Shown in pieces: positions 1-64,000 of a DNA stretch of 64,000 bases. Source of the DNA: Brevundimonas vancanneytii. Its GTDB lineage: Bacteria; Bacteroidota; Bacteroidia; Chitinophagales; Chitinophagaceae. Position 1 is the first letter of the stretch; each line of letters opens with the position of its first letter. The position numbers were made by a program, and so were the translations under genes. The DNA is taken from NCBI GenBank assembly GCA_943368425.1, contig CALRLC020000006.1, positions 47,893 to 111,892 on the forward strand, given 5' to 3'. The notes under the pieces were generated by a model. It was not told the origin of the DNA. It was given only the letters and a program-made list of their open reading frames with translations, and did not search any database.

Positions 1-498
1 GTGCTTGGCGCGTAGTTCTTTGTATTGCGTATCAAAAGAAGGACTTAGAATATCTCCTACTCTCAGTGCATTTCTTCCGGTTTTATCCATGTAAGCTGGG
101 CCAATACCTTTAAGGGTAGATCCGATCTTAGCATCACCCTTTTGCAGTTCAGAAGCTTTATCCAAAGCACGATGACTTGGAACGATGAGATTGGTTCTTT
201 GTGAGATGAAAAGATTTTTACGGACATCGATACCATATGCGGCAACGGCATCGCATTCACGTTTCAATGTTACAGGATCCAATACTACTCCATTTCCAAT
301 GACATTCACAATATGCTGATGGAAAATACCGGAAGGTATCTGGTGCAACACCATTTTTTGTCCATTCACGTATAAAGTGTGTCCGGCATTCGGACCGCCC
401 TGAAAACGGGCAATAATATCATATTTGGGCGCGAAGTAATCTACAATCTTTCCTTTACCCTCATCACCCCACTGTAAACCCAGTAAAACGTCCACCAT
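1..498 (-). CDS. purA: Adenylosuccinate synthetase, 5' part only (runs off the left edge; absent from the ORF track)
   Basis: Manual translation from the ATG at 498 gives MVDVLLGLQWGDEGKGKIVDYFAPKYDIIARFQGGPNAGHT, with the PurA QWGDEGKGK and RFQGGxNAGHT motifs. Confidence 0.96.
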   Translation of the reverse strand, partial: MVDVLLGLQWGDEGKGKIVDYFAPKYDIIARFQGGPNAGHTLYVNGQKMVLHQIPSGIFHQHIVNVIGNGVVLDPVTLKRECDAVAAYGIDVRKNLFISQRTNLIVPSHRALDKASELQKGDAKIGSTLKGIGPAYMDKTGRNALRVGDILSPSFDTQYKELRAKH

Positions 499-570
499 AA
501 GTTTGCTTTGAATCGCGGCAAAAATAGGAGATAGTTTGGGGTTTCGGGAAGAATATTTTTAGGGGTAGGA

Positions 571-651
571 AGTTGACAGTTGTTAGTTGACAGTTTACAG
601 GAAAACTAGTCTTTCTTCTTTCTATCAACTTTCAACTATTATCTATCAACT
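571..651. repeat. Heptamer inverted-arm element, AGTTGAY family, empty
   Basis: AGTTGAC-AGTTGTT-AGTTGAC-AGTTTAC at 571-598 and an inverted array (c)tatcaact-ttcaact-attatct-atcaact at 622-651; lies between the spoT stop and the purA start. Confidence 0.75.
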
Positions 652-657
652 CTATTG

Positions 658-2916
658 TCATTTCTCACTCTCTGTATCAAATCGATCTACCCGTTGAATA
701 CCATTGAGGGATTTCAGTCGGTCAACCAATTCTTCTAACTCTTCTTTATCGTGTACAAATATTTTGATGGTTCCTTCGAATAAACCTTCACTGGATTCAA
801 TGGTTAAACCTGCAATATTGATTCTCAGATCACCACTGATCACATTGGTAATCTTGTTGACTACACCCACATCATCCAAACCAATGATCTTGAGTCCTGT
901 AAGGAATGAAATCTCTTTGTTTTTCGCCCATTTGGTCTTTACCACTCTATGGCCATAGTTGGCGAGTAACTGTGCTGCATTCGGACAACCTGTGCGATGT
1001 ATTATTAATCCTTTGCCGGTACTTACAAAACCAAATACGTCGTCACCCGGAATCGGGTTGCAGCATTTGGCTAGTGTATACATGATCTTGTCACTACTTT
1101 CGCCAAAAATGATTAGCTCAGAATCTTTTTTACTATAGGTTTTTTGTGCCGGATCTGTGATGATCTCCTGTACTACCGGTTTTGGTTTAGGAATTTCGAT
1201 CTTATCTCCCAAAACCTGAAAATCTTTTAGTTCTTTCAGGTCAAGGGCTTTTGTAGCAATTTTATAATGAAGGTCCAGTGAAGAAGGCAATTTGTAAAAC
1301 TGAACCAGTTCATCAATATTATATTGGCTATAGGCAGCACCCATACTTTCCAGTTTTCTTTGGAGCAAGTATTTGCCATCCTCTGCTACTTTTCTTTTTT
1401 CTTCTCTAAGCGCATCTTTGATTTTGTTTCTGGCTTTCGCTGTTACCACAAATCCCAGCCAATCTTCGGATGGTTTTTGTTTATTACTGGTAATGATCTC
1501 AATCTGATCGCCACTTCTCAGTTTGTGACTGATGGGAACCAATTTATGATGTACTTTGGCACCAATACATTTGGTACCGATCGCTGAGTGAATAGAAAAG
1601 GCAAAGTCAAGAGCTGTACTACCCATCGGAAGCATTTTCACTTCCCCTTTTGGGGTGTATACATAGATTTCTTCTGCTAGGAATGAGGTTTTGAAATCTT
1701 GTAAGAAGTCAACACCCTCAGTATCCTGCGTACTCAACACTTCCCTGATCTGACCAAACCATTTATCAAATCTGTCTTCTTCGTTATTTCCTTCCTTGTA
1801 TTTATAATGGGCCGCCAGACCTTTTTCTGCGATTTCATTCATACGTTTCGTGCGAATCTGCACTTCTACCCATTTACCTTGTGGTCCCATTACGGTTGTA
1901 TGCAATGCTTCATAGCCATTGCTCTTGGGGTTACTTAGCCAATCGCGTAAACGTTCGGGGGAAGGCATATACTCATCGGTGATCATGGAATACACTTTCC
2001 AGCAATCTTCTTTTTCTTTTTCAGTAGGGGAGTCTAAGATCACACGAATGGCAAACAGATCATACACTTCTTCAAAAGCAACACCCTTTTTTTTGATTTT
2101 ATTCCAGATAGAATGAATGCTTTTTGGACGGCCATAAATTTCAAAATTGAAATTGGCAGCTTGCATTTTCTCTTTTATCGGACGAATGAACTCATTGATA
2201 TATCGTGTTCTTTCTCTTTTGGTTTCAGCCAATTTCTTGGCAATATCACGGTAGGCTTCCGGCTCCATGTATTTCATGGATAGATCTTCCAATTCGGTCT
2301 TGATATTGTATAAACCCATTCTATGTGCCAGCGGTGCATAGACCCAAACGGTTTCTGAAGCGATCTTCAATTGCTTTTCACGCTTCATGTGATCGAGTGT
2401 TCGCATGTTATGTAAACGATCTGCCAACTTGATCAGGATCACGCGTGGATCATCCGTAAGCGTTAAAAGGATCTTCTTGAAATTTTCAGCCTGTTGTGAT
2501 GTATTGGTATCCATCACTGTAGAGATCTTGGTAAGACCGTCTACTATTCTTGCGATCTCAGTTCCAAATTCACGTTCAATATCCTCCAGTGAAATGTCTG
2601 TGTCTTCAACAGTATCATGTAATAAAGCGCAAATGGTACTTCTTACGCCAAGGCCTATTTCCTCCACACAAATCATTGCAACAGCTATAGGGTGAAGGAT
2701 GTATGGCTCGCCGCTTTTTCGACGCATGGTTTTGTGAGCATCAGCTGCCATTTGAAAGGCATGACGTACCAATTCTTTATCTCCTTTTTTGAGTTTGGAT
2801 TTCAGACTTCTCAAAAGGGCACGGTAATGCCTTAATATTTCATTCTTCTCCTGATCAGCATTCAGGTTATAACGGGGTAATGCCGCCTCTGCAGTAGTAT
2901 CTTTCGCTTGCTCCAT
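658..2916 (-). CDS. spoT: Bifunctional (p)ppGpp synthetase/hydrolase, long RelA/SpoT homologue
   Basis: Intact HD hydrolase motif (LHDTVED), synthetase motifs (GRPKSIHSI, NGYEALHT, EVQIRT), TGS, CC and ACT regions; 752 aa. Confidence 0.95.
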   Translation of the reverse strand: MEQAKDTTAEAALPRYNLNADQEKNEILRHYRALLRSLKSKLKKGDKELVRHAFQMAADAHKTMRRKSGEPYILHPIAVAMICVEEIGLGVRSTICALLHDTVEDTDISLEDIEREFGTEIARIVDGLTKISTVMDTNTSQQAENFKKILLTLTDDPRVILIKLADRLHNMRTLDHMKREKQLKIASETVWVYAPLAHRMGLYNIKTELEDLSMKYMEPEAYRDIAKKLAETKRERTRYINEFIRPIKEKMQAANFNFEIYGRPKSIHSIWNKIKKKGVAFEEVYDLFAIRVILDSPTEKEKEDCWKVYSMITDEYMPSPERLRDWLSNPKSNGYEALHTTVMGPQGKWVEVQIRTKRMNEIAEKGLAAHYKYKEGNNEEDRFDKWFGQIREVLSTQDTEGVDFLQDFKTSFLAEEIYVYTPKGEVKMLPMGSTALDFAFSIHSAIGTKCIGAKVHHKLVPISHKLRSGDQIEIITSNKQKPSEDWLGFVVTAKARNKIKDALREEKRKVAEDGKYLLQRKLESMGAAYSQYNIDELVQFYKLPSSLDLHYKIATKALDLKELKDFQVLGDKIEIPKPKPVVQEIITDPAQKTYSKKDSELIIFGESSDKIMYTLAKCCNPIPGDDVFGFVSTGKGLIIHRTGCPNAAQLLANYGHRVVKTKWAKNKEISFLTGLKIIGLDDVGVVNKITNVISGDLRINIAGLTIESSEGLFEGTIKIFVHDKEELEELVDRLKSLNGIQRVDRFDTESEK

Positions 2917-2936
2917 ATCTGAATACGAATATACGG

Positions 2937-3008
2937 ATAGTCTGTGGTCATTGGTTCATAGTCCATGACCTATAAGCCATAGACTATGGGCTATCGACCA
3001 TGGACCAT
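2937..3008. repeat. Heptamer inverted-arm element, ATRGTCY family, empty
   Basis: ATAGTCT-GTGGTCA-TTGGTTC-ATAGTCC on the left; ccatagactatgggctatcgaccatggaccat on the right (reverse complement ATGGTCC-ATGGTCG-ATAGCCC-ATAGTCT); between divergent genes. Confidence 0.7.
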
Positions 3009-3067
3009 CAAAAATTACAGCATCGGTAAACACCACCCCGCCTTAGTTGTTACCTTTGGCAACTGTC

Positions 3068-4885
3068 ATGAGTGAAACGAGTAAAAAGAAGGTATTTGAT
3101 TTTTCCTTGCTAGGCAGGGTGTTCCATTTTGTGAAGCCTTACAAAGGCATGTTCTATCTCAGTTTGGTGTTGGCTGTGGTAATGGCTTTGTTCGCCCCTA
3201 TCAGACCATATCTGATTCAGTTAACCGTAGATAAAGCAACTGGTAAATCGGTTCACGCGCCCGGATGGTTGGAGACGCTACTTTTCAATACCGATCTTTC
3301 AGATGCGAGTCGATTCATTATCGCTGTTACACTTTTTCAAATCGTATTTCTGGTCGTAGAAACATCCATACGTTTTGTTTTCAGTTTTATTACAGCGTCT
3401 ATGGGACAGCATGTGGTGAAAGACATTCGCATTGCTGTGTATAAAAAAATATTAGGGCTGAATCTTCGACAATTCGATAAAACGCCTATTGGTACATTGA
3501 CTACAAGAACCATTGATGACATTGAAAGGATCAATGATATTTTTTCTGATGGCCTTATTCCAATCATCGCAGATCTTTTGATTATTATTATTACACTCGC
3601 CACCATGTTTTGGATGGATTGGCGTCTGACACTCATCAGCCTCGCGCCTTTTCCGATCATGATCATTGCCACTTATTATTTCAAAGAAAGTGTCAATAAA
3701 AGTTTCATCAAAGTGCGCAATGCGGTGGCCAGTTTAAATGCATTTGTTCAAGAGCACATCACCGGAATGCAGGTGGTACAGGCATTTGCGGCTGAGGATA
3801 GGGAGATGAGTAAGTTCAAAAATATTAATGCTGAGCATCGAAATGCCAATATCAAAGCCATTTTTGCTTACTCTGTTTTCTTTCCTATCGTAGAAGTAGT
3901 ACTTGCATTGAGCACCGGATTATTGGTATGGTGGATAGCGGGCAAAGCATTGGATGCAGGTTTATTGATGGCTTTTATATTATACCTAAACCAGATATTT
4001 CGTCCTTTACGTGTCATTGCCGATAAGTTCAATGTATTGCAAATGGGGATGGTTGCAGCAGAAAGAGTATTCAAAGTTCTCGATAATACCGATGAACTTT
4101 CGGATGCTGATAAAGGATCTTATCAACCTGCTGTTATTAAAGGAGATATTGCTTTTGAACAAGTTTCCTTTGCTTATATCGATGAAAATTACGTACTGAA
4201 AAACGTGAGTTTTCAAGTGAAAGCAGGTGAAACAGTGGCATTGGTTGGACATACCGGCAGCGGTAAAACCTCCATCATCAGCTTATTGAACAGATTGTAC
4301 CACATTCAAAAGGGTGTGATTAATATGGATGGTGTCAATATCAATGAATATGACATTGATCGATTGAGAAAAAGTATGGGTGTGGTGTTACAAGATGTAT
4401 TCTTGTTTTCTGGTTCTGTAATGGATAATATCACACTTCGGGATCCCTCCATTCGTAAAGAACAAGTGATAGAAGCCGCGAAGATGATCGGGGTACATGA
4501 TTTTATCATGCAATTGCCGGGTGGCTATGATTACAATGTGATGGAAAGAGGGAGTACGCTTAGTTTGGGTCAAAGACAACTGCTGTCATTCATACGTGCA
4601 TTATTGTATAATCCATCTGTATTGATCTTAGATGAAGCCACATCTTCTATTGATACAGAAAGTGAAATGTTGATCGAAAAAGCGATTGATAAACTCATCT
4701 CCGGCAGAACCTCTATTGTAATTGCTCACAGACTTTCTACTATTCGCAAAGCGGATAAAATTATAGTGCTGGATAAAGGCGAGATCAAAGAGATCGGCAG
4801 TCATGATGAACTCTTGCTTATGGGTGGGTTTTATGCCAAATTACATGAGATGCAATTTGAAAAAAAGAAGACCAGCTTAGTTTAA
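3068..4885 (+). CDS. ABC exporter, fused TMD plus NBD (MsbA/MdlB-like)
   Basis: Walker A GHTGSGKT, signature LSLGQRQ, Walker B LILDEATS. Start moved to the ATG at 3068, downstream of a TACCTTTG box. Confidence 0.9.
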   Translation: MSETSKKKVFDFSLLGRVFHFVKPYKGMFYLSLVLAVVMALFAPIRPYLIQLTVDKATGKSVHAPGWLETLLFNTDLSDASRFIIAVTLFQIVFLVVETSIRFVFSFITASMGQHVVKDIRIAVYKKILGLNLRQFDKTPIGTLTTRTIDDIERINDIFSDGLIPIIADLLIIIITLATMFWMDWRLTLISLAPFPIMIIATYYFKESVNKSFIKVRNAVASLNAFVQEHITGMQVVQAFAAEDREMSKFKNINAEHRNANIKAIFAYSVFFPIVEVVLALSTGLLVWWIAGKALDAGLLMAFILYLNQIFRPLRVIADKFNVLQMGMVAAERVFKVLDNTDELSDADKGSYQPAVIKGDIAFEQVSFAYIDENYVLKNVSFQVKAGETVALVGHTGSGKTSIISLLNRLYHIQKGVINMDGVNINEYDIDRLRKSMGVVLQDVFLFSGSVMDNITLRDPSIRKEQVIEAAKMIGVHDFIMQLPGGYDYNVMERGSTLSLGQRQLLSFIRALLYNPSVLILDEATSSIDTESEMLIEKAIDKLISGRTSIVIAHRLSTIRKADKIIVLDKGEIKEIGSHDELLLMGGFYAKLHEMQFEKKKTSLV

Positions 4886-5110
4886 AAGAGGCTCTTGTGA
4901 AGATATTAACTTCATTTTTCATATAAAAGCTCTTTTCTAAAGGATATCTCGTCTCAGGATCACTAAAATAAGCTAACAGATACACCCATCAATTAGCACC
5001 CTTGAGTCTTGAAAAAATCAAAAACTTGTTGGAAAATGAGCCGGAAGGTCATAGTTGATTTTTTTCTTTCTTTTCCTGCTTAGACTTTCCTTTTTCACCC
5101 CCTTTACCCC

Positions 5111-5118
5111 TATCTTTG
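5111..5118 (+). promoter_or_regulatory. Bacteroidota -7 promoter box of the atp operon
   Basis: TATCTTTG matches TAnnTTTG, 20 nt upstream of the likely atpB ATG at 5139. Confidence 0.6.
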
Positions 5119-5138
5119 CCGCAAATTTCGAGACAGGT

Positions 5139-6478
<1,340 letters not shown>

Positions 6479-6491
6479 TCCGTTCAACTTT

Positions 6492-6531
6492 TTATACGGA
6501 CCCCATGCAAAGGGCGGAAGGGTCCGTATAA
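6492..6531 (+). other. Intra-operon hairpin between atpE and atpF
   Basis: Perfect 12-bp stem TTATACGGACCC/GGGTCCGTATAA with a 16-nt loop. Confidence 0.6.
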
Positions 6532-6573
6532 CTTTCAAAGAAAGAAATTTCAAACGTTGTATAAACATAGTTT

Positions 6574-7083
6574 ATGTTATTAGAGATCAACCCGCTGGTA
6601 TTACCTGATATCGGATTAGTATTCTGGAATACCGTTGCATTCATCGTTTTATTCTTTGTATTGCGCGCCTTCGCATGGAAGCCCATGCTAAAAGCCATTC
6701 ATGACCGCGAGCAAGGAATTGAGGATGCTTTGAGCAAAGCTGATAAAATGAAGGCTGATATAGCTGCTATGCAGAGTGAAAATGAAGCATTGCTGGCAAA
6801 AGCCCGTGAAGAAAGAGCACAGATGATCAAAGAAGCGAAAGAGACCGCTGATAAAATGGTTGCTGACGCTAAAGAGAAAGCAAAGAACGAATACGATAGA
6901 ATTGTTGCAGATGCACAATTGGCTATTAACCAACAAAAGAATGCTGCTTTAACGGATGTTAAAAATCAGGTGGGTTCTTTAGTAGTGGAAGTGGCAGAAA
7001 AAGTATTGCGTCGTGAACTGAGCAATAAAGCTGAACAGGAAAACTACATCAAGCAACTGTCTGATGGAGTGAAACTGAATTAA
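6574..7083 (+). CDS. atpF: F0 ATP synthase subunit b
   Basis: N-terminal TM helix (FWNTVAFIVLFFVLRAFAWKP) followed by a long coiled coil; expected operon position. Confidence 0.93.
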   Translation: MLLEINPLVLPDIGLVFWNTVAFIVLFFVLRAFAWKPMLKAIHDREQGIEDALSKADKMKADIAAMQSENEALLAKAREERAQMIKEAKETADKMVADAKEKAKNEYDRIVADAQLAINQQKNAALTDVKNQVGSLVVEVAEKVLRRELSNKAEQENYIKQLSDGVKLN

Positions 7084-7105
7084 TAAATTTTTCAAATTAG
7101 AATAA

Positions 7106-7669
7106 ATGCAGAATCCACGTTTAGCAGGAAGATACGCTAAGAGTCTGGTTGACCTCGCTACAGAAAAAGGGCAACTGGAGACAGTGTATGCGGATATGAA
7201 GTACCTGCAGGCTGTTTGCAAAAGCAGTAGAGATTTTGTAAACCTCTTGAAGAGTCCCGTGATCAAAGCGGATCAGAAGAATAGCATTATCACTGCTGTT
7301 ACCACTGGAAAAATCAGTGAGTTAACTGCTGCTTTTAATAACCTGTTGGTGAAGAAAGGACGTGAAGGAGATCTTCATGAGATCGCTAATGCATTCATCG
7401 ATCAATACAATGAAATCAAAGGTATCCATAAAGTAGTACTTACTACTGCAGTACCTGTGAGCGAAGAGTTGAAAAAATCTATTGAGCAGAAAGTAAAAGG
7501 TGAGAAGAGCTTTGCGAACATTGAATTGGAAACAAAAACAAATGAAAATCTGATCGGTGGATTTGTTCTTGAGTTCAATAATAACCTGGTTGATGCAAGT
7601 ATTTTGCGTGACCTGAAAGACATTAAAAAACAGTTCCTGCAGAATTTGTATGTTCAGCAGTTACGATAA
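7106..7669 (+). CDS. atpH: F1 ATP synthase subunit delta
   Basis: RYAKSL N-terminus and LIGGFVL...VDASI C-terminal motif. Confidence 0.93.
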
Positions 7670-7701
7670 TAAAAACACAATCATCATTAAAAGAATACAG
7701 T

Positions 7702-9279
7702 ATGGTGGACATTAAACCCGATGAAATATCAGCGATACTGAGACAGCAGCTCAGCAACTTCAATGTATCTGCCGATTTAGAAGAAGTGGGTACCGTGTTA
7801 CAGGTAGGTGACGGTATCGCCCGTGTGTATGGCCTGAATGGCGTACGCAGTGGTGAACTGGTTGAATTTGAAAACGGCACCAAAGCCATTGCCCTAAACC
7901 TTGAAGAAGACAACGTGGGTGTGGTATTGATGGGAGAGAGCAGTGATATCAAAGAAGGTGCTAAAGTAAAAAGAACCGGTAAGATCGCCTCTATTAAAGT
8001 GGGTGAAGGTGTGGTTGGTCGTGTGATCAATACCCTCGGAGAACCTATCGACGGTAAAGGTCCAATCACTGGTGAATTATACGAAATGCCTTTAGAGCGT
8101 AAAGCACCAGGGGTAATTTATCGTGAGCCAGTAAAAGAACCATTGCAAACAGGTATCAAAGCCATCGATGCAATGATCCCAGTAGGTCGTGGTCAGCGTG
8201 AGTTGGTGATCGGTGACCGTCAGACCGGTAAAACCGCTATCTGTATCGATACCATCATCAATCAGAAAGAATTTTACGATGCAGGAAAACCTGTATACTG
8301 TATATATGTTGCGATCGGACAAAAAGCTTCTACCGTTGCCGGTGTAATGAAGACTCTGGCTGATAATGGTGCAATGGCTTATACTACCATCGTAGCAGCT
8401 TCTGCATCTGATCCTGCACCTCAGCAGTTCTATGCTCCATTCGCCGGTGCTGCAATTGGTGAATTCTTCCGTGATACGGGTCGTCCTGCATTGATCATTT
8501 ATGATGACCTGTCTAAGCAAGCGGTTGCTTATCGTGAAGTTTCTCTGTTGTTGAGAAGACCTCCAGGACGTGAAGCATATCCGGGTGACGTATTCTACCT
8601 GCACAGCCGTTTGTTAGAGCGTGCAGCGAAAGTGATCGCGAATGATGATGTTGCTAAAAACATGAACGATCTTCCTGAGTCTATTAAGCACCTTGTAAAA
8701 GGTGGTGGTTCTTTGACAGCATTGCCGATCATTGAAACACAAGCAGGTGACGTTTCTGCATACATTCCTACCAACGTAATTTCTATTACTGACGGACAGA
8801 TCTTCTTGGAAGGTAACTTGTTCAACGCAGGTATTCGTCCGGCGATCAACGTAGGTATCTCTGTAAGCCGTGTGGGTGGTAACGCACAGATAAAGTCCAT
8901 GAAAAAAGTTGCAGGTACACTGAAACTGGATCAGGCATTGTATCGTGAGATGGAAGCCTTCTCAAAATTCGGTGGTGATCTGGATGCTGCTACTAAAATG
9001 GTATTGGATAAAGGTGCCCGTAACGTAGAAATTTTGAAGCAGGCACAATATTCTCCTTTCTCTGTTGAAAAGCAAGTAGCCATCATTTACCTCGGTACAC
9101 AAGGTTTATTGCGTGAAGTTGCTGTGAAAAAAGTGAAAGACTTTGAAGCACACTTCCTCATGGAAATGGAAAACAAATTACCTGATGTACTGGCCGAATT
9201 CAAAAAAGGTAATCTGCCTGAAGACGGTATCAACAAAATGGTTGAACTGGCGAAGAGCTTGATGCCACAGTACAAATAA
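7702..9279 (+). CDS. atpA: F1 ATP synthase subunit alpha
   Basis: [32 protein letters not shown] and [14 protein letters not shown] motifs. Confidence 0.98.
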
Positions 9280-9303
9280 TCAGTCTAACCTTTATGATTA
9301 TAC

Positions 9304-9332
9304 AAGCCTCGGATTTTTTCCGGGGCTTTTTT
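9304..9332 (+). terminator. Intrinsic terminator after atpA
   Basis: Stem AAGCCTCGGA/TCCGGGGCTT followed by a T-run. Confidence 0.8.
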
Positions 9333-9373
9333 ATTGGAAATCAATTAGTTATTATAGTAATAAAAAAGTTTCA

Positions 9374-9412
9374 TTTATAATTTGGTTTATAAAATAAACT
9401 ATTCTATGTTTG
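9374..9412 (+). promoter_or_regulatory. Bacteroidota promoter (-33 TTTG, -7 TATGTTTG) with an overlapping inverted repeat
   Basis: TTTG at 9381-9384, a 20-nt spacer, TATGTTTG at 9405-9412. TTTATAA-n6-TTATAAA (9374-9393) straddles the -33 box. Confidence 0.6.
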
Positions 9413-9433
9413 TCCTGTCAAAACAACTGAACA

Positions 9434-11641
9434 ATGAAAACATGGATGATTGCCCTGATGATCGTACTACTTATAAGCGGTATTCAGGCACAGGTTAGAG
9501 TAACTGGTTCTGTAAAAGATCAAAAAGGTAGAATTCTGGCAGGAGCCAATATTGTTGTAAAAGGGTCTTATGATGGAGGTGTATCAGATTCTACCGGTGG
9601 TTTTTCTTTCAAAACTTATGAGAAAGGAAAACAATTCATTGTTGCGAGTAGCATTGGAAATAAAACAGTAGAACAAGAAGTAAACATAGATTCTCTTCCT
9701 ATTGAAATTGATTTTATCCTCAAAGAAGAGATCAGCGAACTCAAAGCAGTAACCGTTACAGCCGGAAGTTTTGAAGCAGGCGATAAAAAAAGAGCCGCTA
9801 CCGTATTAAGTTCTTTAGATGTGTATACAACAGGAGGTGCCAACGCTGATATTTCTGCGGTGGTAAAAACTTTACCGGGTGCACAACAGGTCGGCGAACA
9901 AGAAGGATTGTTTGTACGTGGTGGTGCGGGTTATGAAGCCAAACAATTTATCGATGGAACATTAGTGAACAATCCATTCTTTGCCAGTGTACCTGATATC
10001 GCTTCACGTGGACGTTTTGCTCCGGCACTTTTTAAAGGAACTGTATTCAGTACAGGAGGCTATTCAGCTTTGTACGGACAAGCACTCTCTTCCGCACTCA
10101 TCATGGAAAGTATTGATATTCCTGATCGTTCAGAAGTATCTGCATCTATCTCATCCGTATTTCTTGGAGCCGGTTTACAAAAAGTAGCAAAAGATAAAAA
10201 GTCTTCTTGGGGTGGCAACTATGGTTATACCAACCTTCTTCCTTACTTCAGTATTGTCAAACAAAAACCTGATTATTTCCGTATGCCTGAGTTTCATACT
10301 GCAGATCTCAACTTCCGTATGAAAACCAAAAACGGTGGTATGATCAAATACTATGGAACTTTTGGAGCGAGTGATCTTGGTTTACGTAGACCGAATATCG
10401 ATGACCCTAATTTGAAGAACGCTTTTGGTCTGAATAATATCAACGTATATAACAATCTCAGTTGGAGAGAAAACCTGGGGAATGGCTGGAAAATGAACCT
10501 GGGATTGGGTTACAGCACAGACTTCAATGAGATTGATCAACAAATACAGAACCAACAAAATCAAAAGATCACAACCGGACAGTCTTGGATTGATAATAAT
10601 AATTTCTTGATCAACACACGCTCAGACTTATCGCAGATCAAAGCTGTTTTTGATAAAAGATTAAGTGGTATCAGTGTCTTGCGTATGGGTGGTGAATACA
10701 TGTACTTCTATAATCGCAGTACATTCAATAACCAGACCGCAACATTACCTGACCACTTCAAAGCCATATTCTCAGAAGCGGATCTCTATATTACCAATGA
10801 TCTGGCAGCAAAAGTAGGAGCGCGTTTTGAACATTCTTCTTTGATCAATAAAGCCAATATTGCTCCACGTTTATCATTGGCATACAAAACTGGTAAAGGT
10901 GCGCAGATGAGTATTGCATACGGTGAGTTTTATCAGAAACCGGAAAACAATTATCTATATGCAACTACCAACTTTGGTTATGCCAAAGCCACACACTTTA
11001 TAGCAAACTATATTAAGAACACTGCTTTACAAACATTTCGCGTAGAAGCATTTTACAAGAAATATGATGGACTGGTAAAAACACATCCTTCATTTAACAA
11101 TGCAGGGGCCGGTGATGCAAAAGGAGTAGAATTATTCTGGAGAGATAAAAAAACATTCAAAGGGTTGGATTATTGGGTTAGTTATTCTTACCTAGATACT
11201 AAAAGAGATTTTTTGAATTATCCCAAACAACTGCAACCAACATTCGCAGCCAATCATACTGCCTCTTTTGTGATGAAGCGGTTCATCAGCAAGATCAATA
11301 CTGGATTCAATTTCACGTATTCTTATGCTACCGGTCGTCCGTACTATCATTTGGTGCAAAATGGGGCACAGTTCACCATTGCTGACCAAGGTAAAACGAT
11401 CGATTATCACAATCTCGGATTCAGCTTTAACTACCTGACCTCATTAGGAAAAGCTTATGCAGTACTAGTTGGATCAGTTACCAATGTGCTGAACAGCAAA
11501 CAAATATTCGGATACAATTACTCTTACAACGGACAAAGAAAAGAAGCCATCACCCCTCCGGCACCACAATTCTTTTTCTTAGGTGTATTCCTGAGTTGGG
11601 GAGTGGATAGAAGACAAGATGCTATAAATAATAATTTATAA
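9434..11641 (+). CDS. TonB-dependent outer-membrane receptor with an N-terminal carboxypeptidase-regulatory-like domain
   Basis: Signal peptide; VTGSVKD...GANIVVKG beta-sandwich; plug motifs (LPGAQQ, LFVRGG, FIDG); alternating beta-barrel pattern. Confidence 0.85.
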   Translation: MKTWMIALMIVLLISGIQAQVRVTGSVKDQKGRILAGANIVVKGSYDGGVSDSTGGFSFKTYEKGKQFIVASSIGNKTVEQEVNIDSLPIEIDFILKEEISELKAVTVTAGSFEAGDKKRAATVLSSLDVYTTGGANADISAVVKTLPGAQQVGEQEGLFVRGGAGYEAKQFIDGTLVNNPFFASVPDIASRGRFAPALFKGTVFSTGGYSALYGQALSSALIMESIDIPDRSEVSASISSVFLGAGLQKVAKDKKSSWGGNYGYTNLLPYFSIVKQKPDYFRMPEFHTADLNFRMKTKNGGMIKYYGTFGASDLGLRRPNIDDPNLKNAFGLNNINVYNNLSWRENLGNGWKMNLGLGYSTDFNEIDQQIQNQQNQKITTGQSWIDNNNFLINTRSDLSQIKAVFDKRLSGISVLRMGGEYMYFYNRSTFNNQTATLPDHFKAIFSEADLYITNDLAAKVGARFEHSSLINKANIAPRLSLAYKTGKGAQMSIAYGEFYQKPENNYLYATTNFGYAKATHFIANYIKNTALQTFRVEAFYKKYDGLVKTHPSFNNAGAGDAKGVELFWRDKKTFKGLDYWVSYSYLDTKRDFLNYPKQLQPTFAANHTASFVMKRFISKINTGFNFTYSYATGRPYYHLVQNGAQFTIADQGKTIDYHNLGFSFNYLTSLGKAYAVLVGSVTNVLNSKQIFGYNYSYNGQRKEAITPPAPQFFFLGVFLSWGVDRRQDAINNNL

Positions 11642-11710
11642 GCCTCAAGCTGCAAGCTACAGGCGACAAGTAAGAATCAAATCAAAGATCAAAAAATCAA
11701 AAAATCAAAC
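11641..11710. repeat. Solo arms of two families in tandem: AAGCTRC heptamers and the ATCAA(A/G) 7-8-mer array
   Basis: AGCCTCA-AGCTGCA-AGCTACA-GGCGACA at 11641-11668, then aatcaaatcaaagatcaaaaaatcaaaaaatcaaac at 11675-11710. Confidence 0.7.
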
Positions 11711-11718
11711 TTAAAACC

Positions 11719-12000
11719 ATGAATAACGAACAACGCGATGAACAACTTTGGCAAATCGCTAAAGCAAGAGCCGGATTCAAATGGGCACTTTTCAGTTACC
11801 TGATTGTAAACGCATTTTTAGTAGTGGTATGGTTTTTTACATCAGGAATCGACTCTTACTTCTGGCCTATCTGGGTAATGCTAGGATGGGGTGTAGGTCT
11901 GGCTTTTCAATATTTCCACGCATATCACGGTACAAAATTTTTGACCGCAGCTGAAGAGTATGAGAAGTTGAAGCAGAAACAGGATGCAAGTGAAAAGTGA
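11719..12000 (+). CDS. Small 2TM-domain membrane protein
   Basis: Two hydrophobic helices and a YFWPIWVMLGWGVGLAFQYF motif typical of the 2TM family. Confidence 0.75.
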   Translation: MNNEQRDEQLWQIAKARAGFKWALFSYLIVNAFLVVVWFFTSGIDSYFWPIWVMLGWGVGLAFQYFHAYHGTKFLTAAEEYEKLKQKQDASEK

Positions 12001-12062
12001 AAAGTCAAAAGTCAAAAGTCAAAAAAATAAAATCAAGAAATCAAAGATCAAAAAATCAAACT
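11995..12062. repeat. Solo arms: AAAGTSA heptamers followed by the ATCAA family right arm
   Basis: aaagtga-aaagtca-aaagtca-aaagtca, then aatcaagaaatcaaagatcaaaaaatcaaact (12031-12062), identical to 45386-45417 and 62439-62470. Confidence 0.8.
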
Positions 12063-12069
12063 TAAAACC

Positions 12070-12696
12070 ATGAAACAGATCATTATTATTTTATCGATGT
12101 TCATTGCCGGACACCTTTCTGCACAAACCAAATATGAAGCAGGAATGCAAAAAGGATTGGAACAATTCAGTGCCGCTAAAACAGCAGAGGATATGGCTGC
12201 AGCATCTGCTTTTTTTGAACGTATTGCGGATGCAGAAAAAGATAAATGGTTGCCTTACTATTACGCTGCCCATGCTAATCATCTAACTGGTTGGATGAAT
12301 CCCAAAGCGGATAAAGACAAAGTAGCTGAAAAAAGTAAAGACCTATTGAGTAAAGCAGAGGCATTGGAAAGAAATGCTGAAACCTTTGCATTACGCCATA
12401 TGATCGCAGTTCAACAAATGACTGTTGATCCTATGTCGCGCTGGCAAACATATGGTGCTGAAGCAACAACAGCTATTGAACAGGCAAAAAAAGCTGATGC
12501 AACCAATCCAAGACCTTATTTGGTAGAAGCCCAATATATGATCAATGTTCCCGAAGCTTTTGGAGGTGGTAAAGCGGTTGCTAAAAAATTAGTTGAAAAG
12601 TCGTTGGAGCTTTTTGAAACTTACAAAGCAGCATCACCTATGCATCCTAATTGGGGTAAAGATCAGGCTACTAAATTGTTAGCTGCTTGTCAGTAA
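12070..12696 (+). CDS. Secreted alpha-helical (TPR-like) hypothetical protein
   Basis: Signal peptide MKQIIIILSMFIAGHLSA; WLPYYY and NPRPYL motifs; helical-repeat character. Confidence 0.65.
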   Translation: MKQIIIILSMFIAGHLSAQTKYEAGMQKGLEQFSAAKTAEDMAAASAFFERIADAEKDKWLPYYYAAHANHLTGWMNPKADKDKVAEKSKDLLSKAEALERNAETFALRHMIAVQQMTVDPMSRWQTYGAEATTAIEQAKKADATNPRPYLVEAQYMINVPEAFGGGKAVAKKLVEKSLELFETYKAASPMHPNWGKDQATKLLAACQ

Positions 12697-12747
12697 TTTT
12701 CTGATCATTATTCAGTAAACAAAATGGTGATCCAATAACTTTAAACG

Positions 12748-13425
12748 ATGGAGCAGCTATTCACTCCTTTATTGATACTCCATATTTTGGGTGGTAGTGC
12801 CGGATTAATAACCGGCACTATTGCTGCATCTGTTAAGAAAGGTTCCAAACCTCATTTAGTGTCCGGTAAAATATTTTTCTGGGGGATGTTCTTGGCTTCT
12901 TCGAGCGCTTTAATCCTGAGTTGGATTCCAGGGCATGAGAGTCTTTTTCTTTTTGCAGTTGGAGGCTTTACACTGTACATGATCTTAAGTGGGTATAGAA
13001 TTGTACTATTGAAACGAAAATTCAAACAACAACAGCAAACCTTTTTTTCAACAGATTATCTGATCACTTTATTTGGTTTTGGTTTTGCAGTTTTTTTATT
13101 GATTCAGTCGGTCAAAGGATTGTTAAGCGGAAATACATTCAGTATTGTACCCGGCGTATTCGGATTGATATGCTTGAGTTATGTGCTTTTAGATATCAGA
13201 TTAATGACTGGGAATGCCACTGTTAAACAATCATGGTTATACAATCATATTGTAAGGATGATGGGTGCTATGATCGCTTCTTATACCGCATTTTTGGTAG
13301 TGAATGTTGAGATCGAAATGCAATGGATACTTTGGTTACTGCCTACTGTAATAGGTAGTATCTTTATTACGATCTTTTTAAGAAAATATACCGGACCCAA
13401 AAACAATGACCATGTCAAACATTGA
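12748..13425 (+). CDS. Multi-TM membrane protein (DUF2306-like)
   Basis: LHILGG...KKGSKPHLVSGKIF and HIVRMMGAMIASYTAF motifs; about 6 TM helices. Confidence 0.65.
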   Translation: MEQLFTPLLILHILGGSAGLITGTIAASVKKGSKPHLVSGKIFFWGMFLASSSALILSWIPGHESLFLFAVGGFTLYMILSGYRIVLLKRKFKQQQQTFFSTDYLITLFGFGFAVFLLIQSVKGLLSGNTFSIVPGVFGLICLSYVLLDIRLMTGNATVKQSWLYNHIVRMMGAMIASYTAFLVVNVEIEMQWILWLLPTVIGSIFITIFLRKYTGPKNNDHVKH

Positions 13426-14023
13426 TTATCCAAATGATCAGGAAAAATCATTTTCTCCGGAAGAGAGTCTGCAATTGATTCAAACAATGATCCGGAAGAC
13501 AAAAGACTCGGTAGCAGTTGATAGCTTTTATCTGCTGTTCTGGGGATGGCTTGTATTCATTTGTTGTATGGTGGAATATGTATTGATGGTCTATTTTAAA
13601 TATCCTTATCACAGTTTTGTTTGGTGGACCATGCCTATCGGTGGCATTATTTCAGGTGTATATAGTTCTCGACAGGCAAAAAAGCAAAAGTCATTTACCT
13701 ATATCGAGGAAGCATTAAGCTATTTATGGATTGCGATCGGCCTTGCCTTTTTTGTAATGGTATTTGTGAATGTTGTATCGGAAGCATGGAAGACAGCATT
13801 TACCTATTATATTCTTATGTATGGTATCGGAACTTTTGTTAGCGGTAAGCTAATCCGATTTAAACCACTTGTTATAGGGGGCATCATTAACTTTATCATC
13901 GCTGCTGTTTCTATAAAGTTTAATTTCGCAGGCCAGTTACTAATGGGAGCATTGGCCATATTGATTAGCTACATCATTCCAGGACACTTATTGCGTATCC
14001 GATACAATACTAAAAAGAACTAA
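13406..14023 (+). CDS. Hypothetical membrane protein (paralogue of the next gene)
   Basis: SPEESLQLIQTMI...YLLFWG, then several TMs ending in IIPGHLL. Confidence 0.65.
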   Translation: MTMSNIDYPNDQEKSFSPEESLQLIQTMIRKTKDSVAVDSFYLLFWGWLVFICCMVEYVLMVYFKYPYHSFVWWTMPIGGIISGVYSSRQAKKQKSFTYIEEALSYLWIAIGLAFFVMVFVNVVSEAWKTAFTYYILMYGIGTFVSGKLIRFKPLVIGGIINFIIAAVSIKFNFAGQLLMGALAILISYIIPGHLLRIRYNTKKN

Positions 14024-14026
14024 TTC

Positions 14027-14713
14027 ATGGCAGACCAGAAACAAATGACCGAACAGGAAAGTCTTGACCTGATCACCAACATGATTCAAAAGGCCAAGGG
14101 TGGCTATCATGAAACAGGTATTGGTTCTCTGTTATGGGGAACAGTGGTAACTATTGCATCTGTAGTGACATATTTCGAACGCACGTATGATTTTTCTATT
14201 GGATTTGACATATGGCTGATTGTATTGGCGGCCATTATTCCTCAGATTGTTATTTCAATACAACAAAAAAGGTCGAATAAAGTAAAAAAATACGAAGACG
14301 ATGCATTGAATGCCGTTTGGTTGGTATTTGGGATTACTATTTTCGGTTTAAACACTTATCAGATCATTGTTCCGCAAATAACCAATGAATTCATCAAACA
14401 AGAGGGATGGCAATTGACCAAACATTATCTAAATAGTAATAAAGCAGATGAAGCCATCAGTGCTTTTACACCGAGTCTTTATTCCTTATTCATCCTCATA
14501 TATGCGCTTCCTACATTGATTACAGGTATCGTAAAAAAATTTAAACCCATGTTGTATGGGGCATTGGTTACTTATGGACTTTTCATCGCCTCTTGCTTTA
14601 CCATTTCAGAATATGACTTTTTATTGGGAGGAGTTGCAGCGCTCATCTGTTGGTTCATTCCCGGCGTGATTTTAAGAAGAAAATACCTAGCACAACAAAA
14701 AGCGAATGTTTAA
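14027..14713 (+). CDS. Hypothetical membrane protein (paralogue of the previous gene)
   Basis: TEQESLDLITNMI...SLLWG, several TMs ending in FIPGVIL. Confidence 0.65.
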   Translation: MADQKQMTEQESLDLITNMIQKAKGGYHETGIGSLLWGTVVTIASVVTYFERTYDFSIGFDIWLIVLAAIIPQIVISIQQKRSNKVKKYEDDALNAVWLVFGITIFGLNTYQIIVPQITNEFIKQEGWQLTKHYLNSNKADEAISAFTPSLYSLFILIYALPTLITGIVKKFKPMLYGALVTYGLFIASCFTISEYDFLLGGVAALICWFIPGVILRRKYLAQQKANV

Positions 14714-14999
14714 AGAGCTGGATCCCATATTACATTCTCAGTTGCGACTGGCAGTTGTAAGTCTGCTCATTGGAGTAAAGGAGGCTGAGTTTACCTTTAT
14801 CCGTGAAAAGACCAATGCTACAGCCGGTAATCTCAGCGTACAGGTACAAAAGCTCAAAGAAGCGGGTTATATCGAGGTAACCAAACAATTCAAAGACAAT
14901 TATCCTCAAACTACCTGTAAAATAACGCCCAAAGGCATAGAGGCTTTTGAAGCCTATGTTCAGGCGCTTCAGCAATATCTTCAAGTGGGAAAAGAATAA
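14706..14999 (+). CDS. Winged-helix transcriptional regulator (ArsR/MarR-like)
   Basis: LDPILHSQLRLAVVSLL, TAGNLSVQVQKLKEAGYI and a wing ending in ITPKG. Confidence 0.85.
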   Translation: MFKELDPILHSQLRLAVVSLLIGVKEAEFTFIREKTNATAGNLSVQVQKLKEAGYIEVTKQFKDNYPQTTCKITPKGIEAFEAYVQALQQYLQVGKE

Positions 15000-15071
15000 G
15001 CTCTTTTCCTTCACTTTTCACATTTCCCTTTTCACCTGCTGCGAACTTACTACGTACCTTCGTTGTTATAC

Positions 15072-16004
15072 ATGGAAATGAAGGAAATCATACAGGTAAA
15101 TCATCTTACCAAATCATTCAAAAATTTAACCGCTGTTAACGATCTTTCTTTTTCGGTCAGAGAAGGGGATGTTTATGGATTCCTTGGGCAAAACGGAGCC
15201 GGAAAAAGTACCACCATCCGCATGCTCTTAACACTCATTGAACCTACAGCCGGCTCCATTGAACTATTCGGTTTATCACTTCAGACACATAGAACCGAAA
15301 TACTTAGACAAGTAGGTGCTGTGATCGAAAAACCGGATGTATACAAATACCTAAGTGCAATAGATAATTTACAGTTGTTTGCTCGTTTAAGCGGATTGAA
15401 CCCTACACGCCAACAACTCATGGATCAATTAGAGATGGTGGGTCTTGCCGCCAGAGCAAAAGATACCGTGAAAACTTTTTCTCAGGGTATGAAGCAAAGA
15501 TTAGGAATTGCTGTGGCATTGGTACATGATCCTAAACTCATTATTCTTGATGAACCTACCAATGGCTTGGATCCTCAAGGTATTGCAGATATCAGAAACT
15601 TGATTCGACATCTAAGTAAAGACCTGAATAAAACCGTTCTTGTATCATCACATTTATTAAATGAGATCGAACAAATTGCTACAAGGGTATTGATCATTGA
15701 TAAGGGGAAAAAACTCGTGGAAGGATCAGCAGCTGAACTTTTTGATCCTGCTCAAACATTGATAGAGCTTGAGACTTTAGACAATGAAGCAGCATTCTTG
15801 CAGCTACAACAAAGCAAATGGAAAGATGCACTGCAAACCAGAAGATCAAATACCATTCTCATCAAGATTCACAGAGATAATATCCCTGTCTTACACAAAG
15901 ACTTGGTTGGGTTGAATATCCCTGTTTTGTCCTTACAACCCAGACATTCATTAGAAGACTTTTTCTTACAGGTAACATCCGGTCAATATGCGAACACTCA
16001 TTAA
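15072..16004 (+). CDS. ABC transporter ATP-binding protein (BcrA/ABC-2 type)
   Basis: GQNGAGKST, FSQGMKQRLG and ILDEPTNGLDP motifs. Confidence 0.9.
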   Translation: MEMKEIIQVNHLTKSFKNLTAVNDLSFSVREGDVYGFLGQNGAGKSTTIRMLLTLIEPTAGSIELFGLSLQTHRTEILRQVGAVIEKPDVYKYLSAIDNLQLFARLSGLNPTRQQLMDQLEMVGLAARAKDTVKTFSQGMKQRLGIAVALVHDPKLIILDEPTNGLDPQGIADIRNLIRHLSKDLNKTVLVSSHLLNEIEQIATRVLIIDKGKKLVEGSAAELFDPAQTLIELETLDNEAAFLQLQQSKWKDALQTRRSNTILIKIHRDNIPVLHKDLVGLNIPVLSLQPRHSLEDFFLQVTSGQYANTH

Positions 16005-16863
16005 CATAGAGCTTTATAAAATTTTCAAAAGACCACGTACATACATTGCGTTTGCTGCTATTACTGCATTAATTGTGATGATTCAGTTTGGTTTAAAAGT
16101 AGATGGGAAGACTTATGTAGACTTCATGCTGAATGATCTTGGGTCTACATTGGAAATTGATGGCAATATCATGAATGGCTATTTGGTTTGTTATGTGATG
16201 TTGCAACTATTATTGGTACATGTGCCATTGTTAATTGCGTTGATCGCAGCTGATATGATTTCAGGAGAAGCCAATATGGGTACATTACGTGTCTTGCTTT
16301 CTAAGCCATATAGTAGAACTCAATTCATGCTCGCAAAGTTTATTGCTTCTACAATCTATACATTGATGTTGTTAGTATGGTTGGCATTTCTCGCACTATT
16401 CGTAAGCATGTGGATCTTTGGAACCGATGATATGTTCTTGATGAAAAGTAGTTACGTAGTACTACTAAAAGAAAGTGATGTTTTTTGGCGATATGTGGGT
16501 GCTTTTGGATTTGCAGCATTAGCTATGACAACAGTTGCAGCACTTGGTTTTTTCTTATCTGTCTTTGCAGAAAATTCAATAGGTCCAATTGTTGCTACGA
16601 TGAGTGTGATCATCTTCTTTACCATACTCAGTACCATGAATATACCCATATTCAATTTAGTAAAGCCCTATCTCTTTACAACACATATGATCGGCTGGAA
16701 AGAATTTTTTGATATTCAGGTAACAGATACCAATGAAGCGATTGTAGGTAGCATTCAATATCCGGAACGAATTATTAACTCTGCATTAGTACTCTTTATT
16801 CATATCATTTTATTTGTGGCTGCAGCAATTGTTGTGTTCAGAAAGAAAGATGTTTTAAGCTAA
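15988..16863 (+). CDS. ABC-2 family permease
   Basis: About 6 TMs; SGEANMGTLRVLLSKPYSR motif; overlaps the NBD gene. Confidence 0.85.
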   Translation: MRTLINIELYKIFKRPRTYIAFAAITALIVMIQFGLKVDGKTYVDFMLNDLGSTLEIDGNIMNGYLVCYVMLQLLLVHVPLLIALIAADMISGEANMGTLRVLLSKPYSRTQFMLAKFIASTIYTLMLLVWLAFLALFVSMWIFGTDDMFLMKSSYVVLLKESDVFWRYVGAFGFAALAMTTVAALGFFLSVFAENSIGPIVATMSVIIFFTILSTMNIPIFNLVKPYLFTTHMIGWKEFFDIQVTDTNEAIVGSIQYPERIINSALVLFIHIILFVAAAIVVFRKKDVLS

Positions 16864-16873
16864 ATCAACAACC

Positions 16874-17569
16874 ATGAGAACACTCATCATACTAATTTTC
16901 ACTTTTCACTTTTCCCTTTTCACTTCTTCTGCCCAAGATATGACCTCTTTGGTGATGAAAGTCAAAGCCAAACTCGATCAGGTCAATGATTATGAAGCAG
17001 ACGGTAGAATGAAAACAGATGTGGCCTTTATCAAAGCGCCAGTTGGCAAAGTCAAGATCTATTTCAAGAAACCAGATAAATTTCGTCTGAAAAAAGACGG
17101 AGGAATATCATTGCTGCCGAAAGGTGGTGTTTCTGTGAATATGAATTCAATTGTAACCACAGATCAGTTCGTTGCGTTGGCAGCCGGAGAAGCAATGGTG
17201 GGAGGAATAAAAACCAAAGTGGTGAAAATGCTTCCGGTGAATGAAAACAGTGATGTGGTGCTTACAACTATGTATATCGACGAAGCCAATTTACTGGTTC
17301 GAAAAGCTGTGACCACAACGAAAGAAAATGGTACTTATGAAATTGAAATGAGCTACGGAAAATTTGCCAGCTTCGGATTACCTGATAAGGTCACTTTTAG
17401 CTTTAATACCAAGAATTACAAATTACCCAAAGGACTTACTTTAGAATTCGATGACAATGAAAAGCCACTCACTGAAGAACAAAAATTGAAGAATAAAAAG
17501 GGTAGGGTGGAAATTGTATATACGAATTATGCGATCAACAAAGGAATCGCTGATGCCATCTTCAAGTAA
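16874..17569 (+). CDS. Secreted LolA-like (lipoprotein carrier fold) protein
   Basis: Signal peptide; GKVKIYFKKPDKFRL and MYIDEANLLVRK resemble LolA-like beta-sheet motifs. Confidence 0.6.
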   Translation: MRTLIILIFTFHFSLFTSSAQDMTSLVMKVKAKLDQVNDYEADGRMKTDVAFIKAPVGKVKIYFKKPDKFRLKKDGGISLLPKGGVSVNMNSIVTTDQFVALAAGEAMVGGIKTKVVKMLPVNENSDVVLTTMYIDEANLLVRKAVTTTKENGTYEIEMSYGKFASFGLPDKVTFSFNTKNYKLPKGLTLEFDDNEKPLTEEQKLKNKKGRVEIVYTNYAINKGIADAIFK

Positions 17570-18439
17570 TTAAAAAACTTCTACGGACCATTGTCTGTTC
17601 ATCATTGTTTTAGGCGATAATTGATGGATACCTTCTTTATTGATCAGTTCTCCATTACTATCAGCTGCGTCAGCAATACCGCACCAAGGCTCTATGCAAA
17701 CAAAGTCTGCATCTTTTGCACTCCAAATTCCCATGTAAGGGAAGTTCTCATAGCGTAAAGTGATGCCATGTTTGTGTTGCGGAGATAGAATTGAAATAGC
17801 TTTTGATAGAAGTGATTTAAAAACAAGTGCATCACCATAAAACAATTCCTTTCGTAAAGCTATTTTACTTTGCTGATGAAAGAAAGCGACCGGATTATTC
17901 AATATCAATCCTTCATTTGATAAAGGCCAGATAGGAGCATTCTCGATTTGATCGAAAGCTAAATAATAGTCTTCAAAATTAGTATCAGGCATTAAAGGTA
18001 CAGCAAAAGCAGGGTGTGCACCCACTGAACAAAACATTACTTCTTCTCCAATATTCTCAATCTGATAACTCACCACTAATTTATTTCCGATCAATTGATA
18101 ACGGATGGAAAAAATAAAATCAAAGGGATAGACAGCTTTAGTTTCTTCATCTGATTTCAATGAAAAAGTCACACTATCTTCTGTTTGTTTACTGATGGTA
18201 AATGCACGATCTCTTGCAAAGCCATGCCTACCCATAGAATACTCCTTACCCTTAAATGTGTATCGATTATTTTTCAGACCACCTACAATTGGAAATAAGA
18301 CCGGACTTTTCTTTCCCCAAAATGCAGGATTACCGGACCACATGTATTCAATGCCAGTATGCTTTCCAACAATACTTTGTAGTTCCGCTCCTTTGGAACT
18401 GATCACAACACTTAACTGGTCATTCGATAATTCGTACAT
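17570..18439 (-). CDS. Aldose 1-epimerase family protein (LacX-like)
   Basis: GAEL, SPVLFPIVG, HGFARD, GAHPAF and FVCIEPW motifs. Confidence 0.88.
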   Translation of the reverse strand: MYELSNDQLSVVISSKGAELQSIVGKHTGIEYMWSGNPAFWGKKSPVLFPIVGGLKNNRYTFKGKEYSMGRHGFARDRAFTISKQTEDSVTFSLKSDEETKAVYPFDFIFSIRYQLIGNKLVVSYQIENIGEEVMFCSVGAHPAFAVPLMPDTNFEDYYLAFDQIENAPIWPLSNEGLILNNPVAFFHQQSKIALRKELFYGDALVFKSLLSKAISILSPQHKHGITLRYENFPYMGIWSAKDADFVCIEPWCGIADAADSNGELINKEGIHQLSPKTMMNRQWSVEVF

Positions 18440-18442
18440 GCA

Positions 18443-19534
18443 CTATTCGGTTTCTTCAATACGTTCATCAACCGCATTGGCGATCATTCGTGCACTCATT
18501 TTGCGTAGTGGATTCAGTCGCATTTCTGCATAACCCATTCTCATACGAATGATTTCAATACAAGTAAAAGTTGCAGCTAAAAATGAGCTATGATCTGCTT
18601 TGCCTTTTCCGGCTATATCAAAAGCGGTTCCATGATCCGGACTGGTTCTAACGGCATTCAATCCGGCTGTATAATTCACGCCTTCTCCAATGGCCAATGA
18701 TTTAAAAGGAATTAGTCCCTGGTCATGGTACATGGCAAGCACTGCATCAAATCGTTCATGCTGCCCTCTTGCAAAAAAGGCATCGGCACTATAAGGACCG
18801 AATACCATTATCTGATGCTTTGCTTCTTTGATAGCAGGCTTGATGACATTTTCTTCTTCACTGCCTATCAATCCTTCATCACCTGCATGAGGATTTAATC
18901 CTAAAACAGCAATTTTTGGTTTATCAATACCAAAATCTTTTTGGAGACTGGCATTCATGATCTTCAACTTGCTGATGATATTTTCTTTAGTAATGTGTTT
19001 AGAAACATCCGCAACAGTAACATGTTCAGTCAGTAAACCAATACGCATATTGTCGGCTACCATGAACATCAGTACATCATTCACTCCAAACAATTCTTTT
19101 AAGAAGGGGGTATGTCCGGTATGATGAAAATCTTCTGATTGAATATTCTTTTTGTGGATGGGTGCAGTGACCAATCCATGGATATGTCCGTCTTTTAAGG
19201 CTTGTGCAGCTTCTTTCAGAGAGAGTAAACCATACTTTCCGCCTATTTCATTGAGTTGACCAGGTGTGATAGCTACTTCTTCTTCCCAGCAATTATATAT
19301 ATTCACCTGTTTAGGATTCAATCTGCTGAAATCCCTGCCACTGGCATAGTTGAAATTGATATCAGGCAAACTTTTTCTGTAAAAATTGATGCTTTTATTA
19401 CTTGCAAAAACAACAGGGGTGCAGAAATCCAGTAAACGATGATCACCTAGTGTTTTCAATATCAATTCAATCCCTATTCCATTCAAATCACCACAAGAGA
19501 AACCAATCACAGGCTTTTGCATTTCATTACTCAT
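18443..19534 (-). CDS. pdxA: 4-hydroxythreonine-4-phosphate dehydrogenase
   Basis: GDLNGIG, LVTAPIHK, GHT, GLNPHAG, MYHDQG and RTSPDHGTAFDIAG motifs. Start moved to 19534 because the upstream ORF extension is repeat sequence. Confidence 0.93.
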   Translation of the reverse strand: MSNEMQKPVIGFSCGDLNGIGIELILKTLGDHRLLDFCTPVVFASNKSINFYRKSLPDINFNYASGRDFSRLNPKQVNIYNCWEEEVAITPGQLNEIGGKYGLLSLKEAAQALKDGHIHGLVTAPIHKKNIQSEDFHHTGHTPFLKELFGVNDVLMFMVADNMRIGLLTEHVTVADVSKHITKENIISKLKIMNASLQKDFGIDKPKIAVLGLNPHAGDEGLIGSEEENVIKPAIKEAKHQIMVFGPYSADAFFARGQHERFDAVLAMYHDQGLIPFKSLAIGEGVNYTAGLNAVRTSPDHGTAFDIAGKGKADHSSFLAATFTCIEIIRMRMGYAEMRLNPLRKMSARMIANAVDERIEETE

Positions 19535-19566
19535 CAGTATAGCTTTAGGGTATAAAAATACGACTT

Positions 19567-19631
19567 TAGTCCATAGTCTATGGACCATAGTGAATAGATG
19601 ATCAACTATGTACCATGGACCATGGACTATC
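19567..19631. repeat. Heptamer inverted-arm element, ATRGTCY family, empty
   Basis: tagtccatagtctatggaccatagtgaatag ... actatgtaccatggaccatggactatc, between divergent pdxA and rsmA. Confidence 0.7.
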
Positions 19632-19659
19632 AGCCAAGATACTACCTACCTTTGCCCCA

Positions 19660-20418
19660 ATGGAATATACCCTCAAAAAATCACTCGGACAGCATTTTCT
19701 GAAAGATGAATCAGTGTGTGAGCGCATTGTGGATGCTTTGCAGCAAGATAAGCCTGCACAGCTGGTGGAAGTAGGGCCTGGCGGTGGTGCGCTCACGAAA
19801 TATTTGCTGGACTTACCGGATATTTCATTGAAAGCTGTGGAATTGGATGATGAGAAAGTAGCCTACCTTGAAAAGACCTATCCTTCTATAAAAGGTAAAA
19901 TCATTCATCAAAGTATTCTTGATACTCCTGTTCCTTTTACAGATCAATTCACGGTAGTAGGTAATTTTCCGTATAACATTTCCTCACAGATATTGTTTCG
20001 TATTCTGGAATGGAAAGAACAAGTGCCTGTGATGATCGGAATGTTTCAAAAAGAAGTCGCACAAAGAGTGGTGTCTTCTTCCGGAAGTAAAGATTATGGA
20101 ATTCTAAGTGTATTGATACAAGCATTTTATGAAGTAGAATACTTGTTTGATGTACCACCTGAATCTTTTAATCCTCCTCCCAAAGTTATGAGTGGCGTGA
20201 TCCGATTGAGGAGACGCATTATTTATGAACCCATGAAATCAGAACGAAGTTTTTTTGTACTGGTCAAGGCAGCGTTCAATCAGCGAAGAAAAATGCTCCG
20301 TAATCCCTTGAAAGGGATGTTTGATACCGATACTTTGCAGGAAGAGATATTTACAAAAAGAGCAGAACAATTAACCGTTGCTGATTTTGCAGCGCTCACA
20401 TATAAAATGAAGTCATAG
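19660..20418 (+). CDS. rsmA: 16S rRNA m6,2A dimethyltransferase
   Basis: KKSLGQHFL, EVGPG, VGNFPYNISS and FNQRRKMLRN motifs. The ATG at 19660 is 5 nt after TACCTTTG (19647-19654). Confidence 0.95.
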   Translation: MEYTLKKSLGQHFLKDESVCERIVDALQQDKPAQLVEVGPGGGALTKYLLDLPDISLKAVELDDEKVAYLEKTYPSIKGKIIHQSILDTPVPFTDQFTVVGNFPYNISSQILFRILEWKEQVPVMIGMFQKEVAQRVVSSSGSKDYGILSVLIQAFYEVEYLFDVPPESFNPPPKVMSGVIRLRRRIIYEPMKSERSFFVLVKAAFNQRRKMLRNPLKGMFDTDTLQEEIFTKRAEQLTVADFAALTYKMKS

Positions 20419-20437
20419 CAGTAAATAGAACGAATAC

Positions 20438-21373
20438 ATGTCAGCTTCCAAAGTCATCATTACAGCAAAAGTACATCCTTATCTTCTTGAACGACTGGAA
20501 AAGGCCGGCTATCAATGCGTGTATGAGCCATTGATTGGGTATGATGATTTGAAAAAAATGATTGGTAATGCTATAGGATTGATCGTAACCACTCGTTTGA
20601 AGATCGATAGATCTATATTAGATGCCGCAACTTCTCTTCAATGGATCGGGAGACTGGGTAGTGGAATGGAGTTGATCGATGTAGCATATGCTACTACCAA
20701 AGGTATACGCTGCGAAAGTAGCCCGGAAGGGAACAGAAATGCGGTGGCAGAACATACTTTAGGGATGTTGCTAAACCTCATGAATAAGATCAATAGCAGT
20801 AATCAAGAGATTCGTGAGGGAAAGTGGTTACGCGATGCTAATAGAGCAGATGAATTGACCGGTAAAACCGTTGGTATCATTGGATTTGGTAATACCGGGC
20901 AAGCGTTCGCAAAATTATTATCTGTATTCAATGTTACAGTGTTGGCCTTGGATACAAATAAATCTGGCTTTGGGGCTGGTTATATTAAAGAAGCTTCTTT
21001 AGAGCAGATTCAACGTTATGCTGATGCAGTGAGTCTCCATTTGCCATTGACAGATGAAACTTTGCACTATGCAAACGAATCATTCTTTAGCGGCTTTCAA
21101 AAACAGCCATACTTTCTCACTACATGCCGAGGAAAAGTGACCGATACAAAAGCAGTGATCAAGGCATTACAAAACCATCAAATAAAAGCTGCAGGATTGG
21201 ATGTATTGGAAAATGAAAAACTTGAAACGTATACATCGGAAGAGAGCGCTGATTTAGATTGGCTGCTCTCACAAGCTAATGTGATCATTACACCACATAT
21301 TGCAGGATATAGTCATGAAGCTTTTTACCTGATGGCCAAAGTGGTATTGGATAAATTAGGGATCAGTCATTAA
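20438..21373 (+). CDS. D-isomer-specific 2-hydroxyacid dehydrogenase (SerA/PdxB-like, no ACT domain)
   Basis: GIIGFGNTG Rossmann motif, [13 protein letters not shown] and TPHIAGYS. Confidence 0.85.
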
Positions 21374-22080
21374 CTATTTGCTTTTATAAACACCTTCTCT
21401 CCGTCTTTTTTTCTCAGCCAAAGCCATGTCATCAGTGCAGGAATGAATACTTGGTATAGTATCATGAAAAGAAATGACGCTAATTCATTTTGCTCAAAAG
21501 AAGTATCTTTTATCGGAATCAATATATACTTGCCGATTGAGCCTTGGGAGAATAATAAACTACCTGTACAGTTCCACCCGAAATGAAGTCCAATAGTTGC
21601 ATAAAGTGACCCTGTTTTAATGAATGCATAACCATACATCCAGCCTGCAGCAGCAGTAATCAAAAAAATAAACAGCATTTGAAAGGGTTGTCCAAATGCA
21701 CCATAAGAAAACCAATGATAGATACCGAAAGCGATCACAGAGAGCCATAATGCTTTTTTTGCACCTAGTCTTTTCAAGGCAATATAAAATAGTGCACCTC
21801 TGAAAATGAGTTCCTCATAGAGTACGGATCGAAGCATCCACCAAAGTCCATTCAACAAATCTGCATAGCGAAAGGAAGGGTTTTTATGCCAGCTGGTGCC
21901 GGATAAAAGTCCACTGATAAGATGAAATGTTGATGCGATTATAATAGCTAGGAAAATTCCTATGCATAATTGAAAGAAGCGTTGACTTGATGGCTTCCAG
22001 CCCAGAACAGACAAGTTTTGTTTCTCCAACCACCACAATAGAAGGACAGATAAGAGTAGTTGAATCAAAATTCCAATCAT
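21370..22080 (-). CDS. CPBP/Abi-family intramembrane glutamic endopeptidase
   Basis: [13 protein letters not shown] and HFGWN motifs. The start at 22080 is inferred. Confidence 0.85.
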
Positions 22081-22260
22081 AATTTGTTGAATATCATAGT
22101 CATAGTTGTGACGGCGATAACAATTTAAAGTAGCCCTATTTTCAATAAAAAACAATAAAAGAGTGGTTCATTCTGAAGATTTATTTATTTTTGGCTATCT
22201 GTGCAACGCTGCAATCAAATGTGGCGTTGTATTTTTTTTACCCTTTTTAAACGAAAGTGT

Positions 22261-22737
22261 ATGAGCGAGAGTACTATGTATGTTACCAAGGAGACATTTG
22301 ACAAAATGCGTGAAGAGTTGCAGCGAATGAAATCAGTGGATCGTCCTGCAGCATCAAGAGCGATTGCAGAAGCCCGTGAAAAAGGTGATTTGAAAGAAAA
22401 TGCAGAGTATGATGCAGCCAAAGAAGCCCAAGGAATGCTTGAAGCAAAGATCAAGCAATTAGAAGGTGCTATTGCAAATGCTAAGATCATTGATACCAGT
22501 GATATTGATACCAGCAAAGTAACCATATTGACAAAGGTTACAATCACGAATATTGCAACAAAGAAAACAGTGACCTATCAGATTGTCGGGGAAAAAGAAG
22601 CTGATTTGAAAGCAGGTAAAATATCTGCAGGCTCTCCTATTGGTAAAGGATTAATGGGAAAAGCGAAGGGTGAAGTTGCTGAAGTGCAAGCGCCAACAGG
22701 TATTATTAAGTTTAAGATTGAAGACATTACCGTCTAA
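22261..22737 (+). CDS. greA: Transcription elongation factor GreA
   Basis: AREKGDLKENAEYDAAKE and ISAGSPIGKGL motifs. Confidence 0.95.
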   Translation: MSESTMYVTKETFDKMREELQRMKSVDRPAASRAIAEAREKGDLKENAEYDAAKEAQGMLEAKIKQLEGAIANAKIIDTSDIDTSKVTILTKVTITNIATKKTVTYQIVGEKEADLKAGKISAGSPIGKGLMGKAKGEVAEVQAPTGIIKFKIEDITV

Positions 22738-22813
22738 TGATTGCTAAGCATGTTGAGATGATGTATTACCTTTCATTTCAACATGCTTTTTTTATTGTAT
22801 AAAGCTTTATACT

Positions 22814-23203
22814 ATGACCATTTTCTCAAAGATCATTGCTGGTGAGATCCCTTCTTATAAGATTGCAGAGAATGAAAAATTCTTTGCGTTTCTAGACATC
22901 TTTCCATTGGTTGAAGGTCATGTACTGGTTGTTCCCAAACAGGAAACCGATAATTTCTTCGATCTGGATGCATCGTATTTATCTGAGATATTTCTCTTTG
23001 CTCGACCCATAGCAAAAGCCATCGAAAAAGCATTCCCATGTAATCGTTGTGGAATGAGCGTGGTAGGTTTGGAAGTACCACATGCGCATGTTCATTTGAT
23101 CCCAATCAATACAGCCGATGATCTTAATTTCACACGTGGAAAATTGAAGTTATCGCCTGAACAGCTTCAGCAGGTACAAAAGAAGATACTGGCTAAGTTG
23201 TAA
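22814..23203 (+). CDS. HIT family nucleotide hydrolase
   Basis: TIFSKII, GHVLVVPK and HAHVHLIP motifs. Confidence 0.92.
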   Translation: MTIFSKIIAGEIPSYKIAENEKFFAFLDIFPLVEGHVLVVPKQETDNFFDLDASYLSEIFLFARPIAKAIEKAFPCNRCGMSVVGLEVPHAHVHLIPINTADDLNFTRGKLKLSPEQLQQVQKKILAKL

Positions 23204-23209
23204 GAAGGG

Positions 23210-23314
23210 AGTGAAAGGTGAAAAGTGAAAGGACAAATGTATTTTTCCTGCTATGGGCTATAGTCCATGGTAGGAAAATTTTTTTGACTTTTCACTTTTG
23301 ACTTTTCACTTTTG
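23210..23314. repeat. AAAGTGA-family inverted arms enclosing a nested ATRGTCY-type hairpin
   Basis: Left arm agtgaaaggtgaaaagtgaaagg; right arm ttttgac-ttttcac-ttttgac-ttttcac-ttttg; inner hairpin ttttcctgctatgggctatagtccatggtaggaaaa at 23243-23278. Confidence 0.75.
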
Positions 23315-23357
23315 AACCTCACACTTTCCCCTATCTTTAAGAACCAAAACCCTCCAC

Positions 23358-24677
23358 ATGCAAACAACTGCATCTAAAAAAGTCATTAATGGCTGGGCCA
23401 TGTATGACTGGGCGAATAGTGTGTACAATCTGGTGATTACTTCAACTATTTTCCCTGCTTATTTTGAAGCTGTAACCGGCGATGGCAATGATGCCACTTA
23501 CAATGATACCGTTCGTTTATTTGGTAGAGAGTTTGTCAATACTTCCCTCTACAACTATGCACTCGGTGTTGCTTTTATTGTTGTGGCCTTAATGTCGCCG
23601 ATGCTATCATCAATAGCTGATTATAAAGGCAACAAGAAAAAATTTCTTTTCTTTTTTTGTACGCTGGGAAGTATTGCATGTAGTGCTTTGTTTTTTTATA
23701 ACAGTAGTAATTTGGCTTATGGATTGATCTGTATGATCATTGCTTGCATAGGTTATTGGAGTAGTTTGGTGTTCTATAACTCATTTCTACCTGAAATAGC
23801 CGCTCCTGCTGATCAAGACAGAGTGAGTGCCAAGGGTTTTGCCATGGGATACATTGGTAGTGTTATCTTACAGATCGTTTGTTTTGTATTTGTATTAATG
23901 CCTGACACATTTGGTATCACAACAGGGAAAGCTTCACAGATCTCTTTTTTACTCGTAGGGATTTGGTGGTGGGGATTTGGCCAATTGGCATTGAGCCGAC
24001 TACCTAAAAGTACTCCTGCCGGGCAACCGTCTGCAAAAGGGAACATATTTACACATGGTTATAAAGAGTTGAATAAGGTATGGAAGCAATTGTCACATCT
24101 TCCTGTATTGAAACGTTATCTCGCAGCTTTTTTCTTTTACAATATGGGTGTTCAAACGGTGATGCTTGCCGCAACTTTGTATGGTAAAAGCGAATTGAAT
24201 ATTCCTACTCAGAATCTCATCATCGCCATATTGATCATTCAATTGGTGGCAGTACCCGGTGCTTATACGATTGCAAAATTATCTGATAAATTAGGGAATT
24301 TTCGTGCATTGATGGTGACAGTTTCATTATGGATCATACTATGTATCATCGGATATCTATTGCCTCGTGATGGCGTAAATGAATTTTATGCACTGGCCGT
24401 ATTAGTAGGCTTTGTAATGGGAGGTATACAATCGCTTAGCAGAAGTACTTATGCTAAGCTGATGCCTGAAACAAAGGATACTACTTCGTTCTTTAGTTTC
24501 TATGATGTAACAGAGAAGATCGCTATTGTAATAGGCATGTTCAGTTTTGGTTATATCAATGAATATACCGGGTCGCAGCGTAATTCAGTATTAGCATTGG
24601 TGGTATTCTTTGTAATTGGCTTGATATTACTGACCTTTGCCTCTGCAACGAAACATAAACAAGGAAAAGTCAACTGA
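23358..24677 (+). CDS. MFS transporter (UMF1/Atg22-like)
   Basis: GWAMYDWANS, YNSFLPEIA and GGIQSLSRS motifs; about 12 TMs. Confidence 0.88.
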   Translation: MQTTASKKVINGWAMYDWANSVYNLVITSTIFPAYFEAVTGDGNDATYNDTVRLFGREFVNTSLYNYALGVAFIVVALMSPMLSSIADYKGNKKKFLFFFCTLGSIACSALFFYNSSNLAYGLICMIIACIGYWSSLVFYNSFLPEIAAPADQDRVSAKGFAMGYIGSVILQIVCFVFVLMPDTFGITTGKASQISFLLVGIWWWGFGQLALSRLPKSTPAGQPSAKGNIFTHGYKELNKVWKQLSHLPVLKRYLAAFFFYNMGVQTVMLAATLYGKSELNIPTQNLIIAILIIQLVAVPGAYTIAKLSDKLGNFRALMVTVSLWIILCIIGYLLPRDGVNEFYALAVLVGFVMGGIQSLSRSTYAKLMPETKDTTSFFSFYDVTEKIAIVIGMFSFGYINEYTGSQRNSVLALVVFFVIGLILLTFASATKHKQGKVN

Positions 24678-24680
24678 TCT

Positions 24681-25550
24681 ATGAAATTGTATACGATCAA
24701 TAGCGGAAATTTTAAATTGGATGGTGGGGCCATGTTTGGTGTTGTTCCTAAAAGCATGTGGAATAAGTTGAATCCGGCAGATGAAAATAATATGTGCTCT
24801 TGGGCCATGCGTTGTCTATTGATCGAGGATGGTAATAAACTGATACTGATCGATAATGGCATGGGAAATAAGCAAGATGCCAAATTCTTTGGTCATTACT
24901 ACCTGCATGGAGATGATACATTGGATAAATCATTGGCACGTCATGGATTTCATAGAGATGACATCACCGATGTTTTTCTCACCCATCTTCACTTTGATCA
25001 TTGTGGTGGCAGTATCATTCGGGATGGAGATCAGTTAGTGCCCGCATTTAAAAATGCAGTTTATTGGAGCAATGAACGTCATTGGAATTGGGCAGTTAAA
25101 CCCAATGATCGGGAAAAAGCTTCTTTTCTTAAAGAGAATATTCTTCCCATACAAGAAAGTGGTCAATTGCATTTTGTTGAAAGTCCGGCCTCCGGTTTAC
25201 GGGAAGATGGTAAGCTGCATAGTGTTGAACTTTTCAATCATTTTTCAGTTCGATTCGTCAATGGACATACAGAAAAAATGATGTTGCCACAGATCCAATA
25301 CAAAGGACATACCCTTGTTTATATGGCGGATCTATTACCTTCTACCGCGCATTTGCCTATTCCTTATGTGATGGCATATGATATGTTCCCATTAACCACA
25401 CTACAAGAGAAAAAGAATTTCCTACAAGAAGCTGTAGAAAATAACTACATATTATACTTCGAACACGATTATCATAACGAATGCTGCACCTTACAGCTTA
25501 CAGAAAAAGGGGTTCGTGTTGCTGAAACCTTTGCCCTAAATACATTGTAA
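24681..25550 (+). CDS. Metallo-beta-lactamase fold hydrolase (YtnP-like)
   Basis: LDGGAMFGVVPK, THLHFDHCGG, GHT and FEHD motifs. Confidence 0.9.
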   Translation: MKLYTINSGNFKLDGGAMFGVVPKSMWNKLNPADENNMCSWAMRCLLIEDGNKLILIDNGMGNKQDAKFFGHYYLHGDDTLDKSLARHGFHRDDITDVFLTHLHFDHCGGSIIRDGDQLVPAFKNAVYWSNERHWNWAVKPNDREKASFLKENILPIQESGQLHFVESPASGLREDGKLHSVELFNHFSVRFVNGHTEKMMLPQIQYKGHTLVYMADLLPSTAHLPIPYVMAYDMFPLTTLQEKKNFLQEAVENNYILYFEHDYHNECCTLQLTEKGVRVAETFALNTL

Positions 25551-25702
25551 TTTTTACTTGTATGTAGTGAAAAGCCTGATTTTTTGCGACAAAAATCCGT
25601 GAAAAAACGGCTAAAAATCGGTGTTTTTCAGACACTCAGTCCGATTGTTTCATATTAAGTTTACATCAGAATCCTAGCTTTAACAAGCAATTTTAAAATC
25701 CA

Positions 25703-26083
25703 ATGTCCAAAAACCAAGTAGTGGGATGTCCGAGCTGCGGATGCCGGATATCTTTTAAGCAATTTATTTTGCTCAACAATTTTTCCGCCATCAACTGCGA
25801 TACCTGCCATGCCAGAATCGAGATCTCAAATCGTGATGGCAATGCAGTTATCGCAGCTGTTTCTGGAGTTGTTTCTGCAGCCACACTTGTATTCAGTGCC
25901 TACATCGGTAAACAATATTATGATTCTTTTTGGTGGGGGTTGATCGCCGGTATTTCATTGGCAACATTATTTGTTGTTATTGTTTGCAGGGTCTTATATA
26001 AACGATCGCAACTGTACCAAAATGTGCATACAAGATCTATTCATTATCGACCAGCAGAAAACCCTATAATAATCAACGGTTGA
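25703..26083 (+). CDS. Small CxxC-x19-CxxC zinc-ribbon membrane protein
   Basis: CPSC and CDTC followed by two hydrophobic helices. Confidence 0.6.
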   Translation: MSKNQVVGCPSCGCRISFKQFILLNNFSAINCDTCHARIEISNRDGNAVIAAVSGVVSAATLVFSAYIGKQYYDSFWWGLIAGISLATLFVVIVCRVLYKRSQLYQNVHTRSIHYRPAENPIIING

Positions 26084-26867
26084 AACTGATCATGGAGCTA
26101 AGTGGATAACGTAGATTTCGATACTGCATCATATCTACTTTCACACTTCCCACTACGATCGGACTCTCAATTCTGAGTGGAATATGATTAGGGTCATCGC
26201 TTACCCAAACCGTCATTTTTTCACCACCTTCAAACAAGGTTCCTTTTACCAGTAAAGGTTTGAATTTAATCGCGCGAAACTTGCCATACTTGGTTTTAAT
26301 GGTTTCTTTTCCTAAGTACTTAATGTAGAGATTGTACACTTCATTATCCAGAAACATGGAAAATGGAATTTTTTCCTCAGGCTTATATTTACTGAAATCA
26401 ATATTACGGGCATAATAAATAGAACTCAAAACATCCTGAATACATCCCGGTACTTTGAAAACCCCTTCCGTAGTTACTGCAGTATTATTTTCTTGATTGA
26501 ATGTGATGTTCTCAAATTTCTTGTAGCCTCCTTCTTCAATATTTCGAATGAATTTTAGCGGCTGTAAATTTGCAGTGTCGATATAACTCTCGTAACGATC
26601 ACGCACTTTGAATATCCAGTCATAACTCGGATTGGAGCTCCCTTTTCCCACTACATGATACGCAATACGGTTATTCATCTTATCCAGAGAAACAGAAAAA
26701 TTAGCACTGCCAGCATTTACATACAATCCAATGACTGAATAGAACACATTATAAGAAATACTTTCTCCCTCTTCAAAAGCCCTGTTTCGGATGCCACAAA
26801 ATTCATCCCCCGCAGAAATGGGCTCAAATCCCATAATCAAGATCATTAAAAACAATAATTTCTTCAT
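26073..26867 (-). CDS. DUF3108 family secreted protein
   Basis: Signal peptide; FKVRDRYESYID and VWVSDDPNHIPLRIES motifs. Confidence 0.8.
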   Translation of the reverse strand: MKKLLFLMILIMGFEPISAGDEFCGIRNRAFEEGESISYNVFYSVIGLYVNAGSANFSVSLDKMNNRIAYHVVGKGSSNPSYDWIFKVRDRYESYIDTANLQPLKFIRNIEEGGYKKFENITFNQENNTAVTTEGVFKVPGCIQDVLSSIYYARNIDFSKYKPEEKIPFSMFLDNEVYNLYIKYLGKETIKTKYGKFRAIKFKPLLVKGTLFEGGEKMTVWVSDDPNHIPLRIESPIVVGSVKVDMMQYRNLRYPLSSMISFNR

Positions 26868-26875
26868 TTCCGCTT

Positions 26876-27868
26876 TTATTTATTATTCCTGAACAACCGG
26901 ATGCCCAACAAAAAAATCGTACCTGCAATTGCTGGAATGATCAGGTTAATAACCCAGATACCGGCAGCCGTTGCAACGATGCCTACAATATTGGAACTCA
27001 GTAATCCCAGTAACTGAATACTGACCTTACCTCTAAAACCAAGTTCTGCTAAAGCGATTGACGGTACAATAGACAATACCAAAAACATAACAGTAAGTAG
27101 TGCTGAGGCATCCATTGTATCAATGTTCACTTCGAATACTGATAACAATAGCACATATTGTACCACAAATACAACGTACCTGGCGGCAGAAAGGATTAAA
27201 ATTTTTGTTAAGAACCACCAGTGTAATGATTCCATATTCTCTACTACAAACCGATACTTCGCCACTATTGGTATCTTTTCCAGCAAACGGATCAACCATG
27301 ATAACCTGAAAAATAACAAAATGAATACCACCGTTACCAAAGTCATCACGCTCATTAATCCCGTCAGCCAAAATATCGACAATCCTTCTAGATGATGTGT
27401 TGCATCCAAAATAAATGAACGCATATATACCAATCCGATCAGACCAAAAACATAGGTAATGATGGTCTGGCTCATGCTACCTACGAGCGATATGGCAATT
27501 CCCTTCAATCGTTTTCCTTCTTCCAGAAACAAAGCTCGTCCTGCAGAATCACCCAATCCATTGATCGTATTGAACGCAAGCGCCTGGCCTGAAAAAACTG
27601 CTTTAAAAGCCCGCCAATAAGTAACCTGTTGTACCGGACTCACCAACCACTGCCATTTCAATGATTCTAGTGCCCAATTCAATAGCATGAGAACAAGTAC
27701 CAAATAGAGTTTATAGGATTGTGGTCCTGAGAAACAGTTCAAGATCATCTCCCAAGAAGATTGCACATCTTTTTGTGCTTGTATCTGTTGATAGATCGAA
27801 TAACTGAGCCAGATGAAGAGGATCGGCCCGAGATAATAATTGAGAAATATTTTTAGTTTCTTATTCAG
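26876..27868 (-). CDS. Lysylphosphatidylglycerol synthase TM-region (flippase-like) membrane protein
   Basis: LMLLNWALESLKWQWL, GDSAGR and ELGFRG motifs. The frame is open upstream of the tracked GTG (27766) to a CTG at 27868, adding the first TM helix. Confidence 0.75.
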   Translation of the reverse strand: MNKKLKIFLNYYLGPILFIWLSYSIYQQIQAQKDVQSSWEMILNCFSGPQSYKLYLVLVLMLLNWALESLKWQWLVSPVQQVTYWRAFKAVFSGQALAFNTINGLGDSAGRALFLEEGKRLKGIAISLVGSMSQTIITYVFGLIGLVYMRSFILDATHHLEGLSIFWLTGLMSVMTLVTVVFILLFFRLSWLIRLLEKIPIVAKYRFVVENMESLHWWFLTKILILSAARYVVFVVQYVLLLSVFEVNIDTMDASALLTVMFLVLSIVPSIALAELGFRGKVSIQLLGLLSSNIVGIVATAAGIWVINLIIPAIAGTIFLLGIRLFRNNK

Positions 27869-27905
27869 TGCTTGCTTTTTAGGTCATTACAAAGAAAAGG
27901 TAAAG

Positions 27906-28013
27906 AAGTCAAAGGGGAAAAGTGAAAGGTGAAGAGGGGTATTTCTGATGTATGAATGTGCTCTTGCTAGTAGATTTATTCTGTGATTTGACTTTTCACC
28001 TTTCACTTTTCAC
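27906..28013. repeat. AAAGTGA-family inverted-arm element, empty
   Basis: aagtcaaaggggaaaagtgaaaggtgaa ... tttgacttttcacctttcacttttcact, between divergent genes. Confidence 0.7.
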
Positions 28014-28026
28014 TATTTTCATCCCC

Positions 28027-28593
28027 ATGGCAAAAGATGAGATCATTTTAGGGATCGATCCGGGCACCCAATTGATGGGATATGCATTATTGCGTATTCA
28101 TAAAGGTCAACCTCAGGTTCTTTTAATGGATGTTCTTAAACTCACCAAAGAAAAAGACATTTATGCACGTCTTGAAATGATCCATACCCGGGTATGTGAA
28201 CTGGTTAAATTGTACAAACCATCTACTTTCGCTATTGAAGCTCCTTTTTTTGGAAAGAATGTTCAAAGTATGCTAAAGTTGGGCAGGGCACAAGGTGTGG
28301 CTATTGCCGCAGCGATGCAAGCCGGATTGAATGTTACAGAATATTCACCCAAAAAAGTAAAACAATCCATCACCGGTAATGGCAATGCAGATAAGGAGCA
28401 GATCTGGAAGATGCTGCAAAGAATTTTACAGATCGAAGAAAAACCGCAATACTTTGATGCGACGGATGCTTTAGCTGTTGCACTCTGTCATCATTATCAA
28501 TCATCTTCACCTCTTATTCAAAAAGGTAAACCTTTAAAAGGGTGGGAAGATTTTTTAAATAAAAATCCGGAGAGGGTGAAGAAGAAATCTTAG
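28027..28593 (+). CDS. ruvC: Holliday junction resolvase RuvC
   Basis: ILGIDPG, FAIE, KLGRAQGVA, KVKQSITGNG and DATDALAVALCH motifs. Confidence 0.95.
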   Translation: MAKDEIILGIDPGTQLMGYALLRIHKGQPQVLLMDVLKLTKEKDIYARLEMIHTRVCELVKLYKPSTFAIEAPFFGKNVQSMLKLGRAQGVAIAAAMQAGLNVTEYSPKKVKQSITGNGNADKEQIWKMLQRILQIEEKPQYFDATDALAVALCHHYQSSSPLIQKGKPLKGWEDFLNKNPERVKKKS

Positions 28594-28642
28594 ATGTCAG
28601 ATATAATATCAAATCTGACATCTAAGATTTGACATCTGAAAT
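28591..28642. repeat. AGATGTC-family inverted repeat between convergent ruvC and uppP
   Basis: Perfect 12-bp stem tagatgtcagat/atctgacatcta, plus a further tttgacatctgaaat copy. Confidence 0.65.
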
Positions 28643-29439
28643 CATTTCAAGTATCCCGTCAACACCAATACCAACAAAATCGTTCCACCAATAACACGAT
28701 ACCAGCCAAATAGGCGGAAGCCATGTTTTTGAAGAAAGCCGATGAAGAATTTGATGGCTAGCATGGCTACAATAAATGCTACAACATTACCTACAGCCAA
28801 TGCAATAAGGTTATCGGTATTCGTAAGCATTTCAGGAGTTTCTTTCCAGGCTTTCAATAATTTATAACCTGTGGCTGCCGCCATCGTTGGTACGGCGAGG
28901 AAAAAAGAAAATTCAGCTGCAAGATTTCTGGTTAACTTTTGTTGCATACCTCCAATGATACTGGCAGCACTTCTGCTAACACCGGGTATCATGGCCACAC
29001 ATTGCCAAAATCCGATCATCAATGCGCGACCAAAACTCACTTCTTGTTCTTTTTCAATAATCGGCTGCTGAAATAATTTATCAATAAACAGAAGTACAAA
29101 GCCTCCTGCAAGCATCGTAATAGCAACCGTTAGGGGACTTTCTAATAATGCATCAATCTTGTCAGAGAACAATGCACCCAATCCCAATGCAGGAATAACA
29201 GCCACCAATAATTTCAGATAAAAATTCCATCTGTTAAGAGGGAAGAACTTTTTATGATACAAGACTACCACCGATAGTATGGCACCCAGTTGAATCGCAA
29301 CCTCAAACAACTTGGTAAAATCATCTTTTGCAATTCCCAAAAAAGAACTGGCAATGATCATATGCCCGGTAGATGATACCGGTAAAAATTCAGTCAATCC
29401 TTCAACAATCGCAATAATGATAGCGTCGAAAATACTCAT
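28642..29439 (-). CDS. uppP: Undecaprenyl-diphosphatase
   Basis: [28 protein letters not shown] and [10 protein letters not shown] motifs. Confidence 0.95.
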
Positions 29440-29465
29440 GGGAGGGAGGTTGGTGAGCGTAGCAA

Positions 29466-29533
29466 ATAGTTAATAGCTTATGGCTCATAGCAAAAGATAT
29501 ACTATTCGCTATGAACCATAAGCATTAGGCTAT
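29466..29533. repeat. ATAGCTT/ATGGCTC-family heptamer inverted-arm element, empty
   Basis: ATAGTTA-ATAGCTT-ATGGCTC-ATAGC, spacer aaaagatata, then ctattcg-ctatgaa-ccataag-cattagg-ctat. Confidence 0.7.
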
Positions 29534-29766
29534 TTCTTCTTAAAAATCGCAAAGATCTCAATCGCCAAGCCAATCACGATGAGTATGGGAGCGATAGTAA
29601 TGCGAGTCGTACCGTATACTTCTTTGTAGTCAAATACATTTGGATCACTGCTCTTGCCACCACTCATTAAAAAGAATCCGATTGCAATAATCACAGCGCC
29701 AATGATCATCCACTTATAATTCTCTTTCGTAAAAAGCGGGCTCATGGTATTTTTTGTTTCACTCAT
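29530..29766 (-). CDS. DUF3098 small membrane protein
   Basis: LFTKENYKWM, GFFLMSGG and RITIAPIL motifs; lies downstream of ftsX as usual in Bacteroidota. Confidence 0.85.
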   Translation of the reverse strand: MSETKNTMSPLFTKENYKWMIIGAVIIAIGFFLMSGGKSSDPNVFDYKEVYGTTRITIAPILIVIGLAIEIFAIFKKK

Positions 29767-29780
29767 GGGAGTTGTTTTTT

Positions 29781-29862
29781 AGTGAATAGGAATAGTGAGT
29801 AGTGAATAGTGAGTAGTGAGTATTTGGTTTCTTACTCACGACTCACTATTCACTTCTCACTA
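29781..29862. repeat. AGTGAGT-family inverted-arm element, empty
   Basis: agtgaat/agtgagt arrays at 29781-29822; inverted tactcac-gactcac-tattcac-ttctcac-ta at 29833-29862. Confidence 0.8.
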
Positions 29863-30735
29863 ATAAAGATCATCCAATTTCATTTTCAAATACTTCAGCA
29901 CACTGCGATGGGTTGAATATACAGAGATACCTACACCTAATATAATCAATCCACCAAAGAGTATAAAAGTAAGCTTCCAGTCGCGAATAGCTTTCAGTTG
30001 CGGAAACTGACTCTCTGCCCAACTGATGATGCTGAACAATAAAACGATCGCAATACCGGAACTGATCAATCCATTCACCACAGCCCTGATATTCAACGGA
30101 CGGGCAATGAATCCTCTCGTAGCACCCACCATCTGCATGGTTTTGATCAGGAATCGATTACTGAACATCGCCAAACGAATGGTATTATCAATACTGATGA
30201 TCACAATGATACACAGAATGATCGCGATCACTAAAAATATCAAACCGATCTTGGCAGCACGCTCATTTAAGTTGCCCACCAATGTTTGCGGATATTGAAT
30301 ATCTGTGATTTGATTTCCGTACTTGCCCAATAATTCGGCAGATATTTTATTCAGACTGTCCTTGTTCACATAGTCCGCCTTAGCATAAAAATCTATGCTT
30401 TCTGGAAGCGGATTTACATCCAGGATCTTCGCCCAATCTTCATTGTTCTCACGGTTCCAAATTTCCTGTGCCGTTTTTTTATCTACATAAGTCACCGTTT
30501 TGGTATACGGACGCGATGCAATATGTTGTTGGATCTGACCAATGGTATCTTTATTCAAGGTCCTCAAATAGGCGCTGATACGAATATCTTCCTTAAAAGC
30601 ACTGCCTACCGAATTGATATTAAGGAAAAACCATCCCATGATACCCATGATCAACAATACCAACGCCACACCCACAATGGTGTAGATATAATTCGGTTTA
30701 CTACGCTTCAAAGAAGATTTTGCACTATCTACCAT
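29860..30735 (-). CDS. ftsX: Cell division permease FtsX
   Basis: NPLPESID and IDNTIRLAMFSNRFLIKTMQMVGATRGFIARP motifs. Confidence 0.92.
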   Translation of the reverse strand: MVDSAKSSLKRSKPNYIYTIVGVALVLLIMGIMGWFFLNINSVGSAFKEDIRISAYLRTLNKDTIGQIQQHIASRPYTKTVTYVDKKTAQEIWNRENNEDWAKILDVNPLPESIDFYAKADYVNKDSLNKISAELLGKYGNQITDIQYPQTLVGNLNERAAKIGLIFLVIAIILCIIVIISIDNTIRLAMFSNRFLIKTMQMVGATRGFIARPLNIRAVVNGLISSGIAIVLLFSIISWAESQFPQLKAIRDWKLTFILFGGLIILGVGISVYSTHRSVLKYLKMKLDDLY

Positions 30736-30754
30736 ATTCTAATAATTTTTAGCC

Positions 30755-30777
30755 CCCTTCTCCCCACAGGAGAAGGG
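30755..30777. repeat. GC-rich REP-like hairpin
   Basis: CCCTTCTCC-ccaca-GGAGAAGGG, between divergent ftsX and leuS. Confidence 0.45.
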
Positions 30778-30894
30778 CCGGGGAAGAGGTCACAAATGTA
30801 GGGTTTTGACGCCTAAAGACTTACATTTGCAACCATTCTAACGATCAATTTGCCATTGAAAATAGAGCAATCTCAACGTATTTGGGTTAAATAT

Positions 30895-30969
30895 ATGTTA
30901 GGATTGCCGGCAGCGCTTGCATGTGGCCGAATCTCCGGACTTGAACATGCCTTGCTGACACTTCAATAA
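30895..30969 (+). other. Putative Leu-rich upstream ORF in the leuS leader
   Basis: MLGLPAALACGRISGLEHALLTLQ* has 7 Leu in 24 codons and lies downstream of TACATTTG (30822-30829). Confidence 0.3.
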
Positions 30970-31009
30970 CGATCAAACAGCATAAAAATTATAAGTAGAC
31001 GTATAACTT

Positions 31010-33826
31010 ATGGAATACAATTTCAGGGACATTGAAAAGAAATGGCAGAAAGAATGGACTGATACCCATGCCTATCAGGTAAAGAATGACAGCACTAAGC
31101 CTAAATATTATGTGCTGGATATGTTCCCTTATCCGAGTGGAGCTGGATTGCATGTTGGGCATCCGCTAGGTTATATTGCTTCGGATATCGTAAGCCGTTT
31201 CAAAAGGCTCAAAGGTTTCAATGTATTACACCCTATGGGTTATGATGCGTTTGGCTTACCTGCTGAACAATATGCATTGGAGCATGGTGTACATCCTGCA
31301 AAAAGTACCGCCCAGAATATTGATAATTTCAGAAAGCAGTTAGACAATATCGGATTCAGTTATGATTGGAATCGTGAAGTACGAACCTGTGATGCTGATT
31401 ACTATAAATGGACCCAATGGATATTCCTTCAACTCTTCAATAGTTTCTACGATCGTCACCAACAAAAAGCTGTGGCGATTAGTGAACTGATCAACTCTTT
31501 TGAGCAAGAAGGAAACACAAAACATATTTGTCCGGGTAACCCTACGCTGGAATTTACTGCTGAAGCATGGAAAGCTTTTTCTGAAAAGGAACAGCAAGAT
31601 ATTCTGATGGATTATCGTCTTGCTTTTTGTGGTTATGGTGAAGTGAACTGGTGTGAGGCCTTGGGAACTGTATTGGCCAATGATGAAGTAGTGAATGGTG
31701 TGAGTGAACGTGGCGGGCATCCTGTTGTAAAAAAGAAATTGCGTCAGTGGTATTTACGTATCACTGAATATGCTGATCGTTTGTTAAGCGGACTTGATAC
31801 CATCGAGTTCAGCGAAGCGATGAAAGAAATGCAGACGAATTGGATCGGTAAATCTTCGGGAGCGGAGATTAGCTTCAAGCTTCAGGCTGCAAGCCACAAG
31901 CAAGAGCAATCAAGCTTGCAGCTTGAAGCTAGCAGCTTGGAGCTCCTCGTCTACACTACCCGTCCCGATACCATTTTCGGTGTAGACTTTATGGTGGTGG
32001 CGCCGGAGCATGAATTGATCGAAAAAATTACAACAGCTGAGCAGAAAGAAGCTGTAGAGGCATATATCACTTATGTAAAAAGCAGGAGCGATAGAGAGCG
32101 TCAGGCCGAGAAAAAAAATACGGGATGTTTTACAGGAGCTTATGCCATCAATCCTTTTGATGGAAGAGAGATTCCGGTATGGATATCAGAATATGTACTC
32201 GCAGGTTATGGAACGGGAGCTATCATGGCCGTTCCTTGTGGCGATGAAAGGGATTTCAAATTTGCTAAGCATTTCAATATTCCTGTCACCAATATCATAG
32301 GTGATGCATTTGATGGAACAGATGCCAATCCAACCAAAGATGCAGTGCTGAGCAATAGCGGATTTTTGAATGGCATGAAAATGCGCAATGCCATTGAAGT
32401 GGTGATTGAGAAGTTAGAAGCCATGGGTATCGGCAAACGCAAAGTGAATTACAAAATGCGTGATGCGGCTTTCAGTCGCCAGCGTTATTGGGGTGAACCA
32501 TTTCCGATCGTTTGGCAGGATGGTATTGCGTATCCATTGGATGAGAAAGAATTACCACTCTTATTACCCGATGTAGAGAGTTATGGTCCGGGGCCGGATG
32601 GAGAAGGGCCACTAGCCAATTTGAGTGATTGGAAGAGCACAACTTACAATGGTAAACCCGCAGTGCGTGAAACCAATACCATGCCCGGTTATGCAGGTAG
32701 CAGTTGGTATTTCCTGCGTTATATGGATCCTAACAATGAACAGGCATTTTGCGATAAGAAGGTCAGTGATTATTGGAATCAGGTAGATCTGTATATCGGT
32801 GGAACAGAACATGCGGTTGGACATTTATTGTACAGCCGTATGTGGACCAAAGCCTTGTATGACTTAGGTTATATAGGATTTGATGAACCGTTTAGGAAAT
32901 TGTTGAATCAGGGGATGATACAAGGGAGTAGTAGGTTTGTGTATCGAAAAAAAGGGACGCAGACTTTTGTTTCCTCAAACCTAAAGCAAGATATAGAAGT
33001 AGATGAGTTACACGTTGATGTCAACATTGTGGATGGTGTTGAATTAGATATTGACGCTTTCAAGAAATGGCGCAATGGTGAATATGCCAATGCTGAATTT
33101 ATTTTAGAAGATGGCAAATACATCTGCGGCGTTGAAGTCGAAAAAATGTCCAAATCCAAATTCAACACTGTAAATCCGGATACATTGGTGGAGAAGTTTG
33201 GTGCCGATACTTTCCGCATGTACGAAATGTTCCTCGGTCCTGTTGATCAAAGCAAACCATGGGATACCAAGGGTATTGAAGGGGTACATCGTTTCCTGAA
33301 AAAATTATGGCGTTTATTTTTTGATGAGAACAAAGGAAAGATCTGGACGGATGAACAACCCACTGCGGAAGAATTGAAAGTATTACATCGCACCATCAAA
33401 AAAATTGATGACGATACAGAACGTTATAGTTTCAATACAGCTGTGAGCAGCTTTATGATTTGTGTGAATGAATTGAGTGATCTGAAGTGTCATAAAAAAC
33501 AAATCCTTCAGGATGTATTGATTCTCTTGACTCCCTATGCGCCACATATTGCAGCGGAACTCTGGAAGCAATTGGGTAATGAAGGATCTGTACTGGATGC
33601 AAGCTTCCCGACATTCAATGCTGCGTATGTTACTGAGACAAGCAAAGAATATCCCATCAGTATCAATGGTAAAACACGTACCAATATTTCCATTGCATTG
33701 GATGCTACGGAAGATCAGGTAAAAGAGATCGTTCTCTCCAATGAGTTAGTACAAAAATGGATGGAAGGAAAGCCTTTGAAGAAACTCATCTTCGTAAAAG
33801 GAAAAATGATCAATGTAGTCATATAA
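31010..33826 (+). CDS. leuS: Leucyl-tRNA synthetase
   Basis: MFPYPSGAGLHVGH, TTRPDT editing motif and KMSKS. Confidence 0.98.
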   Translation: MEYNFRDIEKKWQKEWTDTHAYQVKNDSTKPKYYVLDMFPYPSGAGLHVGHPLGYIASDIVSRFKRLKGFNVLHPMGYDAFGLPAEQYALEHGVHPAKSTAQNIDNFRKQLDNIGFSYDWNREVRTCDADYYKWTQWIFLQLFNSFYDRHQQKAVAISELINSFEQEGNTKHICPGNPTLEFTAEAWKAFSEKEQQDILMDYRLAFCGYGEVNWCEALGTVLANDEVVNGVSERGGHPVVKKKLRQWYLRITEYADRLLSGLDTIEFSEAMKEMQTNWIGKSSGAEISFKLQAASHKQEQSSLQLEASSLELLVYTTRPDTIFGVDFMVVAPEHELIEKITTAEQKEAVEAYITYVKSRSDRERQAEKKNTGCFTGAYAINPFDGREIPVWISEYVLAGYGTGAIMAVPCGDERDFKFAKHFNIPVTNIIGDAFDGTDANPTKDAVLSNSGFLNGMKMRNAIEVVIEKLEAMGIGKRKVNYKMRDAAFSRQRYWGEPFPIVWQDGIAYPLDEKELPLLLPDVESYGPGPDGEGPLANLSDWKSTTYNGKPAVRETNTMPGYAGSSWYFLRYMDPNNEQAFCDKKVSDYWNQVDLYIGGTEHAVGHLLYSRMWTKALYDLGYIGFDEPFRKLLNQGMIQGSSRFVYRKKGTQTFVSSNLKQDIEVDELHVDVNIVDGVELDIDAFKKWRNGEYANAEFILEDGKYICGVEVEKMSKSKFNTVNPDTLVEKFGADTFRMYEMFLGPVDQSKPWDTKGIEGVHRFLKKLWRLFFDENKGKIWTDEQPTAEELKVLHRTIKKIDDDTERYSFNTAVSSFMICVNELSDLKCHKKQILQDVLILLTPYAPHIAAELWKQLGNEGSVLDASFPTFNAAYVTETSKEYPISINGKTRTNISIALDATEDQVKEIVLSNELVQKWMEGKPLKKLIFVKGKMINVVI
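31871..31944. repeat. AAGCTRC-family inverted-arm element lying in frame inside leuS
   Basis: aagcttc-aggctgc-aagccac-aagc ... gcttgca-gcttgaa-gctagca-gcttg; encodes SFKLQAASHKQEQSSLQLEASSLEL. Confidence 0.8.
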
Positions 33827-33894
33827 TTTCAGTGCTCTTCTGTGTATTCAGTGGCAATAAATAATGCCACTGAACACACAGAGAAACAGAGAAA
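33827..33894. repeat. Nonamer-period inverted repeat (cagtggca/tgccactg family) between convergent leuS and the SbtA-like gene
   Basis: tttcagtgctcttctgtgtattcagtggca-ataaataa-tgccactgaacacacagagaaacagagaaa. Confidence 0.75.
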
Positions 33895-33899
33895 AGTAT

Positions 33900-34856
33900 T
33901 TATACAATCACACAATAATACAAAGGCATCCCAACTGTAATATTGATGGGGAAAGTAACTGCCAATGTCATCGGTAAGAATAATCCCGGATTGGCTTGTG
34001 GTGCTGCTATTTTCATAGCAGCGGGTACAGCGATATAGGAAGCACTCGCCGCAAGAATTGCCAGCACAAATCGATTTGATACATCAGGTGTTACAAACTG
34101 GCTCAACCATGCTGCTGCAATACCATTGAACAGCGGAACGCAAATTGCGAATGCAAATGGGAACCAACCAAATCCAAACAGTGATTTTAATTTCCTTCCG
34201 CTGGTAATACCCATATCCAATAAAAAGATGGCCAGAAAACCTTTGAATAGGTCATTGGTAAAAGGCTTGATATCTTCTGCCTGTTTATTGTTGGCCAGAA
34301 AACCAATGATCAAACTTCCCAGGATCAACAATACGCTACCATTGGTAATGGCATGCTTGGCAACGGATCTTTTTGAAAACTCATTCGATTCGGTAGTAGA
34401 GAAAAATGAAATCAGTAAAAGTCCAATGATGATCGCTGGTGATTCCATGAGAGCCATCACGGCAACCATGTATCCGTGTAAATGCAATTGTTGCTGTTCA
34501 AGATAGGAAGTAGCGGTTACAAAAGTTACGGCACTTACAGACCCATAAGCAGCAGCAATAGCACCTGCATCAAACACATTGAATTTCTTTTTCAGGATGA
34601 AAAAAGTATACAATGGAATGATCAACGAAATAGCGATTCCAGATAACATCAGCCAAATGATCTCACTCGTAAGTACTTCATGAGAGAGTTCTTGTCCACC
34701 CCTGAACCCAATGGCAAATAGCAGGTACAGTGAAATGAACTTGGAGGAGTTCGGTGGAATTTCAAGATCGCTCTTCAGCAGTACTGCTACAATACCAAGA
34801 ACAAAAAATAAAAGTGCAGGGTTGGTTAAATTTTCAAGTAAAAGATCAAAATTCAT
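33900..34856 (-). CDS. SbtA-like sodium-dependent bicarbonate transporter family permease (DUF897/Sbt_1)
   Basis: KSDLEIP...SKFISLYLLFAIGFRGG, AAAYGSVSAVTF, MESPAII, SASYIAVPAA and FPINITVGMPLY motifs. Confidence 0.88.
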   Translation of the reverse strand: MNFDLLLENLTNPALLFFVLGIVAVLLKSDLEIPPNSSKFISLYLLFAIGFRGGQELSHEVLTSEIIWLMLSGIAISLIIPLYTFFILKKKFNVFDAGAIAAAYGSVSAVTFVTATSYLEQQQLHLHGYMVAVMALMESPAIIIGLLLISFFSTTESNEFSKRSVAKHAITNGSVLLILGSLIIGFLANNKQAEDIKPFTNDLFKGFLAIFLLDMGITSGRKLKSLFGFGWFPFAFAICVPLFNGIAAAWLSQFVTPDVSNRFVLAILAASASYIAVPAAMKIAAPQANPGLFLPMTLAVTFPINITVGMPLYYCVIV

Positions 34857-34907
34857 GAACGTATCTGGATAAATGAAAAAAAGGAATGTATAGGTAGTTC
34901 TGATCAC

Positions 34908-35237
34908 TTATTGTAATTCACCTATAAAACCAATTTCAACAGCAGAACTGATCTTGATCATCTGGTTGCTCTTTTCCGCCTCTCTAATAGCTTCAGTTAC
35001 TTTTTGTAAGCTGATACGTAAAGATTCAATACGAGCCAAAGAAGCACTGTGAGGACGACCATAACGCTCCTGATGGCTGAAATTTTTCATGTTATGGAAG
35101 TTGATCTTGCTATTGTACAGATTGGTCAGAATTTCTTTAGCCTCCTCTGTAGAGAATACCCCGTCTATCAGATTGATAGTGCGAATGGGATGCTGTGTCT
35201 TAGAAGTGGGTGCTGTTGTCAGAGTTTTTGTATCCAT
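34908..35237 (-). CDS. Hypothetical 109-aa protein upstream of the SbtA-like gene
   Basis: ATG start, helical amphipathic sequence (INLIDGVFSTEEAKEILTNLYNSKINFH), co-oriented with the transporter gene. Confidence 0.65.
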   Translation of the reverse strand: MDTKTLTTAPTSKTQHPIRTINLIDGVFSTEEAKEILTNLYNSKINFHNMKNFSHQERYGRPHSASLARIESLRISLQKVTEAIREAEKSNQMIKISSAVEIGFIGELQ

Positions 35238-35295
35238 GGATTTAATTTGACCGCAAAGTTGTGTGAAAGAAGTTATAAGTATTTATATATCTTTA

Positions 35296-35310
35296 TTATG
35301 TTAATCATAA
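35296..35310. promoter_or_regulatory. Putative LysR operator (T-N11-A inverted repeat)
   Basis: TTATG-ttaat-CATAA in the divergent intergenic region; a second ATAAgtatTTAT lies nearby. Confidence 0.5.
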
Positions 35311-35319
35311 ATAATTTTT

Positions 35320-36240
35320 ATGAACTATACTTTGAACCAATTGGAAATATTCTTATCAGTCGTTAAAAACAAGAGTGTATCAAAGGCTGCGGAAGAGCTA
35401 TTTCTGACACAACCGGCGGTATCTATTCAGTTAAAAAATTTCCAGCAACAATTTGATCTGCCACTTACTGAAATGATCGGTCGAACCTTGTATATCACTG
35501 ATTTTGGCAAAGAGATAGCGGCATCAGCTCAGGAGATCATGTATCAGGTGATGGCGATCCAACATAAAATGCATGCTTATCAGGGGCAGCTGACAGGCCG
35601 ACTTAAAATATCGGTTGTATCAACCGGGAAATATGTCATGCCCTATTTTCTTTCTTCCTTCATGCGGGAAAACCAGGGTGTAACATTGGAAATGGATGTA
35701 ACGAATAAGAGTGCCGTGGTACAAAGCTTGCAAAACAATGAAGTAGATTTTGCATTGGTATCGATTCTTCCTGAAAAATTAGCAATAGAAAAAGTGGATC
35801 TATTGCAGAATAAACTTTTTCTGATAGGTAAATCAGGGCAGAAAATAAAAAACCTGCATTCAAAAGAAATTTTCGATCAATTACCATTGATTTTCCGGGA
35901 GTCCGGTTCAGGTACAAGACAAACCATGGAAAGTTTCATTCAGCGTAAACGAATCAAAGTGGCAAAAAAAATGGAGTTGACTTCTAATGAAGCTGTGAAG
36001 CAGGCTGTTTTGGCAGGGTTAGGATTTTCAATTATGCCATTGATCGGTATTCGCAATGAATTACGTAACCAAGAATTACAAATTATCCCTATTCCTGGAT
36101 TACCTATCAAAACAACTTGGAGTTTGATCTGGTTGAAGGGGAAAAAACATGCAGCTGTTGCTGCTGAACTCTTGAAATACATCAAAAAAGAAAAGTCGAA
36201 GATCGTACATGAGCAGTTTGATTGGTATGAGAAGTACTAA
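35320..36240 (+). CDS. LysR-family regulator (CbbR/CmpR-like)
   Basis: TLNQLEIF...AAEELFLTQPAVSIQLK HTH; FRESGSGTRQ and SNEAVKQAVLAGLG motifs. Confidence 0.9.
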   Translation: MNYTLNQLEIFLSVVKNKSVSKAAEELFLTQPAVSIQLKNFQQQFDLPLTEMIGRTLYITDFGKEIAASAQEIMYQVMAIQHKMHAYQGQLTGRLKISVVSTGKYVMPYFLSSFMRENQGVTLEMDVTNKSAVVQSLQNNEVDFALVSILPEKLAIEKVDLLQNKLFLIGKSGQKIKNLHSKEIFDQLPLIFRESGSGTRQTMESFIQRKRIKVAKKMELTSNEAVKQAVLAGLGFSIMPLIGIRNELRNQELQIIPIPGLPIKTTWSLIWLKGKKHAAVAAELLKYIKKEKSKIVHEQFDWYEKY

Positions 36241-36372
36241 TAAACCCTTGGTATATTAAGTCTTTTATAAAATTTTGAGGAATCCCACCCCTTTTTTTCT
36301 ACCACTCTTCCCAACCCCCTTGTAAAATAGTGGGGCTTATGTTTATCTTACCACTCCAAAACTTATTGTCCA

Positions 36373-39300
36373 ATGAAACTCATTTTTTCATTTTTAATGT
36401 CTTGCTTGTCTCTTACAGTTATAGCACAGGGCGGACAAGCTTATTTTTTATCCAATCCTGCTTTGAGTCCGGATGGTGAAACAGTGGTCTTTGCTTTTGA
36501 AGGAGATCTGTGGAAGGCTTCCGTCAAAGATGGTCAAGCCACAAGATTGACAGCAATGCAAGGTTATGAATCAAGCCCACGTATTTCACCTGATGGTAAA
36601 TGGGTAGCATTTAGTAGCAGACAACTGGGTAATGCAGATGTATATGTAATGCCATTGACGGGTGGAGAAATCAAAAGACTTACTTATCACAGTGCCAATG
36701 ATGAGGTAAATAACTGGAGTTGGGATAGTAAGAAGATCTATTTCACGTCCAATCGTATGGGACAGCAATCTGGTTTTATGGTGGCACTTACAGGAGGTAC
36801 TGCTCAGCGCTTGTTTGGGGATCATTTTTATTTATTAGATCATGGGATTGCTGAACATCCCTCCGGTGATATTTATTTCAATGATACCTGGGAAAGTTCT
36901 AATCAATTAACACGTAAACGTTACAAAGGTCCTTTCAATCCGGATATCCAATCGTACAACCCTGCTACCAAGCAGTACAAAAAACATACAGATTGGGAAG
37001 GAAAGGATTTTGGTACAACCATTGATCGTTCAGGTAAAGTTTATTTTATTTCAGATGAAGCCAATGGAGAGTATAACCTCTATACAATAGATGGAGGAAA
37101 GAAAACAGCATTAACAAGATTCAATACATCTATTAAAACACCACTTGTAAATGCCAATGGTAACAAGATTGTATTTGAAAAAGATTATCAGCTATGGCTA
37201 TATGACGTTAGTGCTAAGAAAGCCGAAAAATTAAACATCAATCTGGTTCGTAACTATGTTTTACCTGTTGATAAGGATTATAATGTTCGAGGTAATATCA
37301 CCAATTTAGATGTGTCACCTGATGGTAAAAAGATCGCGTTTACATCTCGTGGTGAAATTTTCGTAAGTGATGTAGATGGCAAATTTGTTCAACAGATCAA
37401 TAAAGGAAATACAGAACGTGCGAGAGAGGTAAAATGGATGAGTGATAATAAAACATTGCTATTCAATCAAACTGTTGACGGCTGGCTGAATTGGTTTACA
37501 GTAGCTGCAGATGGTAGTGCTTCTGTAAAACCAATTACGAATGAAACAAGAAATAATCGTTCTGGTGTATTGAATAAGAACAGAACTAAAATGGTATATC
37601 TGAGTGGTCGTGATGAAGTGAGATTATTGGATCTCAAAACTTGGGAAAATAAAACCATCGTGAAAGATGAGATCTGGGCTTTTCAAAACTCAGATCCCGG
37701 ATTTTCGCCCAATGATGAATATGTTTTGTTTACAGCGATCCGAAATTTTGAGCAGGATGTATTTGTATACAATATCAAAGAAAATAAAACCATCAATCTT
37801 ACCAATACAGGTGTAACAGAAGCAGGACCTGTATGGGGACCTGACGGAAAACATATCTATTTCATTTCTGCAAGAACAAAACCTTCTTATCCATTTGGAA
37901 TGCAAGACCCACGTATCTATCGCATGCCATTGGAAAAGATCGACGCACCTTATCGAAGTGATAAATATGAAGCCTTGTTCAAAACAGAAAAGAAAGATAC
38001 TTCTAAAAAAGAACCGGCTCCTATTAAAATCGATATGTCAGGTATCATGGGCAGACTGGAACAGGTAGGGCCAAATTTTGGTTCTCAATTTTTAGTGAAT
38101 GTTTTACAGAAAGGAGATAAAACCACTATTCTCTATGTAAGTAACCATGATGAAGGTAGGCCTGCTCTTTGGAAAACAGTATTAGAACCTTTTGAAGCAC
38201 CAAAAACAGAAAAGATCAATGGTGCTGATGCATTCAGTGTTGATTATGCGGAGGGCGGTGATAAGACCATGGCATTGATCAATGGTTCGATCTATAAGTT
38301 GAACATAGATGGAAATAAAGCAGATCCTGTAAACATCGTCTACACATTCAGAAGAAGTTTATCAGGTGAGTTCACACAGATGTTCAAGGAGGCCTGGGCA
38401 CATCTGAATGAGAATTTTTATGATGAAAAATTTCATGGAATTGATTGGTTGGCTACACGTAAGCGTTATGAGGCTTTCGTTCCACATGTGAATACAAGAG
38501 GAGACCTCCGAGCATTATTGGCAGATATGTTGGGAGAATTGAATTCCTCACATTTAGGGTTTAACTCATTTGGAGAGGAAGAAAATGTTCAGCTATCCAA
38601 TCGTACAATGGAAACAGGGATCATTTTTGAAAATAGTAATCCATACAAGATAAAATACATAGCAGCAAGAAGTAATGCAGACAAAGCAACTGTGGATGTA
38701 CAGGCTGGTGATGTATTAGTAAAAGTGAATGATGAAACGGTAGATCCATCTATGGATAGAAGCTACTATTTCAGTAAGCCTTCATTGGATGGAGAGATCG
38801 CACTCACTTTTAATCGAAATGGTCAGATGGTTACTACGAAAATTCATCCGCAAGCTTCATTGTTTGTGAATTTATCGGAAGAGTGGAGTGATATCAATCA
38901 GAAAAGAGTGGATGAGAAAAGCAAGAAACGTATTGCTTATCACAATATGAAAGATATGGGAGGTGGGGAGCTTGAAAAATTCCTGATCGATATGACACAG
39001 GATTTTTATCAGAAAGATGCATTGATCTTGGATTTACGTTACAATACAGGTGGTAATGTGCATGATGAAGTTTTGAAATTTCTGAGTCAGCGTTCTTATC
39101 TACAATGGAAATATCGTGAAGGCAAACTGACGCCTCAATCCAATTTCGCACCGGCTGATAAGCCAATTATTTTATTGATCAACGAGCAATCGCTGAGTGA
39201 TGCTGAGATGACAGCTCAAGGTTTTAAAGCTTTGAAATTGGGAACTATCATTGGAATGCCAACTTATCGCTGGATCATCTTCACCAGTGGAACAGGATTG

Positions 39301-39483
39301 GTGGACGGATCATTTGTGCGTTTGCCTAGTTGGGGTTGTTATAGTTTGGATGGGAAGGACTTAGAGATCACAGGAGTAGAACCGGATATCAAGATCCCAA
39401 TGAATTTCGAAGATCGCATCAATGGTCGTGATCCACAGTTGGATCGTGCTATTGAAGAGATTTTGAAGAAGTTGAAGAACTAG
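36373..39483 (+). CDS. Tricorn-like S41 protease (secreted; beta-propellers, PDZ and catalytic domain)
   Basis: PD40 repeats (SPDG); LGELNSSH; DLRYNTGG; catalytic SLSDAE; IGMPTYRW; GVEPDI. Confidence 0.88.
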   Translation: MKLIFSFLMSCLSLTVIAQGGQAYFLSNPALSPDGETVVFAFEGDLWKASVKDGQATRLTAMQGYESSPRISPDGKWVAFSSRQLGNADVYVMPLTGGEIKRLTYHSANDEVNNWSWDSKKIYFTSNRMGQQSGFMVALTGGTAQRLFGDHFYLLDHGIAEHPSGDIYFNDTWESSNQLTRKRYKGPFNPDIQSYNPATKQYKKHTDWEGKDFGTTIDRSGKVYFISDEANGEYNLYTIDGGKKTALTRFNTSIKTPLVNANGNKIVFEKDYQLWLYDVSAKKAEKLNINLVRNYVLPVDKDYNVRGNITNLDVSPDGKKIAFTSRGEIFVSDVDGKFVQQINKGNTERAREVKWMSDNKTLLFNQTVDGWLNWFTVAADGSASVKPITNETRNNRSGVLNKNRTKMVYLSGRDEVRLLDLKTWENKTIVKDEIWAFQNSDPGFSPNDEYVLFTAIRNFEQDVFVYNIKENKTINLTNTGVTEAGPVWGPDGKHIYFISARTKPSYPFGMQDPRIYRMPLEKIDAPYRSDKYEALFKTEKKDTSKKEPAPIKIDMSGIMGRLEQVGPNFGSQFLVNVLQKGDKTTILYVSNHDEGRPALWKTVLEPFEAPKTEKINGADAFSVDYAEGGDKTMALINGSIYKLNIDGNKADPVNIVYTFRRSLSGEFTQMFKEAWAHLNENFYDEKFHGIDWLATRKRYEAFVPHVNTRGDLRALLADMLGELNSSHLGFNSFGEEENVQLSNRTMETGIIFENSNPYKIKYIAARSNADKATVDVQAGDVLVKVNDETVDPSMDRSYYFSKPSLDGEIALTFNRNGQMVTTKIHPQASLFVNLSEEWSDINQKRVDEKSKKRIAYHNMKDMGGGELEKFLIDMTQDFYQKDALILDLRYNTGGNVHDEVLKFLSQRSYLQWKYREGKLTPQSNFAPADKPIILLINEQSLSDAEMTAQGFKALKLGTIIGMPTYRWIIFTSGTGLVDGSFVRLPSWGCYSLDGKDLEITGVEPDIKIPMNFEDRINGRDPQLDRAIEEILKKLKN

Positions 39484-39500
39484 TGTATTGAACTTTTATA

Positions 39501-39548
39501 ATCTGCGAATCTGCGGCTAAAATTCAGCCGCAGATTCGCAGATTTTTT
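39501..39548 (+). terminator. Long hairpin with internal aatctgcg repeats plus a U-tract (terminator/repeat)
   Basis: Perfect 18-bp stem atctgcgaatctgcggct/agccgcagattcgcagat followed by a T-run. Confidence 0.75.
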
Positions 39549-39590
39549 TTTACAAGTAATTCAATGAAACTTTGTAGAAATATTTGATTC

Positions 39591-40241
39591 ATGTTTCATC
39601 CTGTAGTTCCATTTGAAATAGGTGTAGACCAATTACTGACTTTGGATCTGACTGCCAACAACAAAGCAGTTACTGAAACGATGGTCAATGATATTGATCT
39701 TTTTTCAGCTTATATCGATCAATGTTTAATGGACTCGGGCGCTCGTTATGCAGTTGGTGGATACAATGAGCACAGAACGGTATACAGCAGGAGTAGGGTC
39801 TTTGATGATGCGGAAGAACCGCGTCGGCTTCATTTAGGAACAGACATATGGGGACATGCAGGAACGCCTGTATTTGCACCTCTGAATGGTATTGTACACA
39901 GTTTTGGTTTTCACGAAACTTATGGCGATTATGGTGCCGTAATCATTTTGCAACATGAATGGGAGGGAGAGGTGCTACACACTTTGTATGGACACTTATC
40001 CTTTCATGACCTCGATGAATTGTATGAAGGGAAAGCCATTTACAAAGGAGAAGCTATTGCTCATTTTGGAGAACCGCTTGAAAATGGACATTGGCCTCCG
40101 CATCTGCATTTTCAATTAATTAAAGATATGCATGGAAAAGTAGGTGATTATCCGGGTGTCTGTAAATTCAGTGAAAGAGAACAGTATTTGTCTAACTGTC
40201 CGGATCCAAGTATTATTTTAAAAAATACTTTCTATAAATAA
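39591..40241 (+). CDS. M23 family metallopeptidase
   Basis: HLGTD (HxxxD), LYGHL and HLHFQ (HxH) motifs. Confidence 0.85.
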   Translation: MFHPVVPFEIGVDQLLTLDLTANNKAVTETMVNDIDLFSAYIDQCLMDSGARYAVGGYNEHRTVYSRSRVFDDAEEPRRLHLGTDIWGHAGTPVFAPLNGIVHSFGFHETYGDYGAVIILQHEWEGEVLHTLYGHLSFHDLDELYEGKAIYKGEAIAHFGEPLENGHWPPHLHFQLIKDMHGKVGDYPGVCKFSEREQYLSNCPDPSIILKNTFYK

Positions 40242-40246
40242 TCTTA

Positions 40247-40310
40247 TTCAGTGATTTTCAGTGTTCTCTGTGGCACTTTTATTGCCTCTGAAGACACAGG
40301 AAACACAGAA
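40247..40310. repeat. Nonamer-period inverted repeat, second copy, between convergent genes
   Basis: ttcagtgattttcagtgttctctgtggca-cttttat-tgcctctgaagacacaggaaacacagaa. Confidence 0.7.
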
Positions 40311-40313
40311 GTG

Positions 40314-40964
40314 TTACTCAAATGTTTTTATCTCATCTGAAGAGAAGACATAAGTTCCATTTACATTATGATGCGCTGCATCTTGCATAGACCTTGCTAA
40401 TGCCAATGCTGAAACAGGTTTGTATTGTTTGAGTGGTCCAATCAAAAGAGGGCTCATTAGTTTGGCGATGAAAATGCCAATCTTTTCTCCCACTCTGTTT
40501 TCGGATCTATCACCCATGATAAAAGAAGGTCTGAAAATACAGAGGCAGGGATATCTTAATAAGCTCAACGCTTTTTCGAGCTGGCCTTTAGTTCTGCTAT
40601 AAAAAATGGAGGACTTCTCATCAGCACCTACCGCACTGATCACTAAAAATTTTTGGGAGCCTGCGGCTAATTGCAGTGCTGCAATTTTTTGTGGATAGAT
40701 GAGATCCACTTGTTTGAATGCATCTTGTGATCCCGCTTTTTTAATAGTAGTACCTAAACAACAAAAAACATCTGTTGCATCTATCCCGGTATCTATTTTT
40801 TCAAAATCAATGATCTGCTGTACCAGTTTAGGATGGCTTATTTGTACCGGCTTACGAACATACACTGTTATCTGACGATATAATGGGTCATTCAATAACA
40901 ATTCCAATAAGTGTTTTCCTGTTAATCCACTAGCGCCAAGTATGAGTGCTGTTTTTTGTTGCAT
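40314..40964 (-). CDS. NAD(P)-binding oxidoreductase (TIP30/CC3-like atypical SDR)
   Basis: ILGASGLTG, VFCCLGTTIKKAGS, FYSRTKG and FRPS motifs. The tracked N-terminal extension is repeat sequence. Confidence 0.85.
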   Translation of the reverse strand: MQQKTALILGASGLTGKHLLELLLNDPLYRQITVYVRKPVQISHPKLVQQIIDFEKIDTGIDATDVFCCLGTTIKKAGSQDAFKQVDLIYPQKIAALQLAAGSQKFLVISAVGADEKSSIFYSRTKGQLEKALSLLRYPCLCIFRPSFIMGDRSENRVGEKIGIFIAKLMSPLLIGPLKQYKPVSALALARSMQDAAHHNVNGTYVFSSDEIKTFE

Positions 40965-40991
40965 GGGTGTTTTTTCAAGGCTAAGATAGGG

Positions 40992-41073
40992 TAGTGAGTA
41001 GTGAATAGTCAGTAGTGAGTAAGATATTTTATTGTTCTTAGTTTTACTCACTACTGACTATTCGCTATCTCAC
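40992..41073. repeat. AGTGAGT-family inverted-arm element, empty
   Basis: tagtgag-tagtgaa-tagtcag-tagtgag-ta, spacer containing agatattt, inverted tactcac-tactgac-tattcgc-tatctcac. Confidence 0.8.
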
Positions 41074-41092
41074 AATTTACTACCTTTACTCC

Positions 41093-42127
41093 ATGTCCAA
41101 TCCCAACTTGAACAGAGATCCGATGAACCTTAGTGCAGCTGAAAAGGAGTTTGAGAATGCCATTCGTCCGGCAGAGATCAATGACTTTTCTGGACAGCCA
41201 CAATTGATCGAGAATCTGGTCATCTTTATAAAGGCTGCCAAGCTGCGAGGGGAAGCATTGGATCATATTTTGTTTCATGGTCCACCGGGATTGGGTAAGA
41301 CCACACTCAGCAGAATTGTTGCGAATGAATTGGGGGTGAATATCAAAGAAACATCTGGACCTGTGATTGAGAAGCCGGGTGATCTGGCTGGACTACTCAC
41401 CAATTTGCAACCCAATGATGTGTTGTTCATTGATGAAATACATCGTTTAAGTACAGTAGTGGAAGAGTATTTGTATGCTGCGATGGAAGATTTCAAGATC
41501 GATATCATGATTGATTCCGGTCCGAATGCCAGAAGTGTACAGATCAATTTGAATCCATTTACATTGGTGGGAGCAACTACAAGAAGTGGTTTGTTGACTG
41601 CACCTTTATTGTCGCGTTTTGGGATCAAATCAAGGTTAGAATATTATCACGCAGAGACGCTGAAGAAAATCATTGAACGAAGCGCTGCGATTTTGAATAC
41701 AGGGATTCTTTCGGATGCGGCTTTTGAAATAGCAAGAAGAAGTCGGGGAACACCACGTATTGCCAATGGCTTATTGCGTCGTGTACGAGATTTTGCACAG
41801 GTATTGAATGATGGTAAGATTGATTTAGGAATAACTCAACATGCATTAAAAGCATTGAATGTAGATGAACATGGGTTAGATGAAATGGATAATCGTATTT
41901 TATCAGCCATTATCGATAAATTCAAGGGAGGGCCTGTTGGACTTACTACCATCGCAACTGCAGTGGGTGAAGAAGCGGGAACATTGGAAGAAGTGTATGA
42001 ACCCTTTTTGATACAAGAAGGATTTTTGCAACGAACACCACGCGGAAGAGAAGTGACTTTAAAAGCGTATCAACATTTGGGAAAAGATCGTCCTTCGATG
42101 GGGAATCAATCTGAGTTGTTTAGATAG
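41093..42127 (+). CDS. ruvB: Holliday junction branch migration ATPase RuvB
   Basis: [24 protein letters not shown] and RTPRGR motifs. Confidence 0.97.
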
Positions 42128-42156
42128 ATTGCCACTGAAAGCACAGAGATATACTG

Positions 42157-42191
42157 AAACAGGAGTTCAGATTTAATCTGAACTCCTGTTT
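42157..42191. terminator. Bidirectional intrinsic terminator between ruvB and hemL
   Basis: Near-perfect palindrome aaacaggagttcagatt-t-aatctgaactcctgttt. Confidence 0.8.
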
Positions 42192-42194
42192 TAT

Positions 42195-43484
42195 TTATAA
42201 TATTTCTGAGAGGCTTTCTTTAGTTGCTTGTATAGTTGCATCAAGATCTTCATAAGAGAGTGCATTGTTGAGGAACCAACTTTCAAATGCGGAAGGAGGT
42301 AAGTAGATCCCTTTTTTCAGCATGGCATGAAAGTATTTGTTGAACAATGCATTGTTGGCTGCAGATGCAGATGCAAAATCGGTAACAGCTTTTTCACTGA
42401 AATGAACACTGATCATGGATCCAAATCTGTTGATCACAAATGGAGTTCCGCTTTCTGTGAGTACTTTATTCAAGCCCTCGTGTAAGTAAGCGGTTTTATC
42501 ATTCAGTTCTTGATAGAGCGAAGGATTGCTTTTTAATTCATTCAACAAAGTATACCCGGCGATCATCGCAATAGGGTTACCACTCAAAGTTCCAGCTTGG
42601 TATACATTTCCAAGTGGTGCGATTTTTTCCATGATAGCACGTTTGCCACCAAAAGCACCTACCGGCATACCCGCACCGATCACTTTTCCATAAGTAATAA
42701 GGTCTGCATCTACATTCAATACTTGTTGAGCACCCCCTTGTGCTAAACGGAATCCAGTCATTACTTCATCAAAAATGAATACAATGCCTTCTTCATCGCA
42801 AATGGTTCTGATACCTTCAAGAAATCCTGGTGCAGGTAATATACAACCCATGTTTCCTGCAACGGGTTCAACGATGATGGCAGCGATTTCATTCTTATGG
42901 ATAGACACTAATTTTTTGACTGCTGTTAGATCATTGTAAGCGCAAGTCAAAGTATCGGTAGAAACACCCCCTGTGATTCCTGGTACTGTTTGAATATCAA
43001 AAGTGGCCAATCCACTCCCTGCTTTTACAAGAAATGCATCGGCATGACCATGATAACAGCCTTCGAATTTGATGAATTTATTTCTGCCTGTATATCCTCT
43101 AGCCAAACGTAAGGCACTCATGCAAGCTTCGGTACCACTGCTCACCATTCTGATCAGGTCAACATTGGGTGCCATGCTTTTAATGAGTTCTGCCATTTCA
43201 ATTTCCAACTCTGTAGGTGCACCATACGACGTAGATAAAACTGCTTTTTCCTGAATGGCTTTTACTACCGGCTCATAGGCATGCCCCAAAATCATAGGTC
43301 CCCATGAAGCGATATAATCGATATAACGATTGCCATCAGCATCATAGAGATAAGCACCTTTAGCTTTTTCAATAAAGATGGGCGTACCACCTACACTTTT
43401 AAAAGCTCTTACCGGAGAGTTTACGCCTCCGGGGATAGATTGTTGTGCGCGTTGGAAGAGTGCAATACTTTTTGATGTTTCCAT
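42195..43484 (-). CDS. hemL: Glutamate-1-semialdehyde 2,1-aminomutase
   Basis: [33 protein letters not shown] and GTLSGNP motifs. Confidence 0.97.
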
Positions 43485-43489
43485 ATTTT

Positions 43490-43958
43490 AGTGAGTAGTC
43501 AGTAGTGAGTAGTTAGTTATCTGAGCTAATCATTACTGAGATCATTTTAAAATTTTCTATTATCAAATCTTTTATGCTATCTAGTTTTTCAAGTGTGATA
43601 TATTTAAGATCTACCGCTAATCCAATTGCTGTATCAACCTCAATTAGTGATCCTCTTGCAATTTCAAAAAACCTCTTTCTTTCAAGATTTGATTTGCGAG
43701 AACATCCTTCTGCAATATTCAAATGAACAGAAGATGATGCTCTTCTGATTTGTTGAACTAAAGCAAATCTTTCATCAGTAGGGAAATTTCTTGATAGCTT
43801 ATAGCATTCAAGTACCAAATCCCTAGATTTTAAAAAGACTGATAGTTTTGTATGAGCAAGCTGTAAAAACATAGTTGTCAAAACTAGTCTCTAACAGCGA
43901 TGAAGATTTACGTATTTCCCGCAAAACTAAACTCACTACTCACTATTGACTACTCACT
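43490..43958 (-). mobile_element. Putative cargo-loaded element: AGTGAGT-family inverted arms enclosing a four-helix-bundle gene
   Basis: Arms at 43490-43517 and 43931-43958 match at 26/28 nt as inverted repeats and enclose the gene at 43513-43872. Mobility is inferred, not shown. Confidence 0.55.
43513..43872 (-). CDS. Four-helix-bundle protein (23S rRNA IVS protein/Avd-like family)
   Basis: FPTDERFALVQQIRRASSSVHLNIAEG and RFFEIARGSLIEV motifs. The ATG at 43872 is 6 nt after TAGTTTTG. Confidence 0.9.
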   Translation of the reverse strand: MFLQLAHTKLSVFLKSRDLVLECYKLSRNFPTDERFALVQQIRRASSSVHLNIAEGCSRKSNLERKRFFEIARGSLIEVDTAIGLAVDLKYITLEKLDSIKDLIIENFKMISVMISSDN

Positions 43959-44927
43959 AATCAGCCTGATCGCATCTTTAGCGAAATAGGTTGCAATCAA
44001 ATCGGCGCCTGCTCGTTTAATTGATGTAAGGCTCTCAATGATCGCTTTTTCTTCATTCAGCCAACCCATTTTTGATGCTGCTTTGATCATTGCATATTCA
44101 CCGCTTACCTGATAAGCGCTTACCGGAACTTCTACTGCATTCTTCACTTCGCGGATGATATCCAGATAAGCCATGGCAGGTTTTACCATGACGATATCAG
44201 CTCCTTCTTCAATATCCATTAACGTTTCTTTGATGGCTTCTGTTCGGTTGGCGAAATCCATTTGATACGTTTTTTTATCGCCGAATCCGGGAGCGCTATC
44301 CAATGCATCTCTGAATGGACCATAGAAACATGAGGCATACTTGGCGCTATAACTCATGATACCCACTTTCGTGAATCCACTATCTTCTAAACCGTTTCTT
44401 ATTGCGCCAATTCTACCATCCATCATGTCACTGGGGGCAACAAAATCGCATCCTGCTTCTGCATGACTGATACTCATCTTTACCAAAGCTTCTACTGTTT
44501 CATCATTCACGATCTCGCCGTCTTTTACGATGCCATCGTGTCCGTAAGAAGAGAATGGATCTAAGGCAACATCAGTCATTACTATTATTTCCGGAACAGC
44601 ATCTTTGATCGCTTTAATACTTCTTTGCATCAATCCGTTTTTGTTCCATGCTTCTTTGCCTGTATTATCTTTCAGTTCATCTTTACATTTGATGAACAGC
44701 AGTACACAACGAATACCCATCTCCCACAATACTTTCACTTCTTTTACAGTAAAATCTAAAGACATCCTGTAATACCCCGGCATCGAAGCGATCTCCGTTT
44801 TCACATTTTCTCCTTCATCAATAAATAACGGAGCAATAAAATCAGCCGGCTTCAATATCGTTTCAGCCACCATTGCACGGATAGCATGTGATTGGCGGAG
44901 GATGCGGTTGCGTCGTTGGAGGTACAT
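43950..44927 (-). CDS. hemB: Porphobilinogen synthase
   Basis: DVALDPFSSYGHDG, PSDMMDGR, MSYSAKYAS, MVKP and YQVSGEY motifs. The Cys-cluster Zn site is absent, suggesting a Mg/K-type enzyme. Confidence 0.97.
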   Translation of the reverse strand: MYLQRRNRILRQSHAIRAMVAETILKPADFIAPLFIDEGENVKTEIASMPGYYRMSLDFTVKEVKVLWEMGIRCVLLFIKCKDELKDNTGKEAWNKNGLMQRSIKAIKDAVPEIIVMTDVALDPFSSYGHDGIVKDGEIVNDETVEALVKMSISHAEAGCDFVAPSDMMDGRIGAIRNGLEDSGFTKVGIMSYSAKYASCFYGPFRDALDSAPGFGDKKTYQMDFANRTEAIKETLMDIEEGADIVMVKPAMAYLDIIREVKNAVEVPVSAYQVSGEYAMIKAASKMGWLNEEKAIIESLTSIKRAGADLIATYFAKDAIRLISE

Positions 44928-44932
44928 GAATC

Positions 44933-45415
44933 TTTGATTTTTTGATCTTTGATTTCTTGATTTATTGTTTGGTCTGCTTGATTTTTAAATCAAACGTTTT
45001 ATTCGCGGCAGTAAATATGGCTGTTAGTTCATTTGCTTCTGCTATTAATTGATCTATGATACTATTGGTACTAAGTTTTGTTGCCTTGATGATTTCTAGC
45101 CAATAATGTGACTCGTCGATTTCTTCCAGAACAATTTTTAATTTATGTGCAAAATCAGCTTGTGATTTTGATCTGTTTGTTGCACGATAATTAGCTCCTA
45201 CCGATCCTGAAGAACGTATCAATTGTTTCGCAATTTCAAAGCCAGCAGGTGTTTTCGGCAGACAATCACAAAATAATACAATATCAATATTGAACTGTTT
45301 TGTTCTGTCTTGTAAAGTTTTCCGATTCATTCTGTAAAATTATGCTAGATCACCTCGAACGATACGGAGCGTTTGTTATGAAATAAATCAAGAAATCAAA
45401 GATCAAAAAATCAAA
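44933..45415 (-). mobile_element. Putative cargo-loaded element: perfect 33-bp ATCAA-family inverted repeats enclosing a four-helix-bundle gene
   Basis: 44933-44965 is the exact reverse complement of 45383-45415 (ataaatcaagaaatcaaagatcaaaaaatcaaa). Confidence 0.6.
44962..45330 (-). CDS. Four-helix-bundle protein (23S rRNA IVS protein/Avd-like family)
   Basis: QLIRSSGSVGANYRA, FAHKLKIVLEEIDESHYWLE and EANELTAIF motifs. Confidence 0.9.
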   Translation of the reverse strand: MNRKTLQDRTKQFNIDIVLFCDCLPKTPAGFEIAKQLIRSSGSVGANYRATNRSKSQADFAHKLKIVLEEIDESHYWLEIIKATKLSTNSIIDQLIAEANELTAIFTAANKTFDLKIKQTKQ

Positions 45416-45416
45416 C

Positions 45417-46325
45417 TTATATCCATTCCTTTGGATGTAAGCAAGCTTGCCACAATTCCCATTCTTTTGAACCTTCAGTCGGTTGATGATTGTAATCAAA
45501 TCTTACTGTTGGCGGTAGACTCATCAGAATACTTTCAATTCTTCCATTGGTCTTTAGTCCAAATATAGTTCCACGATCATGCACCAGATTGAATTCTGTG
45601 TACCTGCCCCTGCGTATTTCCTGCCAATATTTATTCTCTGGAGTGAATTCGGTATGTTTTCTTTTCTCAACAATGGGAATATAGCTATCGATAAACGCAT
45701 AACCACAAGCTTTTGCAAATGCCATCCAGAATTGAACGTCTTTACTTTCATCCGGACGTTGGTAATCGTAAAAAATACCGCCAATGCCTCTTCTTTCTTT
45801 ATTACGATGCCAGTTCACAAAATATTCATCACATTCTTTTTTGAATGCCGGATAAAATGCAGGATCGAATGGATCACAAGCATTTTTATACGTCTGATGA
45901 AAGTGAATGGCATCTTCTTCAAATAGATAATAAGGCGTAAGATCAGTACCACCACCAAACCATCTGTCAATCACTTCTCCTTTTTCATCATACAACTCAA
46001 ACATGCGATAATTACAATGTACAGTAGGCACGAAGGGATTATAAGGATGAATCACTAGACTCAATCCACATGCAAACCAACTATGTCCATTGATCTTTAA
46101 TTGTGTTCGCATCAAGTCTGTAACCGGACCAAACACCACAGAAGTATTCACGCCTCCTTTTTCCAACACTGCACCATTGCCAATTACACGTGTGCGGCCG
46201 CCGCCACCTTCTTCTCGGTCCCATTTATCTTCCTGAAATCTAGCTTTTCCATCTACTTTCTCCAGTGCAGCGCAGATATCATCCTGCAGCTGATGAATAA
46301 AGGAGATCCATTGTTCTTTTATCAT
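45417..46325 (-). CDS. hemF: Oxygen-dependent coproporphyrinogen III oxidase
   Basis: PTVHCNYR, WFGGGTDLTP, RGIGGIFYD and RRGRYTEFNLVHDRGTIFGL motifs. Confidence 0.96.
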   Translation of the reverse strand: MIKEQWISFIHQLQDDICAALEKVDGKARFQEDKWDREEGGGGRTRVIGNGAVLEKGGVNTSVVFGPVTDLMRTQLKINGHSWFACGLSLVIHPYNPFVPTVHCNYRMFELYDEKGEVIDRWFGGGTDLTPYYLFEEDAIHFHQTYKNACDPFDPAFYPAFKKECDEYFVNWHRNKERRGIGGIFYDYQRPDESKDVQFWMAFAKACGYAFIDSYIPIVEKRKHTEFTPENKYWQEIRRGRYTEFNLVHDRGTIFGLKTNGRIESILMSLPPTVRFDYNHQPTEGSKEWELWQACLHPKEWI

Positions 46326-46336
46326 AAGTTCGTATT

Positions 46337-46407
46337 AGTGAGTAGTCAGTAGTGAGTAGTCAGTAGGAAAAAGATATTTATTCACTACTGACAATTCACT
46401 ACTCACT
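46337..46407. repeat. AGTGAGT-family inverted-arm element, empty (hemE/hemF junction)
   Basis: agtgagt-agtcagt-agtgagt-agtcagt, spacer ggaaaaagatattt, inverted attcact-actgaca-attcact-actcact. Confidence 0.8.
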
Positions 46408-47432
46408 TAATGTCGAAATTCTTTCACCGCATCTACAAATGCCCTTGCATGATCAACAGGAACATTTGGAAGGATGCCATGTCCAAGGTTGGCGATATGT
46501 CTACCCGGACCAAATGCACGCAGCATGTCTTTTACTTCTTTTTGAATCACAGGGATCGGTGATAATAATTTCGCAGGATCAAAATTCCCTTGCAGTGTAA
46601 CATGATTACCTGCGAACTGACGAGCCAATTCAGGCTTGATACACCAATCAATTCCTAAACCATGAGCGCCAGTAGCGGCCATACTATCCAAGCTATGCCA
46701 TGCACCTTTTGCAAATACGATCGTGGGTACTTCATCTTTCAATGCCGCAACGATCTGACGCATATATTGTAATGACAGGTTTTCAAAATCATGCGGACTT
46801 AATAATCCACCCCAGCTATCAAAAATTTGAACCGTATCTGCACCTGCTTTCACTTGTGCTTTCAGGTAGGCGATTGTAGTATCAGTGATCATTTGTAATA
46901 ACTGGTGTGCCAGTTCAGGTTGTGTATAGCAGAATGCTTTTGCTTCATCAAAAGTTTTAGAACCTTTGCCCTGCACCATGTAACAAAGTAAGGTCCATGG
47001 CGCCCCGGCAAAGCCGATCAATGGAACTCTTCCGTTGAGTTCTTGTTTAATAAGTTTAATGGCATCCATCACATAGCCTAAAGTTTCATCAACATCCGGT
47101 ACACGAACGCGCGCCATGTCTTTATTGGTTTTTATTGGGTCCGGTAGAACAGGTCCTTTACTTTCGATCAACTGTACTTCCAGTCCCATTGCTTGTGGCA
47201 CTACCAGAATATCAGAAAACAAGATAGCAGCATCCACACCAACGATATCTATTGGTTGTAATGTGATTTCACATGCCAGTTCAGGTGTCTGACAACGTTC
47301 AAAGAATCCGTATTTCTCACGCAACACCATGTACTCAGGAAGGTATCGTCCGGCCTGACGCATCATCCACACAGGAGTTCTTTCAGTTGCTTCACCGCGA
47401 AGGGTTCGGAGGAGTAGGTCGTTTTTTAGCAT
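46407..47432 (-). CDS. hemE: Uroporphyrinogen decarboxylase
   Basis: [34 protein letters not shown] and NLGHGI motifs. Confidence 0.97.
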
Positions 47433-47441
47433 AGATTATAA

Positions 47442-47512
47442 AGTGAGTAGTGAGTAGTCAGTAGTCAGTAGGGAGAGATATTTACTCACTACTGACTATT
47501 CACTACTCACTA
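47442..47512. repeat. AGTGAGT-family inverted-arm element, empty (hemD/hemE junction)
   Basis: agtgagt-agtgagt-agtcagt-agtcagt, spacer gggagagatatt, inverted tactcac-tactgac-tattcac-tactcac-ta. Confidence 0.8.
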
Positions 47513-48210
47513 AAATGTTGAATCGCTTTCCTCACCAGTTCTTCTTTTCCTGGTGAGTGAGCTGTGATGATTGAATTGTTTGTATATTTTTTGATGGCTG
47601 CTTCAGTAGTAGTTCCTATGGCAAAGAATACTGTTGAAGTAGCGGCTTTATTTTGATTGAAAAAACTTTCTACTGCACTCGGACTAAAAAATATAATACC
47701 ATTATAAGTAGTATCCATTTTTTGATGGAGTGGGATCGTTTTGTATACGATGATCTCTTCAACACTGATACCTTCTTCTTTTAGTTTGGCAGGTAATTCA
47801 TCTCTTCGCTGATCACCACAGAAGAAGAACACTTCATCTAATTCATCATTGTCTGATAAAATGGTTTCTGCAAGTTCTGATGCATTGTTGCCAGTGCCAC
47901 TAATAGACTGTTCTCCAAAATAGTTGTGTATCAGTTCTTGTGTTGTATTACCCATACAATAAATATTCCATTCCGGCACTTGTTGGTCTAGCATGGTGAT
48001 TACACTTTCTACAGCATTCATGCTTGTAAATACAACCGTGGCATATTGCAAAGCGATTTGTTCAACCTCCTGTTGTGTATCAATGTCCTGAACAGGTTCT
48101 GTATCGATCAAAGGAATGATATCCAACTGAATGTTTTGTTCAGCGGCTTCCTGTATCAGTGTTTCTTTTACAGGTCTGGTAGATAATATTTTCTTTTTAC
48201 TTTCCTGCAT
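47503..48210 (-). CDS. hemD: Uroporphyrinogen-III synthase
   Basis: ILSTRP, VVFTSMNAVES, VYKT, FFSPSAVESF and FAIGTTT motifs; expected operon position. Confidence 0.88.
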   Translation of the reverse strand: MQESKKKILSTRPVKETLIQEAAEQNIQLDIIPLIDTEPVQDIDTQQEVEQIALQYATVVFTSMNAVESVITMLDQQVPEWNIYCMGNTTQELIHNYFGEQSISGTGNNASELAETILSDNDELDEVFFFCGDQRRDELPAKLKEEGISVEEIIVYKTIPLHQKMDTTYNGIIFFSPSAVESFFNQNKAATSTVFFAIGTTTEAAIKKYTNNSIITAHSPGKEELVRKAIQHFSE

Positions 48211-49162
48211 TTCTGATTTCCTGTATGATTTCTTCTGCACCCATCGCTAAGATTTCTTGTCCGGCTTCTGTGCCTATTGCAGCCCCAACGGAAATAGGTA
48301 CGTTAGTGCTGATATCAACTTTCTGACGACCATCAAGAGATACCACATTGCCCTGGAAAAAAATCTGATCACCCTGTATTTGTGCGAGTGCAGAAATAGG
48401 TGTAGCGCAACCGCCCATCAACTGACGTAAAAAATTTCTTTCTGCATGCGCACAGATCGCTGTTTCGTTATGGTGTAGTTGCTGACAGCTATTGAAGATT
48501 TCAGTTTCTCCTTCTCTGCACACAACCATCACGGCACCTTGTGCCGGAGCAGGTAACATCCAATCCAAATCAATTGCTTTTTCCGGACGAAGGTTGATTC
48601 TTTCAAGTCCTGCAGCTGCAAAGATGGCACCTTGCCAATTGCTTTCATCCAGTTTACGCAGTCGGGTATTGACGTTGCCACGTAAGTTATCAAACTGATG
48701 ATTGGGATAACGATTGAGCCATTGTGCTTTACGGCGAACGCTGCTGGTGGCGAATAGTCCATGGTCCATAGTCCATGGTCTATGGACCATGGACCATTCA
48801 CCATTCACATAACCCAGCGCTTCCGGTATATCCTCTTCCTTATAAACAAGAATGTCTTTGTATGATGCACGTTTTAATACTGCAGCTTCTTGTATGCCTT
48901 TAGCAAGTTGTGTAGGCACGTCTTTCATGGAGTGAACAGCAATATCAATTTTGTTACTGAGCAATGCAGCATCTAGCGTTTTAGTGAAGATACCCTGAAC
49001 ACCGATCTCATAAAGTGGTGTAACTAGATCAATATCTCCTTCACTTTTGATGTACACGAGTTCAGAAGCCACTCCTTTTTCTTTCAGGAGTTCTTGCACC
49101 CATGTGGCTTGCCACACGGCGAGCTGACTGTCGCGTGTTCCTATACGTACTACCTTGGTCAT
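48197..49162 (-). CDS. hemC: Hydroxymethylbilane synthase (carries a repeat-derived insertion)
   Basis: RIGTRDSQLAVWQA, DIAVHSMKD, TSSVRR, RGNVNTRL and GGCATP motifs. Confidence 0.96.
   Translation of the reverse strand: MTKVVRIGTRDSQLAVWQATWVQELLKEKGVASELVYIKSEGDIDLVTPLYEIGVQGIFTKTLDAALLSNKIDIAVHSMKDVPTQLAKGIQEAAVLKRASYKDILVYKEEDIPEALGYVNGEWSMVHRPWTMDHGLFATSSVRRKAQWLNRYPNHQFDNLRGNVNTRLRKLDESNWQGAIFAAAGLERINLRPEKAIDLDWMLPAPAQGAVMVVCREGETEIFNSCQQLHHNETAICAHAERNFLRQLMGGCATPISALAQIQGDQIFFQGNVVSLDGRQKVDISTNVPISVGAAIGTEAGQEILAMGAEEIIQEIRNAGK
48754..48808. repeat. ATRGTCY-family inverted-arm element lying in frame inside hemC
   Basis: atagtcc-atggtcc-atagtcc-atggtct-atggacc-atggacc-attcacc-attcac; encodes VNGEWSMVHRPWTMDHGL. 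Confidence 0.82.
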
Positions 49163-49170
49163 ATCTAGGT

Positions 49171-50379
49171 TTAATGACTGCTCGTCATGAAGTCGTTGAT
49201 GGCTTCAATGTAATAACAACCGGGCTGATGTCTGTTACGCATCTTAACGGCTACATTGTTCACCACTTTCTGAATGGCTTCTGTATTGATATCTTCTGAT
49301 GCTCTCCGTGAAGTTAAAAACAATCCACAGGAATGCATATCATGTAATTTTTGCTTCACCGCCTTTAAAATAGGAACATGACGGCGCTGATGATTCCATA
49401 GCACAAACTCATTCATGTGTTTGCATATGATGTTCATTGCTTTGGGTACTTCTGCTTTTCTTTTCTGCAGGGTTTGATCATTGATCTTGGACAGATCATC
49501 CACATTTGCCAGCACTACATTTTTTTGTTGTGCCAATGATGGATCAATATTATGAGGAATAGAAAGATCGATCAGGATCTTTTTAGTGTTTGCTTTCAAA
49601 TTCTTTGTAGTCACTACCGGCTGCTCTGCATTGGTTGCCACAATAATGATATCAGCACTGTTTATCTCATTCTCCAACTGATTCCAATCTGCACTTTCTA
49701 ACTGTAGGTTTTCGGCCAGTTCAGCTGCTTTTTCAGCAGTTCTGTTAATGAGTGTGATGTTTTTTGTATCTAAATAATCAACCAGATTCTTACAGGTATT
49801 TCTGCCGATCTTCCCTGTTCCGAGTAAGACGATCTTTTTATCAGCAGTCTCTGTCAATTGCTGGCGAATGAATTGAATGGCAGCAAAGGAAACAGAAATG
49901 GTACCACCACTCAATGCAGTTTCATTTTTGATCTGTTTGGACGATTGTAAAACAGTATTGAATAAACGTTCAATAAATGAGCCAATCATTCCTTTTTCTT
50001 TCGCAAATTTTATCGCGAGCTTCATCTGCCCAACGATCTCATAATCTCCCAGAATTTGAGAATCCAGTCCTGCGCCTACAGAAAAAATATGTTGTAAAGC
50101 TTCTTCGTCTTGTTTGATATAACAGCGTTGAACAAAATCAATCTTGCTTCCGATGGTCACTGCACACAATAAGTCAATTAAAGTATTCGAATCAGGTGCA
50201 ATGCCATAGATCTCTGTACGGTTACAGGTGCTCAACACAAACAATTCCTTGATGCCAGCTGCTTTAGCCCGTTGAAGAATAATGGTATATTGTTCCGGAT
50301 TGATCGCATAGTTACCACGAACAGCCGCATCGGTCTTTTTGTAGTTGATTCCTGCTATGAAAAATTGTCCTGTCTCCAT
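49171..50379 (-). CDS. hemA: Glutamyl-tRNA reductase
   Basis: LSTCNRTEIY, GLDSQILGDYEIVGQ, LLGTGKIG and IDLSIPHNI motifs. Confidence 0.96.
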   Translation of the reverse strand: METGQFFIAGINYKKTDAAVRGNYAINPEQYTIILQRAKAAGIKELFVLSTCNRTEIYGIAPDSNTLIDLLCAVTIGSKIDFVQRCYIKQDEEALQHIFSVGAGLDSQILGDYEIVGQMKLAIKFAKEKGMIGSFIERLFNTVLQSSKQIKNETALSGGTISVSFAAIQFIRQQLTETADKKIVLLGTGKIGRNTCKNLVDYLDTKNITLINRTAEKAAELAENLQLESADWNQLENEINSADIIIVATNAEQPVVTTKNLKANTKKILIDLSIPHNIDPSLAQQKNVVLANVDDLSKINDQTLQKRKAEVPKAMNIICKHMNEFVLWNHQRRHVPILKAVKQKLHDMHSCGLFLTSRRASEDINTEAIQKVVNNVAVKMRNRHQPGCYYIEAINDFMTSSH

Positions 50380-50419
50380 AAACTGCCACGATCCTTTTGG
50401 TCTCGCTCAAATAAGTACG

Positions 50420-50464
50420 CAAAGGTATCCTGCATGGTTTCTTTTAAAACATGACAAACGTCAT
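50420..50464 (-). promoter_or_regulatory. hemA promoter -7 box with an upstream palindrome
   Basis: TACCTTTG on the minus strand at 50420-50427; ATGAC-aaac-GTCAT at 50451-50464. Confidence 0.45.
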
Positions 50465-50622
50465 TACATTGTCATTTCTCTGTCAGTTTTCTGATAAGCG
50501 GTCTTTTACGGTGTTGAAATAAAACCCTTTTTGTTTTTGTTTCGTTCTTTTCTGCAAACAAATCTGTTAGAACTTTTAAGTAAGCGATTTGTTACTCTAA
50601 CTTTGCAAACTCAAATGTGATT

Positions 50623-51675
50623 ATGGCAACGAATGCGAAACGTGCACTCTTATTGATGAATCTTGGCTCACCTGATTCAACAGAAGTAAAAGATGTAAGA
50701 AAATACCTGAATCAGTTTTTAATGGATGGACGAGTGATTGATATCCCTTATATCGTAAGGGCTTTATTGGTTCGTGGTATCATCGTTCCTTTTCGTGCAC
50801 CTAAGTCTGCAGAGGCATACAGAAGCATTTGGACTGATGAGGGTTCCCCTTTGATCGTACTTACCAAACAATTAAAAGAGGCATTGCAACATGATATAGA
50901 AGAACCCATTGGTATTGCGATGCGCTATGGTACACCTTATCCTAAAGAAGCTTATGATGCATTGTTAAAAGAGCATCCTAATTTGGAAGAAGTGGTACTA
51001 CTACCGTTGTATCCACATTATGCGATGAGTAGTTATGAAACAGCAGTGGAATATGCAAAAGAGCAGCATAAAGAATATGGTTACACATTTAAGTTAAGCG
51101 TCATCAAACCTTTCTACGATGATGAAGCCTATATCAGTGCGTTGGCAGATTCCATCAGACCTTACACCGAACAAGAATATGATCATATTTTATTCAGCTA
51201 CCATGGTGTACCGCAAAGACATATTCGTAAAAGTGATATCACCGGTTGCCATTGTCTAAAAGTGGAGAACTGTTGTGAAGTGGCTTCTCCCGCACATAAA
51301 GAATGTTATCGTCATCAATTGGTAGTAACCACTAAACTGGTAGCTGAAAAATTAGGTATTCCAAAAGATAAATACAGTCTTTCCTTCCAATCAAGATTGG
51401 GTAGTGGATGGCTGCAACCCTTTACAGATAAGCGTTTGGAAGCTATGCCGGGTGAAGGCGTAAAGAGATTATTGGTGGCATGCCCGGCATTCATTAGCGA
51501 TTGTTTGGAAACCATTGAAGAAATAGGAGAGGAAGGAAAAGAAACTTTCCTTCATGCGGGTGGTGAATCATTCACATTGATCCCCTGTCTCAACGTACAC
51601 CCCGCATGGACTGCCACGATTAAGCAATGGATGGAGGAGATCAGAAGTGGGAAGGAGGAGATGATTTTGGCGTAA
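50623..51675 (+). CDS. hemH: Ferrochelatase
   Basis: LLMNLGSPDS, AMRYG, LPLYPHYA, FSYHG, FQSRLG and FISDCLETIEEI motifs; TAACTTTG box at 50598-50605. Confidence 0.96.
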   Translation: MATNAKRALLLMNLGSPDSTEVKDVRKYLNQFLMDGRVIDIPYIVRALLVRGIIVPFRAPKSAEAYRSIWTDEGSPLIVLTKQLKEALQHDIEEPIGIAMRYGTPYPKEAYDALLKEHPNLEEVVLLPLYPHYAMSSYETAVEYAKEQHKEYGYTFKLSVIKPFYDDEAYISALADSIRPYTEQEYDHILFSYHGVPQRHIRKSDITGCHCLKVENCCEVASPAHKECYRHQLVVTTKLVAEKLGIPKDKYSLSFQSRLGSGWLQPFTDKRLEAMPGEGVKRLLVACPAFISDCLETIEEIGEEGKETFLHAGGESFTLIPCLNVHPAWTATIKQWMEEIRSGKEEMILA

Positions 51676-51679
51676 GTTA

Positions 51680-51846
51680 ATAGCATATAGTTCATGGCGA
51701 ATAGTTGCTTACTATTGTGGAAAGATTAAAATTTTAATTACTGAAGTTTATTTTTTTGCTAAACCAATTACAATTTCTTCCTACTATAGGCTATGATCTA
51801 TTTACCATCAACGATAAGCTATCACCCATAACCCATCACCTATCAA
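51680..51846. repeat. ATAG/ATGG-family inverted arms with an expanded right array
   Basis: Left atagcat-atagttc-atggcga-atagtt; right arm of nine heptamers ctatagg-ctatgat-ctattta-ccatcaa-cgataag-ctatcac-ccataac-ccatcac-ctatcaa. Confidence 0.65.
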
Positions 51847-51851
51847 CCCCC

Positions 51852-52394
51852 ATGTACGAATACCTCAAATCACTTCATATTATCTTTATCGTTACCTGGT
51901 TTGCGGGGTTGTTTTATATGCCCAGACTTTTTATTTACGCAACTGAGGCGGGTGATAGAAATGAAATGGAATGTAAAGTCTTACGTGACCAGTTTTCCAT
52001 TATGATGAAACGATTGTGGTACGGAATCACATGGCCATCTGCGATTCTTACTTTGATATTCGGGTTGTCTGTTTTATTTCATGGCAACTGGGATAAAGTT
52101 GTTTTTGATGCATCGGGAAGATGGCTGTTGGTGAAACTCATTTTTGTTTTGTTTTTGTATGTCTATCACTTCTCACTACATCGCATTTTCAAACAGGAGA
52201 TGGCAGGCATTTATCGATATTCTTCTAACCAACTCCGTATCTGGAATGAAGTGGCCACTATTTTCCTTATCTCCATCGTCATGCTGGTGGTAGTCAAACA
52301 AAGCCTCAGTTTTGTGTGGGGGCTGGTGGGATTGATCCTTTTTGTACTGTTACTGATGAGCGCGATTCGGGTGTATAAGCGTATTAGAGGGTAA
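51852..52394 (+). CDS. hemJ: Protoporphyrinogen oxidase HemJ
   Basis: YLKSLHIIFIVTWFAGLFYMPRLF, WLLVKL and RIWNEVAT motifs; adjacent to hemH. Confidence 0.9.
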   Translation: MYEYLKSLHIIFIVTWFAGLFYMPRLFIYATEAGDRNEMECKVLRDQFSIMMKRLWYGITWPSAILTLIFGLSVLFHGNWDKVVFDASGRWLLVKLIFVLFLYVYHFSLHRIFKQEMAGIYRYSSNQLRIWNEVATIFLISIVMLVVVKQSLSFVWGLVGLILFVLLLMSAIRVYKRIRG

Positions 52395-52401
52395 TGAATT
52401 C

Positions 52402-52588
52402 AAAAGTCAAATGTGAAAAGTCAAATGTGAAAAGTCAAATGTGAAAAGTGAAAAGTGAAAGGTGGCTTTATTTTCATAATTCTTTTACGATTTTATTTTC
52501 TTTAAATTATTGATAATCAGCGAATTAAATTCTTTTTTGAATCTGTAACCACTTTTTGACTTTTGACTTTTGACTTTTCACTTTTCAC
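52402..52588. repeat. AAAGTSA-family inverted arms with a 14-mer expansion
   Basis: (aaaagtcaaatgtg)x3 followed by aaaagtg-aaaagtg-aaaggtg; right arm (ttttgac)x3(ttttcac)x2 at 52554-52588. Confidence 0.85.
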
Positions 52589-52683
52589 CCCTCCCTTTTC
52601 CTCCCCCACATTTCATACCTTCGCAGCCTTTAAAACCTGCCTGTTAAAGGATTACAGGCTATTTTCAAGCTGACCGAAAGACT

Positions 52684-55600
52684 ATGAGTGCTAAATACGC
52701 TGAATTTTCAGGATTGAACCTGCCGGCTATCGAAAAAGAGATACTGGCCAAATGGAAGGATGGGCAGGCTTTTGAACAAAGTGTTACGCTTCGAGAAGGC
52801 AAAACACCTTTTGTGTTTTATGAAGGTCCGCCAAGTGCTAATGGTATGCCCGGTATTCACCATGTCATTTCTCGTACGTTGAAAGATATGGTGTGTCGCT
52901 ATAAGACCATGCAAGGTTTTCAGGTGAAGCGTAAAGGTGGATGGGATACACATGGTTTGCCAGTGGAATTGGGTGTTGAGAAAGAATTAGGTATTACGAA
53001 AGAAGATATCGGCAAGAAAATTTCTGTAGAAGAGTACAACCAGAAATGTCGTGAAGCAGTGATGCGTTACAAAGACATCTGGGATGATATCACCACCAAA
53101 ATGGGATACTGGGTAGATTTGAATGATCCCTATATCACTTTTGACAACAAATACATTGAATCACTGTGGTGGATATTGAGTCAGTTGTATAAAAAAGGAT
53201 ACTTGTATGAAAGTGTATCCATTCAACCATATTCACCGGCAGCAGGAACAGGATTGAGTTCACATGAGTTGAATCAGCCCGGGACTTATAAAGATGTAAA
53301 GGATACATCTGCAGTAGCAATGTTCAAGGCAATCAAAAGCAACAAGACACAATTTCTTTTTGATGCTGCTGGTTCTGATGAAGTGTTTTTCATGGCTTGG
53401 ACAACCACTCCATGGACACTTCCATCTAACTTAGGATTGACTGTTGGACCAAATATTGATTATGTATTGGTGCAGACATTTAATCCGTATACACACTTAC
53501 CTGTATTTGTTGTACTTGCGAAAGCCTTGCTGGGTAAGTATTTCAAGCCGGAAGGTGAGAATGGTGATTTTGATGGATACAATGCAGAAGTAAAATTATT
53601 GCCCTGGAAAATCATTACTGAGTTCAAAGGTGCAGCTATTGAAGATGCTACTTACGAACAATTGCTTCCTTACGAAGCAAATTCACCATCTGTTGTTGAA
53701 GAGATCACTCCGGGTGCGAAACCATTCCGTGTTTTATGTGGTGATTTTGTAACTACAGAAGACGGTACCGGTATCGTTCACACGGCTCCTGCATTTGGTG
53801 CAGATGACTATAAGGTTGGACAGAAATACAATATCGGTATTCTCACCATGGTGGATAGAGAAGGAAAATTTGTGGATGGATTGGGTGAGTTCAGCGGTCG
53901 CTACGTAAAGAATTACAAAGACGAAAAAGAGTATGTAGATGTGAATGTTGACATCTGCGTAAAACTGAAAAAAGAGAACCGCGCATTTAAGGTTGAAAAA
54001 TATGAGCACAGTTATCCGCATTGTTGGAGAACTGATAAGCCTATTCTTTATTATCCGTTAGATGCCTGGTTCATCAAGACCACCGCGGTGAAAGACAGAA
54101 TGGTGGAATTGAATAAGACCATCAACTGGAAACCCAAGAGTACCGGTGAAGGACGTTTCGGTAACTGGCTGGAAAACATGGTCGATTGGAACTTGAGTCG
54201 TAGTCGCTATTGGGGAACACCATTGCCTGTTTGGCGTACAGAAGATGGTAGTGAAGAAATTTGTATCGGTTCCATCGAAGAATTGAATGAAGGTATTCGC
54301 AAAGCCAATGAAGTATTGGGTGGCGATGTCAATAAACATTATTTGCATGAAGGTATTCTAGATCTACACAAGCCTTATGTGGATGAGATCGTTTTGGTGA
54401 GTCCTTCAGTAAAACCCATGCATCGTGTTCCGGATCTTATTGACGTGTGGTTTGATAGTGGAGCTATGCCATATGCACAATGGCATTATCCTTTTGAAAA
54501 CAAAGAGTTAGTTGATAAGGGTCAATCATTCCCTGCAGACTTTATCGCAGAAGGTGTTGACCAAACGCGTGGCTGGTTTTATACTTTGCACGCTATTGGT
54601 GTGATGTTGTTTGACAGCGTAGCTTACAAAACCGTTGTGAGTAATGGATTGGTGTTGGATAAGAACGGAAACAAAATGAGTAAGCGTTTGGGTAATGTGG
54701 TGAATCCGTTTGAAACCATTGAGAAATATGGCGCCGATGCAACACGTTGGTATTTGATCACGAATGCATCGCCTTGGGATAATTTAAAATTTGATCTGGC
54801 CGGCATTCAGGAAGTGCAGCGTAAATTCTTTGGTACTTTATACAATACCTATCAGTTCTTTGTTTTGTACGCAAACGTAGATGGTTTTGCATTCAAAGAA
54901 GCGCCGATCGCATTGGCTGATAGACCTGAGATCGATCGATGGATTCTTTCTTCACTCAATACTTTGGTGAAAAAAGTTACGGCAGCCATGGATGATTATG
55001 AGCCGACAATCGCAGGAAGAGCCATTGAAGAGTTTGTAGATGAGCATTTGAGTAACTGGTATGTACGTTTATGTCGCCGTCGCTTCTGGAAAGGTGAATA
55101 TGAAGCAGACAAGATCAGTGCTTACCAAACTTTGTATGAATGTTTGGAGACCATCGTAAGATTGATGGCACCTATTTCTCCATTCTTTAGTGATGCGGTA
55201 TTCAGAAACCTGAATGCGGTAACGAATAGATTCAATGTTACCTCTGTTCACCATGCAGATTTCCCTGTAGCCAATGAAGCAGCCATTGATGAAGTGTTGG
55301 AGGAGAGAATGCAATTGGCACAGGATGTTTGTTCCCTGGTATTATCACTACGTAAAAAAGTAAACATTAAAGTAAGACAGCCTTTGCAGAAAGTGTTGAT
55401 CCCGGTACTTGATCCCAACATGAAACATCAGTTGGAATTGATCGAAGACCTGATCAAGGCAGAAGTGAATGTAAAGGAGATGGAATACATCACGGATACG
55501 GAAGGTATTATCAAGAAAAAGATCAAGCCCAACTTTAAAGCATTGGGAACCAAACTGGGTGCAAAAATGAAAGCAGCGGGCGCATTGATCACCGGTTTTG

Positions 55601-56037
55601 GTCAGCATGAGATCGCTACGATTGAAAAAGCGGGTCAAATAGACCTGAAACTAGATGGTGAGACTATTACCATTTTGTTATCTGAGGTGGAGATCGCTGC
55701 AGAAGATATTCCGGGATGGAGTGTGGCAGGGAAGGGCAGTTTGACCGTAGCCTTGGATATCACCCTCACAGAAGAGCTAAAACAAGAGGGAGATGCCAGA
55801 GAATTCGTCAATCGGATACAAAATATCAGGAAAGAAAGCGGTTTTGAACTCACAGACCGTATATTCGTGACCGTTCTTGAGGCAGAAGGCCTTAAAGAGT
55901 CCATTGTTAAGTATAACGATTATATTTGCCGCGAAATTTTGGCAGATGTTATCCAGTGGGTGCCTGAATTACAAGAGGGCACAGACATTGAGGTTAACGA
56001 TATTCTGTTAAAAGTGGTAGTAAACAAAAAAGGATAA
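52684..56037 (+). CDS. ileS: Isoleucyl-tRNA synthetase (long type 2)
   Basis: EGPPSANGMPGIHH, WTTTPWTLPSN, GTGIVH, DQTRGWF and KMSKR motifs. Confidence 0.97.
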   Translation: MSAKYAEFSGLNLPAIEKEILAKWKDGQAFEQSVTLREGKTPFVFYEGPPSANGMPGIHHVISRTLKDMVCRYKTMQGFQVKRKGGWDTHGLPVELGVEKELGITKEDIGKKISVEEYNQKCREAVMRYKDIWDDITTKMGYWVDLNDPYITFDNKYIESLWWILSQLYKKGYLYESVSIQPYSPAAGTGLSSHELNQPGTYKDVKDTSAVAMFKAIKSNKTQFLFDAAGSDEVFFMAWTTTPWTLPSNLGLTVGPNIDYVLVQTFNPYTHLPVFVVLAKALLGKYFKPEGENGDFDGYNAEVKLLPWKIITEFKGAAIEDATYEQLLPYEANSPSVVEEITPGAKPFRVLCGDFVTTEDGTGIVHTAPAFGADDYKVGQKYNIGILTMVDREGKFVDGLGEFSGRYVKNYKDEKEYVDVNVDICVKLKKENRAFKVEKYEHSYPHCWRTDKPILYYPLDAWFIKTTAVKDRMVELNKTINWKPKSTGEGRFGNWLENMVDWNLSRSRYWGTPLPVWRTEDGSEEICIGSIEELNEGIRKANEVLGGDVNKHYLHEGILDLHKPYVDEIVLVSPSVKPMHRVPDLIDVWFDSGAMPYAQWHYPFENKELVDKGQSFPADFIAEGVDQTRGWFYTLHAIGVMLFDSVAYKTVVSNGLVLDKNGNKMSKRLGNVVNPFETIEKYGADATRWYLITNASPWDNLKFDLAGIQEVQRKFFGTLYNTYQFFVLYANVDGFAFKEAPIALADRPEIDRWILSSLNTLVKKVTAAMDDYEPTIAGRAIEEFVDEHLSNWYVRLCRRRFWKGEYEADKISAYQTLYECLETIVRLMAPISPFFSDAVFRNLNAVTNRFNVTSVHHADFPVANEAAIDEVLEERMQLAQDVCSLVLSLRKKVNIKVRQPLQKVLIPVLDPNMKHQLELIEDLIKAEVNVKEMEYITDTEGIIKKKIKPNFKALGTKLGAKMKAAGALITGFGQHEIATIEKAGQIDLKLDGETITILLSEVEIAAEDIPGWSVAGKGSLTVALDITLTEELKQEGDAREFVNRIQNIRKESGFELTDRIFVTVLEAEGLKESIVKYNDYICREILADVIQWVPELQEGTDIEVNDILLKVVVNKKG

Positions 56038-56043
56038 AAGCGT

Positions 56044-56994
56044 ATGGCTACTAAGAAACCAGCCCCTAAGGCGGCAAAAAAACCGGCTCCAAAGGCGGCA
56101 CCAGCCAAGAAAACAGCTTCAAAACCAGCGCCTAAGAAGGCTGCTGCTAAACCTGCTCCTAAAAAAGCAGCGAAACCGGCACCTAAACCGGCAGCAAAAA
56201 AAGCGGCTCCTGCAAAGAAAGCAGTGGTGAAACCAGCGCCTGCAAAAAAAGCGGCTCCTGCTAAACCTGCTCCTAAGCCAGTAGCTAAAGCGCCTGTAAA
56301 AGCAGCAAAACCTGCACCGGCTCCGGCTCCTGTGAAAAAGGCAGCTGCACCAGCGAAGCCTGCTGCGAAAGCTCCTGTAAAGCCTGCAGCTCCCGCACCT
56401 GTTGCTAAGCCTGTATCAACGCCTTTACCTCCGATGAAAAAACCTGAACCTAAAGGGCCACCTGCTCCGCCTGTTAAACCAGTGCGTAAAGCACCAGAGC
56501 CGTTGAAAGAGGTAAAAGTTCCTAAGACTAGTACCAAAAGCAGCGTCCCTTATCAGCCCGGATATACACCATTAGAAAAAAGAGTAGAAACTGTGAGAAG
56601 CAACGAAACATTAGTAAAGTACAGTGATGCGGACTTAAATGAATTCCGCGAGTTAATCAATAAAAAACTGGAAGCAGCTAAAAAAGAGCTGACTTACCTG
56701 CAAGGTTTGATCACCCGTAAAGATGAAATGGGTGGTGATAACGACGATGCTCGTTACATGACCATGGAAGACGGCAGTATGAGTATGGAAAGAGAGCAGC
56801 TCAGCCAAATGGCCAGCCGTCAGATTACTTATATTGATCACCTTGAAAAAGCATTGATGCGTATCGAAAACAAAACCTACGGTATTTGCCGTGTTACAGG
56901 TAAGTTGATCGATAAAGCTCGCTTACGCGCGGTGCCGCATGCTACATTGAGTTTGGAAGCAAAACTGGGTTTAGTGAAGCCTAGTGCTGAATAG
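56044..56994 (+). CDS. DksA/TraR-family protein with a long Lys/Ala/Pro-rich N-terminal extension
   Basis: C-terminal KYSDADLNEFR...ALMRIENKTYGICRVTGKLIDKARLRAVPHATLS; about 160 aa of KPAP/KKAA repeats at the N-terminus. Confidence 0.88.
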   Translation: MATKKPAPKAAKKPAPKAAPAKKTASKPAPKKAAAKPAPKKAAKPAPKPAAKKAAPAKKAVVKPAPAKKAAPAKPAPKPVAKAPVKAAKPAPAPAPVKKAAAPAKPAAKAPVKPAAPAPVAKPVSTPLPPMKKPEPKGPPAPPVKPVRKAPEPLKEVKVPKTSTKSSVPYQPGYTPLEKRVETVRSNETLVKYSDADLNEFRELINKKLEAAKKELTYLQGLITRKDEMGGDNDDARYMTMEDGSMSMEREQLSQMASRQITYIDHLEKALMRIENKTYGICRVTGKLIDKARLRAVPHATLSLEAKLGLVKPSAE

Positions 56995-57116
56995 TGAGTA
57001 GTGAGTAGTCAGTAGTGAGTTTGCACTATTTAAAAATAAAAGAGAAGCCCTCAATTTTACTTGAGGGCTTCTCTTATTATGTTACTCACTATTGACTACT
57101 CACTATTCACTATTCA
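56990..57116. repeat. AGTGAGT-family inverted arms enclosing a terminator
   Basis: Left arm 56990-57020, right arm 57083-57116. Confidence 0.8.
57040..57075. terminator. Bidirectional intrinsic terminator between the dksA-like and msbA-like genes
   Basis: 15-bp stem aagagaagccctcaa/ttgagggcttctctt with a 6-nt loop. Confidence 0.85.
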
Positions 57117-58934
57117 TCTCACTTCCTGCATCTCAACCAACTTTTTATAAATTCCTCCCATCAACAGCAGTTCATCGTGTGTACCTCTTTCTGCGATCTC
57201 GCCTTTTTGTAGAACGATGATCTCGTCAGCATTGCGAATCGTGGAGAGGCGATGGGCAATGACAATTGAAGTACGTTGTTGCATCATATTATTGATAGCA
57301 TCTTGTACCAGTCGCTCACTTTCAGTATCCAATGATGAAGTTGCTTCATCCAAAATCAAAATCGGGGGATTCTTTAATACAGCACGTGCAATGGTTACAC
57401 GCTGACGTTCACCACCACTTAGTTTACTTCCTCTATCACCAATATTGGTATCAAATCCTTCTTCTTTACGCTGAATAAAATCATAGGCATTGGCAACCTT
57501 GGCTGCTTGTTCAATTTGCTTTTGATCTGCATGATCTATACCTAGAGCAATATTATTCGCAATGGTATCATTGAATAAGATGGGCTCTTGTGTTACAATT
57601 CCCATTTGACTTCTAATGGAATGCAACGTGTACTCTTTGATGTTTACACCATCGATCAATAATTCACCACCACTGACATCATGAAAACGTGGAATGAGAT
57701 CTGCCAATGTACTTTTTCCTGCACCCGATGAGCCTACCAAAGCAATTGTTTTTCCTTTTTTGATTTTGAGGTTGATATTTTTTAAGATGGTTACATCCTC
57801 ATAAGAAAAAGAAACATTTTTAAATTCAATGCTGTCATTGAATTCGGTTAGGGTTTTGGCATTGGGCTGATCAGTAACAGTTACAGGAGCTTTTAAAATT
57901 TCTTCAATTCGCTGAATGGCAGCACTACCACGTTGTGCGCTGTAAAATGAACCGGATAAGGATTTTGCCGGATTGATGATCTGTGTGAAGAATACGATAT
58001 AAGTAATAAAACTCTCCGGTTCTAAACCGAATTGTCCGTCTAACACCAATTTACCGCCAAACCAAAGAATACAAGACAATACCAATACACCCAAGAATTC
58101 AGACATAGGTGAAGCCAGATCCTTTCTGAAGTTCATCTTGTTACGGATCTGGTTCAGCGTATTGTTATTACTGATGAATTTGTTATGTAAAATCTTCTCT
58201 GCATTGAATGCTTTGATGACACGTAATCCGCCAAGTGTTTCATCTAGAATCGACATTAACGTACCCAATTTCTCTTGTGAAGAAGTGGATTGTTTTTTTA
58301 GTGAGCGACTTAGTCTACCAATGATAAAGCCAGTCAGGGGTAACAATACTAGTAAGAATAATGACAATGCCGGACTCAACATCACCAGAAAAACGAGAAT
58401 GATGATAATGTTTAATGGATCACGTATCAATGCTTCCAATGTTCCCATTACACTCCATTCTACTTCGTTGGCATCATTGCTCATTCGACTGATGATATCG
58501 CCTTTGCGTTGTTCTGTGAAATACCCGATAGGGAGTTCTAAGATTTTGCTGTATAGATCGGCGCGTAGTTTGGTCATAACGTAGTTCCGCATAGGCGCCA
58601 ACACACGAAATGAGAGATACGTAAAAACATTTTTGAAGAATATGGAAACAATAATGAGCCCGCAAATGGCACCTAAAGCATATATTTCACCTTTGTCGGT
58701 GATTAGTTTGCTGATAAAGTATTTCAGATAATTTAACACGCCATTAGCGGTTAAAGAGAACTCGGGTTCAACATTGATCAATGCATCCTTATTGAACAAT
58801 AATTGAAGAAATGGGGCTAGCATAGCCAGTGAGATCAGCGAAAACAAGATGGAGAACAAGGTGAAAACCAAATACAGTACAATGTTCTGCTTCTGACTCC
58901 TCAGGTAAAAAAGTATTCTGGAAAAACGCTTCAT
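57114..58934 (-). CDS. MsbA-like ABC exporter
   Basis: GSSGAGKST, LSGGERQR and ILDEATS motifs; N-terminal TMD. The start at 58934 is inferred. Confidence 0.9.
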   Translation of the reverse strand: MKRFSRILFYLRSQKQNIVLYLVFTLFSILFSLISLAMLAPFLQLLFNKDALINVEPEFSLTANGVLNYLKYFISKLITDKGEIYALGAICGLIIVSIFFKNVFTYLSFRVLAPMRNYVMTKLRADLYSKILELPIGYFTEQRKGDIISRMSNDANEVEWSVMGTLEALIRDPLNIIIILVFLVMLSPALSLFLLVLLPLTGFIIGRLSRSLKKQSTSSQEKLGTLMSILDETLGGLRVIKAFNAEKILHNKFISNNNTLNQIRNKMNFRKDLASPMSEFLGVLVLSCILWFGGKLVLDGQFGLEPESFITYIVFFTQIINPAKSLSGSFYSAQRGSAAIQRIEEILKAPVTVTDQPNAKTLTEFNDSIEFKNVSFSYEDVTILKNINLKIKKGKTIALVGSSGAGKSTLADLIPRFHDVSGGELLIDGVNIKEYTLHSIRSQMGIVTQEPILFNDTIANNIALGIDHADQKQIEQAAKVANAYDFIQRKEEGFDTNIGDRGSKLSGGERQRVTIARAVLKNPPILILDEATSSLDTESERLVQDAINNMMQQRTSIVIAHRLSTIRNADEIIVLQKGEIAERGTHDELLLMGGIYKKLVEMQEVR

Positions 58935-58998
58935 ATCAGGATAAAATCGGTAAAACACAGCAAAGTAAGTAATTTTACAGCCAATCAAACAGTTCAAC

Positions 58999-59373
58999 AT
59001 GGAAGAAGGAAAACGTCAGCGTCAGGTAGCGGGAGCCATTCAGGAGGAAATGAATGATATTTTCAGGAGACTGAATCTTTCCATGCTCGATGGAGGAATG
59101 GTGTCAATATCCTCTGTTAAAGTCACCCCCGATCTGTTGGAAGCCAGAATTTATCTCAGCTTGTTTCAGGTAAAAGATGCAAAAGCTACGATGAAAACTA
59201 TCGAAAGCCGCGCATGGGAAATCAAAAAAGAACTCGCTGATAAAATGAAACATCAACTCCGCAGAATACCCGTTCTTCATTTCTATCTAGATGATACTTT
59301 GGATTATGTGTTCAAGATGGAAGAAATCTTTAAGAATATTAGTGAGGAGAAGAAAGGGGAAGAGAGTGAGTAA
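58999..59373 (+). CDS. rbfA: Ribosome-binding factor A
   Basis: RQRQVAGAIQEE, VKVTPDLLEARIYLS and RRIPVLHFYLDDTLDY motifs. Confidence 0.93.
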   Translation: MEEGKRQRQVAGAIQEEMNDIFRRLNLSMLDGGMVSISSVKVTPDLLEARIYLSLFQVKDAKATMKTIESRAWEIKKELADKMKHQLRRIPVLHFYLDDTLDYVFKMEEIFKNISEEKKGEESE

Positions 59374-59437
59374 TGAATAGTGAGTAGTCAGTAGTGAGTG
59401 ATTTTTATACTCACTACTGACTATTCACTACTCACTC
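59365..59437. repeat. AGTGAGT-family inverted-arm element, empty
   Basis: agtgagt-aatgaat-agtgagt-agtcagt-agtgagt, a 9-nt spacer, then actcact-actgact-attcact-actcact. Confidence 0.85.
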
Positions 59438-59474
59438 AAACTAATACATTTAACCAACCACACGACCCAATCCC

Positions 59475-60680
59475 GTGAACTTTCTATTCGCCTGGCGCTA
59501 TTTCAGATCGAAAAAATCTACCAATGCTATCAATGTCATTGCGTGGATTAGCGTTACGGCTATTACAGTGGGATGTGCAGCACTCATCATCATACTTAGC
59601 GTATTCAATGGGTTTGAAGAATTGGTAAAAGGGCTGTATACAGATTTCTATACCGACATTCGTATCTCTCCGGCAAAAGGGAAAACCATTCTACTCAATG
59701 ATCAATTACAAAAACAAATCAAAGCCACGCCGGGAGTAGCTGTTTTTAGTTTAGTAGCTGAAGAAAAAGCTTTGTTGGTGAATGGCCCTTATCAATCTAT
59801 TGTTTTGGTGAAGGGGGTGGATGAGCAGTATGCGGCTACGAATAAAATTTCAGCTCACATCAAGCGAGGAGAGTTCTCATTGGGAAATTTGGAAACACCG
59901 TCTATTGTTTTGGGTTATGGAATTGAAAATGCCATTGGCGCAGATGTAGAACGAGGTATATATCCACTTACATTGTATACGCCTAACAGAAAAGCCAGTT
60001 TCAATTCTTTGGATGGACTCAGCGTAAATAATATTACTGCGAGTGGAACTTTTCAAGTGCAACAAGAGTTTGATAACAAATATGCATTTACCAATCTTGT
60101 TTTCTTTCGTTATATGTTAAACATGGGGGCAGATGAGTACAGTGCTGCTGAAATTAAAGTGAATGGAGATGCAGATAAGATCAAAGAGCAATTGCAAACA
60201 ACATTGGGAGAGAAGTACCTGGTTCAAACCAGGTATGAGCAGAATAAGAGTTTATACGCAGTCATGCAAATGGAAAAATGGGTGATCTATGCCATTCTAT
60301 CTTTGATATTAGTAGTAGCTGCTTTCAATATGATCGGTGCACTTACCATGTTGGTATTGGAAAAGCAAAAAGACATCGCAGTATTGCAAGCCATGGGTGC
60401 CTCGCAAAAAAGAATACAAACCATTTTTCTTGCTGAAGGAATGCTGCTTGCCGGTTTCGGCGCTGCATTAGGAATGCTACTTGCAACTATTATCTGCTGG
60501 ATGCAGATCAAATTTGAACTGATTAAATTAGCCGGCGACACTTTCATTGTCAAAGCATATCCTGTAAAACTGATTCCAACAGATTATTTGTTGGTCCTAG
60601 TAACTGTTATGTTCATCGGTTTTCTTGCTGCATGGATTCCTTCACGTAAAGCAAGTCGTCAAGAACTTGCTCTTAAATAA
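59475..60680 (+). CDS. LolC/E (MacB-FtsX) family ABC permease
   Basis: FAWRYFRSKK, ILSVFNGF, FNMIGALTMLVLEKQKDIAVL and AAWIPSRKA motifs. Confidence 0.88.
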   Translation: MNFLFAWRYFRSKKSTNAINVIAWISVTAITVGCAALIIILSVFNGFEELVKGLYTDFYTDIRISPAKGKTILLNDQLQKQIKATPGVAVFSLVAEEKALLVNGPYQSIVLVKGVDEQYAATNKISAHIKRGEFSLGNLETPSIVLGYGIENAIGADVERGIYPLTLYTPNRKASFNSLDGLSVNNITASGTFQVQQEFDNKYAFTNLVFFRYMLNMGADEYSAAEIKVNGDADKIKEQLQTTLGEKYLVQTRYEQNKSLYAVMQMEKWVIYAILSLILVVAAFNMIGALTMLVLEKQKDIAVLQAMGASQKRIQTIFLAEGMLLAGFGAALGMLLATIICWMQIKFELIKLAGDTFIVKAYPVKLIPTDYLLVLVTVMFIGFLAAWIPSRKASRQELALK

Positions 60681-60725
60681 TGTCTGAGTTTTTAATATGT
60701 AATTGCAAAGAGTTTTACATAAAGA

Positions 60726-60750
60726 AGCCGCTTAGTTTTTCTAAGCGGCT
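60726..60750. terminator. Intrinsic terminator between convergent genes
   Basis: agccgcttag-ttttt-ctaagcggct. Confidence 0.7.
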
Positions 60751-60795
60751 CTGATAAAAATATTTTGAATTTTTACTTTTGATTTTTGACTTCTC

Positions 60796-61638
60796 CTAAT
60801 AGTCTCCCAAAGTTTCCTCTAACTGACCTAAAGCTTTCGCCAATTGCTCATCACTTGGAGCAATGCCGTGCCATTCGTGGCTGCCTTCCATGAAGTCAAC
60901 ACCTTTACCCATTTCTGTTTTCATCATGATACAGATGGGTTTACCTTGTCCGGTCATAGATTTGGCTTTGTCGAGAACAGCCACCACATCTTCCATATCG
61001 TTGCCATTCATGTCTAGAACGGTCCAGTTAAAAGCTTTGAATTTATCGTGAAGATTATCCAGTGATAATACTTTGCTGGTTGGACCATCGATCTGTTGCC
61101 CGTTCCAGTCAACAGTAGCAATCAGGTTATCCACTTTGTTGTGTGCTGCAAACATAACTGCTTCCCATATTTGTCCTTCCTGTAATTCGCCATCGCCATG
61201 CAGAGAGAAAACGAGGTGTGGATCATTGTTGAATTTTTTGGTAAGAGCGGCACCGATCGCTACACTCATACCCTGACCCAAAGAACCGCTGGCAATTCTT
61301 ACACCCGGTAAATCTTCATGTGTTGTAGGGTGACCTTGTAAACGGGTATTCAGTTTACGGAAGCTGGCTAGTTCTTTCTTATCAAAATAACCGGAACGTG
61401 AAAGTACAGAATAGTAAACAGGAGAAATATGTCCGTTAGAGAGGAAGAAAAGGTCTTCGCCAACTCCATCCATTTTGAATTGACGGTCATGTTTCATCGT
61501 ATGAAAAAACAGGGCGGTGAGGAAATCGGTACAACCCAAAGACCCCCCCGGGTGTCCACTCTGAACCCCATGAACCATTCGAACGATATCGCGCCTGATC
61601 TGACTGGCCGCGGCTTTCAATTCCTGAATACTTGCCAT
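60796..61638 (-). CDS. Transketolase, N-terminal (TPP-binding) subunit only
   Basis: SGHPGGSLG, LSNGH, LQGHP, GSLGQG, GDGELQEG and KGVDFME motifs; about 280 aa. Confidence 0.92.
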   Translation of the reverse strand: MASIQELKAAASQIRRDIVRMVHGVQSGHPGGSLGCTDFLTALFFHTMKHDRQFKMDGVGEDLFFLSNGHISPVYYSVLSRSGYFDKKELASFRKLNTRLQGHPTTHEDLPGVRIASGSLGQGMSVAIGAALTKKFNNDPHLVFSLHGDGELQEGQIWEAVMFAAHNKVDNLIATVDWNGQQIDGPTSKVLSLDNLHDKFKAFNWTVLDMNGNDMEDVVAVLDKAKSMTGQGKPICIMMKTEMGKGVDFMEGSHEWHGIAPSDEQLAKALGQLEETLGDY

Positions 61639-61672
61639 ATGCTTGTTTTGTGGTTGCGAAGATAATGGAAAT

Positions 61673-61805
61673 ACTGAGTAGTGAGTAGTCAGTAGTGGGT
61701 AGGGTATAAATTGTGAATGAGCATGGTAATAGGTGGTGGCGTATATGAGATTAGGTAAAAAATATTGACTATTCACTACTCACTACTCACCATTGACAAT
61801 TCACT
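61673..61805. repeat. AGTGAGT-family inverted arms with a roughly 60-nt spacer
   Basis: Left actgagt-agtgagt-agtcagt-agtgggt; right attgact-attcact-actcact-actcacc-attgaca-attcact, running into TATATTTG (61805-61812). Confidence 0.8.
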
Positions 61806-61830
61806 ATATTTGCCCCCACAAAACCACTAT

Positions 61831-62394
61831 ATGTCAGAAGATCTGGATTTAATATTGGCCGATACGGAAGAAAGTATGACAAAGGCCATCAGTCATTTGG
61901 AAACAGAACTTACCAAGATCAGGGCGGGAAAAGCAAATCCAACCATGTTGGATGGTATTATGGTCGATTATTATGGGTCACCAACACCCATTAATCAGGT
62001 AGCGAATATCAGTGTGCTGGATGTTCGTACCATCAGCATTCAGCCTTGGGAAAAGAACATGTTGGCAGCTATTGAAAGAGCGATCATGGCAGCAAATATT
62101 GGTATCACTCCACAAAATGATGGTGTTCAATTGCGTTTGTTCTTGCCACCATTGACTGAAGAAAGAAGAAGAGAGTTGGTGAAAAAAGCTGCGGGTGAGG
62201 GCGAGCATTCAAAAGTAGCAATTAGAAATATTCGTCGTGATGCCATTGAGCAAGTGAAGAAATTACAGAAAGATGGTTTGAGTGAAGACGCAGCAAAAGA
62301 TGCTGAGAAAAGTATTCAGGATATCACAGATAAATTCATTTCACTCGTAGATAAACATTTAGCCGCTAAAGAAAAAGAAGTGATGGCGGTGTGA
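61831..62394 (+). CDS. frr: Ribosome recycling factor
   Basis: KIRAGKANP, YYGSPTP, PPLTEERR and RNIRRDA motifs. Confidence 0.96.
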   Translation: MSEDLDLILADTEESMTKAISHLETELTKIRAGKANPTMLDGIMVDYYGSPTPINQVANISVLDVRTISIQPWEKNMLAAIERAIMAANIGITPQNDGVQLRLFLPPLTEERRRELVKKAAGEGEHSKVAIRNIRRDAIEQVKKLQKDGLSEDAAKDAEKSIQDITDKFISLVDKHLAAKEKEVMAV

Positions 62395-62396
62395 TT

Positions 62397-62468
62397 TTTG
62401 ATTTTTTGATCTTTGATTTCTTGATTCGTCTTTTCATAAATCAAGAAATCAAAGATCAAAAAATCAAA
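62397..62468. repeat. ATCAA-family element, empty (perfect 30-bp hairpin with a 12-nt loop)
   Basis: tttgattttttgatctttgatttcttgatt-cgtcttttcata-aatcaagaaatcaaagatcaaaaaatcaaa; arms identical to those at 44933 and 45386. Confidence 0.88.
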
Positions 62469-63375
62469 CTTTCTCCTTCTTATTCACCAGGTATACCCCA
62501 CAAAGAATAATTCCTAAACATCCGATCTGCAGGAGGGTGATTTGTTCTCCGTCTAATAATCCCCAGAAAACAGCAACAAAGGGAATCCCATAAGTGACCA
62601 TGGATGCGAATAACGTTCCTGCTCTTTTTACGAGCATATAGAATATGATTGAAGCGAAAGCTGTTCCTAAAACGCCAAGAATAAACGAAGCACCTGTTGC
62701 TTTAATAACGGATGTTTCAGACAAGGCCATTTCAGTATATCCTGTATAGTATAAAATGATGGCGGATGGGATGATTAGAAATACAAATGCCAATGAGGCT
62801 ATGTTCAAAGAGCCGACCTCTTTCATGTGCCTGCCTACCATGTTCACATTGATGCCATAAAAAAGAGTAGCAAGCAATACCAGACCTGCGTAGGATATAT
62901 TTTGAAAACTAACCGTCTTACCTGCAAACATCAATAAACATAATCCGATAAAGCCAATAACAACGCCGGTGATTTTGGTAGTATTCGCTTTGAGCTGAAA
63001 GAATGAGATACCCACCAATATTGTGAACAAAGGGGTCAGAGCATTTAAGATTCCGGCCAATGAGCTGTCGATCTGTGTTTCAGCGATACAGAATAAATAG
63101 GCAGGAAAGAAATTGCCAAGTAGTCCAGATAGAATTACTAGAAACCATTTGTTTCGTGGTATTTGTTTCAATGCTTTTACTGCAAAGGGGGTAAGGATCA
63201 GTCCTGCACTCAGAATACGTATAGATGCTACCTGGTAAGGTGTTAAAACATGCATGCCTTCTTTCATCAGAATAAAGGAACTTCCCCAGATAACAGATAA
63301 CAGTAAAAAGATCCCCCAATTAATGATCCTGTCTCTCAATGTGTTGTTTTTGTAAAGGTGAGGGATTGCTTTCAT
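62464..63375 (-). CDS. DMT/EamA family transporter
   Basis: IWGSSFILMK, AGILNALTPLFT and VTYGIPFVAVFWG motifs; about 10 TMs. Start uncertain. Confidence 0.88.
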   Translation of the reverse strand: MKAIPHLYKNNTLRDRIINWGIFLLLSVIWGSSFILMKEGMHVLTPYQVASIRILSAGLILTPFAVKALKQIPRNKWFLVILSGLLGNFFPAYLFCIAETQIDSSLAGILNALTPLFTILVGISFFQLKANTTKITGVVIGFIGLCLLMFAGKTVSFQNISYAGLVLLATLFYGINVNMVGRHMKEVGSLNIASLAFVFLIIPSAIILYYTGYTEMALSETSVIKATGASFILGVLGTAFASIIFYMLVKRAGTLFASMVTYGIPFVAVFWGLLDGEQITLLQIGCLGIILCGVYLVNKKEKV

Positions 63376-63423
63376 TATTCAATTTTATTGGGTATTTTCA
63401 TTACTCACCAAACCAACACAACC

Positions 63424-63858
63424 ATGGGGATGCTTAAAGAATTTAAAGACTTTGCCATGCGAGGCAATCTGGTAGATATTGCCGTTGCCTTTGTTATGGG
63501 TGCTTCATTTGGAAAGATCGTTACTTCATTTGTAGACGGAATTGTAATGCCCTTGATCGGTATGTTGACCGGTGGGGTAGATTTCAATGACAAAGTATGG
63601 ATCTTAAAAGAGGCAGTAGCTGAAGTAAAAGATGCTGCCGGAGTTGTAGTAACAGAAGCTTCTGCAGAAGTATCTGTCAAATATGGTGCATTCATTACCA
63701 ACCTATTAGATTTTATTATTGTAGCATTTGCCGTCTTTCTTGTTATTAAAGCTATCAACAAGATGAAAGGACCAGCAGAATCCGGTGCCCCAAAAGGTCC
63801 ATCAGAATCTGAGAAGCTCTTGGCTGAGATCAGGGATTCATTGAAGAAGGTAGATTAG
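63424..63858 (+). CDS. mscL: Large-conductance mechanosensitive channel
   Basis: LKEFKDFAMRGNLVDIAVAFVMGASF, YGAFI and LLAEIRDSL motifs. Confidence 0.95.
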   Translation: MGMLKEFKDFAMRGNLVDIAVAFVMGASFGKIVTSFVDGIVMPLIGMLTGGVDFNDKVWILKEAVAEVKDAAGVVVTEASAEVSVKYGAFITNLLDFIIVAFAVFLVIKAINKMKGPAESGAPKGPSESEKLLAEIRDSLKKVD

Positions 63859-64000
63859 TTGATGGTAGACTATCGACTATGGACTAAGTGGATAAATATT
63901 ACCCCCTTCCGGTCGAAATAAGGCCTGAAGGGGTTTTCTTTGCAGCTAAAGTATGTGTCGTGAATACAGTGAATTATCAAATTAAATTAGACCAGTTTGA

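Follow-up and report, generated by a model that had tools for sequence, protein, structure and literature searches.

Why does a gene for an enzyme of haem synthesis carry, in its own reading frame, a palindromic array of seven-nucleotide repeats? The gene is hemC (porphobilinogen deaminase / hydroxymethylbilane synthase), an intact ORF of 321 amino acid residues on the minus strand (48197-49162) of the window, the 64,000-nucleotide stretch of DNA analyzed here. HemC matches the Pfam models PF01379 (E 4e-67) and PF03900, with scores of 226 and 49 bits for Porphobil_deam and Porphobil_deamC, respectively, and E. coli porphobilinogen deaminase (PBGD) structures at E 3e-50. A hemA-like ORF of 402 residues lies upstream (49171-50379, minus strand) and a hemD-like ORF of 245 residues, as listed, lies downstream (47503-48240, minus strand). 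Judging from a reading of their sequences and, for hemD, its position, the three would form a hemA-hemC-hemD cluster on one strand.

The repeat consists of eight tandem heptamers, 56 nt in all (48753-48808, minus strand), in frame in hemC and also scored as a tandem array by TRF. In mRNA sense its units are GTGAATG, GTGAATG, GTCCATG, GTCCATA, GACCATG, GACTATG, GACCATG and GACTATT, and identity at lag 7 is 0.59 vs 0.20 at other lags. Hence the plus strand at 48754-48808 reads ATAGTCC, ATGGTCC, ATAGTCC, ATGGTCT, ATGGACC, ATGGACC, ATTCACC and ATTCACA, that is, four units of the form ATRGTCY followed by inverted ATGGACC units and a closing pair of ATTCACM units. Codons 119-136 (48755-48808) encode VNGEWSMVHRPWTMDHGL, 18 residues that directly precede FATSSVRR (48731-48754, minus strand; VGTSSLRR in E. 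coli), a beta-strand with the cofactor- and substrate-binding Ser/Arg motif. The plus strand and the codon reading agree with an earlier note, made from the sequence alone, that described four ATRGTCY units and inverted units in frame just before FATSSVRR; the range it gave, 48754-48808, holds the array and is one base short of its full length. In the mRNA the array folds into a hairpin (48748-48803, minus strand; left arm 48780-48803, 8-nt loop 48772-48779, right arm 48748-48771) with a 24-bp stem that includes two G.U pairs. Its energy of -51.1 kcal/mol (z -8.56) was equaled by none of 200 shuffles. An Rfam search of this hairpin returned no family and only sub-threshold matches to generic hairpins (miRNA precursors).

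HemC itself appears otherwise normal. Residues R10, D81, R143, R144, R161, R167 and C252 are invariant in an alignment of 42 orthologues, and all the aligned E. coli catalytic and cofactor residues (R11, D84, R131, R132, R149, R155, C242) are present. The AlphaFold2 model (pLDDT 86) keeps the three-domain PBGD fold and superimposes on 1AH5, 1YPN and 1PDA with TM scores of 0.89-0.90 and an rmsd of 2.5 A. Only the lid loop and the insert fall below a pLDDT of 60, and in the model the low-confidence part of the insert lies between strands 103-107 and 136-139. As modeled, the insert is a low-confidence excursion from an otherwise normal PBGD fold and is probably disordered. Opposite the insert, the aligned E. 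coli PBGD (1YPN/1PDA) lacks 15 residues at the junction of DSLDALPA and GSIVGTSSLRR, as expected from the earlier statement that HemC is normally short here. The match to the PBGD fold, the invariant catalytic residues and the confinement of low pLDDT to lid and insert suggest that HemC tolerates the extra residues. When HemC was compared with orthologues that are 93-95% identical, amino acid divergence reached 17-28% in the insert and 3-7% elsewhere. Substitutions in the insert fall at all codon positions, with an excess at first and second positions (p 0.003-0.08), and third-position divergence does not differ from that in the rest of the gene, which speaks neither for nor against nucleotide-level constraint in the insert. 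As protein, the insert evolves almost neutrally, and its peptide would be dictated by a nucleic-acid repeat process rather than by protein function.

Relatives of the element occur elsewhere in the window. Allowing up to two mismatches, ATGGTCCATRGTCC has 15 matches in the window vs 0.69 expected, a number reached in 0 of 100 shuffles. Hairpins of the CCATGGW/ATRGTCY unit family correspond to the relatives that had been noticed at 2937 and 19567: one at 2930-3012 (-36.1 kcal/mol), between divergent genes that end at 2916 and start at 3068, and one at 19562-19636 (-30.9 kcal/mol), at a divergent gene junction, where its ends overlap crude gene calls (end 19588, start 19615). A third, short intergenic hairpin of the same family (23245-23275, -20 kcal/mol) is nested between GTGAAAG and TTTTCAC arrays. 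The window also holds an in-frame heptamer hairpin built from AAGCTKC units in the gene for LeuRS (31871-31944, plus strand; assigned by Pfam), which encodes FKLQAASHKQEQSSLQLEASSLEL and folds at -46.7 kcal/mol. This LeuRS segment is 14 residues longer than the 30-residue baseline of its relatives, and one LeuRS loop holds different unit types in two species.

The family extends over the whole Sediminibacterium genome, for which TRF reported 746 rows at period 7, 228 at period 14 and 84 at period 6. Merging left 781 period-7 arrays, mostly intergenic; a stop-to-stop ORF of 150 codons or more spans about 30% of them vs 87% of random positions. Folding below -0.3 kcal/nt was found for 139 of 588 elements vs 6 random segments. 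Strong in-frame hairpins are present in at least five other housekeeping genes, among them those for LeuRS, LpxB, a fused 2-oxoacid dehydrogenase E1 (inter-domain linker) and a PurN-like protein (linker); shorter in-frame heptamer tracts occur in ValRS, ArgH and others. This count leaves out 15-nt chance TRF matches and arrays just upstream of a real start codon. Gene identity was confirmed for the in-frame copies in LeuRS, LpxB, E1, the PurN-like gene, ValRS, ArgH, an alpha/beta hydrolase and an AAA_28 protein. Arrays take an equal share of convergent, divergent and tandem spacers (about 14-15% of each), and because of these equal frequencies and the missing U-tract after the hemC stem we rejected a terminator role as the general explanation of the family.

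We followed the loop through a set of 86 Chitinophagaceae HemC orthologues. A short loop (20-25 residues, typically 24) is found in 18 of them and agrees with E. coli and outgroups, as befits the ancestral state. In 43 of the 86 the loop is built by 7-periodic DNA (26-73 residues, lag-7 identity 0.45-0.66), and these loops read VNGEWSMVN...FTIHHSPFTI, which is the translation of GTGAATG/CATTCAC arms. The earlier note had set against its own reading a segment that is conserved as protein in relatives whose DNA lacks the periodicity; the opposite was seen, as the segment recurs in relatives whose DNA is periodic and is poorly conserved as protein. On a loop-masked HemC tree the loop changes state at least 20 times. 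Both Sediminibacterium sister clades hold 60-nt CCATGGW and 69-nt GTGAATG/ATTCACC alleles, and in the clade of our sequence the inner units have changed to CCATGGW. The boundaries of the insertion are not definable, because the array replaced about five codons of the ancestral loop.

Taken together, we consider it probable that the segment is an empty, arms-only copy of a genome-wide family of heptamer hairpins, translated within a surface loop where HemC is permissive, and tolerated by the enzyme. This loop would have acquired the array once, in an ancestor, or several times over. Remodeling in place would have followed, both by slippage of whole units, of which only length changes divisible by 3 nt would persist, and by copying, whether from one arm to the other or from copies elsewhere in the genome. 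Together, slippage and copying would keep the 7-periodicity and the frequent palindromy while the units change. Selection would mainly keep the frame open: the unit in frame would always be a stop-free variant, because GTGAATG arrays translate as VNGEW*M, and CCATGGW, being stop-free on both strands, allows a perfect hairpin. The element in hemC is probably without a function for the host. Of the earlier proposal, a tolerated loop insertion accompanied by phase variation, the first part stands, since the segment is an in-frame member of a dispersed family, the loop is short in E. coli and in 18 of the 86 orthologues, and the predicted fold is kept; the second part is unsupported. The same loop is occupied or retained in more lineages than random insertion and tolerance would predict, and this recurrence, along with the unit differences in LeuRS, could point to targeted insertion.

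An alternative is that selection keeps the 24-bp stem as an RNA element, which would tune hemC and hemD expression within a hemA-hemC-hemD transcript, for example as a site of RNase III cleavage or decay or by making ribosomes pause between the two coding halves. A stem of this length would suffice for a double-strand-specific RNase. The hairpin beats all 100 synonymous-codon reshuffles of VNGEWSMVHRPWTMDHGL (z -4.4), and in about 20 orthologues only 0-3 of 100 reshuffles are as good. On the sense strand both imperfect pairs are of the G.U type, and the fold is stronger there than on the plus strand (-51 vs -36 kcal/mol); across alleles the arms remain complementary while the unit types change. 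By analogy, cleavage might be expected from Coxiella, where RNase III acts on S23p-carrying intervening sequences (IVS) that have stems at their termini (PMC4990558). Yet many 7-periodic loops, L019, L030, L034, L042 and L047 among them, fold no better than control, the insert is absent from the 18 orthologues with the short loop, and there is free variation in the length of the stem, in its loop and in where it lies. Covariation within an allele class was not significant: the five 84-nt alleles are 94% paired with one compensatory pair, and 200 of 500 shuffles were as good. Similar hairpins also lie in unrelated genes and in every type of intergenic spacer, and no U-tract follows the stem. 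We therefore regard a selected RNA function as unlikely.

A bolder reading starts from genes of the S23p/23S_rRNA_IVP family (PF05635). Heptamer arrays lie no farther than about 150 nt from each of the genome's nine such genes, and at six or seven of the nine they form inverted pairs. In the window, a cargo-loaded element (43489-43963) consists of four TAGTGAG units, an S23p/23S_rRNA_IVP gene (43537-43848, minus strand; PF05635, 112.6 bits) and 4.7 ACTCACT units. A second such element (44930-45415) has inverted arrays of 7-8 nt (ATCTTTG/TTTGATTT ... AAATCAA) around another gene of the family (45013-45306, minus strand; PF05635, 59.5 bits). This arrangement resembles the Coxiella IVS, in which an S23p (PF05635) ORF is enclosed by a long stem of terminal inverted repeats and adjoined by tandem heptamers whose copy number varies (PMC4990558). 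Hairpins such as that in hemC might then be non-autonomous derivatives of S23p-carrying, IVS-like elements, and an active, structure-guided process, possibly involving an Avd-like, nucleic-acid-binding S23p pentamer and a polymerase, might write or home arrays into existing hairpins and arrays. Such a process would explain why HemC and LeuRS loops hold differently spelled arrays in different lineages, the joint change of both arms, the nesting of new units in old ones (CCATGGW inside GTGAATG/ATTCACC in hemC) and the patchy presence of arrays over Bacteroidota, Cyanobacteria and other phyla. Loaded and empty copies are linked by architecture only, and among the nine loaded copies none was found with CCATGGW or GTGAATG arms. 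We hold this reading to be improbable, and return to a tolerated, arms-only copy as the preferred one.

The earlier note had also proposed a contingency locus, in which slippage by one heptamer would switch hemC, and with it haem synthesis, off and on. The unit is not a multiple of 3, so that the gain or loss of one unit shifts the frame; whole units have slipped over evolutionary time (the L026 and L022 alleles differ by exactly 21 nt, i.e., three units); and hemC is absent from 21 of 24 genomes of the same genus, so that loss of haem synthesis is survivable in the genus. Known contingency tracts are long and perfect, whereas the longest run of identical consecutive heptamers in the hemC array is two. 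No out-of-frame form appeared in the 86 orthologues, all taken from consensus assemblies; 13 close alleles of the Sediminibacterium clade differ in length by 0, 9 or 21 nt only, always in frame, and five relatives at 93-95% identity have exactly 60 nt each despite many substitutions. The sole match in an anchored-flank length scan of metagenomes had the length of the L027 allele and by itself carries little information. Moreover, other in-frame copies sit in aminoacyl-tRNA synthetases and in lpxB, where switching off would be lethal, and hemC is no typical contingency gene. Phase variation is thus very unlikely. An adaptive loop, in which the 18 residues were recruited as an interaction surface, for stability or for regulation of the nearby TSS/RR site, would fit the persistence of an expanded loop in most Chitinophagaceae HemC and a non-periodic class of 34-36 residues (IVxxWxLxE...PLGDGG), conserved as protein in several Ferruginibacter lineages, which may be a domesticated remnant; but it has hardly any chance for our sequence, as in its clade the insert outpaces the remainder of the protein 4-8-fold in its rate of change, with substitutions at every codon position, both length and sequence are highly variable, AlphaFold2 confidence is low and the peptides correspond exactly to a translation of the repeat units.

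The closest known parallels are the Rickettsia palindromic elements (RPEs), the cyanobacterial STRR/LSSR heptanucleotide arrays and the IVS/S23p elements. RPEs, introduced as "selfish DNA in protein-coding genes" (Ogata et al., as summarized in PMC10969869), are, as far as that summary describes them, also a dispersed palindromic family, intergenic as well as in frame in unrelated housekeeping genes and translated where the fold tolerates it. According to the same summary (PMC10969869), RPEs proper have about 100-150 bp, a family consensus and a conserved peptide, whereas the hemC element has 56 nt of 7-nt units, a spelling that varies between copies and turnover within the site. The heptamer hairpins are moreover found in Bacteroidota, not Rickettsia, and occupy one loop across genera. 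The hemC element is therefore RPE-like in its behavior, and it is not an RPE. With STRR/LSSR arrays the family shares a genome-wide excess of period 7, a mostly intergenic location, a patchy phylogeny and unit stops that limit coding use. What the STRR/LSSR reports show are direct repeats, found mainly ahead of start codons, without paired inverted hairpin arrays, in-frame copies in conserved enzymes or persistence at orthologous sites (PMC4679880); TAACTGA arrays are known from Beggiatoaceae, Cyanobacteria and a few Bacteroidetes (PMC4679880), and the unit sequences here (GTGAATG, CCATGGW, AGTGAGT, AAGCTKC and others) seem to be different ones. Stem-forming terminal inverted repeats are common to the hemC copy, the S23p-loaded copies and the IVS, but the hemC copy has an 8-nt loop without an ORF and belongs to a protein-coding gene instead of rRNA helix 25 or 45. 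Simple-sequence contingency loci likewise have tandem units inside an ORF with a length that is not a multiple of three; the hemC array differs in being palindromic, in lacking a long perfect tract, in lying in a housekeeping metabolic gene and in the lack of out-of-frame variants among relatives. Finally, MITEs are marked by terminal inverted repeats together with a target-site duplication and a cognate transposase; of these the hemC element shows the inverted arms, in an insertion whose boundaries are not definable.

Conserved metabolic and translation enzymes of Chitinophagaceae thus carry translated repeat DNA, and one HemC loop has been a long-lived, rapidly remodeled home for heptamer arrays across genera. 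This makes it possible to study in a natural setting how palindromic tandem repeats arise, stay complementary and stay open for reading, and it ties "orphan" heptamer arrays to the S23p/IVS genes, a family that is poorly understood. Annotators and phylogeneticists should be warned that loops built by such arrays are not ordinary homologous protein sequence. HemC, LeuRS and LpxB also offer ready-made permissive insertion sites.

In the literature on these unit words and on heptamer repeats in Bacteroidetes we found no description of the system, but only the TAACTGA arrays (PMC4679880) and the Coxiella IVS (PMC4990558). Observations that go beyond the earlier note are the hairpins in the hemC loop across several genera, the numerous in-frame insertions into housekeeping genes and the association with S23p/IVS genes. 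Arrays of (CATTCAC)3 are present in 16 of 301 Bacteroidota genomes.

On the plus strand of the window, positions 48754-48808 read ATAGTCC ATGGTCC ATAGTCC ATGGTCT ATGGACC ATGGACC ATTCACC ATTCACA; in the mRNA sense, from 48808 down to 48753, the array reads GTGAATG GTGAATG GTCCATG GTCCATA GACCATG GACTATG GACCATG GACTATT. The sole long ORF covering it is hemC (48197-49162, minus strand, 321 aa), where it supplies codons 119-136 and the peptide VNGEWSMVHRPWTMDHGL, with FATSSVRR immediately after. In the mRNA it forms a continuous 24-bp stem, two of whose pairs are G.U, around an 8-nt loop (-51.1 kcal/mol, z = -8.56). ORF, codon view and fold all confirm the earlier note's observation that a palindromic heptamer element is translated in frame in HemC before the TSSxRR motif. 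The intergenic relatives it placed at about 2937 and 19567 are both true hairpins, joined by a third at 23253, and the family word has 15 matches in the window versus 0.69 expected. Our preferred and likely reading is that the hemC segment belongs to a heptamer-hairpin repeat family as an arms-only copy, which is translated and which the enzyme tolerates. It would have resided for a long time in a single permissive loop of HemC, or have entered that loop repeatedly, with DNA-level repeat dynamics keeping it periodic and often palindromic and selection keeping it open-reading.

Both imperfect pairs of the hemC stem (48748-48803) are G.U on the mRNA strand and hence C.A mismatches on the opposite strand; RNA folding gives -51 kcal/mol for the sense strand versus -36 kcal/mol for the plus strand. 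A separate inverted pair, AGTGAGT x4.9 / TACTCAC x4.3, occupies 47442-47512, right where the hemD-like ORF ends (stop 47503-47505); ending the hemA-hemC-hemD cluster, it could be a transcript-end hairpin.

Both porphobilinogen deaminase (PBGD) Pfam domains were found in the hemC ORF, and the protein hits E. coli PBGD structures with an E-value of 3e-50. As expected from the usual shortness of HemC at this position, E. coli PBGD lacks 15 residues exactly where the insert lies, the alignment gap falling between DSLDALPA and GSIVGTSSLRR. The catalytic and cofactor residues are all invariant in an alignment of 42 orthologues, and the AlphaFold2 model built from it (mean pLDDT 86, pTM 0.85) superposes on 1AH5/1YPN/1PDA with TM 0.89-0.90 and rmsd 2.5 A. 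Low confidence is limited to two stretches: residues 43-55, taken here as the mobile lid of the PBGD active site, and the insert at about 110-135, which is modeled between strands 103-107 and 136-139. Because the insert is extra relative to E. coli, the catalytic residues are invariant and the model has the PBGD fold, a tolerated loop insertion, as originally proposed, is supported as a prediction. In comparisons with four orthologues 93-95% identical overall, 17-28% of residues differ within the 18 insert codons versus 3-7% elsewhere. The substitutions fall on all three codon positions; 4-6 of 36 first and second positions are changed in the insert versus 14-26 of 606 elsewhere (p 0.003-0.08), and third-position divergence is no different from that of the remaining hemC. 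Judged from these sequence comparisons, protein-level constraint on the insert appears weak; its peptide is dictated by the DNA repeat and is not a selected sequence.

We compared 86 HemC genes from Chitinophagaceae and outgroups. The loop between KRASYKD and ATSS is short in 18 of them (20-25 aa, typically 24, e.g. LLVYKNDISFLDDFNAAAIIATSS), matching E. coli and the outgroups in length and pattern, and is therefore taken as ancestral. These 18 short loops lack 7-nt periodicity (lag-7 identity, the DNA self-match at a 7-nt offset, of 0.10-0.34), with the exception of L084 (0.77). Heptamer-built loops of about 26-64 aa are present in 43 genes (lag-7 identity 0.45-0.66 versus ~0.23 at other lags), and the other 25 carry expanded loops without clear periodicity. 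The typical peptide, VNG[EQ]WSMVN ... [LF]TIHHSPFTI, is a translated DNA hairpin, (GTGAATG/GTCAATG)n, loop, (CATTCAC)n, and loops of the VNG[EQ]WSMVN type are present in Sediminibacterium, Ferruginibacter, Lacibacter and Foetidibacter. On a HemC gene tree with the loop masked, the heptamer-built state changes at least 20 times, and deletion derivatives retain recognisable remnants (L068, ...SPLTIATSS; L059, ...VNGQ...SHLTI). Conservation as protein without DNA periodicity, which the earlier note had named as the contrary outcome, is the opposite of what we found: DNA periodicity recurs and protein conservation is poor.

One loop class of 33-36 aa, xIV(D/E)xWxLxE...PLGDGG(I/F)IATSS (L046, L051, L056, L060, L062, L065, L067, L069 and L090), is conserved at the protein level in several separate Ferruginibacter-like lineages and mostly non-periodic (lag-7 identity 0.24-0.46); possibly an old array survives here as a fixed remnant. 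In many orthologues (e.g. L022, L024, L061, L074), insert-free ones included, the LLV (CTGCTGGT) and TSS (ACCAGCAG) codons are complementary and form an outer stem of 8-9 bp around the loop, which the query (ATTCTTGT) lacks; the stem may arise incidentally from frozen Ser AGC codons.

A selected mRNA hairpin in hemC, for example an RNase III site, seems to us unlikely. In about 20 orthologues the loop fold is stronger than 97-100 of 100 controls that keep the peptide but reshuffle its synonymous codons; other orthologues have a periodic array with a fold no better than the control. Among five 84-nt alleles, a single pair is clearly compensatory (G-C to U-A in L018), a count that is not significant.

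Alleles in the query clade point to rapid turnover of a repeat copy. A 69-nt GTGAATG/ATTCACC hairpin allele (L018, L019, L022-24) and a 60-nt allele with inner CCATGGW units (query, L015-17, L027, L020-21 and the metagenome contig L125) are each found in both sister clades, L020 is a mosaic of the two types, and L018 differs from the query by only about 8% at the protein level. In the query, old-type units are outermost (GTGAATG x2 ... ATTCGCC) and the new type lies within. L026 and L022 differ by exactly 21 nt, or three units. This difference and the allele patterns fit remodelling by unit-wise slippage filtered for frame; changes would also be copied between arms or imported from other genomic copies.

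Since a tandem heptamer array runs through all three frames, a stop anywhere in the unit will sooner or later be read. (GTGAATG)n translates as VNGEW*M, and in every hemC allele the unit that would place TGA in frame is spelled without a stop, as TCA, TTA or GCA, giving VNGEW-S/L/A-M. (GTCAATG)n is open and its complement (CATTGAC)n reads H*PLTID; one A-to-C change turns GTCAATG into GTCCATG, the complementary change turns CATTGAC into CATGGAC, and neither (GTCCATG)n (VHGPWSM) nor (CATGGAC)n (HGPWTMD) contains a stop. The CCATGGW spelling lets a perfectly complementary hairpin be translated, and the query's hairpin is the most stable in the HemC set. This explains CCATGGW sufficiently but not uniquely, because about half of all heptamers have no stop on either strand.

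Of 24 other genomes in the GTDB genus, 21 lack hemC; many of these are 1.3-2.9 Mb in size and several reach at least 97% completeness. Haem auxotrophy is therefore viable in the group, and the haem pathway seems to have disappeared from most of the genus and to persist in the larger genomes. The earlier note correctly held that gain or loss of one heptamer frameshifts hemC, but the programmed phase-variation switch by slippage that it suggested is highly improbable: viable auxotrophy is the sole point in its favor, whereas no more than two identical units follow one another in the tract, none of the 86 orthologues, as consensus assemblies, is out of frame, the five nearest relatives all keep a length of exactly 60 nt despite many substitutions, and similar arrays lie inside genes that cannot be switched off.

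The repeat family to which we assign the hemC copy is abundant in this 3.49-Mb, 38.9% GC assembly, in which the window spans C6:47893-111892 and whose nearest public records are Sediminibacterium MAGs (HemC identity 95%). TRF reported 746 rows of period 7, 228 of period 14 and 84 of period 6. About 70% of 781 merged arrays have no long ORF over them versus 13% of random positions, by gene calls that outside the window are crude ORF calls. Among 588 grouped elements, 139 fold below -0.3 kcal/nt versus 6 random segments. Elements are equally frequent in convergent, divergent and tandem spacers, which argues against a simple terminator role. Units are spelled in many ways, AGTGAGT most frequently, then AAATAAG, AAGCTGC, AAAAGTG, GTGAATG and others; CCATGGW, the hemC core, accounts for 33 tracts (28 intergenic), the longest being that in hemC.

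The top-scoring heptamer array among those listed, CATTACC x11 (G000:C9:86019-86096, TRF score 156), sits just inside the open frame of a 1101-codon ORF, at its 5' end, reads (HYPLPIT)n and is probably upstream of the true start. Across the phylum (CATTCAC)3 arrays are patchy: 16 of 301 Bacteroidota genomes are positive, with 30-59 matches in some distant families (G240, G244, G109) and none in most sampled Chitinophagaceae; a reversed-word control almost always gave 0.

Heptamer arrays lie within about 20-150 nt of all nine PF05635 (23S_rRNA_IVP, S23p) genes in the genome, which is not chance since arrays occur at about 0.22 per kb. Inverted array pairs flank six of the nine on both sides, or seven counting the window's period-8 TRF rows; the window's two S23p genes are each bracketed by inverted 7-8-nt tandem arrays, the whole elements spanning 43489-43963 and 44930-45415. 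The Coxiella 23S rRNA IVS combines the same components: an S23p ORF, tandem GACAGAT heptamers in variable number, and a terminal stem of 28 bp that RNase III cleaves (PMC4990558). S23 proteins are similar to Avd, which serves diversity-generating retroelements as RT cofactor (bioRxiv 10.1101/2023.10.23.563531); the genome's one RVT_1 (reverse-transcriptase) gene, G000:C4:116228-116752, a 298-aa ORF amid small same-strand ORFs, is adjacent to none of the nine. No loaded copy, with arrays around an S23p gene, has CCATGGW or GTGAATG arms among these nine, so the link of the hemC copy to loaded elements is architectural and not a demonstrated parent-derivative relationship. Among known systems, the hemC element is closest to Rickettsia palindromic elements in behavior, as these are summarised in PMC10969869, to heptanucleotide repeat arrays (PMC4679880) in building blocks and to IVS/S23p elements in architecture; it has the defining sequence features of none of them. 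A literature search found no published description of such an element in Chitinophagaceae.

Strong in-frame hairpins also occur in four other housekeeping genes: LeuRS (31871-31944, AAGCTKC-type units, -46.7 kcal/mol), LpxB (-45.3 kcal/mol), a 2-oxoacid dehydrogenase E1 fusion (-34.5 kcal/mol; its peptide SIVNSELSMVNIEDNQFIIDHSPFTIH separates the E1_dh domain exactly from Transket_pyr) and a PurN-like protein (-29.3 kcal/mol, within the linker that precedes the formyltransferase domain). Shorter heptamer-encoded tracts are present in ValRS (twice), ArgH, an AAA_28 protein, MetRS, ribonucleotide reductase, YggS and an alpha/beta hydrolase (VVNGEWSMVNDVNDSLITID). Among the genes with hairpins or shorter tracts, Pfam confirmed eight identities. 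Between WIGKSxG and TTRPDT, LeuRS has a baseline of 30 aa in relatives versus 44 aa in the query (+14 aa), and in another species of the genus (G022, L101) this loop holds an array of CCATGGW type (VVHGPLTMDHGL). A repetitive 46-aa loop occupies this LeuRS site in a further genome (G025, L119).
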